Below, piece after piece: positions 1 to 32,000 of a stretch of 32,000 nucleotides of DNA (its first letter is position 1; the number at the start of each line of letters is the position of its first letter). Source of the stretch: an uncultured Actinomycetes bacterium (GTDB lineage Bacteria; Actinomycetota; Actinomycetes; S36-B12; CAIYMF01); contig CAWJMG010000003.1 in the NCBI GenBank assembly GCA_963843975.1, positions 2,370,001 through 2,402,000 of the forward strand, read 5' to 3'. A program made the position numbers and the translations under genes. Under the pieces are notes generated by a model. That model was not told the origin of the DNA and ran no database searches. It saw only the letters and a list, made by a program, of their open reading frames with translations.

Positions 1-208
1 CCCAGAGACCGTCGAGCGGGGCGGTCGGAGGCGTGCTCCACCGCTGGATGCGGGCTCGCGCTGCATCGAGGTCGACGCACGGGGCGGGCGTCGCCCCGAG
101 CCATCGGTAGACCTCCTCGCGCGAGTAGATGTCGAGGACGGCCTCGGCGTCGTCCTCGGTCCAGGACCGCAGCAGCAGGCGGTCGGTCGTGAGCGTGGGC
201 GACGGCAT
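1..208 (-). CDS. GNAT-family N-acetyltransferase (RimJ/RimL-like), N-terminal part only; gene runs off the window start
   Basis: Minus-strand ATG at 208-206. Translation is MPSPTLTTDRLLLRSWTEDDAEAVLDIYSREEVYRWLG..., the typical N-terminus of RimJ/RimL-type GNAT proteins. Absent from the ORF track because no stop lies in the window. Confidence 0.6.
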   Translation of the reverse strand, partial: MPSPTLTTDRLLLRSWTEDDAEAVLDIYSREEVYRWLGATPAPCVDLDAARARIQRWSTPPTAPLDGLW

Positions 209-267
209 GCGTCGATCTTGCGCCGTGCGCCGACCCAGCGTCAGGCGTTCGCGAGCACCGGCTCGCG

Positions 268-819
268 TCAGCCCTTGGGGGCGTCGCCGGCGAGGTCGGC
301 CACGGCCGTGCGGAACTCGGCGTCGACGTCGGCGCCGAACAGCACGAAGCGGATCACGTCGAACGCGTCCGGGTGCTCGCGCGCATAGGCGCGCGCCGCG
401 CGTACGGCGACAGGTGCCGCCTCGGCAGCGGGATAGCCGAAGATGCCGCACGAGATCGCGGGAAAGGCGATGGTGCGCGCGCCGAGGTGGTGCGCGACCT
501 CGAGCGAACGCCGGTGGCAGGAGGTCAGCTGCGTCTCCTCGTGGCCGTGCGGCTCTCGGTAGCGCGGCCCGACGGTGTGCACGACCCAGCGTGCAGGCAG
601 TCGGCCGGCGGTCGTCACCACGGCTTCGCCGACGGGGAGGCCGTCCGGCCACGTCGTGCGCCGCACCTCCTCGCACGCGCGGAGGATGGCATCGCCACCA
701 CGCGCGTGGATCGCACCGTCGACTCCCCCGCCGCCGAGCAAGGTGCTGTTGGCCGCGTTCACGATCACGTCGACGTGCTGCTCGGTGAGGTCACCGCGTT
801 CGGTCTCGATGAGCGTCAT
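268..819 (-). CDS. Macro domain protein (O-acetyl-ADP-ribose deacetylase / MacroD-YmdB-like)
   Basis: C-terminal 183 aa of ORF 268..1668(-). The internal ATG at 819 is preceded by AGGAGG. Motifs VNAANSTLLGGGGVDGAIH and AFPAISCGIFGYP are macro-domain hallmarks. The upstream part of the long ORF is Arg/Ala shadow frame. Confidence 0.88.
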   Translation of the reverse strand: MTLIETERGDLTEQHVDVIVNAANSTLLGGGGVDGAIHARGGDAILRACEEVRRTTWPDGLPVGEAVVTTAGRLPARWVVHTVGPRYREPHGHEETQLTSCHRRSLEVAHHLGARTIAFPAISCGIFGYPAAEAAPVAVRAARAYAREHPDAFDVIRFVLFGADVDAEFRTAVADLAGDAPKG

Positions 820-935
820 CGCCGTACCTCCTGCTCCCCGCCATCCTCGCGCGGGTGCGGCACAGATGGGTGGTCGATGCCGACGTCGGCCGGAGTTGTG
901 GACGCGAGGAGTCCCTTGAAGGGCGCTTCGTGACC

Positions 936-1742
936 CTAAGGGGCGGAATCGGCCGGGGCGACGTGCGACCAGGGGATGGTCAGCTCGCCGAGGCGCCAGC
1001 GCGACGGGCCGTCGAGCAGGGGCACGCCGGCCTCGCGCAGGGAGCGCACCGCGGTGATCCACCGCTGCCGCACGCCGAAGGATCCCTGGGGCGCTGCCGC
1101 GGCCCAGGCCCGGTCGAGCTGCTGCAGGAACGCGTGCACCGGCTCGCCCGGCACGTTGCGGTGGATGAGCGCCTTGGGCAGCCGCTCGGCGAGGTCGGAC
1201 GGCCGCTCGAGCCCGGCGAGGCGGGTCGAGAGGGTCAGCGACTCGGGCACCGCGGCACCGGCGCGCAGCAGCACCCACCACGCGTGCCGGCCGAGCTCGT
1301 CGCAGGTGCCCTCGACGAGGGCGCCGTCCGGTGCGAGCCGAGCGGCCATCGTGCGCCAGGCGGCCGCGACCTCGCCCTCGTCGTACTGCCGCAGCACGTT
1401 GAACGCACGCAGCACGACGGGCGACCGTCCGTCGAGCGGCACCTCGAACCCGCCCCGCCGGAACGACAGCGTGCCGTCGGCGTACGGCGCGGCCGCGGCC
1501 ACGCGGGCAGGGTCGATCTCGATGCCGACCACCTCGACGTCGGGCCGCACGGCACGCAGACGATCGCGGAGGTCGAGCGGCGTCCACGCAGCAGCGCCGT
1601 AGCCGAGGTCGACGACGACGGGGTCGGCGGATGCGCGCAACGGTGCGGCCAGCGCATGCGCGATCCAACGGTCGACGCGGCGCAGCCGGTTGGGGTGGGT
1701 GGTGCCGCGCGTGATCGTGCCCAGCGGGCGCGGCGGCGTCAC
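936..1742 (-). CDS. Class I SAM-dependent methyltransferase
   Basis: ORF 936..1850(-). Contains VVDLGYGAAAW (motif I-like) and a Rossmann-type pattern. I prefer the GTG at 1742 because it sits 5 nt after the stop of the upstream DUF2516 gene; the start is uncertain. Confidence 0.72.
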   Translation of the reverse strand: MTPPRPLGTITRGTTHPNRLRRVDRWIAHALAAPLRASADPVVVDLGYGAAAWTPLDLRDRLRAVRPDVEVVGIEIDPARVAAAAPYADGTLSFRRGGFEVPLDGRSPVVLRAFNVLRQYDEGEVAAAWRTMAARLAPDGALVEGTCDELGRHAWWVLLRAGAAVPESLTLSTRLAGLERPSDLAERLPKALIHRNVPGEPVHAFLQQLDRAWAAAAPQGSFGVRQRWITAVRSLREAGVPLLDGPSRWRLGELTIPWSHVAPADSAP

Positions 1743-1746
1743 GCGG

Positions 1747-2079
1747 TCAGTAGCGCGGGCCGCGCGTGACCTGCGCCAGCTTGGTGCGGGCGTCGACGAG
1801 GTAGACGATCGCGGCGACGATGCCGACGAGACCGAGGAAGCCGAGCGCACCGGCAGTCGGGAAGCCGATGAGCGCGAGCGCCCCGCCGCCGATCACCGGG
1901 AAGAGCAGCTGGGCAGCGAGACCGCCGCCGGTGATGCCGAGCCACTGCCCCTTGGTGAGGCGGCCGATGGCGGCGTACGCCTGCCTCGAGTAGCGCAGTG
2001 CATCGACGAACGCCCAGACGCCGAGGCCGGCGAGGGCGAGGCTGATGGCGGTGTAGATGAATCCGGCGGCCGCGAACAT
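1747..2079 (-). CDS. DUF2516-family small membrane protein
   Basis: 110-aa ORF with three hydrophobic segments and the WAFVDAL...GRLTKGQWLGI pattern typical of DUF2516 proteins. Confidence 0.75.
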   Translation of the reverse strand: MFAAAGFIYTAISLALAGLGVWAFVDALRYSRQAYAAIGRLTKGQWLGITGGGLAAQLLFPVIGGGALALIGFPTAGALGFLGLVGIVAAIVYLVDARTKLAQVTRGPRY

Positions 2080-2131
2080 CGGGCCAGCATAGGCAGCGCG
2101 GCGGCCACGTTCGACCCGGCCGGAATATTAG

Positions 2132-2161
2132 TTGACGCTTCAACCTTAACTGAGGCAGACT
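2132..2161 (+). promoter_or_regulatory. Putative promoter (TTGACG-18 nt-CAGACT) inside an AT-rich imperfect palindrome upstream of the dioxygenase gene
   Basis: This is the only AT-rich patch (aatattagttgacgcttcaaccttaactgagg) in the 110-bp divergent intergenic region. It contains GTTGA-cgct-TCAAC dyad symmetry. Confidence 0.3.
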
Positions 2162-2190
2162 GACAGCAGACCACCACCGAAGGAGCCCCC

Positions 2191-3045
2191 ATGGCACGCG
2201 CAGCAGCGGCGTTCGACGCCTTCGAGCCGGCGGCTCTGGCCACGAGCGCCGAGCAGGCCGTCTGGCAGCCCGGCGACGCCGCCCTGCCCTCCATCTACCT
2301 CAGCCACGGCGCACCGCCGCTGTTCGACGACGCGGGCTGGATGGACGAGCTCTTCGCGTGGTCGACGTCGATGCCCAAGCCCACGGGCATCGTGATCGTG
2401 AGCGCCCACTGGGAGACCGCGCCGATCACCATCACCACGCCCGACCCGAAGACCCGCCTCGTCTACGACTTCGGCGGCTTCGACCCGCGCTACTACACGA
2501 TGGAGTACGCGACGCCGGACTCCTCCGGTCTCGGCAGCGATGTTGCCAAGCGCCTCTCGGACATCGGCGAGGTGGTCAACCGGCCGCGCGGCCTCGACCA
2601 CGGCGCCTGGGTGCCGCTGAAGGTGATGTACCCGCTCGCCGACGTACCGGTCGTGCAGCTGAGCCTGCCCACCGACCGGGCCGACATCCTGCTGCAGATG
2701 GGCGCCCGCCTGCGCGACCTGCGCGAGCAGGGCGTGCTCGTGATCGGCTCGGGCTTCATGACCCACGGCCTGCCGTTCATCACGCAGGCGATGGTCGAGG
2801 GCAAGGTGCCCGGCTGGTCGCGCGACTTCGACGCCTGGGCCTGGGACGCCATCTCCGCCGGCGATCTCGACGCGCTCGCGGGCTTCCGCCAGTCGGCGCC
2901 GGGGCTGCCCTACGCGCACCCCACGGTCGAGCACTTCACGCCGCTGTTCGTCACCCTCGGTGCTGCGACCGACCTCGCCTCGGCCCGCACCGTCATCGGC
3001 GGCTCCATGATGGGCCTGTCCCGGCGCAGCCTCGAGCTCGTCTGA
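2191..3045 (+). CDS. Class III extradiol ring-cleavage dioxygenase (YgiD / 4,5-DOPA dioxygenase family)
   Basis: 284-aa ORF with a GAAGGAG RBS. Motifs YLSHGAPPL, VSAHWE, LDHGAWVPL and GSGFMTHG match the LigB/YgiD family. Confidence 0.88.
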   Translation: MARAAAAFDAFEPAALATSAEQAVWQPGDAALPSIYLSHGAPPLFDDAGWMDELFAWSTSMPKPTGIVIVSAHWETAPITITTPDPKTRLVYDFGGFDPRYYTMEYATPDSSGLGSDVAKRLSDIGEVVNRPRGLDHGAWVPLKVMYPLADVPVVQLSLPTDRADILLQMGARLRDLREQGVLVIGSGFMTHGLPFITQAMVEGKVPGWSRDFDAWAWDAISAGDLDALAGFRQSAPGLPYAHPTVEHFTPLFVTLGAATDLASARTVIGGSMMGLSRRSLELV

Positions 3046-3180
3046 GGTCAGCCCCTCCCGGGACCGCGTCTGTGGACAGCGGGCTCGGTGAAGGCCGGAT
3101 GTGTTGCGTTCTTAGCAACGAAGGCCCCCTTCATCGCAACACCGCGCGACCAGCGAGCCACGGTGATGCGACCGATCAGA

Positions 3181-3321
3181 GTTCGACCTGCCGTGCCCGC
3201 GCCGGGGCGAAGCCCGCGAACCGACGAGGAGGCCAACAGGCCCGCACCCCACCGACGCCGCCTCAGCACGTTCGACCCGCCGTGCCCGCGCCGGGGCGAA
3301 GCCTGCGCGCCGACGACGGGG
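3181..3321. repeat. Two copies of a ~52-bp direct repeat, 89 bp apart, in a non-coding spacer
   Basis: 3181-3232 (gttcgacctgccgtgcccgcgccggggcgaagcccgcgaaccgacgaggaggcc) aligns with 3270-3321 (gttcgacccgccgtgcccgcgccggggcgaagcctgcgcgccgacgacggggcc). The first 37 nt differ at 2 positions. The 89-bp period is not a multiple of 3. Confidence 0.7.
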
Positions 3322-3472
3322 CCGGAGGAACGACGGCCCCCGAGGAGGCGCGCCCCAGAGCCCGGCCGCGACCCCCCGACGCAGGAGGGGGCGAGCGGAC
3401 GGGCTGCGGCGCGGGTGCCCGACGCGAGGAGCGAGGAACGAGCGACGAGCGTGGAGGGCCAGAAGAACATGA

Positions 3473-3509
3473 CACGAGCCCCCCGCAGGATCACTGCGAG
3501 GGGCTCGTG
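3473..3509 (-). terminator. Hairpin terminator downstream of the HbhA/MLDS-like gene
   Basis: 10-bp stem, cacgagcccc (3473-3482) pairing with ggggctcgtg (3500-3509). It lies 37 nt after the stop at 3546 and is followed on the minus strand by tcatgttcttctgg. Confidence 0.55.
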
Positions 3510-3545
3510 CAGCTCGTGCGTGCTGCCGGTGAGGCAGCGGGTGGG

Positions 3546-4337
3546 TCAGAGACCGGCGACCTTGCGGACGCGGGCCACGACCTCGTCGGCGCGCAGCTTC
3601 AGCTCGTCGGCGACGGGCTTCACGGCGTCGGTGCCCTGCTTGACGGCGTCGGTCGCGAAGGCGGCGCGGGCGTCGGCACGGGCGCGGAGGTCGACGACCA
3701 CGCGCTGGCCGGCGTTCACGGCCTCCTCGGCGGAGTTCTGCACCGTGGCGACGTAGGGCTTCACGGCCTCCTCGGCGACCTTGGCAGCCTTGGCAGCCTT
3801 CACCGTGAGGACCGAGACGTACGGGCCGACGGCGTCCTCGACCTTGGTCGAGACCTCGGTGGCGTACGGCGCGACAGCCTTCTCGGCGGCCTTGTAGCCC
3901 TCGGTGACCTTCTCGGTCACGTCGGCGACGTAGGGCTCGACGGTCTTGGCCGCGACGGCGATCTGGCCCTCGACGCGGCTCTTGACCTCGACGACCTCGG
4001 GGCGCTCGAGGAGCGAGCGGACCTTGGCGACCTGGGCCTCGAAGATCTTCGCGGCCTCGTCCATCGGGGTGTGGTGCTCGGGCTTCGGGGCGACCTTCTC
4101 GGTCACGGCCTCGGCGGTGACGGCGACCTTCTTCTTGGCGGCCGTGGTCGTCGTGGCCGCGGTCTTCTTGGCGGCGGTCGTCTTCGTGGCAGCGGTCTTC
4201 TTGGCGGCCGTGGTCTTCTTCGCCGCAGTCTTCTTCGCGGCCGTGGTCTTCTTCGCCGCGGTCTTCTTGGCGGCGGCGGTGGTCTCGGCGACGGCCTCGA
4301 CGACCTCGTCGACCTTGGGGGTGATGTTCTCAGTCAT
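3546..4337 (-). CDS. HbhA/TadA/MLDS-like protein: N-terminal Lys/Ala/Thr repeat tail plus Pro-punctuated amphipathic helices
   Basis: 263-aa ORF. Residues ~19-72 are AAKKT(T) repeats. The rest is apolipoprotein-like (VEPYVADVTEKV.., APYATEVSTKV.., GPYVSVLTVK.., KPYVATVQ..). It sits immediately downstream of an XRE regulator, as with Rv0474-hbhA in M. tuberculosis (recalled from memory). Confidence 0.78.
   Translation of the reverse strand: MTENITPKVDEVVEAVAETTAAAKKTAAKKTTAAKKTAAKKTTAAKKTAATKTTAAKKTAATTTTAAKKKVAVTAEAVTEKVAPKPEHHTPMDEAAKIFEAQVAKVRSLLERPEVVEVKSRVEGQIAVAAKTVEPYVADVTEKVTEGYKAAEKAVAPYATEVSTKVEDAVGPYVSVLTVKAAKAAKVAEEAVKPYVATVQNSAEEAVNAGQRVVVDLRARADARAAFATDAVKQGTDAVKPVADELKLRADEVVARVRKVAGL
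4122..4283. repeat. In-frame 33-bp tandem repeat (~4.5 copies) encoding AAKKTAAKKTT
   Basis: The protein reads AAKKTAAKKTT / AAKKTAAKKTT / AAKKTAATKTT / AAKKTAATTTT / AAKKK. The plus strand shows repeated gtcttcttcgc/ggccgtggtcttctt units. Confidence 0.75.
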
Positions 4338-4341
4338 GTCG

Positions 4342-4770
4342 CTACTTCCTTCGGCTGGTCGTGACGTCGGCAGTGCCCGTTGTGGGGGCGCCGGCGTCGT
4401 CGGGGCTCGTGGTGGTGGCCTCTCGGATCACGGCGTTCTCCTTCTGGAAGGCGGCGTAGATCTCGAGCAGAACCTGGCGCTGACGCTCGGAGAGCGTCTC
4501 GTCCGCGTTGATCGCCTCGGTGACGGCGGCGTCGCCGTCGCGGGCCTCGAGCAGCCCCGCCCTGACGTACAACGTCTCGGCGGAGATGCGCAGGGCCCCT
4601 GCGATCTGACCGAGGATCTCGGCACTGGGCTTCTTCAGCCCTCGCTCCACCTGGGAGAGGTAGGGGTTGGAGACCCCGGCGCTCTTCGCCAGCTGTCGCA
4701 GCGAGACCTCGGCAGACGTGCGCTGCTCGCGGATGTACTCCCCGAGGCTGCGGACGTCGATGGTGGCCAT
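4342..4770 (-). CDS. XRE-family helix-turn-helix transcriptional regulator (Rv0474 / MLDSR-like)
   Basis: 142-aa ORF. The HTH reads VSLRQLAKSAGVSNPYLSQVERGLKKPS. Its stop lies 4 nt before the start of the downstream gene. Confidence 0.85.
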   Translation of the reverse strand: MATIDVRSLGEYIREQRTSAEVSLRQLAKSAGVSNPYLSQVERGLKKPSAEILGQIAGALRISAETLYVRAGLLEARDGDAAVTEAINADETLSERQRQVLLEIYAAFQKENAVIREATTTSPDDAGAPTTGTADVTTSRRK

Positions 4771-4792
4771 GGCTCAACCATGCACCCTGAGT

Positions 4793-4808
4793 GCTTGCTA
4801 TAGCAAGC
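4793..4808. promoter_or_regulatory. Perfect 16-bp palindrome GCTTGCTATAGCAAGC, candidate auto-operator of the XRE regulator
   Basis: Located 23 nt upstream of the XRE ATG (4770). Extra half-site copies occur at ~4814-4819 (gcaagc) and in gtgagtgcttgct at 4853-4865, which repeats the left flank gagtgcttgct. Confidence 0.5.
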
Positions 4809-4874
4809 GGGGAGCAAGCAGTTGAGGGGTGCGCTGCCTCACAGCACAGCCCGTGAGTGCTTGCTGCACGCTCC

Positions 4875-4890
4875 GTTACTGGCCAGTAAC
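4875..4890. promoter_or_regulatory. Second perfect 16-bp palindrome GTTACTGGCCAGTAAC (operator or acr3 3' hairpin)
   Basis: Lies 29 nt downstream of the acr3 stop and ~105 nt upstream of the XRE start. No T-tract follows it on either strand. Confidence 0.35.
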
Positions 4891-4918
4891 CCAGGATGCA
4901 CCGGTCGGATGGCGGCGC

Positions 4919-5995
4919 TCAGGCGAGAGCACGGACGTGCCACCGGCGGCGCAGCGCCAGGCTCACGTACACCAGCGCGACGAGCGCCGGCACCTCGACG
5001 AGCGGGCCGATCACACCGGCGAGCGCCTGCCCGGAGGTGACGCCCCAGACTCCGATGCACACCGCGATCGCGAGCTCGAAGTTGTTGCCGGCCGCGGTGA
5101 ACGCGAGGGTCGCAGTGGTCGGGTACGCCATCCCCGAGCGGGATCCGACGAGGAACGAGACGCCCCACATGATCGCGAAGTACACGAGCAGCGGGACGGC
5201 GATGCTCACGACGGCCAGCGGGTCGGACGTGATCGCGTCGCCCTGCAGCGCGAACATCACCACGATCGTAAACAGCAGGCCGTACAGCGCCCAGGGGCCG
5301 ATGCGGGGCAGGAACGTCTCCTCGTACCACAGGCGACCGCGGCGGGCGATGCCCACGCGACGGGTGAGGTAGCCGAGCACCAGCGGTAGGCCGAGGAAGA
5401 TCAGCACCGCCTTGGTGATGTCCCAGGTGGAGAACTGCACGTCCTGGGTGTCGAGGCCGAGCCAGCCCGGGAGGATCTTCAGGTAGAAGGTGCCGAGGAG
5501 CGCGTAGGCGAGGATCTGGAAGACCGAGTTGATCGCGACCAGCAGCGCGGCAGCCTCGCGGTCGCCGCAGGCGAGGTCGTTCCAGATCAGCACCATCGCG
5601 ATGCAGCGAGCCAGGCCGATCACGATGAGTCCGGTGCGGAACTCCGGCTGGTCGGCGAGGAAGATCCAGGCCAGCGCGAACATCAGCGCCGGGCCGACCA
5701 CCCAGTTCAGCAGCAGCGACAGCCACAGGAGCCTGCGGTCGCCGGTCACGTGGCCCATGTCCTCGTAGCGGACCTTTGCCAGCACCGGGTACATCATCAG
5801 CAGCAGGCCGAGCGCGATCGGCAGCGACGTCTGCCCGACCTTCACGGCGTCCAGCGCGCCCTGCACCCCGGGCAGCAGCCGACCGAGGGCGAGGCCACCG
5901 GCCATCGCCATCAGGATCCACACGGGCAGGAACCGGTCGAGGCGGGAGAGTCGGCCGATCACCGCGGTCTCGTCGTCGGGCCGTCGGTCGCTCAT
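4919..5995 (-). CDS. acr3: ACR3-family arsenite efflux transporter
   Basis: ORF 4919..6043(-). The ATG at 5995 (MSDRRPDD..) has a GGAGG RBS. Motifs LDRFLPVWILMAM, GLARCIAMVLIWN and FTAAGNNFELAIAV match ACR3, including the conserved Cys in the RCIAMV context. Confidence 0.92.
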   Translation of the reverse strand: MSDRRPDDETAVIGRLSRLDRFLPVWILMAMAGGLALGRLLPGVQGALDAVKVGQTSLPIALGLLLMMYPVLAKVRYEDMGHVTGDRRLLWLSLLLNWVVGPALMFALAWIFLADQPEFRTGLIVIGLARCIAMVLIWNDLACGDREAAALLVAINSVFQILAYALLGTFYLKILPGWLGLDTQDVQFSTWDITKAVLIFLGLPLVLGYLTRRVGIARRGRLWYEETFLPRIGPWALYGLLFTIVVMFALQGDAITSDPLAVVSIAVPLLVYFAIMWGVSFLVGSRSGMAYPTTATLAFTAAGNNFELAIAVCIGVWGVTSGQALAGVIGPLVEVPALVALVYVSLALRRRWHVRALA

Positions 5996-6076
5996 GGCAC
6001 CTCCACGGCGCCACGAGGGCGTCACACCCAGTCTCGTCCGCACCGCACGGCGAGTCGCGCGGTCAGTGCGTGACGC

Positions 6077-6790
6077 TCAACGCGTCTCCTGCTGGACGTC
6101 GATGGCGACGGCGGCCGCGGTCGAGTGGCGCGGCCAGATCACGAGCACCACGGCGGTGGCCAGAACCGCTCCGAGCACCTGCGCGACGACGAAGCCAGGG
6201 ACGCTGGCGGGTGCGATGCCGGCGAACGTGTCCGACAGCGTGCGGCCGATCGTGACCGCCGGGTTGGCGAACGACGTGGACGCCGTGAACCAGTAGGCGC
6301 CGACGATGTACGACGCCACGGCGGCCGGGATCCACGACGACCGCCCGGCGCGCACGAGCCCGAGGATCACGAGGAGCAGGCCGAACGTGGCGACGACCTC
6401 GGACAGCCAAAGCGCCGAACCCGTGCGCTCGTGCGTCGAGACGGACACCGCCGCGAGACCGAACATGAGGTTGGCGAGGATCGCGCCGAGGCAGGCGCCG
6501 ACGACCTGCACCGCGACGTACGGCACGGCGTCCCGCTTGGGCAGGCCGCCGAGCCAGGCGTCGACGCCCGTGACGACCGGGTTGAAGTGCGCACCCGAGA
6601 CCGGGCCGAGGGTGGCGATCAGCACGAAGAGGACCGCGCCGGTCGCGATCGCGTTCTCGAGCAGCTGCAGGCCGATGTTGCCCGGCGACAGGGCCGCGGC
6701 CGCGATGCCGGAACCGACGACGGTCGCGACGAGCAGCAGCGTGCCGAGCCCCTCGGCGAGAAGACGCCGGGGCAGCGGCAGCGGCGTCAC
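6077..6790 (-). CDS. MIP-family channel (aquaglyceroporin, AqpS-like) within the ars operon
   Basis: C-terminal 237 aa of ORF 6077..8119(-). The two half-motifs are SGAHFNPVVT and FANPAVT. The GTG at 6790 overlaps the arsC stop as GTGA. Confidence 0.88.
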   Translation of the reverse strand: MTPLPLPRRLLAEGLGTLLLVATVVGSGIAAAALSPGNIGLQLLENAIATGAVLFVLIATLGPVSGAHFNPVVTGVDAWLGGLPKRDAVPYVAVQVVGACLGAILANLMFGLAAVSVSTHERTGSALWLSEVVATFGLLLVILGLVRAGRSSWIPAAVASYIVGAYWFTASTSFANPAVTIGRTLSDTFAGIAPASVPGFVVAQVLGAVLATAVVLVIWPRHSTAAAVAIDVQQETR

Positions 6791-7209
6791 GAGGCCGAGG
6801 AGGTGGCCGCCGCGTCGATCTCCGCGATGAGCCCCTCGATTCGGCCACGGATCTCGTCGCGGATGGGGCGCACGGACGCGACGCCCTGGCCGGCCGGGTC
6901 CTCGAGCACCCAGTCGAGGTAGGTCTTGCCGGGGAAGAACGGGCACGCGTCGCCGCAGCCCATGGTGATCACGTAGTCGGACGCCTGGACGGCCTCGGTG
7001 GTGAGCACCTTCGGCGTCTCGGCGGAGATGTCGATGCCCTCCTCGAGCAGCGCCTCGACGACCGCCGGGTTGACCGAGTCGGCGGGGGCGGAGCCGGCGG
7101 AGCGCACCTCGACGCGGTCGCCCGCGAGGTGGGTCAGGTAGGCGGCCGCCATCTGCGAACGGCCTGCGTTGTGCACGCAGACGAACAGGACGGAAGGCTT
7201 GTGGGACAC
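6787..7209 (-). CDS. arsC: Arsenate reductase, LMW-PTP type
   Basis: GTG at 7209 with GGAG upstream gives 140 aa. The P-loop reads VLFVCVHNAGRSQMA, followed by TMGCGDACP. Confidence 0.9.
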   Translation of the reverse strand: MSHKPSVLFVCVHNAGRSQMAAAYLTHLAGDRVEVRSAGSAPADSVNPAVVEALLEEGIDISAETPKVLTTEAVQASDYVITMGCGDACPFFPGKTYLDWVLEDPAGQGVASVRPIRDEIRGRIEGLIAEIDAAATSSAS

Positions 7210-7271
7210 GGTGTCTCCGAATGGTCGACGGAACAGCGGGGCGGTGCGGATCGTGAGTGCTGGCGGAACGG

Positions 7272-7933
7272 TCAGCGCACAGGTCGAGCGTGCGGGACTT
7301 CTGCTGGGATGAGCCTTCGAGCAGCCCGCCGACGCGACGATCGATCTCGTCACGGATCATGCGGACCGCCTCGATGGGCTTGCCGTGCGGGTCGGGGAGG
7401 TCCCAGTCGAGGTAGCGCTTGCCGGGATACACGGGGCAGGTGTCACCGCAGCCCATGGTCACGATGACTTCCGAGGCGCGCACGACGTCGTCGGTGAGCG
7501 GCTTCGGGAAGGCCTGGGTCAGCGTGATGCCGATCTCGGCCATCGCTGCGGTCACCACCGGGTGGATTCCATCACCGGGGTCGGATCCGGCGGAGCGGAC
7601 GTGCACGCGACCCGCAGACCGGTGCTGCAGGAGGGCGGCGGCCATCTGAGACCGGCCGGCGTTCCTGACACAGATGAACAGGACCTCGGGAACACCTGCC
7701 GGGCGGATCCCGAGAGACGCTGCGCGCGCGGAGAGCCGCTCACGCGCGAACTTCCGCGTCAGCACCACGAGGAAGTCCGTGACGCGCGAGCGACCTTCCA
7801 GCAACGCGTAGCTCTCGGTCACGACCGCGGCGACCTCGTCGCGCGTGAACGCTCCGTCGTAGAGGTACGACAGGTCGTCGACGAGCTTGTCGAGGGCGTC
7901 AGAGGGCGCGCCCGCGGGGCGTTCTCGTGTCAC
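7272..7933 (-). CDS. arsC: Second LMW-PTP arsenate reductase with a ~75-aa N-terminal helical extension; apparent frameshift near the 3' end (no in-frame stop until 6077)
   Basis: The GTG at 7933 has an AGGAGG RBS overlapping the arsR stop. The P-loop reads VLFICVRNAGRSQMA, followed by TMGCGDTCP. After ..RRVGGLLEG the reading frame stays open for 1.2 kb. The +2 frame gives LIPAEVPHARPVR-stop at 7272, which is the expected length. Confidence 0.7.
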
Positions 7934-7944
7934 CAGTTCCTCCT

Positions 7945-8319
7945 TCAGCGCCGGCCGAGGACGCGCTGCAGCTCGTCGAGCCGCGAGGGGACGACGGAGT
8001 ACCAGACCCACGTGCCGCGCTTCTCGCCCGAGATGAGCCCGGCCTCGCGCAGCACCTTGAGGTGGTGGCTCACGGTGGGCTGGCTCTTGCCGACGGGCTC
8101 GACGAGGTCGCAGGCGCACGCCTCGCCGGTGTCCGCGGTGGCGATGAGGTTGAGCAGCTGCAGGCGCACGGGGTCGGCGAGCGCCTTGAACGCCTCAGCG
8201 AGAGTGGCGGCGCCGTCGGCGTCGATGGTCTCTCGCCGGATCGGGCTGCAGCAGTCGGCGAGGTCGAGCACCGGCAGCTCCAGCCCCGGGCTCGCCGGGA
8301 TCACAGAATTCTTCGACAC
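7945..8319 (-). CDS. arsR: ArsR/SmtB-family metalloregulator
   Basis: C-terminus of ORF 7945..8913(-). It has the wHTH (KSQPTVSHHLKVLREAGLI), an N-terminal vicinal Cys pair (DLADCCSP) and an alpha-3 EACACDL. The start is uncertain between GTG 8319 and ATG 8358. Confidence 0.85.
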   Translation of the reverse strand: MSKNSVIPASPGLELPVLDLADCCSPIRRETIDADGAATLAEAFKALADPVRLQLLNLIATADTGEACACDLVEPVGKSQPTVSHHLKVLREAGLISGEKRGTWVWYSVVPSRLDELQRVLGRR

Positions 8320-8325
8320 ACGTGA

Positions 8326-8389
8326 ATATTGACATGAGTCGATGCTTCGGTGCAACATCGACACAGGTAGATATTGATGTTCGTCGATG
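8326..8389. promoter_or_regulatory. ars divergent promoter/operator region with TCGATG-containing repeats
   Basis: Direct repeats atattgaCATGAgtcgatg (8326-8344) and atattgaTGTTCgtcgatg (8371-8389), plus an inverted repeat gtcgatg (8338-8344) / catcgac (8356-8362). This is an AT-rich island between arsR and the ArsI/CadI-like gene. Confidence 0.5.
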
Positions 8390-8403
8390 TATCCGGAGGA
8401 ACC

Positions 8404-8892
8404 ATGGAGACCGCCACCCCCACCCGCGTCCAGCTCGCGCTCAACGTCGACGACGTCGAGGCGGCAACGGCGTTCTACTCGAAGCTCTTCGGCGTCGAGC
8501 CCGCCAAGACCCGGCCCGGCTACGCCAACTTCGCCATCGCCAGCCCGCCGCTGAAGCTCGTCCTCCTCGAGAACAAGGGCCAGGGCGGCACCCTCAACCA
8601 CCTCGGTGTCGAGGTGGCGTCCGTCGACCTGGTCGACGCCGAGCAGACGCGCCTCGCCGACGTCGGCCTCGCCTCGGTCGACGAGCGCGGCACGACCTGC
8701 TGCTACGCCAAGCAGGACAAGTTCTGGGTCGAGGGCTCCCCGGACGGCGAGCGCTGGGAGATCTACACGGTGCTCTCCGACAGCCCGAGCTTCTTCGCCG
8801 AGGACGTGAGCACGGCGGCCGAGGCCGGCTGCTGCGCTCCCGCCTCCGCTGAGACCGAGCCCGTCACCGCGGGCGCTCCGGCCTGCTGCTGA
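8404..8892 (+). CDS. ArsI/CadI-family VOC (glyoxalase-fold) metalloenzyme, candidate C-As lyase
   Basis: ATG at 8404 follows GGAGGA. Starts METATPTRVQLALNVDD.. and contains LNHLGVEV, the vicinal Cys pair GTTCCYAKQDKFW and ERWEIYTV. The C-terminal tail is Cys-rich (GCCAP...APACC). Confidence 0.82.
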   Translation: METATPTRVQLALNVDDVEAATAFYSKLFGVEPAKTRPGYANFAIASPPLKLVLLENKGQGGTLNHLGVEVASVDLVDAEQTRLADVGLASVDERGTTCCYAKQDKFWVEGSPDGERWEIYTVLSDSPSFFAEDVSTAAEAGCCAPASAETEPVTAGAPACC

Positions 8893-8933
8893 GAGCGCCG
8901 CACCTGAATCCACGCACCACCGAAGGAGCTGTC

Positions 8934-9116
8934 ATGAACCCGTACGACCTCACCTCGGCCGCGGCACGCGCCCACGTCCACGAGCTGCGCGATGCCGCAT
9001 GCGCCTCGCAGCTGGCGGCTCGGGCAGCGTGCGCACGGTCCACGAATGCCTCGTCCACCGCGGCCCGCCTGCGCGCCGCCCTGCACCTGGGGCGCGCTGC
9101 GACGGACTGCGGCTGA
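8934..9116 (+). CDS. Small hypothetical protein (60 aa, 4 Cys)
   Basis: Strong GAAGGAG RBS 6 nt upstream of the ATG. The gene is followed by a strong hairpin. No recognisable family; Ala/Arg-rich. Confidence 0.4.
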   Translation: MNPYDLTSAAARAHVHELRDAACASQLAARAACARSTNASSTAARLRAALHLGRAATDCG

Positions 9117-9133
9117 GCCGACGACCGACAGCT

Positions 9134-9163
9134 GGGCCCGGGAACCACACGGTTCCCGGGCCC
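9134..9163. terminator. Bidirectional hairpin terminator between convergent genes
   Basis: Perfect 13-bp stem, gggcccgggaacc (9134-9146) pairing with ggttcccgggccc (9151-9163), with a 4-nt loop acac. Confidence 0.7.
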
Positions 9164-9172
9164 GGCTGCGTG

Positions 9173-10135
9173 TCAGCCGAAGACGCCGGGCGTCACGCGG
9201 ACCGCGCCGACAGGCTCGCCGCCACCGAGCAGCGTGAGCTCGTCGAGCTCCGCCAGCACCGGGGCGTCCACGCCGAGCGCACGGAGCGCGGCGGCGAGCA
9301 GCAGCGGCCGTGCGCGCGTCGATCCGTCGTCGACCTTGAGAGCCACGGCGCGGCCGTCGGCGAGGGCCGCGGCGTACACGCCCTCGGCGCCGTCCTTCAC
9401 CAGCAGCCCCGGCACCCCGGCCATGAACGCAGTGGCGTCGTGGCCGTGCCCGCCGACGTACGCCGGGTGCGCGCGCATCGCGTCGGCCACGAGCCGCTCG
9501 GGCGAGCCGGCCTCCGCGGTGACGCAGCGGGCGAACGATCGGGCGAGCGCCGTCAGGGACATCGAGACGACCGGGGCGCCGCAGCCGTCGACCCCGACTG
9601 CGGCCGCGCCCTCGCCTGAGATCCTCGCGATCGTCGCGGTGAGGTGCTGCTGAAGCGGGTGATCGACGGAGCGGTAGTCGTCGAGAGGCCAGCCCTGCGC
9701 GACGCAGGTGGCGAGCATCGCCGCGTGCTTGCCCGAGCAGTTCATGAGGATCGGAGCGGCGTGCCCGCCGGTGCGCACCAGCCCCTCGCGCGCCTGCTCC
9801 CCCAGCGGCCAGTCAGCAGGGGTGCGGAGGTCGCTCTCGGAAAGGCCTGCGGCAGCGAGGATCTCGCGGACGGCCACGAGATGGTGGGGCTCGCCCCAGT
9901 GCGAGGCGGCCGAGATCGCCAGATGGGCGTCGCGCCCGGGGTAGCCGAGCTCGACCATCCCCGCGGCCTGCATCGGCTTGCTGGACGAGCGCGGGAAGAC
10001 CGGCGACGTGATGTCGCCGAGAGCGTGCAGCACCGAGCCGTCGGAGTCGAGGACGACGAGGGAGCCGCGGTGCACCCCCTCGACGAAGCCGCTGCGCACG
10101 ACCTCCGCGAGGACGACGGAGGAGCGGTCAGGCAC
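9173..10135 (-). CDS. Asparaginase (L-asparaginase II / PF06089-like family)
   Basis: C-terminal 320 aa of ORF 9173..10666(-). Motifs are FPRSSSKPMQA, NCSGKHAAML, VDGCGAP and KDGAEGV. The GTG at 10135 overlaps the upstream stop by 8 nt. Confidence 0.82.
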   Translation of the reverse strand: MPDRSSVVLAEVVRSGFVEGVHRGSLVVLDSDGSVLHALGDITSPVFPRSSSKPMQAAGMVELGYPGRDAHLAISAASHWGEPHHLVAVREILAAAGLSESDLRTPADWPLGEQAREGLVRTGGHAAPILMNCSGKHAAMLATCVAQGWPLDDYRSVDHPLQQHLTATIARISGEGAAAVGVDGCGAPVVSMSLTALARSFARCVTAEAGSPERLVADAMRAHPAYVGGHGHDATAFMAGVPGLLVKDGAEGVYAAALADGRAVALKVDDGSTRARPLLLAAALRALGVDAPVLAELDELTLLGGGEPVGAVRVTPGVFG

Positions 10136-10685
10136 CGGGCGGGGCGGTGAGCAGGTCGTCGACGCTGGCCAGGCCCTCGCGGTAGCGGCGTCCGATCTCG
10201 GCCTGGAAGAAGTCCACGACGTGCTGGACCTCGCGACGGACCTCCGACACCTCGTGCTCGGTCTCGAGCAGGGCCTGGATGCCGGCGACGAGCTCGTCGT
10301 CGGAGAGGTGCGAGACGTCCGACAGCTCGGTGTCGGCGACGATGGCCTCCTCCTTGCGCCGGTGCTCGTCGAGCCGGCTGGGCTCGGTGTGCATGTGACG
10401 GCCGCTGCCGTGGGTGCTGCGCTGGCCGGGCCCGGCGAGGATCTGGGGAAGGGCGTCGATGATCGAGCCCTCCATGGTGCCGTCACGGCGCGCCTGCTCG
10501 GCACGCAGCAGGTCGATGCGCGCGATGAGCTTGGACCGGTTGTGGGAGAGGTCGGTCTCCTCCTGGTCCGCATCGGCCCGGCGCTCGCGCACCTCGGCCA
10601 TGGTGAGCTCCTCGACGCCCTGGACGAACGCGGGGTCGAGCACGCGGTCGACGCGACGGCGTCCACCCGGCATCGGCTTGGTCAT
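10128..10685 (-). CDS. RsiG-family protein (c-di-GMP-dependent anti-sigma-WhiG-like)
   Basis: 185-aa ORF with N-terminus PGGRRRVDRVLDP. It has two helical motifs: ETDLSHNRSKLIARID (Gln replaced by Ile) and EHEVSEVRREVQHVVD, a perfect E-x3-S-x2-R-x3-Q-x3-D. Confidence 0.72.
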   Translation of the reverse strand: MTKPMPGGRRRVDRVLDPAFVQGVEELTMAEVRERRADADQEETDLSHNRSKLIARIDLLRAEQARRDGTMEGSIIDALPQILAGPGQRSTHGSGRHMHTEPSRLDEHRRKEEAIVADTELSDVSHLSDDELVAGIQALLETEHEVSEVRREVQHVVDFFQAEIGRRYREGLASVDDLLTAPPGA

Positions 10686-11536
10686 GCGGCCACCCCAGTC
10701 CTTCGGTCCTTGATGGTGAGCATTGCACGCGCCCCGTCACAGGTCATCGGCACGCGGAGGGCCAACCTTGAGAGCTCAGCGGCTCTTTCTACAAGTTCGG
10801 CGTTGTCGCGCACCGGGCGCCCCGGCGCGAACGTGAGCGTGTCCTCCATGCCGACCCGCAGGTGCCCACCCGCCGAGAGCGCGGCGAGCGCCACCGGCAT
10901 GGTCGAGCGTCCCACGCCCGTGGCCGAGAACGTCGCACCCTCGGGCAGCATGCGCGCCATCGTGACGACCGAGTCCGCCGTCCCCGGGGCGCCCCCGGGC
11001 ACACCGAGCACGAGGTCGCAGTGGACCTTCCCGCCGTACGGAAGGCCCTCCTTGTCCAGGAGGCGGTTCAGCGCCACGACATGGCCGAGGTCGAACAGCT
11101 CGAACTCGGGCACGATCTCGAGCGCCTGGGTCTTGCGGTAGAGCTCGACCATGAAGTCCCAGGGGTTCATGAAGACGTCGGGGCCGAAGTTGACCGTGCC
11201 GCAGGTGAGCGAGCAGGAGTCCGGGTCGGCGTCCAGGACGCGCAGGCGGTTCTCGTAGGGGTCGGTCACGGCCCCGCCCGTGCTCAGCTGGACGACGAGA
11301 TCGGTGCTCTCGCGCAGGGCGGCGACGGTGTCGGTGAGCCGCCCGAGGTCGAGCGTGGGCCGCGCGTCGGCGTCGCGGATGTGCACGTGGATCAGCCCGG
11401 CGCCGGCCGCTTCGCAGGCCTTCGCGGTGGCCACGAGCTCGTCGAGCGTCACCGGCAGTGCGGGGGCATCCGATTTGTCCGTTTCGGCCCCGGTCGGGGC
11501 CACGGTGATGAGCGTCTCAGCGGGCACGACGCACAT
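10682..11536 (-). CDS. 3-keto-5-aminohexanoate cleavage enzyme family protein (BKACE / DUF849)
   Basis: ORF 10682..11593(-), with the ATG at 11536 ([18 protein letters not shown]..). Motifs are IHVHIRD, QLSTGG and [10 protein letters not shown]. Its stop overlaps the RsiG start as ATGA. Confidence 0.85.
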
Positions 11537-11663
11537 CGTGGCACGTCCGGCACCGCCCGCGACGACGAGTCGGCCCCGAGCGCTCAATCCCACGGGGTTG
11601 TCGGCCGAAGAGCACTACAGCGCCCGGACTGGGCGCGCGGGCGAACGACGGAGGAGGTCAGGC

Positions 11664-14600
11664 GTGCCTGACGGCGGCTTCACGGCCCGCGTGGACAGCC
11701 TCCTGCTCGAGCTGGCCTCGCAGGAGGCCACCGGCTGCCTCATCGTCACCGAGCCCCAGGGCGAGCAGTCGACGGTGTGGTTCCGGGACGGCTACGTCTA
11801 CGCGGTCTCGGTGCCCGGTCGCCGGCCCCTGCTCGGCGTCCGCCTCATGTCCTCCGGCGTCCTCACCCCCGAGGCCCTCGCCGAGGCCCTCGAGGTGCAG
11901 CGCACCGAGCTGCAGGGCTGGCGCCTCGGCGAGCTCCTCGTCCACCTCGGGTTCGTCGACCGCGCCGTGGTCGAGTCCTTCGTGTGCGAGCAGGTCCGCG
12001 ACCAGGTCGCCGACCTCCTGCACTGGCAGGTCGCCGAGAAGAAGTTCCGCAACGGCAAGCGCACCCGCCAGGATGTCGCCCCGCCGATGGAGGTCACCGA
12101 GCTGCTCGGTGCCGCCCGTCGCCGCGACGAGCAGTGGGCCTCGATCGTCCCATTCATCGGCGGAGCCGACGCCGTCCCCGTGCTCTCCACCGCTGCCCCG
12201 GCCGCGCCGGACGTCGTCCTCGGCCCCTACGACTGGGCCCTGCTGTGCAAGGTGGACGGCAACCGCACCATCGCCGACCTCGCGGACGACTGCGGCTTCA
12301 CCATCTTCGAGGCGGGCATGGTCGTCGTCGGCCTGCTCGAGGCGGCACTGGTCCAGATCGACGGCGGCGAGGCCGAGGAGCCGAGCACGCCGTGGTGGAA
12401 CGAGGACAACCCCTCGGACGCGGACGTCGCCGCCTCGGTCGCCAAGGTCACCGCGGCCCTCACCGACATGGGGATGCCGGCCGCGCCCTCACCGTTCACC
12501 GCCGCTCCCCTGCGCGGCTCCCGCACGACCCACCAGCCCGAGCGCACGTCGCCCTTCTCCAGCGCGCCGGCGCCGCAGCTGGCCGAGGTCGTGTCCCTCG
12601 ACGCCGAGCGCGAGGCCCGGGACGAGGTCGATCGGATCGAGGCCGAGCGCGCGGAGGCCGACCGCGTCGAGGCTGAGCGCATCGCCGCCGAGGACGAGTC
12701 CGCACGCCTCGAAGCCGAGCGCCTCGAAGCCGAGCGCCTCGAAGCCGAGCGCCTCGAAGCAGAGCGTCTCGAGGCCGAGCGCATCGCCGCCGAGGAAGAA
12801 GCCGCACGCATCGAGGCCGAGCGCCTCGAAGCCGAGCGCCTCGAAGCCGAGCGCCTCGAAGCAGAGCGCCTCGAAGCAGAGCGTCTCGAAGCAGAGCGTC
12901 TCGAGGCCGAGCGCATCGCCGCCGAGGAAGAAGCCGCACGCATCGAGGCCGAGCGCCTCGAAGCCGAGCGCCTCGAAGCCGAGCGCCTCGAAGCAGAGCG
13001 TCTCGAAGCAGAGCGTCTCGAGGCCGAGCGCATCGCCGCCGAGGAAGAAGCCGCACGCATCGAGGCCGAGCGCCTCGAAGCCGAGCGCCTCGAAGCCGAG
13101 CGCCTCGAAGCAGAGCGTCTCGAAGCAGAGCGTCTCGAGGCAGAGCGCCTCGAGGCAGAGCGCATCGCCGCCGAGGAAGAAGCCGCACGCATCGAAGCCG
13201 AGCGCCTCGAGGCTGAGCGTCTCGAGGCTGAGCGTCTCGAAGCCGAGCGTCTCGAGGCAGAGCGCCTCGAGGCAGAGCGCATCGCCGCCGAGGAAGAAGC
13301 CGCACGCATCGAGGCCGAGCGCCTGGAAGCCGAGCGCCTGGAAGCCGAGCGTCTCGAAGCAGAGCGCCTCGAAGCAGAGCGCCTCGAAGCAGAGCGCCTC
13401 GAAGCAGAGCGCCTCGAAGCAGAGCGCCTCGAAGCAGAGCGCCTCGAAGCAGAGCGCCTCGAAGCAGAGCGCCTCGAAGCAGAGCGCCTCGAAGCAGAGC
13501 GCCTCGAAGCAGAGCGCCTCGAAGCAGAGCGCCTCGAAGCAGAGCGCCTCGAAGCAGAGCGCCTCGAAGCAGAGCGCCTCGAAGCAGAGCGCCTCGAAGC
13601 AGAGCGCCTCGAAGCAGAGCGCCTCGAAGCAGAGCGCCTCGAAGCAGAGCGCCTCGAAGCAGAGCGCCTCGAAGCAGAGCGCCTCGAAGCAGAGCGCCTC
13701 GAAGCAGAGCGCCTCGAAGCAGAGCGCCTCGAAGCAGAGCGCCTCGAAGCAGAGCGCCTCGAAGCAGAGCGCCTCGAAGCAGAGCGTCTCGAAGCAGAGC
13801 GTCTCGAAGCAGAGCGCCTGGAGGCCGAGCGTCTCGAGGCCGAGCGCATCGCCGCCGAGGACGAGGCCGCACGCATCGAGGCCGAGCGCCTGGAAGCTGA
13901 GCGTCTCGAAGCAGAGCGCATCGCCGCCGAGGAAGAAGCCGCACGCATCGAGGCCCAGCGCCTCGAAGCCGAGCGCCTCGAAGCAGAGCGCGTCGAAGCA
14001 GAGCGCCTGGAGGCCGACCGTCTCGAGGCCGAGCGCATCGCCGCCGAGGAAGAAGCCGCACGCATCGAGGCCGAGCGCGTCGAAGCAGAGCGCCTCGAAG
14101 CAGAGCGTCTCGCTGCGGCGGAGGCTGCCGAGCAGCTCGCCCGCGAGGAGATGGCGCGCTGGGCGGCCGAGGAGGCCGAGCGCGCGGCGATGATCGAGGC
14201 GCAGGCGACGTACGAGCGCGAGCAGGCCGAGATCCTCGGCCGCGGCTTCGCCGAGCCCGTCCCGACGCTCGAGGACAGCCCGTGGGGGACGCCGGCCACC
14301 CTGGATGCGCCCGCCGCGTTCCACCCCGACGAGGAGCTCGCCCCCGCAGCGTCGGTGTCCTTCGCCGACGTGTACGGCGGGTCCGACTTCACCGAGGTCG
14401 ACGCTCCGGCGGCGTACCTCGACCTCGACGCGCCGGTCGAGCCCGAGCAGCTCGTGCCCGAGATCGCCGAGATGCCCGAGCCGGTCACCGTGCCCGCCGC
14501 ACCTCGCTCGACGCCCGACTACAGCGGCGGCTTCGTCGTCTCGCCCGAGATCGCCCAGCCCGGTGCCTCCGAGGGCGCCGACATGGCCGCGCTGCTGCGC

Positions 14601-14774
14601 GAGCTGTCCAGCCTCAACAGCGGCGCCGGCGACTCCGAAGGCGTCACCGCCCGTCCGGGTGTCGCGGGCATGTCGCCGGTCGGCTCCGGCGGCCAGCAGG
14701 GCCAGACGGTCACGCGCCCGGTCCAGGCCGCGGACAGCAAGACCAAGAAGAAGAAGGGCTTCTTCGGGCGCTGA
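11664..14774 (+). CDS. DUF4388-domain protein with a ~500-aa ERLEA pentapeptide repeat region, an acidic Pro-rich C-terminal region and a polybasic GFFGR tail
   Basis: ORF 11280..14774(+). The GTG at 11664 follows GGAGGAGG. The N-terminus ([26 protein letters not shown]...[12 protein letters not shown]) resembles DUF4388. High GC3 and a consistent frame continue through the repeat. Confidence 0.85.
12600..14111 (+). repeat. In-frame 15-bp tandem array (~70 AERLE units) with nine 42-bp punctuation motifs; 28 base-perfect units at 13356-13775
   Basis: Direct reading. GAAGCAGAGCGCCTC is repeated without change from 13356 to 13775. Flanking units differ at synonymous positions. GAGCGCATCGCCGCCGAGGA(A/C)GA.. 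motifs start at 12675, 12777, 12909, 13026, 13158, 13275, 13842, 13914 and 14031. Confidence 0.97.
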
Positions 14775-14820
14775 GGACCGCGACGCCTGACCGCTTCGAC
14801 GTCCCTGGCACGATCAGCGC

Positions 14821-15291
14821 GTGAGAGCGATCGTGCAGCGCGCCGCCGGCGCATCGGTGACCGTCGACGGCGTCACCATCTCCTCGTTCGAAGGCCCGGG
14901 GCTGCTCGTGCTCGTCGGGGTCACGCACGACGACAACCCGTCCCGCGCCGCCCGACTGGCGGCCAAGGTGCACGAGCTGCGCATCTTCGACCCCGAGCAC
15001 GCATCTGGTGACGTGCCCGACGGCCGCCGTGAGCTGTCGGCGTCCGAGCTCGGGCTCCCGGTGATCGTCGTCAGCCAGTTCACGCTCTACGGCGACACGC
15101 GCAAAGGACGGCGGCCGACCTGGACGGCGGCCGCGCCCGGGCCGGTGGCCGAGCCGCTCGTGGCGGCCGTGGTCGACGAGCTGCGCGCCCGCGGCGCGAC
15201 GGTGGGCACCGGGGTCTTCGGCGCCGACATGAAGGTGGCGCTCGTGAACGACGGCCCGATCACCCTCGTGATCGACGTCGACTCCGACTGA
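14821..15291 (+). CDS. dtd: D-aminoacyl-tRNA deacylase
   Basis: 156-aa ORF with a GTG start. Starts MRAIVQR and contains the SQFTLYGD and NDGPITL motifs. Confidence 0.94.
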   Translation: MRAIVQRAAGASVTVDGVTISSFEGPGLLVLVGVTHDDNPSRAARLAAKVHELRIFDPEHASGDVPDGRRELSASELGLPVIVVSQFTLYGDTRKGRRPTWTAAAPGPVAEPLVAAVVDELRARGATVGTGVFGADMKVALVNDGPITLVIDVDSD

Positions 15292-15308
15292 CCCACGCTC
15301 AGCGCGCG

Positions 15309-16208
15309 CTACGGCAGGGTGGGGACGAAGTCCTTGAGCCAGGCGGAGAACTCGGGGCCGAGGTCCTCGCGCTCGACGGCGAGACGCACGACCGCCTGGA
15401 GGTACGACTGGCGGTCGCCGGTGTCGTAGCGACGCCCCCGGAAGACGACGCCGGTGACGCCGCCGCCGATGGCGGCCGGCGTGTCAGCAGCCAGGACGCG
15501 CAGCGCATCGGTCAGCTGGATCTCGCCGCCCCGGCCCGGCTCGGTGCGCTCGAGGATGTCGAACACGTGCGGGTCCAGCACGTAGCGGCCGATCACGGCG
15601 TAGAGGCTCGGTGCCTCGTCGGTCGCCGGCTTCTCCACGAGGTCGGTGATGCGCACGACGTCGGGGTCGTCGCCGATCGCCTCGATGGCGGCGCAGCCGT
15701 ACAGGTGGATCTGCGAGCGCGGCACCTCCATGAGGGCGACGACGCTGCCGCCGTGCTGCTCGCGGAGCTCGACCATCCGCGTCAGCAGCGGGTCGCGGGG
15801 GTCGATGAGGTCGTCGCCGAGCAGGACGGCGAAGGGCTCCTTGCCGACGTGGCGGGCCGCGCACAGCACCGCGTGGCCGAGGCCTCGGGGCTCGCCCTGC
15901 CGCACGTAGTGGACCGTCGCCATGTCGGTGCTGCGGCGCACGAGCGCGAGCTTCTCGTCGTCGCCCTTGGCCTCGAGGGTCGTCTCGAGCTCGGCCGCAC
16001 GGTCGAAGTGGTCCTCGAGCGCGCGCTTGCTGCGGCCTGTGACCATCAGGACGTCCGTGAGGCCGGCGCTCGCCGCCTCCTGCACGACGAGCTCGATGGC
16101 AGGGGTGTCGACGACGGGGAGCATCTCCTTGGGCGTCGCCTTGGTCGCCGGCAGGAACCGGGTGCCGAGGCCAGCAGCGGGGATGACCGCCTTCGTCACG
16201 TGCGCCAT
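15309..16208 (-). CDS. galU: UTP--glucose-1-phosphate uridylyltransferase
   Basis: ORF 15309..16265(-). The ATG at 16208 follows GGGAGGA. Motifs are KAVIPAAGLGTRFLPATKATPKEMLPV and RGLGHAV. Confidence 0.94.
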   Translation of the reverse strand: MAHVTKAVIPAAGLGTRFLPATKATPKEMLPVVDTPAIELVVQEAASAGLTDVLMVTGRSKRALEDHFDRAAELETTLEAKGDDEKLALVRRSTDMATVHYVRQGEPRGLGHAVLCAARHVGKEPFAVLLGDDLIDPRDPLLTRMVELREQHGGSVVALMEVPRSQIHLYGCAAIEAIGDDPDVVRITDLVEKPATDEAPSLYAVIGRYVLDPHVFDILERTEPGRGGEIQLTDALRVLAADTPAAIGGGVTGVVFRGRRYDTGDRQSYLQAVVRLAVEREDLGPEFSAWLKDFVPTLP

Positions 16209-16401
16209 CGTGATTCCTCCCGAACTCCGGCCGCGCGATCGCGACCCGGACCCACAGCATGCCAAAGTCCGCGTTCCACGGGCGTTTCCGACCTGTGACG
16301 GTTGCCACGGATGGACGAGCAGGCTGTCACCACCGCACGGGCGGGGCAGCGGCCGACGACGTCGTGATCACGCTCCCACGGATCCTTCCCGCGTAGTTGC
16401 A

Positions 16402-16419
16402 GCCGCAACGCCTTGCGGC
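16402..16419 (-). terminator. Weak hairpin downstream of ygfZ
   Basis: gccgcaa-cgcc-ttgcggc forms a 7-bp stem with a 4-nt loop, ~45 nt after the ygfZ stop. No U-tract follows. Confidence 0.3.
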
Positions 16420-16462
16420 GCAGGGAATCCCGACCGCGACCGCGACCGGCCCTCACGAGCGG

Positions 16463-17503
16463 TCAGGCGGTGACGACAGTCTCTTGCGACGCCGACACCG
16501 CGCCGGCCTCGAGCGGCCCGACGACGAGCTCGGCGTCCAACGGGACCGAGCGCTTCACGACGGCGAGCGCGACCGGGCCGAGCTCGTGGTGCAGCGCCAC
16601 CGACGTGACGCGGCCTACCTCGCGGCCATCGGCGAGCACCGGGTCTCCGGGCGCCGGCGTGCGCGGGGCACTGCCGTCGAGGTGCAGCTGGACGAGACGC
16701 CGCGGCGGCCGCCCGAGGTTGTGCACGCGCGCCACCGTCTCCTGGCCCCGGTAGCAGCCCTTCTGCAGGTGCACCGCCGAGGGCACCCAGCCGAGCTCCT
16801 GCGGGATCGTGCGGTGGTCGGTGTCGAGCCCGAAGCGCGGCACGCCGGCAGCCACGCGCAGGGCCTCCCACGCCCAGGTGCCCGCGCCGCGTCGTCCCTC
16901 GACGTATCCGAGCAGCTCGGCGCGCGGCACCAGCACCTCGCGGCCGACGAGGACGTCGGGGCGCAGCGGCACGTACTTCTCCGATGCGGCGTCCCCTGCG
17001 ACGAGCACGCCGAACTCGCGCGGGATCACGTACGTCGGGAGGGTCTCGTGGACCGCGGCGACCGGCTCCGCGACGACGGCGTACTCGTCGGTGCGGTCGG
17101 CGACCTCGACGCGCAGCATGAAGCGCATCCGGTCGAGGTAGGACACGAGCGGCTCGGTCGACGACCGCTCGACCGTGATCCACGTGGTGGTGCCGTCGTC
17201 GACGAGGTGCATCTCGTGCTCGACGTGGCCGTGGGGGTCGAGGACCAGGTCGAGCGCGGAGCCGCCGGCTGTTAGCGACTCGACGTGCTGCGTGGTCAGG
17301 GAGTGCAGCCAGGTGAGGCGGTCGGGCCCGGTGACCGAGATGACGCCGCGGTGCGACAGGTCGACCCAGCCCTCGCCCGAGGCGAGCAGTCGCTGCTCGC
17401 CGTGGGGATCGCCGTAGTGCCACGGGACGCCGGAGTCCGGCGACCCCTCGGGCGCGGGGCACGCGCCGGGGAGGTCGAGCAGCGGACTGCTGTAGGTGGT
17501 CAC
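16463..17503 (-). CDS. ygfZ: Folate-binding protein YgfZ (GcvT-like aminomethyltransferase fold)
   Basis: ORF 16463..17620(-). I prefer the GTG at 17503 (VTTYSSPLL..). Motifs are DLSHRGVISVTGPDRLTWL and the K-G-C-Y-x-G-Q-E signature (LQKGCYRGQETVAR). Confidence 0.85.
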   Translation of the reverse strand: MTTYSSPLLDLPGACPAPEGSPDSGVPWHYGDPHGEQRLLASGEGWVDLSHRGVISVTGPDRLTWLHSLTTQHVESLTAGGSALDLVLDPHGHVEHEMHLVDDGTTTWITVERSSTEPLVSYLDRMRFMLRVEVADRTDEYAVVAEPVAAVHETLPTYVIPREFGVLVAGDAASEKYVPLRPDVLVGREVLVPRAELLGYVEGRRGAGTWAWEALRVAAGVPRFGLDTDHRTIPQELGWVPSAVHLQKGCYRGQETVARVHNLGRPPRRLVQLHLDGSAPRTPAPGDPVLADGREVGRVTSVALHHELGPVALAVVKRSVPLDAELVVGPLEAGAVSASQETVVTA

Positions 17504-17561
17504 ATGGACCCCAACGACCGGCTCCGCCGGATCCTTCCCCGCGCCGCGATCGCCCGGGGCA

Positions 17562-17996
17562 TCACGCCGTTCCGACGCCCTTGGCGCTGCAGTCGCCGCA
17601 GATGCCGTGCAGGGCGACATGGCTGATGTCGGTGACGAAGCCCGTCGAGCGGCGCAGCTCGTCCAGGAAGTCCTCGGCGATGGACGCGCCGATGCTCTGC
17701 ACCGCGCCGCAGGTGTCGCAGACGAGGTGGATGTGCACGTGGTCGTCGACCGCGTGGTACGTCGGGGCCCCGTGCCCGATGTGCGCGTGGGTGACGAGGT
17801 TGACCTCCTCGAGGACCTCGAGGTTGCGGTAGATCGTCGACAGGTTCACGCCGGACGCCGTGCGCTGCACCTCGGCGAGGATCTCCTCGGGCGTGCCGTG
17901 GCGCAGCCGCTCCACCGCCTCGAGGACGAGCTGGCGCTGCGGCGTGATCCGGTAGCCGCCGCGGCGGAGCCTCTGCTCCCACTCCGTCGACTGCAT
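17562..17996 (-). CDS. Fur-family transcriptional regulator
   Basis: C-terminal 144 aa of ORF 17562..18713(-). Contains RITPQRQLVLEAV, HxH motifs and the CDTC...CGDC pairs. Its ATG overlaps the upstream stop as ATGA. Confidence 0.9.
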   Translation of the reverse strand: MQSTEWEQRLRRGGYRITPQRQLVLEAVERLRHGTPEEILAEVQRTASGVNLSTIYRNLEVLEEVNLVTHAHIGHGAPTYHAVDDHVHIHLVCDTCGAVQSIGASIAEDFLDELRRSTGFVTDISHVALHGICGDCSAKGVGTA

Positions 17997-18547
17997 CAGT
18001 CCGTCACCCGCTTCAGCCGCGCCGACAGGTGGTTGGTGAGCGGGACCCCGACGGCCGCCATGTCGTAGGTCCAGAGCAGGTCGCCCTCGCGCAGGCCGTA
18101 GAGCCGCGAGCCGCCCGTCAGCTCCTTGGCCGACTCCGTGCGCGCCACGACGTCCGTGTGCAGCTCGGCGTGGGCACCGGTGATGACGGCGGTCTCGATC
18201 GAGTCGACCACCACCTTCCCGACCCACACCTCGGCGAATCCCGTCGGGTGCGCCAGCAGCATCTCGACGCCGTTGTCCGGGCGGGGGCGCAGGAAGCCGG
18301 CCTCGGTGGCGCGCGGCCGGACGCGGTTGCCGTCGTCGTCCAGCTCCCAGGTGCGGCTCCAGTACGACAGGAACGGCCGACCGTCGGTGGCGAACGTGGC
18401 CTCCTGCCCGAACCGGAAGTCCGCGATGGTGGGGTACTGCCCGAGGCCGACGCCCACCCACGAGCCGATGAGCCACGACAGGTGCGCGAGCTCGATCGGG
18501 TAGCCGAGGTCCGGCAGCGCGCCGGAGTCGTCGGACGGCGTGGTCAT
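17996..18547 (-). CDS. FABP-family protein (DUF1794 / nitrobindin-like beta-barrel)
   Basis: 183-aa ORF with LAHLSWLIGSWVGVGLGQYPT.. and the THLSARLKR-like C-terminus typical of actinobacterial nitrobindin homologues. Confidence 0.82.
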   Translation of the reverse strand: MTTPSDDSGALPDLGYPIELAHLSWLIGSWVGVGLGQYPTIADFRFGQEATFATDGRPFLSYWSRTWELDDDGNRVRPRATEAGFLRPRPDNGVEMLLAHPTGFAEVWVGKVVVDSIETAVITGAHAELHTDVVARTESAKELTGGSRLYGLREGDLLWTYDMAAVGVPLTNHLSARLKRVTD

Positions 18548-18571
18548 CGCGGGCCTCTCGATCGGGCGGGG

Positions 18572-18652
18572 TCAGCCGCGGTAGAGGCGGACGACGACCG
18601 TGCCGGCAACGCCGACGACGGCGACGATGACCACCAGCAGCAGCACGGTCAT
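18572..18652 (-). CDS. Possible 26-aa hydrophobic micropeptide (MTVLLLVVIVAVVGVAGTVVVRLYRG)
   Basis: ATG at 18652 with GGTGGAG upstream. A single TM-like segment ends 24 nt before the FABP-family start. The only support is the ORF/RBS geometry. Confidence 0.3.
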   Translation of the reverse strand: MTVLLLVVIVAVVGVAGTVVVRLYRG

Positions 18653-18763
18653 GACGGTCTCCACCACCTGCGCATGGTATCCGCGCGGGATCCGACGGCC
18701 CCGGAGGCGGCACCGCCGCGCCGTCCGCCGGTTACCGTGGGGCAGGACCCCGAGGAGGCAGCG

Positions 18764-19126
18764 ATGGCACGTCGTCTGGTCGTGAAGGTGACCTGCGGTG
18801 CCGAGGCACCCGAGCGGGTCTCGCAGGCGCTGACCGTGGCGGCGACCGCTGTCGCGTCGGGCGTGGAGACGTCGCTGTGGCTGACGGGCGACGCCGTCTG
18901 GCTCGGTGTGACCGGTCGCGTCCCCGACCTCGGGCTCGAGCACTCCACCCCGCTCGACGACCTTGTCGACGCCGTGCTCGCAGGCGGGCAGGTGACGGTC
19001 TGCACGCAGTGCGCCGTCCGCCGCGACATCGTCGGGGCAGACCTCGCCCCCGGCGCCCGCATCGCCGGCGCGGCGACGTTCCTGCAGGAAGCGCTAGCCG
19101 ACGACGTCCAGGCCCTCGTCTACTGA
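18764..19126 (+). CDS. DsrE/DsrF-like family protein
   Basis: C-terminal 120 aa of ORF 18029..19126(+). The ATG at 18764 follows GAGGAGG. Contains MARRLVVKVTCGAE...TVCTQCAVRR, typical of DsrE-like sulfur-relay-fold proteins. Confidence 0.78.
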   Translation: MARRLVVKVTCGAEAPERVSQALTVAATAVASGVETSLWLTGDAVWLGVTGRVPDLGLEHSTPLDDLVDAVLAGGQVTVCTQCAVRRDIVGADLAPGARIAGAATFLQEALADDVQALVY

Positions 19127-19248
19127 CCTGTGGCGCGCCGGTGTCGCCAGGGTGACACTGGCGGGGGCGAAGGACGGGGGTCCGGCTGCCGACAACCACT
19201 GGGTAGACATCGGGTGGGGCCCGGACACCGGGTCGGGGAGTGGTCGTG

Positions 19249-19764
19249 ATGAGCATGAGGCGGAACGGACGTCGACAGCGGCCGGTCGTCGTCGAGACCG
19301 GGCCGTGGGGCGTGCATGCCCGTGAGGCCACCTGGCGCGAGCGGATCCTCGCGCGGCTGCTCAGCGGGCGGCTCGACCGCCAGCTCGCCTCCGGCCGCAG
19401 CCCCGAGTCGCACCCGCTGCTGTCGCTGCGCGCTCAGCGCCTCGCCCGGCCCTCGACGCGCGCGGCCCTCGCTGCCGCCATCGGCCGCGTGCTCCGGGAG
19501 GCGCGGTCCGGGGCACGCCGTACGCCGCCCCCGCTCGCCGACCTGGCCGCCGTCCGCGAGGTCGAGCGCGACCTGGTGGGCCTCGTCGACCATCTGGTCG
19601 CGCCGGTTCCGGTCTCCGCTCGCGGTGTCGCGCTGGTGCACGAGATGCTCGTCGACGGAGGCGGCCCGCTCTACCTGCGGCACTCGCCGCGCGACCTCAG
19701 CGAGATGATCCGCACCGCGACGCTGGCACTGGACCCCACGTCCGACTGGCCCACTGCCGCCTGA
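19249..19764 (+). CDS. Hypothetical protein (Arg/Leu-rich, helical)
   Basis: ORF 19240..19764(+). The ATG at 19249 lies 8 nt after GGGGAG. High GC3, and a strong terminator follows. No family recognised. Confidence 0.55.
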   Translation: MSMRRNGRRQRPVVVETGPWGVHAREATWRERILARLLSGRLDRQLASGRSPESHPLLSLRAQRLARPSTRAALAAAIGRVLREARSGARRTPPPLADLAAVREVERDLVGLVDHLVAPVPVSARGVALVHEMLVDGGGPLYLRHSPRDLSEMIRTATLALDPTSDWPTAA

Positions 19765-19787
19765 GGCGCGGGCCTCCCCCGACGTAA

Positions 19788-19823
19788 GAACGGCCGCGGA
19801 TCCCGAGGGATCCACGGCCGTTC
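19788..19823. terminator. Bidirectional hairpin terminator
   Basis: gaacggccgcggatccc (19788-19804) pairs with gggatccacggccgttc (19807-19823), giving 17 bp with one mismatch. It lies between convergent genes. Confidence 0.7.
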
Positions 19824-19868
19824 CGACCCTCACCGGCGGGAGCCGGGGAGGCTGAGGGGTGAGGCAGG

Positions 19869-20501
19869 TCAGACGTTCGGCTGCGGGGTCCAGCGCAGGT
19901 ACGGCTTGACCTCCTCCACCTCGCCGAACTTCGCCTTGGCGTCCTCGGTCGAGATGGTCGGCGCGACGATGACGCGCGAGCCCGGCGTCCAGTCGACCGG
20001 CGTCGAGACGGTGGCCTTGTCGGTGAGCTGGAGCGCGTCGATGACGCGGACGATCTCGTCGAAGTTGCGGCCGACCGACTTCGGGTAGGTCAGCGTCAGT
20101 CGGACCTTGTTGTTCGGGTCGATGATGAAGACCGAACGGACGGTCGAGGTGTCGCCCTCGCCCGGGTGGATCATGTCGTAGGCCAGCGAGACCTCACGGC
20201 TCTCGTCGCCGATGATCGGGAAGTTGAGCTCGGAGCCGCTGACGTCCTTGATGTCGCCGGCCCACGCGTTGTGGCTCTCGACGCCGTCGACCGAGACCGC
20301 GATGGCCTTGACGTTGCGCTTGTCGAACTCGCCCTTGAGCGAGGCGGTGCGGCCGAGCTCGGTGGTGCAGACCGGGGTGAAGTCGGCCGGGTGGCTGAAC
20401 AGGACGGCCCAGCTGCCGGACTTCCAGTCGTGGAAGGTGATCGGGCCGGCGGTGGTGTCGGCGCTGAAGTCAGGGGCGACGTCGCCGAGGCGGATGGACA
20501 T
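19869..20501 (-). CDS. 1-Cys peroxiredoxin (Prx6 subfamily)
   Basis: 210-aa ORF with LFSHPADFTPVCTTEL, the peroxidatic Cys motif. The length and C-terminal domain fit the 1-Cys Prx6 type. Confidence 0.93.
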   Translation of the reverse strand: MSIRLGDVAPDFSADTTAGPITFHDWKSGSWAVLFSHPADFTPVCTTELGRTASLKGEFDKRNVKAIAVSVDGVESHNAWAGDIKDVSGSELNFPIIGDESREVSLAYDMIHPGEGDTSTVRSVFIIDPNNKVRLTLTYPKSVGRNFDEIVRVIDALQLTDKATVSTPVDWTPGSRVIVAPTISTEDAKAKFGEVEEVKPYLRWTPQPNV

Positions 20502-20564
20502 GCGGTGTTCTCCTGTCGGTTGGGTGGTGCGGTGAGGGTCGGGAAAGGAAGCGTGTGCGTCGCG

Positions 20565-20810
20565 TCAGATCGCGACGTGGATCTCCGAGACCTGGTCCTG
20601 CTCGGCCGCGACGGCGCGGTCGACGGTGGCGCCGGGCGCGAGGGTGCGCAGGGTCCAGTCGCCGGGAGCCGCGAAGAAGCGGAAGGTGCCGGTCTTGCTC
20701 GTGGGCACCTCGGCCGCGAGCCGCCCACCTGCGAGCAGGCGGACGTACGCGCCGCCCAGCGGGCGGCCGGCGGAGGTGACGGTGCCCTGGATGACGGCCT
20801 GCGGAGCCAT
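20565..20810 (-). CDS. DUF1416-domain protein (SseC-like)
   Basis: C-terminal 81 aa of ORF 20565..21719(-), with the ATG at 20810. Starts MAPQAVIQGTV and contains GTFRFFAAPGDWTLR. Confidence 0.82.
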   Translation of the reverse strand: MAPQAVIQGTVTSAGRPLGGAYVRLLAGGRLAAEVPTSKTGTFRFFAAPGDWTLRTLAPGATVDRAVAAEQDQVSEIHVAI

Positions 20811-20902
20811 GGTGCGCCCTTCGCGTACGAGGTGAGGTGCGGGACGCCCCGAGGAGGGGCGGACGTGCGACCGGACGGTGCGGCGGTCGCGCGGGAGAGA
20901 GG

Positions 20903-21379
20903 TCAGGCGGCGGCGCGCGAGCCGAGCACGCGCTTGCCGAGCAGGTACATCTCGCAGCCGAGGCAGTAGTCGAACGCCGCGTTGAGGAACGCTGCAGCGA
21001 GGGCGAACCCGACGGCGACGTACGCCACGACCGTGACGCCCGTGAACAGCCCGATGAGCCCGACGACGGCGAACGCCAGACCGACGGTCTGCGCGAAGCG
21101 CGGCGGGGCGACGTCCTCGAACTTCGTGGGGGCGGCCAGGCGCGGGCGCACGACGGTGCGGAACAGCACGCCGTACGGCTGCGCGTGCAGGCCGACCAGG
21201 GAGCCGAGCGCGAACGCCACGGTCTGGATCGAGAGCAGCACCACCGAGAGCGTGGAGTCGATCGTCACGAGCGTGGAGGCGAGCACCACGACGGTGATCG
21301 CGGCGGCGAAGCGCGGACCGCGCGCGTCGATCTGACGGGGTCGGGCGACAGGCTGGGTGCGGGAGTCGAGCGTGGTCAC
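20903..21379 (-). CDS. DUF4395-domain membrane protein with C-terminal CxxC
   Basis: ORF 20903..21574(-). The GTG at 21379 follows AGGAG. Contains ARGPRFAAAIT, PPRFAQTVGL and NAAFDYCLGCEMYLL. Confidence 0.78.
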   Translation of the reverse strand: MTTLDSRTQPVARPRQIDARGPRFAAAITVVVLASTLVTIDSTLSVVLLSIQTVAFALGSLVGLHAQPYGVLFRTVVRPRLAAPTKFEDVAPPRFAQTVGLAFAVVGLIGLFTGVTVVAYVAVGFALAAAFLNAAFDYCLGCEMYLLGKRVLGSRAAA

Positions 21380-21616
21380 GGGAGTCTCCTGGGGAAGCGG
21401 CACGGGGGCGGCGTTCGACCGGATCTCCAGGGGCACGACCTGTGCCCGGGGTGTCCGGCTCAGGAGGCGCGACAGATGCAGGAGCCGACGCGGCAGAAGT
21501 CCACTGCGCGTCGCTTGGTGAGAACCACCGTCTGCATGGTTCCGAGGATAGGCATACGTCCACGAGTTGGACATCCGGTGCCGGATCGTGAGACTCCTGC
21601 ACCCCCGCCGGAGGAC

Positions 21617-21633
21617 TTGCGAACGGTTCGCAA
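21617..21633. promoter_or_regulatory. Palindrome TTGCGAAC-G-GTTCGCAA between the thioredoxin-like gene and DUF4395
   Basis: Perfect 8+8 dyad, 13 nt downstream of the stop at 21646. It sits at the top of a 265-bp non-coding leader. Confidence 0.35.
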
Positions 21634-21645
21634 CAAGACGGGCAC

Positions 21646-22119
21646 CTAGAGGAACGTGCCGAGAGCGGCGACGACGTCGGCCTTGCGCGGGGCTCCGGCG
21701 GCGCGGACGCGGACGGCACCGGTCGCGTCCAGGACCAGCACGGTCGGGGTGCGGCGGACGTCCATCCGGCGCACGAGGTCGAGGTGCTCCTCGGCGTCGA
21801 TCTCGACGTGCGCGACGCCGTCCACCTGGCCGGCGACCTCGTCGAGGATCACACGGGTCGTGCGGCAGGGGGCGCAGAACGCGCTCGAGAACTGCACGAG
21901 CGTGGCCCGCTCGCCGAGGTCGGTGCCGAGGTCGGCCGGGTCGAGCCGGTCGCCCTCGTGCGCGTGACCGCCCCCGAGCGGTGCGCCGGGCACCTTCTGC
22001 GAGTCGCGGGCGTCCGCCGGGATCTCGACCTCGCGCATGGCGCCATCGGTACGTCGGCGGTAGAGGCCGAACGCCGAGGCGAGCACCAGCACGCCGAGCA
22101 CCACGAGAAGACCGGTCAC
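21646..22119 (-). CDS. Membrane-anchored thioredoxin-like protein (ThiX / TlpA-like)
   Basis: C-terminal 157 aa of ORF 21646..22467(-). The GTG at 22119 overlaps the upstream stop as GTGA. It has an N-terminal TM segment (LLVVLGVLVLASAFGLY) and the FCAPC active-site motif. Confidence 0.8.
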   Translation of the reverse strand: MTGLLVVLGVLVLASAFGLYRRRTDGAMREVEIPADARDSQKVPGAPLGGGHAHEGDRLDPADLGTDLGERATLVQFSSAFCAPCRTTRVILDEVAGQVDGVAHVEIDAEEHLDLVRRMDVRRTPTVLVLDATGAVRVRAAGAPRKADVVAALGTFL

Positions 22120-22421
22120 GTGCGCCTCAACGTCGGGACAGCCGCGCTGTGTTCCATGCAGTCCCCGCTGCCTCCGGCGAACGGCGGCAGGACGTCGACC
22201 ACCGCGCCGTCTGCGACGACCACGTCGGCGTGCGCGGACCTGCCCGGGCTCACCTCGTCGACGAGGTACGAGCACCGGGCCAGGACTGTCGCGAGCTCCT
22301 CGCCGTGCGCAGCGCGTACGACGTCGAGCAGCGACGCGAGCGTGCCGGCGGCATCGAGGGACTCCTCGGGCACGCCCGCCGCCGCCTTGGCCGCTGCCCA
22401 GTAGCGGATCGTGACGCTCAC
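22116..22421 (-). CDS. MoaD/ThiS-family sulfur-carrier-like protein with a 17-aa extension after the Gly-Gly
   Basis: C-terminal 101 aa of ORF 22116..22985(-). The GTG at 22421 follows GGAGGAG. Starts VTIRYWAAAKAAAGV, contains DGAVVDVLPPFAGG, and ends with SGDCMEHSAAVPTLRRT. Confidence 0.78.
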   Translation of the reverse strand: MSVTIRYWAAAKAAAGVPEESLDAAGTLASLLDVVRAAHGEELATVLARCSYLVDEVSPGRSAHADVVVADGAVVDVLPPFAGGSGDCMEHSAAVPTLRRT

Positions 22422-23326
22422 GGTGCGCTCCTCCGGCTCCCCGCCCGCGGCCCGGGCTGGGACGCATCGTGCCCCACGGCCCCCCGGCACCACAGGCCGA
22501 TCCGGTCGACGAGGTCGGCGGTGACGCCGGACTCCGCGTGCGCGAAGCCGGGCTCCAGCCACTCCTCGGTGCGGTCCGCGGCTCCGCGGTCGGCCGCTCC
22601 CGCGCGGGCAGCGGCCACGATCGAGCGGGCGTGCTCGACCGGGAAATAGGTGTCGCGGTCGCCGTGGACGACGAGCAGGGGCAGGGGCGCGATGAGCGAC
22701 GCGGACTCGGACGGAGAGAGCGGGAACGGCTCCTGCCACTCGTTCGGCGTGACCCGGGTGCCGAAGCCGTGCCGCAGGACCGCGCGGCCGACCGGCGAGG
22801 CGACCGCCGTGTGCAGCAGCCGCATCGGCGCCGTGCCCTTGTAGAACCAGAAGCCTGCGGCGCTCACGGACGCGACCGCGTCGGCACCCTCGCGCCCCGT
22901 GCGCTCGGTGAGGGCCGCGTGCCGCAGCACGACCGACCCGCCCATCGAGAAGCCCACCGTCACGACCCGGTCGTGACCCAGCCACCTCGCCCAGGCCACG
23001 GCCGCGTCGAGGTCGAGCACCTCGTCGTCGCCGAGGGTGGTGACGCCGGACGAGCGCCCGTGGCCGCGGGCGTCGTACGACACGACGGCGGCGTGCGCGC
23101 TCAGCGCCTGTGCGATCGCGCGGTTATCGGGCCGTCGCCAGCTTCCGGTGAAGCCGTGCGCGACGACGATCGCGAGCCCCGCGGGCGGCCCGGCGTGACA
23201 GAGCCGCGCGTCGTACGCCGCCGACACGCGCTGACCGTCGGCCGTGAGCAGCGTGACGACCCGCTCCGGGTCGTGCACGGGGTGCCGGGACGACGGTCGC
23301 AGATCCACCTTGCTAGTCTCTCCCAC
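22418..23326 (-). CDS. Alpha/beta hydrolase
   Basis: 302-aa ORF with the GFSMGG nucleophile elbow, an HGFTG oxyanion region and VVHGDRD / late His. Its stop overlaps the MoaD-like start as GTGA. Confidence 0.85.
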   Translation of the reverse strand: MGETSKVDLRPSSRHPVHDPERVVTLLTADGQRVSAAYDARLCHAGPPAGLAIVVAHGFTGSWRRPDNRAIAQALSAHAAVVSYDARGHGRSSGVTTLGDDEVLDLDAAVAWARWLGHDRVVTVGFSMGGSVVLRHAALTERTGREGADAVASVSAAGFWFYKGTAPMRLLHTAVASPVGRAVLRHGFGTRVTPNEWQEPFPLSPSESASLIAPLPLLVVHGDRDTYFPVEHARSIVAAARAGAADRGAADRTEEWLEPGFAHAESGVTADLVDRIGLWCRGAVGHDASQPGPRAGSRRSAP

Positions 23327-23412
23327 GAGGACCCCGGCGATGACGCCGAACGGGTCCTCTCGCGCTTAGAGGACCGGAGAACCCGGACCCGGCGTCGACG
23401 GGAGGAGGCCGC

Positions 23413-24132
23413 GTGCCCTCGCTGCTGCTGCTGACCAACGCCCTGCTGCCCTCGTCCGAGGTGCTCCCCGCGCTCGGCCTGCTGTCGCACCACGTGCGCG
23501 TGCTCCCCGCGGAGGCGACCGCCCTGCTCGACGCACCGGCGTGCGACGCGATCCTCGTCGACGGCCGCCGCGACCTCCCCCAGGTCCGCAGCTTCACGCG
23601 CCTCCTGCGCACGACCGGCGTCGACGTCCCCGTCGTGCTCATCACGACCGAGGGCGGCCTCGTCGGCGTCACCGCCGAGTGGGGCGTCGACGACGTCGTG
23701 CTCGAGACCGCCGGCCCGGCCGAGGTCGACGCGCGCCTCCGCCTCGCGATCGGTCGGCTCGCCCGCGCCGTCGAGGACGACGTCCCCGACGAGATCCGCA
23801 GCGGCGACGTCTCGATCGACGAGGCGACGTACACCGCCCGTGTGCGCGGCCGGGTGCTCGACCTCACCTACAAGGAGTTCGAGCTCCTGAAGTTCCTCGC
23901 CCAGCACCCGGGACGCGTGTTCAGCCGCGCCCAGCTGCTGCAAGAGGTCTGGGGCTACGACTACTTCGGCGGCACCCGCACGGTGGACGTCCACGTGCGA
24001 CGCCTCCGCGCCAAGCTCGGCCCCGAGCACGAGTCCGTCATCGGCACCGTGCGCAACGTCGGCTACCGCTTCGTCATCGCACCCCCGCGCGACGAGATCG
24101 TGGTCATCCCGGAGCCCGCGCCCGTCGGCTGA
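23413..24132 (+). CDS. glnR: GlnR, OmpR-family orphan response regulator of nitrogen metabolism
   Basis: 239-aa ORF with a GTG start. Near-collinear with Streptomyces/Mycobacterium GlnR as I recall it: [32 protein letters not shown] and [57 protein letters not shown]. Confidence 0.9.
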
Positions 24133-24180
24133 TACGCACCGGCGCCGTTCGGCTGCCGACCCGGCACGTAGGGTCGGCCC

Positions 24181-25221
24181 GTGGACGTGCAGTGGGAGGT
24201 GCTCCGGCACCTCGACGAGACCGACGTGCGTGATGTCGGCGTGCTCGTCGAGCAGGTGACCGAGACCGACGGCGTCCGGCCGCTGTCCGAGCACGTGATG
24301 CTGCACCTGCGCTACGGCGGCGACGTCGACGTCCGCCACGTCCTGGCGCGTTCGGACGGCCGCCTCGTCGGCTACGCGCACCTCGACGTCACCGACAAGG
24401 TCGCAGGCTCCAGCGCCGAGCTGGCGGTCGCTCCGGCCGGCCGACGCCAGGGCGTGGGCCACGACCTCGTGCAGCACCTGCTGGACGAGGTCCCCGACGG
24501 TCGCCTCCGGCTGTGGTCGCACGGCGAGCAGGGCGGGGCCGCACCGCTCGCGGCGTCCCTCGGATTCACCCGCAGCCGCATGCTGTGGCAGATGCGCCGT
24601 TCGCTGGCCATGGCCCTCCCGGCACCCGTTCTCCCGGACGGCGTCCGGCTGCGCTCGTTCCTCCCCGGCCTCGACGACGAGGAGTGGATCGCGCTCAACG
24701 CCGCTGCCTTCGTCGACCTGCCCGACCAGGGGGGCTGGGACCTCGAGGACCTCCACGTGCGGATGCGCGAGCCGTGGTTCGACCCGGCCGGGTTCCTCGT
24801 CGCGACCGAGGACGGCCCGGACGGTGAGCGGATGGTCGGCTTCCACTGGACGAAGGTGCACGGCGCCGACCACGACCATCACGAGCACCCCGATGGCGGG
24901 GCGGACGCGGACCACGGGGCGCACGACCACGACCGCGGTCACGACCACGACCACGGCGGCCCGCAGGACCACGAGCACGGCCACGGGCACGAGCCCATCG
25001 GCGAGGTCTACGTCGTCGGCGTCGGCCCCGACCAGCAGGGGCGCGGGCTCGGCCGAGCGCTGACCCTGGCCGGGCTGAACTACCTGCGCACCCGCGGCCT
25101 GCCGGACGCGATGCTGTACGTCGACGCCAGCAACACCGCCGCGATCGCGCTGTACGAGAGCCTGGGTTTCAGCCGCTGGGACGTCGACGTCGAGTTCACC
25201 AGCCCTCCGCGCCCGGCCTGA
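24181..25221 (+). CDS. mshD: Mycothiol synthase (tandem GNAT) with a His/Asp-rich insertion
   Basis: 346-aa ORF with a GTG start and two GNAT halves ([15 protein letters not shown].. and [20 protein letters not shown]..). Its position between glnR and ppk is conserved in actinobacteria. Confidence 0.88.
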
Positions 25222-25280
25222 CCTGCACCGATCCGCCGTCCGGACGGGTCTCGTTCACCCGGGTCTGGCAAGGTGGACCC

Positions 25281-27413
25281 ATGACGACACCCCTGGATGC
25301 CGAGGTGTCCCCGCAGCCCGAGGAGCCGGTGCTCGCACCGCTGCCGGAGGACCGTTTCCTCGACCGCGAGCTGTCCTGGCTCGCGTTCAACGAGCGGGTG
25401 CTCGAGCTCGCCGAGGACCCGAGGCTCCCGCTGCTCGAGCGCGCCAAGTTCCTCGCCATCTTCGCGAGCAACCTCGACGAGTTCTTCATGGTCCGGGTCG
25501 CCGGCCTCAAGCGACGCATCGCCACCGGGATCGCCGTCCGCGCTGCCAGCGGAGCCATGCCGCGCGAGGTCCTCGAGAGCATCTTCGCCAAGGCGTCGGA
25601 CCTCATGCAGCGCCAGGCCTCGCTGTTCCACACGACCATCGAGCCGGCGCTGGCCGCCGAGGGCATCGAGGTCCTGCGGTGGGACGAGGCGTCAGCCGCC
25701 GAGCGCGACCAGCTGACGTCGTTCTTCAAGAACAAGGTGTTCCCCGTCCTGACGCCGCTGGCCGTCGACCCCGCGCACCCGTTCCCCTACATCAGCGGGC
25801 TGTCCCTCAACCTCGCGGTCGTCGTCCGCAACCCGAGCAGCGGCACCGAGCTCTTCGCCCGTGTGAAGGTGCCGCCGATCCTCGAGCGCTTCGTGCTGGT
25901 CGGCCCTCAGCGCTTCGTGCCGCTCGAGGACGTCATCGCCGCACACCTCGGCGAGCTCTTCCCCGGCATGGAGGTGCTGCAGCACCACACCTTCCGCGTC
26001 ACGCGCAACGAGGACCTCGAGGTCGAGGAGGACGACGCCGAGAACCTCCTGCAGGCCCTCGAGCGCGAGCTCATGCGTCGCCGCTTCGGGCCACCTGTGC
26101 GCCTCGAGGTGACGCAGTCCATCGACCCGCACGTGCTCGACCTGCTCATCCGCGAGCTCGGCATCGGCAGCGGCGAGGTCGTGCGCATCCCCGGCCTGCT
26201 GGACCTCACCGCGCTCTGGGCCGTCGACCGGCTCCCCCGCGACGACCTCAAGCTGCCTGCCTTCCTGCCGCGCACGAGCCGGGAGCTCACCGAGGCCGAC
26301 ACCGCCTCGGCACCGGACGTGCTCGAGGCGATGCGCGACCACGACGTCCTCCTGCACCACCCGTACGACGCCTTCTCGACGAGCGTCCAGCGCTTCCTCG
26401 AGCAGGCCGCGACCGACCCCAAGGTCCTCGCGATCAAGCAGACGCTCTACCGCACCAGCGGCGACTCGCCCATCGTCGACGCGCTCGTGGCTGCGGCCGA
26501 GGAGGGCAAGCAGGTCCTCGCGATCGTCGAGATCAAGGCCCGCTTCGACGAGCAGGCCAACATCGACTGGGCGCGCAAGCTCGAGCAGGCCGGCTGCCAC
26601 GTCGTCTACGGGCTCGTCGGCCTCAAGACCCACTGCAAGCTCTCCATGGTCGTGCGCGACGACGGCGACAAGCTGCGCCGCTACCTCCACATCGGCACGG
26701 GCAACTACCACCCGAAGACCGCTCGGCTCTACGAGGACGTCGGTCTGCTCACCACCGACCCCGAGGTCGGCGAGGACGTCGCCCGCCTGTTCAACGTGCT
26801 CTCCGGCTACTCCATGGAGACCGAGTACCGCCGGCTCCTGGTCGCACCCCACTCGGTGCGCTCGGGCCTCGTCGAGCGGATCGAGCGCGAGGTCGAGCAC
26901 CACCGCAACGGGCAGCCCGCGCACATCACGTTCAAGTGCAACTCCATCGTCGACGAGGCCACCATCGACGCCCTCTACCGGGCGTCGCAGGCCGGCGTGA
27001 TGGTCGACGTGTGGGTCCGCGGCATCTGCGCGCTGCGACCCGGCGTACCGGGGATGTCGGAGAACATCCGCGTGCGCAGCGTCCTCGGCCGCTTCCTCGA
27101 GCACTCGCGCATCTACCGGTTCGAGAACGGCGGCGAGCCGGAGGTGTGGATCGGCTCCGCCGACCTCATGCACCGCAACCTCGACCGACGGATCGAGGTG
27201 CTCGTGCGTCTCGGGAGCCCCAAGCACGTCGCCGGCCTGAGCACGCTCCTCGACCTCGCGTTCGACGAGGGCACGAGCACGTGGCACCTCGGGGCGGACG
27301 GCACGTGGACACGCGTCTCGACCACGCCCGACGGTGCGCCGCTCGTCGACGTCCAGAGCGCACTCATCGCCCGGCGGCACGTCCGTGCCGCCGCTGCCGG
27401 GCCGAGCGTCTAG
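25281..27413 (+). CDS. ppk1: Polyphosphate kinase 1
   Basis: 710-aa ORF. Motifs are [40 protein letters not shown] and HCKLSMVVR, plus HxK PLD-like motifs. Confidence 0.97.
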
Positions 27414-27456
27414 CAGCAACCGCCGGTGACGGCATGACGGTCGTGAAGGGCGGGTC

Positions 27457-28452
27457 GTGAGCGCGGACGGCACCGACGGGGAGCCTCCGGCGCGGCCGGA
27501 TCCCGACCTCGTGCTGCCCCCGCCCGTGCCCGTCGGCCCCCACTCCACGGCAGGTGTCGCCGTCATGGCGCACCTGCGGCGGCACGTGGCCGCCCTGCTC
27601 GACGCCGATGCCGGCCTCGACGCCGACCTCCCCGACGCCGTCCACCAGGCCCGAGTCTCGGCGCGCCGGCTGCGCTCGGGGCTGAAGGTCTACGGCGACC
27701 TCCTCCGCGGAAGCACGCCGACCCGCCTGCGCGACGAGCTCGGCTGGTACGCCGGGCTGCTGTCGCCGTCGCGCGACCTGGAGGTGTTCGCCGAGCAGCT
27801 GGCCCGGCTCGCGCAGGGCGGGGAGGACGCCGCTTCTGCCGGGTTCGACCCAGCCACGGACTTCGTCACCCTGGCCGCGACGCTGACGCCGTGGCTGGCC
27901 GCGCGACGAGCCCGCAGCCACGCCGCCGCGCTCGAGGACCTGCGCTCGGCCCGCGCCGCGTCGCTGCGTCGCGACCTCGTCCGCAACGCCCGCGAACCGC
28001 TCTTCGAGCGCCGGGCCGCCCGCCCCGCGGGCAAGGTCCTGTCGCCTCGCGTGCTCGAGGCCGATCGTCGGGCCGCGCGTCGCTTCGAGGCGCTCGAGTC
28101 GGAGTCGCCCGCCGACGCGTGGCACCTGGCGCGGATCGCTGCGAAGCGGGCGCGGTACGCGGCCGAGGTCGGCGTCGGGCCGCTCGGCAGACCGGCAGAG
28201 AACCTCGCCCGCCTGTGGATCGAGGTCACCGAGCCGCTCGGCGACGCGCAGGACGCGGCGGTCCAGCGCGGACTCGTGCTGGACAGGATCGGCGACCCGG
28301 CCGCTCCGCTGTCGGCCGGCGAGGCCTTCACATGCGGTGTCTTCGTGGCCTCGACGCACGACCGCGAGCTGGTCGCGCGCGAGCGGGCGCGCGCGGGCTG
28401 GGCCGAGAGCCGCGGGCGGCACAAGGACCTGCGACGGGCGCTGGGGGGCTGA
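27457..28452 (+). CDS. CHAD-domain protein
   Basis: 331-aa ORF with a GTG start. Contains VHQARVSARRLRSGLKVY, SPSRDLEV and WHLARIAAKRARYAAE, which are typical conserved-His/Arg CHAD helices. Confidence 0.82.
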   Translation: MSADGTDGEPPARPDPDLVLPPPVPVGPHSTAGVAVMAHLRRHVAALLDADAGLDADLPDAVHQARVSARRLRSGLKVYGDLLRGSTPTRLRDELGWYAGLLSPSRDLEVFAEQLARLAQGGEDAASAGFDPATDFVTLAATLTPWLAARRARSHAAALEDLRSARAASLRRDLVRNAREPLFERRAARPAGKVLSPRVLEADRRAARRFEALESESPADAWHLARIAAKRARYAAEVGVGPLGRPAENLARLWIEVTEPLGDAQDAAVQRGLVLDRIGDPAAPLSAGEAFTCGVFVASTHDRELVARERARAGWAESRGRHKDLRRALGG

Positions 28453-28458
28453 CGCGCG

Positions 28459-29391
28459 GTGGCGAAGAAGAAGACGGAGCGCATCGAGGCTGCCGGCGTG
28501 GTGCTCGTGCGCCAGGGCGAGCACGGCCCCGAGGTGGCGGTCGTGCACCGTCCGCACCGGTCGGACTGGTCGCTCCCCAAGGGCAAGCTCGACGTCGACG
28601 AGCGGCACGACGTCGCCGCGGTGCGCGAGACGCTCGAGGAGACCGGCGTCCGCTGCGCCCTCGGTCCGTCGCTCGGGAGCCGGTCCTACCAGGTCGCCGG
28701 CGTCCCGAAGCGGGTCCGCTACTGGCGCGCGACCGTCCTCGAGGAGCACGGCCTCGATCCCGCGTCGGAGATCGACGAGGTCCGCTGGCTCAACCGCGAC
28801 GACGCCCACGCCCTGCTCACCTACGACGACGACCGCGCCCTCGTAGACGTCGCCCTTGCCCTGCCCGACACCTACCCCACGATCGTGCTGAGGCACGCGC
28901 GGGCGACCAAGCGGGCGGTGTGGAAGTCCTCGGGCGACCCGCTCGCCGAGGTGGACAGCGAGCGCACGCTCAACCCCTACGGCGTCGAGCAGGCGCAGCG
29001 CCTCGTCCCGGTGCTGGCGGCGTACGCCCCCGTCCACGTCGTGTCGTCGTCGTCCCGGCGCTGCCGCGACACCGTGACCCCCTACGCAGACACGCTGGGC
29101 ATCGGGCCGCGGCTCGCGCCCGAGCTGTCCGAGGAGGGCTGCCGCGAGTTCCCGGAGGCTACTGCCGGGGTGGTCCGAGATCTGCTCGGCCTCGACGTGC
29201 CCGCCGTCTGGTGCACGCACCGGCCCGTGCTCGGCACCGTCCTCGGCGCGATCGCCGACGCCTTCGGGCTGCGGCGCGAGGACGGGAGGCTTCCGACCCG
29301 CCTCAACCCGCGGATGCGTCCCGGGAGCGGCGTCGTGCTGCACAGGAGCGCCGACGGCCGCGTCGCGGCCATCGACCGGTTCGAGACGTGA
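28459..29391 (+). CDS. Nudix hydrolase fused to a histidine-phosphatase (SixA-like) domain, MutT1-like
   Basis: 310-aa ORF with a GTG start. The Nudix box is GKLDVDERHDVAAVRETLEETGV. The C-terminal half has IVLRHARA and CTHRPVL, the RHG/H motifs. Confidence 0.85.
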   Translation: MAKKKTERIEAAGVVLVRQGEHGPEVAVVHRPHRSDWSLPKGKLDVDERHDVAAVRETLEETGVRCALGPSLGSRSYQVAGVPKRVRYWRATVLEEHGLDPASEIDEVRWLNRDDAHALLTYDDDRALVDVALALPDTYPTIVLRHARATKRAVWKSSGDPLAEVDSERTLNPYGVEQAQRLVPVLAAYAPVHVVSSSSRRCRDTVTPYADTLGIGPRLAPELSEEGCREFPEATAGVVRDLLGLDVPAVWCTHRPVLGTVLGAIADAFGLRREDGRLPTRLNPRMRPGSGVVLHRSADGRVAAIDRFET

Positions 29392-29428
29392 CCTCCGTCG
29401 CTCGCTGAGCGCCGTCTGGACCGCTTCC

Positions 29429-29450
29429 GTTCACCCGTCGTTCACCTTGG
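29429..29450 (+). promoter_or_regulatory. PHO box: two tandem 11-nt direct repeat units GTTCACCCGTC GTTCACCTTGG
   Basis: Exact GTTCACC cores with 11-nt phasing lie ~73 nt upstream of the pstS GTG. This matches the actinobacterial PhoP direct-repeat-unit consensus G(G/T)TCAYYYR(G/C)G as I recall it. Confidence 0.6.
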
Positions 29451-29522
29451 GACGCCCAACCGGTCAAGTGGCCTCCCTAGCGTCGTGGATGTCAGGAACA
29501 TCCAGGACAAACGGAGGACAGC

Positions 29523-30615
29523 GTGTCCCTCTCCCGCACCCGCGGCCTCGCGGTCGTCATGATCGCCGGGGCTCTCGCCCTCACCGCCTGCGGCTCGGAC
29601 GGCGGCTCCGCCACCGACACCGGCACCGGCGGCACCAGCTCGGCCACCTGCGTCAAGGGCTCGATCAAGGCCTCGGGCTCGAGCGCCCAGAAGAACGCCA
29701 TGGCCGAGTGGATCAACGCCTACCAGGCTGCCTGCCCGGACGCGACCATCGACTACCAGGCGACGGGCTCCGGCGCCGGCGTCACCGACTTCATCAACGG
29801 CCAGACCGCGTTCGCCGGTTCGGACTCCGCCCTCAAGGAGGAGGAGCAGCCGAAGGCCGACGCCCGCTGCAAGGACGGCGCGGCGATCAACATCCCGATG
29901 GTCGGCGGCGCGATCGTCGTGGCCTACAACGTCGAGGGCGTCGACAAGCTGACGCTGACCCCGGACCTCATCGCCGGCATCTTCAACAGCAGCATCACCA
30001 AGTGGAACGACCCGAAGATCGCCGCGGCGAACTCCGGCGTGACGCTCCCCGACGCGACCATCGCGCAGTTCCACCGCAGCGACGAGTCGGGCACCACGGA
30101 CAACTTCACCAAGTTCCTCAAGGCCCAGGCAGCCAGCCTGTGGACCTACGAGGGAGGCAAGGCCTGGACCGCCCCCGGGGGCCAGGGCGCCAAGGGCTCT
30201 GACGGTGTCGCCACCGCGGTGAAGGACACCAAGAACTCGATCGGCTACGTCGAGCTCTCCTTCGCGCTCGATGGCAGCCTCAAGACCGCGTCGGTCGACA
30301 ACGGCGGCGGCGCGATCGAGCCGACCTCGGAGACCGCCGCGAAGACGATCTCGGGCGCCACGATCAAGGGCACGGGCAACAACCTGGCCCTGTCGATCGA
30401 CTACAGCGTCAAGGACGGCTACCCGATCGTGCTGCTGACCTACGAGATCACCTGCGAGAAGGGCCTCACCGGCACCGACCTCGACCTCACCAAGGCGTTC
30501 CTCACCTTCACCGCCAGCGAGGAGGGCCAGGCCAAGCTGCACGGAGATCGGCTACGTCCCCATCGCGGGCGACCTGATCACGAAGGTTCGCGCCGCGGTC
30601 TCCGCCATCGCCTGA
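29523..30615 (+). CDS. pstS: Phosphate ABC transporter substrate-binding lipoprotein PstS; apparent +1 frameshift at ~30540 near the 3' end
   Basis: GTG after GGAGGA, with lipobox LALTAC. Motifs are ASGSSAQ, GTGSGAG-like ATGSGAGV and RSDESGTT. As read, the ORF runs to 30680 with an Arg/His-rich tail. Shifting one base at 30540 gives TEIGYVPIAGDLITKVRAAVSAIA-stop at 30615, the canonical PstS C-terminus. Confidence 0.88.
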
Positions 30616-30629
30616 CCCGGCTAGTGTCT

Positions 30630-30663
30630 CCAGGGGTGGCGGGCTGCGGCCTGCCACCCCTGG
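30630..30663 (+). terminator. Hairpin between pstS and pstC (attenuator/terminator)
   Basis: ccaggggtggc (30630-30640) pairs with gccacccctgg (30653-30663), an 11-bp perfect stem, 15 nt after the homology-supported pstS stop. Confidence 0.6.
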
Positions 30664-30699
30664 AGCGCATCCACTCCTGACGAACACGGCGGTCATCCG

Positions 30700-31692
30700 A
30701 TGAGCACGGCAGTCGAGCCCCCCGGCACCCCGTCGTCGGCCCCTGCGGCGGACGACATCAAGGGACAGGCGGTGCGCCGAGGCGACCGCGTCTTCCTCGG
30801 GCTCTCCCGCGGGGCGGGCGTGCTGATCCTCGCGATCATGGCCGCCATCGCCGCCTTCCTGATCTGGCGGGCGATCCCCAGCCTCCAGGCCAACACAGCC
30901 AACTTCTTCACCGAGACCCAGTGGTCGCCCGACGCCAAGCCGGCGTTCTTCGGCATCGCGGCCCTGGCCTTCGGCACGCTGATGACCTCGATCATCGCCA
31001 TGCTCCTCGCCGTCCCCGTCGGGATCGGCATCGCGCTGTTCATCGCGCACTACGCCGGACGCCGGCTCGCCGCCGTCCTCGGGTTCGTCACCGACCTGCT
31101 GGCGGCGGTCCCGTCGATCATCTTCGGCATGTGGGGGCTCGCCTTCCTCATGCCGCAGATGGAGGGCCTGCTGACCTGGCTCAACGACTACCTGGGCTTC
31201 ATCCCGCTCTTCCGCAACGACCTCGACCAGTACACGCGCTCGCTCGCGATCGCCGGCATCGTCCTCGCGATCATGATCCTGCCGACCATCTCCGCGATCA
31301 GCCGCGAGGTGTTCGTCCAGACGCCGAGGGCGCACATCGAGGCCTCGCTCGCCCTCGGGGCGACGCGGTGGGAGATGGTGCGGATGGCGATCTTCCCCTT
31401 CGCCAAGCCCGGCATGATCTCCGCCTCGATGCTCGGCCTCGGCCGTGCGCTCGGCGAGACCATCGCCGTCGCGCTCATCCTGTCGGCGTCCTTCGACATC
31501 AACTGGCACATCACCGAGCCCGGTGGCACGACCTTCGCGGCGAACATCGCGCTCAAATGGAACGAGGCAGGCCCCATCGGCCTCTCGGCCCTCATCGCCA
31601 GCGGTCTCGTGCTCTTCGTCATCACGCTCGCGGTGAACATGGCCGCCCGCATCGTCATCGCACGCCGCGCCGACTTCTCGGGGGCGAACTGA
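30700..31692 (+). CDS. pstC: Phosphate ABC transporter permease PstC
   Basis: 330-aa ORF with multiple TM segments and the EAA-like loop (ASLALGATRWEMV). Confidence 0.94.
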   Translation: MSTAVEPPGTPSSAPAADDIKGQAVRRGDRVFLGLSRGAGVLILAIMAAIAAFLIWRAIPSLQANTANFFTETQWSPDAKPAFFGIAALAFGTLMTSIIAMLLAVPVGIGIALFIAHYAGRRLAAVLGFVTDLLAAVPSIIFGMWGLAFLMPQMEGLLTWLNDYLGFIPLFRNDLDQYTRSLAIAGIVLAIMILPTISAISREVFVQTPRAHIEASLALGATRWEMVRMAIFPFAKPGMISASMLGLGRALGETIAVALILSASFDINWHITEPGGTTFAANIALKWNEAGPIGLSALIASGLVLFVITLAVNMAARIVIARRADFSGAN

Positions 31693-32000
31693 TGTCCGGC
31701 ACCACCGACCCGCGCAGCATCAGCGACGGCGACCGCGCCGAGTCCGACCGGTTGCTGCACGACGCCCTGTCCGGCGGCAAGCTTCCCCGTTGGGCCGTTC
31801 CAGCAGTGGCCGTCGTCGCCCTCGTGCTCGCCGTCCTGCTCAACCTCCTCACCTCGGTCGCCGGCATCGCCGGCACCCTGGTCGTCGCGGTGCTGCTGTT
31901 CGTCGCCCTGCAGACCCTCTGGAGCTTCCGGGTCGAGGGCCGCCGCCACGCTGTCGACCGGCTGGCCACCACCGCGGTGTACGCGACGTTCCTCATCGCG
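31692..32000 (+). CDS. pstA: Phosphate ABC transporter permease PstA, N-terminal part (runs off the window)
   Basis: The ATG at 31692 overlaps the pstC TGA by 1 nt. The frame stays open to the window end (MSGTTDPRSISDG...LPRWAVPAVAVVALVLAVLL..). Gene order pstS-pstC-pstA supports the call. Confidence 0.85.
   Translation, partial: MSGTTDPRSISDGDRAESDRLLHDALSGGKLPRWAVPAVAVVALVLAVLLNLLTSVAGIAGTLVVAVLLFVALQTLWSFRVEGRRHAVDRLATTAVYATFLIA

What the first reader, a model, noticed from the sequence alone, without database searches (positions are those of the whole stretch)
11664..14774. DUF4388-domain protein carrying a ~500-aa ERLEA pentapeptide rod: candidate long acidic single-helix spacer of unknown function
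Seen in sequence:
- The GTG at 11664 (GGAGGAGG RBS) opens a ~1036-aa CDS.
- The first ~240 aa look like a DUF4388/PatA-N-like module followed by a small helical domain ([29 protein letters not shown]).
- From nt 12600 to 14111 (504 aa) the protein is almost only A-E-R-L-E pentads.
- It ends with an acidic Pro-rich segment and a polybasic tail.
- I see no signal peptide or TM segment.

Inference:
- Each pentad carries 2 Glu and 1 Arg, so net charge is about -1 per 5 residues.
- Arg(i)-Glu(i+4) and Glu(i)-Arg(i+3) pairings are the kind that stabilise ER/K-type single alpha-helices.
- Leu at every 5th residue does not give a heptad seam.
- A stiff helical rod (504 aa x 0.15 nm, about 75 nm if fully helical) therefore seems more likely than a canonical coiled coil.

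I do not know a characterised protein with this architecture. It is flanked by housekeeping genes (BKACE operon, dtd), so it is not obviously part of a mobile island.
Basis: partly seen in the sequence, partly recalled or inferred. Interest (0 to 1): 0.85.

Follow-up and report, generated by a model that had tools for sequence, protein, structure and literature searches.

The report
Conserved c-di-GMP-linked protein with helical rod
A real 1,036-residue actinobacterial protein joins a signalling head (PATAN domain carrying a c-di-GMP-type binding motif) to a ~500-residue repetitive acidic helix and a basic tail. Its gene sits beside the anti-sigma gene rsiG behind a conserved WhiG-type promoter, so it is probably an unstudied output of a known developmental switch.

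Summary
A 1,036-aa CDS (11664-14774) has a DUF4388/PATAN head, a 505-aa (E-R-L-E-A)n array (net charge -101, no Gly or Pro), an acidic Pro-rich segment and a KKKKGFFGR tail.

New findings:
1. The PATAN domain carries an alpha-clip that matches the MshEN c-di-GMP-binding motif. The NCBIfam model is hit above its cut-off, as it is in all 70 homologues tested. The stacking Arg of motif I is missing.
2. The protein belongs to a conserved, uncharacterised actinomycete family (about 182 clusters at 50% identity). The head, a C-terminal LLRELSSLG helix and the polybasic tail are conserved. The acidic helical middle varies widely in length, period and sequence.
3. In every locus with enough upstream DNA (75 of 75) the gene lies divergent from rsiG, the c-di-GMP-dependent anti-sigma of WhiG.
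4. A WhiG consensus promoter (TCAA-N16-GCCGA) precedes the gene in 62-76 of 80 loci, against 0.25-1.1% of control windows.

The array has no hydrophobic seam, so a canonical coiled coil is unlikely. A single-helix spacer is plausible but unproven. Twenty-eight DNA-identical units point to recent slippage or an uncertain assembly.

Verdict: new variant of a known kind, moderately high interest.

The parts
11584..11611 (+). WhiG/sigma-28-type promoter: -35 TCAA (11584-11587), 16-nt spacer, -10 GCCGAAGA (11604-11611)
   Evidence: It matches the published consensus T(A/C)AA-N16-GCCGA exactly (PMC12871210). It is one of only 2 matches in the 32-kb window, where 0.25 are expected. The motif is present upstream of orthologues in 62 of 80 regions (strict) and 76 of 80 (relaxed), against 0.25% and 1.1% of 7,342 control windows.
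11650..11657 (+). Ribosome-binding site GGAGGAGG, 6 nt before the GTG start
   Evidence: Read directly from the sequence. It is conserved in close orthologues.
11664..14774 (+). CDS, 1,036 aa: PATAN(alpha-clip)-wHTH-linker-acidic helical array-disordered acidic/Pro [14 protein letters not shown] helix-polybasic tail
   Evidence: GC3 is 0.965 in the head and 0.954 in the tail. Orthologues share the frame from end to end.
11697..12137 (+). PATAN (DUF4388) domain, aa 12-158, split by an alpha-helical insertion
   Evidence: Pfam PF14332, E 1.6e-12, 48 bits against a cut-off of 25. The AlphaFold2 model has pLDDT 91 and the order alpha-beta-beta-beta-[4 helices]-beta-alpha.
11829..11993 (+). Alpha-clip / MshEN_N-like tandem motifs: I = [24 protein letters not shown] (aa 56-79), 7-residue spacer, II = [24 protein letters not shown] (aa 87-110). 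An invariant PGRR lies just upstream (11814-11825).
   Evidence: NCBIfam NF053729 'c-di-GMP_motif, MshE-related': 40.3-40.8 bits against a cut-off of 38. The region aligns to the c-di-GMP-binding domains of PilF 6f8l (E 6e-7) and MshE 5htl (E 1.7e-3). Twenty of 22 MshE key positions are conserved across 80 family members; the R9 equivalent is L/M/Q.
12222..12359 (+). Winged-helix-like domain (aa 187-232), with an acidic/hydrophobic 'recognition' helix
   Evidence: AlphaFold2 gives three helices plus a beta wing at pLDDT above 90. Profile matches to MarR_2, HTH_20, HTH_IclR and an ArsR-family PDB entry are weak. The motif W..LCK.D..R...L...CG is invariant in the family.
12414..12473 (+). Short conserved helix in the linker ([20 protein letters not shown], aa 251-270)
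   Evidence: AlphaFold2 helix 252-268. The pattern SV..V.AAL..M recurs in orthologues.
12576..14237 (+). Uninterrupted Gly/Pro-free predicted helix, aa 305-858 (554 aa), the longest among 35 intact family members
   Evidence: AlphaFold2 helices 316-487 and 491-858 at pLDDT 60-88.
12603..14117 (+). Pentad array, aa 314-818: blocks of 5, 7, 6, 7, 6, 36, 3, 6 and 3 x (L/I/V)EAER, separated by the 9-residue linker IAAEEEAAR. Net charge -101.
   Evidence: A 249-bp higher-order repeat (12783-13031 against 13032-13280) is 94% identical.
13353..13786 (+). Perfect period-15 run (28 identical CTCGAAGCAGAGCGC units) using rare GAA/GCA codons: a recent expansion, or an assembly-uncertain segment
   Evidence: GC3 is 0.59 here, against 0.96 in the head and tail. 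The homologous blocks in L001 and L002 hold only 2-9 units.
14238..14573 (+). Acidic, Pro-rich, predicted-disordered segment
   Evidence: pLDDT below 50; composition.
14574..14618 (+). Conserved C-terminal amphipathic helix [15 protein letters not shown] (aa 971-985)
   Evidence: Aligned in all 35 intact orthologues as (D/T)(T/M)A(A/M/S)LLRELSSLG. It is the only helix AlphaFold2 predicts in the tail (974-982).
14736..14771 (+). Polybasic-hydrophobic tail [12 protein letters not shown] (aa 1025-1036)
   Evidence: Conserved as KKK(R)KG(L/F)FGR(G) in 35 of 35 intact orthologues. Basic-plus-aromatic variants occur in relatives down to 35% identity.
10128..10685 (-). rsiG homologue (c-di-GMP-dependent anti-sigma of WhiG), conserved divergent neighbour
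   Evidence: Pfam PF22802 RsiG-like, E 7e-28, two stretches. Its motifs are E-x3-S-x2-R-x3-I-x3-D and a perfect E-x3-S-x2-R-x3-Q-x3-D. It is present upstream in 75 of 75 loci with enough DNA.
10682..11593 (-). BKACE gene between rsiG and the promoter. Its likely true start is the ATG at 11536. It overlaps rsiG by 4 nt.
   Evidence: Pfam PF05853, E 5e-85. Present in 75 of 80 loci, and lost in 4 loci where rsiG becomes the immediate neighbour.

Best explanation
The gene encodes a member of an uncharacterised but conserved actinomycete protein family (Sporichthyales, Frankiales, Acidothermus-like and related uncultured lineages). I read it as an output of the c-di-GMP/RsiG/WhiG switch.

**Shown**
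- The architecture is a PATAN domain with an alpha-clip that keeps most of the MshEN c-di-GMP-binding consensus. This is followed by a winged-helix-like domain, a long acidic Gly/Pro-free helical region, a conserved LLRELSSLG helix and a polybasic-hydrophobic tail.
- The gene always sits divergent from rsiG and behind a conserved sigma-28/WhiG-type promoter.
- The helical region is hypervariable in length, period and sequence between orthologues. The ERLEA array is the local form, produced by slippage and duplication.

**Inferred**
- The gene is transcribed when WhiG is released from RsiG-(c-di-GMP), that is, at low c-di-GMP.
- The head senses c-di-GMP and/or docks on a partner.
- The seamless, strongly acidic helix acts as a long, semi-flexible, non-bundling spacer. 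It would be about 75-83 nm if fully helical.
- The spacer separates the head from a C-terminal anchor. The basic tail would bind anionic membrane or another polyanion, and the LLRELSSL helix would bind a partner.
- Length and charge of the spacer, rather than its sequence, are what selection keeps.
For: - **Head.** Pfam PATAN. NF053729 is hit above its cut-off in the window protein and in 70 of 70 homologues. The region aligns to the solved c-di-GMP-binding domains of PilF and MshE. Twenty of 22 key positions are conserved. The alpha-clip of PATAN domains is the same element found at the N-terminus of PilB-type ATPases (bioRxiv 10.1101/2021.06.11.447907). The AlphaFold2 model of the head has pLDDT 91.
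- **Family.** There are 210 relatives among species-representative genomes, and 182 clusters with E <= 1e-30. The head, the LLRELSSLG helix and the tail are conserved.
- **Middle region.** Across 35 intact members the total length is 417-1,114 aa and the longest Gly/Pro-free stretch is 22-554 aa. The region is always acidic (median -0.15 per residue). Repeat periods include 5, 6, 8, 9, 10, 19, 20, 21, 23 and 26.
- **Regulation.** RsiG is identified by Pfam at E 7e-28. rsiG lies upstream and divergent in 75 of 75 informative loci, and becomes directly adjacent in the loci that lost BKACE. The promoter TCAA-N16-GCCGA matches the published WhiG consensus. Matches are enriched about 250-fold (strict) and about 85-fold (relaxed) over control windows. 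CTCAA and CCGA are invariant while the spacer varies. Only 2 matches occur in the window.
- **Rod.** Net charge is -101 with no Gly or Pro. The hydrophobic moment near 100 degrees is about 0, and at most 3 of 10 a/d positions are hydrophobic. The two salt-bridge geometries that ERLEA offers, E->R(+3) and R->E(+4), are the most favoured E-R pairs in helices (PMC5347031). AlphaFold2 predicts helix over 316-858.
- **Expansion.** There are 28 identical 15-mers with atypical codons, and GC3 is 0.59-0.75 against 0.96. Block sizes differ among relatives whose heads are 97% identical: 1,036, 970 and 698 aa.
Against: - Motif I lacks the guanine-stacking Arg (L/M/Q instead). Arg9 was reported as involved in c-di-GMP binding in MshE (PMC5013675). 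Q110 is His in 31% of members. c-di-GMP binding is therefore not assured.
- No whiG gene and no GGDEF/EAL gene lies in the window.
- Synteny is conserved on both sides of the gene (dtd, ygfZ), so adjacency to rsiG could partly reflect shared ancestry rather than function.
- The array is less charged than validated single alpha-helices and has no Lys. All-Arg and lower-charge designs aggregated or oligomerised. AlphaFold2 confidence dips to about 60, with a break at 488-490.
- The membrane-anchor role of the tail rests only on resemblance to MinD-type C-terminal sequences, recalled from memory.
- Foldseek found no significant PDB match for the head.
- The copy number of the central block is unverified.
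Confidence: 0.5

Rival explanations
1. The array is a self-associating rod. The protein would then be a cytoskeleton-like or filament-forming scaffold, comparable to Scy, FilP, DivIVA or FrzS, rather than a monomeric spacer. Association would be driven by Leu/Ala contacts, E-R inter-helix salt bridges or counter-ions.
For: Leu makes up about 14% of the array (70 of 505 residues; one in five within the LEAER blocks) and Ala 24%. De novo helices with fewer charges or with Arg only did oligomerise or aggregate (PMC5347031). AlphaFold2 breaks the helix at 488-490, which allows a hairpin. Many signalling-domain-plus-long-helix proteins in bacteria are coiled coils (general knowledge).
Against: There is no amphipathic seam at any alpha-helical periodicity: the moment at 96-103 degrees is 0.004 or less. 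At most 3 of 10 heptad core positions are hydrophobic. A net charge of -101 over 505 residues opposes parallel bundling. Orthologues use quite different periods (5-26) with no conserved heptad pattern.
Confidence: 0.2
2. The array is an essentially neutral, slippage-prone low-complexity insertion, or in part an assembly artefact. It would have no specific mechanical role, and function would reside only in the head and the C-terminal motifs.
For: There are 28 DNA-identical units with atypical codons, and GC3 is 0.59. The middle region ranges from 22 to 554 Gly/Pro-free residues. Natural members as short as 417 aa keep the head and tail. Many short-read contigs break in the region and Nanopore MAGs are frameshifted there.
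Against: A long acidic helical middle is the rule: the median protein is 871 aa, and the region is always acidic and Gly/Pro-poor. The frame is maintained in independent assemblies, including the isolate Longivirga aurantiaca, which has a 505-aa Gly/Pro-free stretch. Even without the 36-unit block, about 350 aa of array remain.
Confidence: 0.2
3. The alpha-clip does not bind c-di-GMP. As in cyanobacterial PatA-type regulators, the PATAN head would be a protein-interaction module that docks on a PilB-like, T2SS-like or Tad-type ATPase or a divisome component, and the protein would position that machine.
For: PATAN regulators bind the PilB1 N-terminus and PilC in Synechocystis. Motif I lacks the Arg. 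In Rubrobacter, WhiG controls type IV pilus genes (PMC8325347).
Against: No pilus or secretion genes lie in the window or in the conserved neighbourhood. The c-di-GMP-contacting Gly, Leu and Gln positions are nearly invariant, which goes beyond what a helical scaffold alone would need.
Confidence: 0.25

Closest known systems
PatA-type PATAN-domain regulators of cyanobacteria (PatA, PixG, PixE, LsiR, Slr1594) and PATAN proteins of Myxococcus
   Same: PATAN (DUF4388) domain split by an alpha-clip of two helix-hairpin repeats. These proteins have roles in positioning pilus or division machinery.
   Different: There is no receiver domain. Instead the protein has a winged-helix-like domain, a 550-residue acidic helix, the LLRELSSLG motif and a polybasic tail. 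It is actinobacterial, and it has a WhiG-type promoter and rsiG linkage.
MshEN c-di-GMP receptor domain (MshE, PilF, PilB, NfrB)
   Same: Two tandem 24-residue motifs (hLGxxLhxxGhLxxxxLxxxLxxQ) forming four helices. The NCBIfam motif model is hit above its cut-off. The 7-residue spacer is also seen in PilB.
   Different: The Arg of motif I is replaced by L/M/Q. LxxxL of motif II is VxxxV. The element is embedded in a PATAN domain rather than at the N-terminus of an ATPase or glycosyltransferase. Binding is untested.
ER/K single alpha-helix (SAH) domains (myosin VI/X, caldesmon, INCENP; de novo EK3)
   Same: A long charged helix without a hydrophobic seam. It offers E->R(+3) and R->E(+4) pairings and has a spacer role between domains.
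   Different: About 57% of residues are charged, and favourable pairs number about 0.36 per residue (about 1.7 in E4K4). There is no Lys, net charge is -0.2 per residue, and Leu occurs every fifth residue. At 505-554 residues it is far longer than the 98-residue de novo SAH designs of PMC5347031 and, from memory, than natural SAH domains. Monomeric behaviour is untested.
(EAAAK)n helical linkers and TolA domain II
   Same: Ala-rich charged helical spacers with a roughly 5-residue period. In TolA the spacer connects a membrane anchor to a functional domain. Two family members even hit the TolA full-length model weakly.
   Different: The base is Arg rather than Lys. The region is strongly acidic, cytoplasmic and much longer. 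The similarity is compositional, not homologous.
Predicted WhiG (sigma-28-family) regulon genes controlled by RsiG-(c-di-GMP)
   Same: The promoter fits T(A/C)AA-N16-GCCGA within 200 bp of the start codon, which is the published search rule. The neighbouring gene is rsiG.
   Different: This family is not named in the main text of the papers read. Supplementary tables were not available. There is no in vivo evidence.
MinD-type C-terminal membrane-targeting sequences
   Same: A basic cluster followed by G-(F/L)-F-G at the extreme C-terminus. The resemblance is recalled from memory; tail conservation is.
   Different: The tail is only about 9-11 residues, too short for a 2-3-turn amphipathic helix. 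Membrane binding is untested.

Membership tests
PATAN / DUF4388 (PF14332) | Match to the Pfam model above its gathering score | tested here: met
   48-51.6 bits against a cut-off of 25, aa 12-158. The same holds in distant orthologues.
PATAN / DUF4388 (PF14332) | Alpha/beta core interrupted by an alpha-helical 'alpha-clip' insertion (two helix-hairpin repeats) | tested here: met
   The AlphaFold2 model has beta 24-29, 35-41 and 44-49, then helices 57-63, 69-81, 88-94 and 100-118, then beta 125-130 and helix 144-165. The alpha-clip is described.
MshEN c-di-GMP-binding domain | Two tandem 24-residue motifs RLGxx(L/V/I)(L/V/I)xxG(L/V/I)(L/V/I)xxxxLxxxLxxQ | tested here: inconclusive
   Motif II fits even the strict pattern apart from L->V at two positions. 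Motif I fits except at position 1 (L56; L/M/Q in the family), which also fails the authors' relaxed class [RKPN]. NF053729 scores 40.3-40.8 against a cut-off of 38.
MshEN c-di-GMP-binding domain | Conserved Gly at positions 11, 18, 40 and 47, and Gln at 32 and 61 (MshE numbering) | tested here: met
   G58 100%, G65 98%, G89 100%, G96 91%, Q79 100%; Q110 is Q in 67% and H in 31% of the family and is Q in the window protein.
MshEN c-di-GMP-binding domain | Measured binding of c-di-GMP | not testable with these tools
   Needs ITC or DRaCALA on the purified head.
ER/K-type single alpha-helix (SAH) | No hydrophobic seam | tested here: met
   The moment at 96-103 degrees is 0.004 or less per residue. 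The best heptad register places LIVM at no more than 3 of 10 a/d positions.
ER/K-type single alpha-helix (SAH) | Dense network of i/i+3 and i/i+4 opposite-charge pairs with near-balanced E and K/R, including Lys for solubility | tested here: not met
   There are 0.36-0.39 favourable pairs per residue, against about 1.7 for E4K4. Like-charge i+3 pairs run at 0.15 per residue. E:R is 2:1, there is no Lys, and net charge is -101.
ER/K-type single alpha-helix (SAH) | Monomeric, highly helical, non-cooperative thermal unfolding | not testable with these tools
   Only a monomer AlphaFold2 model is available: helix 316-858 at pLDDT 60-88.
Canonical coiled coil | Heptad (or 11/15-residue) pattern placing hydrophobic residues in a continuous core | tested here: not met
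   The period is 5, with spectral peaks at 144 and 72 degrees only. a/d occupancy is 30% or less.
WhiG (sigma-28 family) regulon | Promoter T(A/C)AA-N16-GCCGA within 200 bp upstream of the start codon | tested here: met
   11584-11608, 80 nt before the GTG. The rule is from PMC12871210.
WhiG (sigma-28 family) regulon | Conservation of the promoter in orthologous loci | tested here: met
   62 of 80 strict and 76 of 80 relaxed, against 0.25% and 1.1% of controls. CTCAA and CCGA are invariant.
WhiG (sigma-28 family) regulon | whiG present in the genome, and WhiG-dependent transcription in vivo | not testable with these tools
   Only a 32-kb window is available. rsiG is present, but whiG is not in the window.
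Winged helix-turn-helix | Three-helix bundle plus beta wing, with a match to wHTH families | tested here: inconclusive
   AlphaFold2 topology fits. Only weak hits were found: MarR_2 in 11 of 24 members (best E 0.003), HTH_20 at 5e-4, and an ArsR-family PDB entry at E 0.15. Foldseek gave partial matches with E above 0.1.

The most novel reading that the evidence does not exclude
The family is a previously unrecognised c-di-GMP effector of actinomycetes that forms a second checkpoint in the RsiG-WhiG circuit. The gene would be transcribed only when c-di-GMP falls and WhiG is freed. The protein itself would read c-di-GMP through a PATAN-embedded MshEN motif. It would act at a distance through the longest natural single alpha-helix tether yet described (about 75-83 nm), anchored by a basic C-terminal tail, to position a polar, division or pilus machine. 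Tether length would be tuned rapidly by repeat slippage.
Probability: 0.15. Interest if true: 0.8.

Novelty: new variant of a known kind. Interest (0 to 1): 0.62.

Why it matters
c-di-GMP signalling in actinomycetes is known through very few receptors: BldD, RsiG and GlgX.

- A conserved candidate receptor encoded next to rsiG and driven by a WhiG-type promoter would give a concrete, testable output for the RsiG-WhiG switch outside Streptomyces.
- It would also extend the MshEN/alpha-clip binding mode to PATAN-domain proteins.
- The middle region is a natural series of seamless acidic helices. It runs from 22 to 554 residues, with different repeat periods, on one conserved head-and-tail chassis. 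That makes it useful material for asking what makes a long single helix stable, and whether spacer length matters in vivo.

If the head does not bind c-di-GMP and the rod is only low-complexity filler, the finding reduces to an uncharacterised repeat protein with an interesting promoter.

Tried and rejected
- **Other frames.** ORFs of 521-753 aa lie across the array in the second + frame and on the - strand. One antisense frame has 100% GC3. I rejected them because only the + frame links the conserved head and tail across orthologues.
- **TM segment.** The hydrophobic peak at aa 212-230 is a buried helix of the winged-helix fold.
- **Second WhiG match.** The consensus match upstream of rsiG (10747-10771, - strand) is conserved only in the four closest loci, so I do not claim it as a family feature.
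- **RNA elements and other promoters.** Rfam gave nothing at gathering thresholds. No sigma-70-type promoter was found, and the terminator-like count was below the shuffle expectation.
- **C-terminal 220 aa.** No Pfam or NCBIfam family matched. The 19-residue Trp repeats of distant orthologues have no Pfam match either.
- **Search for a named or characterised homologue.** Cluster look-ups gave only 'DUF4388 domain-containing' or hypothetical proteins from MAGs. The only cultured source seen is Longivirga aurantiaca. The exact protein is not on record.
- **Literature.** Nothing was found on actinobacterial PATAN proteins. The RsiG/WhiG papers do not mention DUF4388 in their main text, and no supplementary tables were held.
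- **DNA binding by the winged helix.** I consider this unlikely, because the putative recognition helix is hydrophobic and acidic and the head has a net charge of -16. This is inference only.

Full report
**Observation**

The window is high-GC DNA (about 72% G+C). Its flanking genes are 85-87% identical at the nucleotide level to Longivirga aurantiaca (Sporichthyaceae).

The GTG at 11664 is preceded by GGAGGAGG at 11650-11657 and opens a 1,036-codon frame that ends at 14774. Tandem Repeats Finder reports a period-15 array at 12705-14112 with 95.5 copies. Read pentad by pentad, the array spans aa 314-818.

The array has 505 residues: E 189, R 94, A 122, L 70, no Gly, no Pro, net charge -101. 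Its blocks hold 5, 7, 6, 7, 6, 36, 3, 6 and 3 copies of (L/I/V)EAER. The blocks are separated by a 9-residue linker, IAAEEEAAR, which shifts the pentad phase. A 249-bp higher-order unit is duplicated at 94% identity.

The central block holds a 434-nt perfect period-15 run of CTCGAAGCAGAGCGC. GC3 is 0.59 in that block and 0.70 over the whole array, against 0.96 in the head and tail. This fits a recent expansion of a unit that carries rare GAA and GCA codons. It also means the copy number cannot be trusted without reads.

Long stop-free ORFs in other frames and on the opposite strand are by-products of the repeat.

**The head**

Pfam places DUF4388 (the PATAN domain) at aa 12-158.

Residues 57-110 hit NF053729, the 53-residue MshE-related c-di-GMP-binding motif, above its curated cut-off (40.3-40.8 bits against 38). 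All 70 homologues tested hit it as well. A sequence search of the PDB aligns aa 54-120 to the c-di-GMP-binding domains of PilF (6f8l, E 6e-7), MshE (5htl, E 1.7e-3) and PilB.

I compared the region with the motif defined by Wang et al. (PMC5013675). Twenty of 22 key MshE positions are identical or conservatively replaced, and nearly invariant, in 80 family members. Two are exceptions:
- The guanine-stacking Arg of motif I is L, M or Q.
- The second Gln is His in 31% of members.

An invariant PGRR lies two residues upstream of motif I.

The alpha-clip insertion of PATAN domains is already known to be the same element as the N-terminus of PilB-type ATPases. The relationship is therefore known at family level. 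Binding by a PATAN-embedded copy has not been shown in the papers read here.

AlphaFold2 models the head at pLDDT 91. The order is alpha-beta3, then four clip helices, then beta-alpha, then a three-helix-plus-wing domain at aa 188-233. That last domain gives only weak winged-helix matches. Its 'recognition' helix is hydrophobic and acidic, so I infer a protein-contact role rather than DNA binding.

**The family**

A scan of one genome per species found 210 relatives. The best 80 loci have heads 55-97% identical to the query. An exhaustive HMMER search of 1.8 billion representatives found 182 clusters with E <= 1e-30.

All named members are 'DUF4388 domain-containing' or hypothetical proteins. 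They come from MAGs labelled Nanopelagicales, Frankiales, Sporichthyaceae, Acidothermus, Mycobacteriales and Egibacteraceae. The one cultured source is L. aurantiaca.

Three parts are conserved:
- the roughly 235-residue head;
- a C-terminal helix, (D/T)[12 protein letters not shown], about 45 residues before the end;
- a terminal KKK(R)KG(L/F)FGR(G), with basic-plus-aromatic variants in the most distant members.

The region in between is not conserved in sequence. Among 35 intact proteins:
- total length runs from 417 to 1,114 aa (median 871);
- the longest Gly/Pro-free stretch runs from 22 to 554 aa (median 202), and the window protein has the longest;
- net charge is always negative (median -0.15 per residue);
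- the dominant repeat period varies (5, 6, 8, 9, 10, 13, 19, 20, 21, 23, 26).

Relatives with 97%-identical heads have proteins of 1,036, 970 and 698 aa, with different block structures. Many short-read contigs end inside the region, and Nanopore MAGs are frameshifted there.

The ERLEA array is therefore the Longivirga-clade version of a family-wide, fast-evolving acidic helical segment.

**Genomic and regulatory context**

The upstream genes on the minus strand are asparaginase II, an RsiG homologue and BKACE. Their ends overlap, which suggests an operon:
- The RsiG homologue matches Pfam RsiG-like at E 7e-28. One of its c-di-GMP motifs, E-x3-S-x2-R-x3-Q-x3-D, is perfect; the other has Q replaced by I.
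- The downstream genes are dtd, galU, ygfZ and a nitrobindin-like gene.

RsiG is the c-di-GMP-armed anti-sigma of WhiG (PMC7005675, PMC8325347). rsiG lies upstream and divergent in 75 of 80 loci. The other five loci have less than 0.9 kb of upstream DNA. In four loci that lack BKACE, rsiG is the immediate neighbour.

The intergenic region carries TCAA-N16-GCCGAAGA at 11584-11611, 80 nt before the start codon. This is an exact match to the published WhiG search consensus T(A/C)AA-N16-GCCGA (PMC12871210). Only two such matches exist in the 32-kb window, where 0.25 are expected.

The motif is present upstream of the orthologous gene in 62 of 80 regions (strict) and 76 of 80 (one mismatch). The corresponding figures for 7,342 control 260-nt windows from the same loci are 0.25% and 1.1%. 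CTCAA and CCGA are invariant while the spacer is free to vary. That pattern is the signature of a functional promoter, not of residual sequence similarity.

The second window match lies upstream of rsiG. It is conserved only in the four closest loci, so I do not claim it as a family feature.

No riboswitch or other Rfam family was found. No sigma-70-type promoter was found.

**The rod: single helix or coiled coil**

The hydrophobic spectrum peaks at 144 and 72 degrees (period 5) and is about zero at 96-103 degrees. The best heptad register puts Leu, Ile, Val or Met at no more than 3 of 10 core positions. A canonical coiled coil is therefore unlikely, and a net charge of -101 argues against bundling.

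ERLEA offers one E->R(+3) pair and one R->E(+4) pair per pentad. These are the two E-R geometries most over-represented in helices and most often formed as salt bridges (PMC5347031).

The array nonetheless fails other SAH criteria:
- It has about 0.36-0.39 favourable pairs per residue, against about 1.7 in (E4K4)n.
- It has one like-charge E-E(+3) pair per pentad.
- It has no Lys.
- Its E:R ratio is 2:1.

In the same study an all-Arg design aggregated, and designs with fewer charges oligomerised.

AlphaFold2 on the full protein gives helices 316-487 and 491-858 at pLDDT 60-88. The tail is disordered except for helix 974-982. A monomer model cannot settle the oligomeric state.

My reading is a long helical spacer that does not bundle. 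It would be 76-83 nm if fully helical. From memory, the persistence length of ER/K helices is about 15 nm, so it would be semi-flexible rather than stiff. I give moderate confidence to 'helical' and lower confidence to 'monomeric SAH'.

**Mechanism proposed**

*Shown:* the architecture, family conservation, rsiG linkage, the conserved WhiG-type promoter, and the seamless acidic helix of variable length.

*Inferred:* the chain of events below.
1. The gene is expressed when WhiG is released from RsiG-(c-di-GMP)2.
2. The PATAN/alpha-clip head binds c-di-GMP and/or a partner.
3. The rod spaces the head from a C-terminal anchor.
4. In that anchor, the LLRELSSL helix binds a partner and the polybasic-hydrophobic tail binds anionic membrane. 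The tail's resemblance to the MinD C-terminus is recalled from memory.

The rivals are a self-associating scaffold, neutral low-complexity filler or partial assembly artefact, and a head that binds a protein but not the nucleotide. They are scored separately in the Rival explanations section.

**Comparison and novelty**

The parts are of known kinds: PATAN, an MshEN-like motif, a charged helical spacer and a sigma-28-type promoter. The combination is not described in the literature held. That combination comprises the conserved C-terminal motifs, the fixed partnership with rsiG and the predicted WhiG control.

I file the finding as a new variant of a known kind. It passes the PATAN test. It is inconclusive for MshEN, because the Arg of motif I is missing. 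It fails strict SAH criteria while still working like a helical spacer.

Interest is moderately high for people working on c-di-GMP and actinomycete development. It would be lower if the head does not bind the nucleotide.

Noticed in passing
window 10128-10685 (-): An RsiG (AmfC) homologue, the c-di-GMP-dependent anti-sigma of WhiG. It has one perfect E-x3-S-x2-R-x3-Q-x3-D motif (aa 143-158) and one with Q replaced by I (aa 43-58). It overlaps BKACE by 4 nt and asparaginase II by 23 nt, which is an unusual operon-like arrangement conserved in most loci.
   Followed up: yes
window 10747-10771 (-): A second exact WhiG-consensus match (TCAAGGTTGGCCCTCCGCGTGCCGA) lies 62-86 nt upstream of the rsiG start, inside the 3' end of BKACE. 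It is conserved only in L001-L004. It may reflect lineage-specific autoregulation, or chance.
   Followed up: partly
L027 aa 386-632; L044 aa 503-670; L063 aa 336-610 (orthologous proteins): Most distant orthologues carry 10-25 copies of a 19-residue Trp repeat (xExxAWxDHxxWLxxERxx, with W spacing of 6 and 13) that has no Pfam match. The window protein keeps one degenerate remnant (aa 826-842, nt 14139-14189).
   Followed up: partly
window 12603-14117: GC3 falls to 0.59-0.75 inside the array, against 0.96 in the rest of the gene. The antisense frame (ALCFE) has 100% GC3, which could mislead composition-based gene callers into calling the wrong strand.
   Followed up: partly
window 12783-13280: A 249-bp (83-aa) higher-order repeat, made of two linker-plus-pentad blocks, is duplicated at 94% identity. 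The array therefore grew by unit slippage and also by block duplication.
   Followed up: partly
L003, L006, L007, L009-L011, L013, L015-L017 and others; L005, L012, L022, L035, L072: Short-read MAG contigs commonly end inside this gene's repeat region. Nanopore-based MAGs show frameshifted Arg/Pro-rich false C-termini. Database entries of this family are therefore often 'partial' or mistranslated.
   Followed up: partly
window 3546-4427 (-): A 293-aa protein with an apolipoprotein A1/A4/E-like helical repeat signal (46.8 bits, below the cut-off of 90), next to an XRE-type HTH gene (4342-4773).
   Followed up: no
window 4919-8892: An arsenic-resistance-like group: an SBF/ACR3-type transporter (4919-6076, -), a low-molecular-weight phosphatase/ArsC-like gene (6787-7356, -) and a glyoxalase-family gene (8371-8892, +).
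   Followed up: no
window 23344-25221: A GlnR-type response regulator (23344-24132), followed by a double-GNAT acetyltransferase (24172-25221). These are ordinary actinomycete housekeeping context.
   Followed up: no

Follow-up and report, generated by a model that had tools for sequence, protein, structure and literature searches.

Within the gene for a 1036-residue protein of a Longivirga-like actinobacterium, 28 identical 15-bp units, each encoding the pentapeptide EAERL, lie head to tail. We consider it likely, on the evidence of the assembly, that this tract is a genuine and young in-frame minisatellite expansion in a helical spacer that tolerates changes in length, and that it is unstable and polymorphic, with little or only mild effect on function. 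The tract belongs to a familiar class, that of coding VNTRs, and is located here in an unstudied signalling protein; its interest is that of an ordinary coding tandem repeat soon after expansion. The window, by which we mean the whole 32,000-nucleotide stretch of DNA that was analysed, corresponds to C3:2370001-2402000 of a three-contig, 4.19-Mb assembly. The nearest named relative is Longivirga aurantiaca CGMCC 4.7317, with 96% identity in the N-terminal domain of the protein and an impure repeat array.

The longest perfect tandem tract in the genome lies within a coding sequence

The gene and its repeat comprise the following features, all on the plus strand:

11664..14774, plus strand: coding sequence of the 1036-aa protein, with PATAN/MshEN head, rod and tail (open reading frame with a GTG start behind GGAGGAGG)
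12681-14105, plus strand: EAERL array proper, nine higher-order repeats (unit map)
13281..13847, plus strand: sixth higher-order repeat, 36 pentads (unit map); the other repeats have 2-6 pentads, or 3-7 if the closing EAER of each repeat is included
13356..13775, plus strand: 28 identical GAAGCAGAGCGCCTC units, 420 bases (exact unit comparison)

The likely start codon is the GTG at 11664, preceded by GGAGGAGG, and the stop codon ends at 14774. GC3 is 0.95-0.96 in the gene outside the 28-unit core; within the core it falls to 0.59, because of the GAA and GCA codons found there. Three open reading frames on the minus strand also cover the array (12227-14488, 12489-14324 and 12496-14061; GC3 0.88). 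We rejected these as genes, since they encode EALCF repeats and no domain, whereas the plus frame has a Pfam domain and conserved ends.

An earlier note on this DNA had described 28 base-perfect 15-bp units whose neighbours encode the same peptide with differences at third positions, and had placed non-synonymous variants only near the 3' end of the array. Exact comparison bears out the first two statements: as assembled, all 28 units at 13356+15k (k=0..27) are exactly GAAGCAGAGCGCCTC, encoding EAERL 28 times, and neighbouring units that keep EAERL differ only by GAA/GAG, GCA/GCC/GCT, CGC/CGT and CTC/CTG. The third statement holds for the Q, V and D variants, which fall within the final two higher-order repeats (13920-14105), but the 5' edge (12606-12710), which includes a DES linker, is degenerate too; hence both edges of the array have decayed.

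The 15-bp periodicity is perfect over 434 bp (13353-13786), corresponding to 28.9 units. No other perfect tandem tract in the 4.19-Mb genome comes close: the second longest measures 119 bp, with 3.1 copies, indicating that a tract of this size lies far beyond chance. TRF reports a single 15-bp array of 95.5 copies at 12705-14112, and this array has the top score in the genome-wide TRF analysis of the three contigs. Thus, 28 identical units, well above 6 bp in length, lie head to tail within a 95-copy array, as in coding VNTRs.

One unit type grew in place within a higher-order repeat

The EAERL array is built of nine higher-order repeats, and the core occupies a defined position in one of them, a level of organization absent from the earlier note. 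Each higher-order repeat consists of a 10-residue linker followed by n EAERL pentads and then EAER, and the linker DNA is identical in seven of the nine. With letters for DNA unit types and slashes between higher-order repeats, the unit map reads: BBBC. / DBBACC. / DBBCC. / DBBCCE. / BFFGE. / HJG-A28-CCIK. / HL. / MBNIO. / PAC.

Type A (GAAGCAGAGCGCCTC) occurs as one copy in repeat 2, between B and C units. In repeat 6 it occurs 28 times at the equivalent position, and is followed by CC as it is in repeat 2, indicating that the expansion arose in place. We conclude that a single unit type, A, grew in place from one copy to 28, which is the pattern expected of slippage or unequal exchange in a short run of identical units. 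The locus is therefore a clean natural example of the growth of a higher-order repeat array, in which one unit type ran away in place. In our proposed mechanism, unit type A, usually single between B- and C-type units, would have been amplified to 28 copies in the sixth of the nine repeats, probably by replication slippage or unequal sister-strand recombination. When folded as single-stranded DNA, the core was no better than shuffles (z = +2.1 and +0.6), so that hairpins would give slippage no advantage, and we rejected hairpin-driven slippage.

Selection on the encoded peptide and age of the core

EAERL is encoded by 67 of 71 pentads through 12 synonymous DNA types (16 types in total), and the four non-synonymous pentad variants all lie in the last two higher-order repeats. 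A similar picture emerges from a sister species, G004, in which 63 of 64 consecutive pentads encode EAERL through 16 synonymous types (17 in total), with at most 5.9 perfect copies. Pooled as variant states, 12 are synonymous and 4 non-synonymous, against a neutral synonymous share of 24% (P = 3e-5). The suggestion that the flanks are under purifying selection for the peptide is thus borne out, since flanking units encode EAERL through 12 synonymous DNA types.

The core itself has 0 substitutions in about 103 synonymous sites, with a 95% upper bound of 0.029 per site, which means that it either postdates its flanks or undergoes continual homogenization. The dS to the nearest species is 0.37-0.41; hence, measured against the per-lineage synonymous distance to the nearest sequenced species (dS 0.37), the age of the core is bounded at less than about 16%. 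This supports the claim that the core is a later expansion than its flanks, but "very recent", as it had been described, is too strong for a bound of this kind.

The core uses GAA and GCA, which account for 2.6% of Glu codons and 5.2% of Ala codons, respectively, in 1630 long open reading frames; these were filtered at GC3 > 0.88, a filter that is itself biased against GAA and GCA. Since these codons are rare in host reading frames, the core does not appear to be codon-optimized, and a mutational burst fits its codon choice better than an optimized sequence does. tRNAs matching GAA and GCA are present in the genome.

The repeat encodes a predicted helical spacer between a PATAN/MshEN head and a basic tail

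Beyond the repeat, the protein has the following features:

11697..12137, plus strand: PATAN / DUF4388 domain (PF14332; Pfam E = 2.1e-12, 47.6 bits against a cut-off of 25)
11829..11993, plus strand: two tandem MshEN-type 24-residue motifs, aa 56-79 and aa 87-110, in the helical insertion of the PATAN domain (phmmer, motif match)
12600..14240, plus strand: predicted continuous alpha-helix, aa 313-859 (AF2 single-sequence model)
14571..14615, plus strand: conserved C-terminal motif, shared with orthologues and the family consensus
14739..14771, plus strand: conserved basic tail, KKKKGFFGR (family form KKKxG[FL]FGR)

The N-terminal region matches PATAN / DUF4388 (PF14332) above the gathering threshold, and phmmer matches it to two c-di-GMP-binding domains, those of PilF (6f8l, E = 2.4e-6) and MshE (5htl, E = 2e-3). 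Wang et al. 2016 (PMC5013675) give the relaxed MshEN motif, of which the domain contains two tandem 24-residue copies, as [RKPN]hGxxhhxx[GAS]hhxxxxhxxxhxx[QNKRYWST]. Motif II (aa 87-110) fits this pattern fully, and motif I (aa 56-79) fits at all positions except position 1, which is Leu; the two are separated by a 7-residue spacer. The motif residues are invariant or near-invariant across 35 homologues. In an AF2 model of residues 1-310 (mean pLDDT 84), each motif lies on a helix pair. The Pfam search did not report T2SSE_N for this protein, and a Foldseek search of the N-terminal model against the PDB returned no whole-model match at E < 0.1. Based on the sequence matches, the PATAN/MshEN head is a probable c-di-GMP sensor. 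This domain evolves slowly, with a dN/dS of about 0.04-0.07.

AF2 predicts the repeat region to be one helix (H3-549 of the modelled fragment; pLDDT mostly 65-90), and the last ~175 residues to be disordered. The sequence has the charge pattern of a single alpha-helix (SAH) domain: every Arg in (EAERL)n has Glu at i-3 and i+4. Moreover, Leu recurs every 5 residues, such that all seven heptad positions are visited and the repeat lacks a hydrophobic heptad seam. On the strength of these two features, we infer that the spacer is a single, monomeric helix, a reading supported by the literature on SAH linkers (PMC5347031, PMC4183817, PMC5378345). The core comprises 140 residues, which would span about 21 nm if helical (0.15 nm per residue) within a spacer of ~80 nm. 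Amplification would thus have added 140 residues, or about 21 nm of helix, to a highly charged stretch of about 550 residues, predicted to be a single helix, which appears to join the PATAN/MshEN head, a probable c-di-GMP sensor, to the conserved basic tail. The tail is a possible membrane-targeting end. There is no signal peptide visible in the protein sequence and the N-terminus is the PATAN/MshEN domain, consistent with the protein being cytoplasmic.

The 28-unit tract is an extreme outlier among orthologues

We identified orthologues in 25 of 27 genomes of the genus. Complete orthologous genes encode about 500 to >1200 aa, and the difference lies almost wholly in the repeat, with spacers of about 50 to >700 residues. 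Each species has its own homogenized repeat variants, such as EQERL in G020, an AAEEAARL type in G022 and a V-rich type in G007. Nearly every orthologue has perfect duplications of 100-300 bp, suggesting that repeat turnover is continuing. Since length changes are tolerated while composition is held, the composition or helicity of the spacer appears to matter, and its exact length little. We propose that selection holds the EAERL peptide yet constrains spacer length only loosely, such that expansions would be tolerated. More broadly, large changes in length, with peptide composition held, are tolerated by the helical spacer of a protein that is widespread and unstudied, linked to rsiG, preceded by a WhiG-type promoter and probably a sensor of c-di-GMP.

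Among about 80 orthologues, including about 25 from long-read MAGs with the whole gene, no other has more than about six perfect copies. The 28-unit tract is therefore an extreme outlier, and we rejected a long perfect tract as a general property of the family. Sequence from the same species was absent from each collection searched: the best match in the protein database is 81% identical, an exact look-up of the 1036-aa protein in a protein collection found no entry, the best match in JGI metagenomes is 82%, and the best match among species-representative genomes, at 97%, belongs to a different species (dS 0.37).

Outlier status fits a runaway expansion, because slippage rates increase with copy number; it is also compatible with an artefact of assembly or polishing, in which a genuine array was given the wrong number of core units, or true synonymous variants in the core were overwritten by the majority unit. 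We regard such an artefact as unlikely. It would account for the tract being the sole case among about 80 orthologues, and the repeats of this family often defeat assemblers: a contig ends within the array in 10 of 22 genus assemblies, and the gene is frameshifted in G004, G008, G010 and G050. Moreover, the copy number and purity of the core are as given in the assembly. However, no unit departs from a length of exactly 15 bp, and the reading frame is intact over 3.1 kb. Fifteen other DNA unit types survive in the array, up to both edges of the core, and other imperfect arrays of the same genome retain their variants. Finally, the genome is in three contigs, which makes it probable that the assembly drew on reads much longer than 434 bp. 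The locus also marks a place of unreliable assembly in this group of actinobacteria, and hence gene length there is trustworthy only with spanning reads.

Gene neighbourhood and a WhiG-type upstream site

One feature lies upstream of the gene:

11583..11611, plus strand: sigma-28/WhiG-type promoter-like site, CTCAA-N16-GCCGAAGA, upstream of the 1036-aa gene

Of 98 distinct upstream regions of orthologues, 91 contain the pattern CTCAA-N15-17-[GT]CCGA[TA], which was defined after the sequences had been viewed; the number expected from shuffles is 0.03. Scans for sigma-70 promoters and terminators yielded nothing informative. A gene for a BKACE enzyme and rsiG lie upstream in divergent orientation, and dtd lies downstream. 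The product of rsiG is the c-di-GMP-dependent anti-sigma factor of WhiG, and the order rsiG-(BKACE)-PATAN is shared by nearly every one of about 110 related loci, including those with as little as 45-50% identity. The genome has two sigma genes of the FliA/WhiG class and about 33 GGDEF genes.

An alternative reading is that the locus is adaptively hypermutable and contingency-like, with the purity of the tract being kept because frequent in-frame changes in rod length would alter the reach from the c-di-GMP-sensing head to the tail and create useful differences between cells. The copy number and purity of the tract are indeed extreme, the gene is tied by synteny and promoter to the RsiG/WhiG c-di-GMP circuit, and spacer length is very different between species. 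We nonetheless think this improbable. A 15-bp unit stays in frame, so a change in copy number would not turn the gene on or off; the product is a cytoplasmic protein, neither exposed at the surface nor part of a restriction-modification system; and the long perfect tract is kept by no other orthologue. Furthermore, the run of at least 64 EAERL pentads in G004 is diverse at the DNA level, arguing that purity is not what selection maintains. A more specific proposal is that the spacer is a hypermutable ~80-nm tether, such that clonal cells would differ in the distance between the c-di-GMP-sensing PATAN head and a membrane-bound tail, giving a graded, heritable and reversible "ruler" in the RsiG/WhiG circuit. 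We consider this very doubtful. If true, the ruler polymorphism would represent a cytoplasmic equivalent of contingency loci, operating in frame and within a developmental circuit.

It is most improbable that the core functions as DNA or RNA, for example by forming a series of binding sites or folding into a structured RNA, and that its nucleotide sequence is conserved for this reason: its perfect nucleotide identity and unusual GAA and GCA codons would fit such a role, but it folds no better than shuffles, relatives use different DNA for the same peptide, the tract is missing from all orthologues, and an RNA element was rejected after an Rfam search without a match at E <= 1.

Discussion

A young, in-frame minisatellite expansion, which is the reading we favour, places the tract alongside the coding VNTR or minisatellite loci of other bacteria (MLVA loci such as O157-10 of E. 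coli O157:H7, or MIRU-type loci), with which it shares head-to-tail identical units. VNTR loci change by whole units through slipped-strand mispairing, at a rate that rises with copy number; in E. coli O157, the mutation rate exceeds 1e-4 per generation for alleles of more than 13 units, with steps of whole units (PMC3777172). By analogy, frequent length change of the core is a reasonable prediction, and we infer that it is unstable at present. The perfect core would then often gain or lose whole units, producing a length polymorphism that may be neutral or mildly tuning, and not a switch. The locus described here differs from the known VNTR loci in that its 15-bp in-frame unit lies in a conserved cytoplasmic signalling protein and is nested in a higher-order repeat, and in being known from one assembly.

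Contingency loci are the sites of simple-sequence phase variation in Haemophilus and Neisseria. The tract resembles them in that the repeat lies within a gene; contingency loci are hypermutable, and the same would be expected here. The earlier description of the tract as "contingency-like" does not hold in the classical sense. The 15-bp unit, a multiple of three, lies in mid-gene, and whole-unit changes keep the frame, so neither a frameshift nor a promoter-spacing switch would result. The protein is cytoplasmic, with a PATAN/MshEN N-terminus, and the gene, unlike typical contingency genes, has no surface, host-interaction or restriction-modification function; its neighbours are housekeeping genes and rsiG. 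Spacer length, moreover, differs more than tenfold among orthologues.

Repeat number sets the length of the collagen-like region of the Bacillus exosporium protein BclA, and tape-measure proteins and the needle rulers of T3SS are molecular rulers. In these cases, as here, the extent of an elongated protein element depends on how many in-frame repeats it contains. However, those proteins are extracellular or are assembly rulers with a demonstrated length read-out, whereas the protein described here is cytoplasmic.

Two further comparisons concern the protein itself. The spacer resembles the E/R/K-rich SAH linkers of myosins and INCENP in being rich in Glu and Arg, with opposite charges at i to i+3 and i+4, in having no heptad seam, and in being modelled by AF2 as a long helix joining two functional ends (PMC5347031, PMC4183817, PMC5378345). 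It differs from them in being a bacterial pentad repeat with Leu at each fifth residue and a net charge of -1 per pentad, and in being far longer, at about 80 nm. The head, by virtue of its PF14332 match and two 24-residue MshEN-type motifs, resembles PATAN (DUF4388) proteins and MshEN receptors, such as cyanobacterial PatA and PixG, MshE, PilF and NfrB. In contrast to those proteins, it is joined to neither a REC nor an ATPase output domain, but to a giant repeat helix and a basic tail, in a gene that is linked to rsiG in actinobacteria.

A candidate c-di-GMP effector beside rsiG

The PATAN domain of the 1036-aa repeat protein encloses two motifs of the kind that binds c-di-GMP in MshEN domains, and its gene lies near rsiG:

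11829-11993 (aa 56-110), two MshEN-type c-di-GMP motifs
10128-10685, minus strand, rsiG

In about 110 related loci, rsiG and the repeat-protein gene are divergent neighbours, with a BKACE gene present or absent between them depending on the locus. The repeat protein can be put forward as a candidate effector of c-di-GMP, linked to the RsiG/WhiG circuit. Two elements were identified upstream of its gene:

11583-11611, sigma-28/WhiG-like promoter motif, CTCAA-N16-GCCGAAGA
11619-11637, small GC-rich hairpin in the 5' leader, GCGCCC-ggact-GGGCGC

The promoter motif is kept in 91 of the 98 upstream regions of repeat-protein orthologues. The hairpin, for which Rfam gave no match, sits 3' of the promoter-like site and 5' of the ribosome-binding site; a resembling element (AGCGCCyGGTGyGGGCGC) was seen in many orthologues from the genus.

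The EAERL array in assemblies and gene models

Three long stop-free frames with high GC3 (0.88) run opposite the array of 15-bp EAERL-coding units:

12227-14488, minus strand, open reading frame
12489-14324, minus strand, open reading frame
12496-14061, minus strand, open reading frame

Their translation reads as EALCF repeats, and they are a by-product of the EAERL-coding repeat; gene callers face a trap here.

Among relatives, a contig ends within the array in 10 of 22 genus assemblies (loci L005-L018; genomes G001, G006, G009, G015, G016, G017, G019, G021, G023 and G024), and frameshifts fall within it in four long-read MAGs (G004, G008, G010 and G050). Across this family, gene models are unreliable in a systematic way. 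The sister species G004 carries a long, peptide-pure run:

L036 (the G004 orthologue locus) 2034-2993, reverse strand, at least 64 consecutive EAERL pentads

The run comprises 17 DNA types, 16 of them synonymous and one encoding QAERL, and is old at the DNA level. A further orthologue, from G049 (L125/L133), occupies the first ~4.2 kb of MAG contig JAIUOK010000014.1. Here the reading frame stays open from the array into a CheA/ChpA-like Hpt-kinase-CheW-REC protein that stands in place of the usual tail; either the fusion is genuine, or the repeat, close to a contig end, was the point of a chimeric join.

Other features of the genome

Genome-wide, ARAGORN predicted 54 tRNAs, including a tRNA-Ala with anticodon AGC; this anticodon is uncommon in bacteria, and the call may be a misprediction. 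The contig bearing the window also encodes a DUF4388 paralogue of the repeat protein:

G000:C3:574090-574599, 34% identity, open frame of ~630 aa

A second, shorter paralogue is also present in most relatives.
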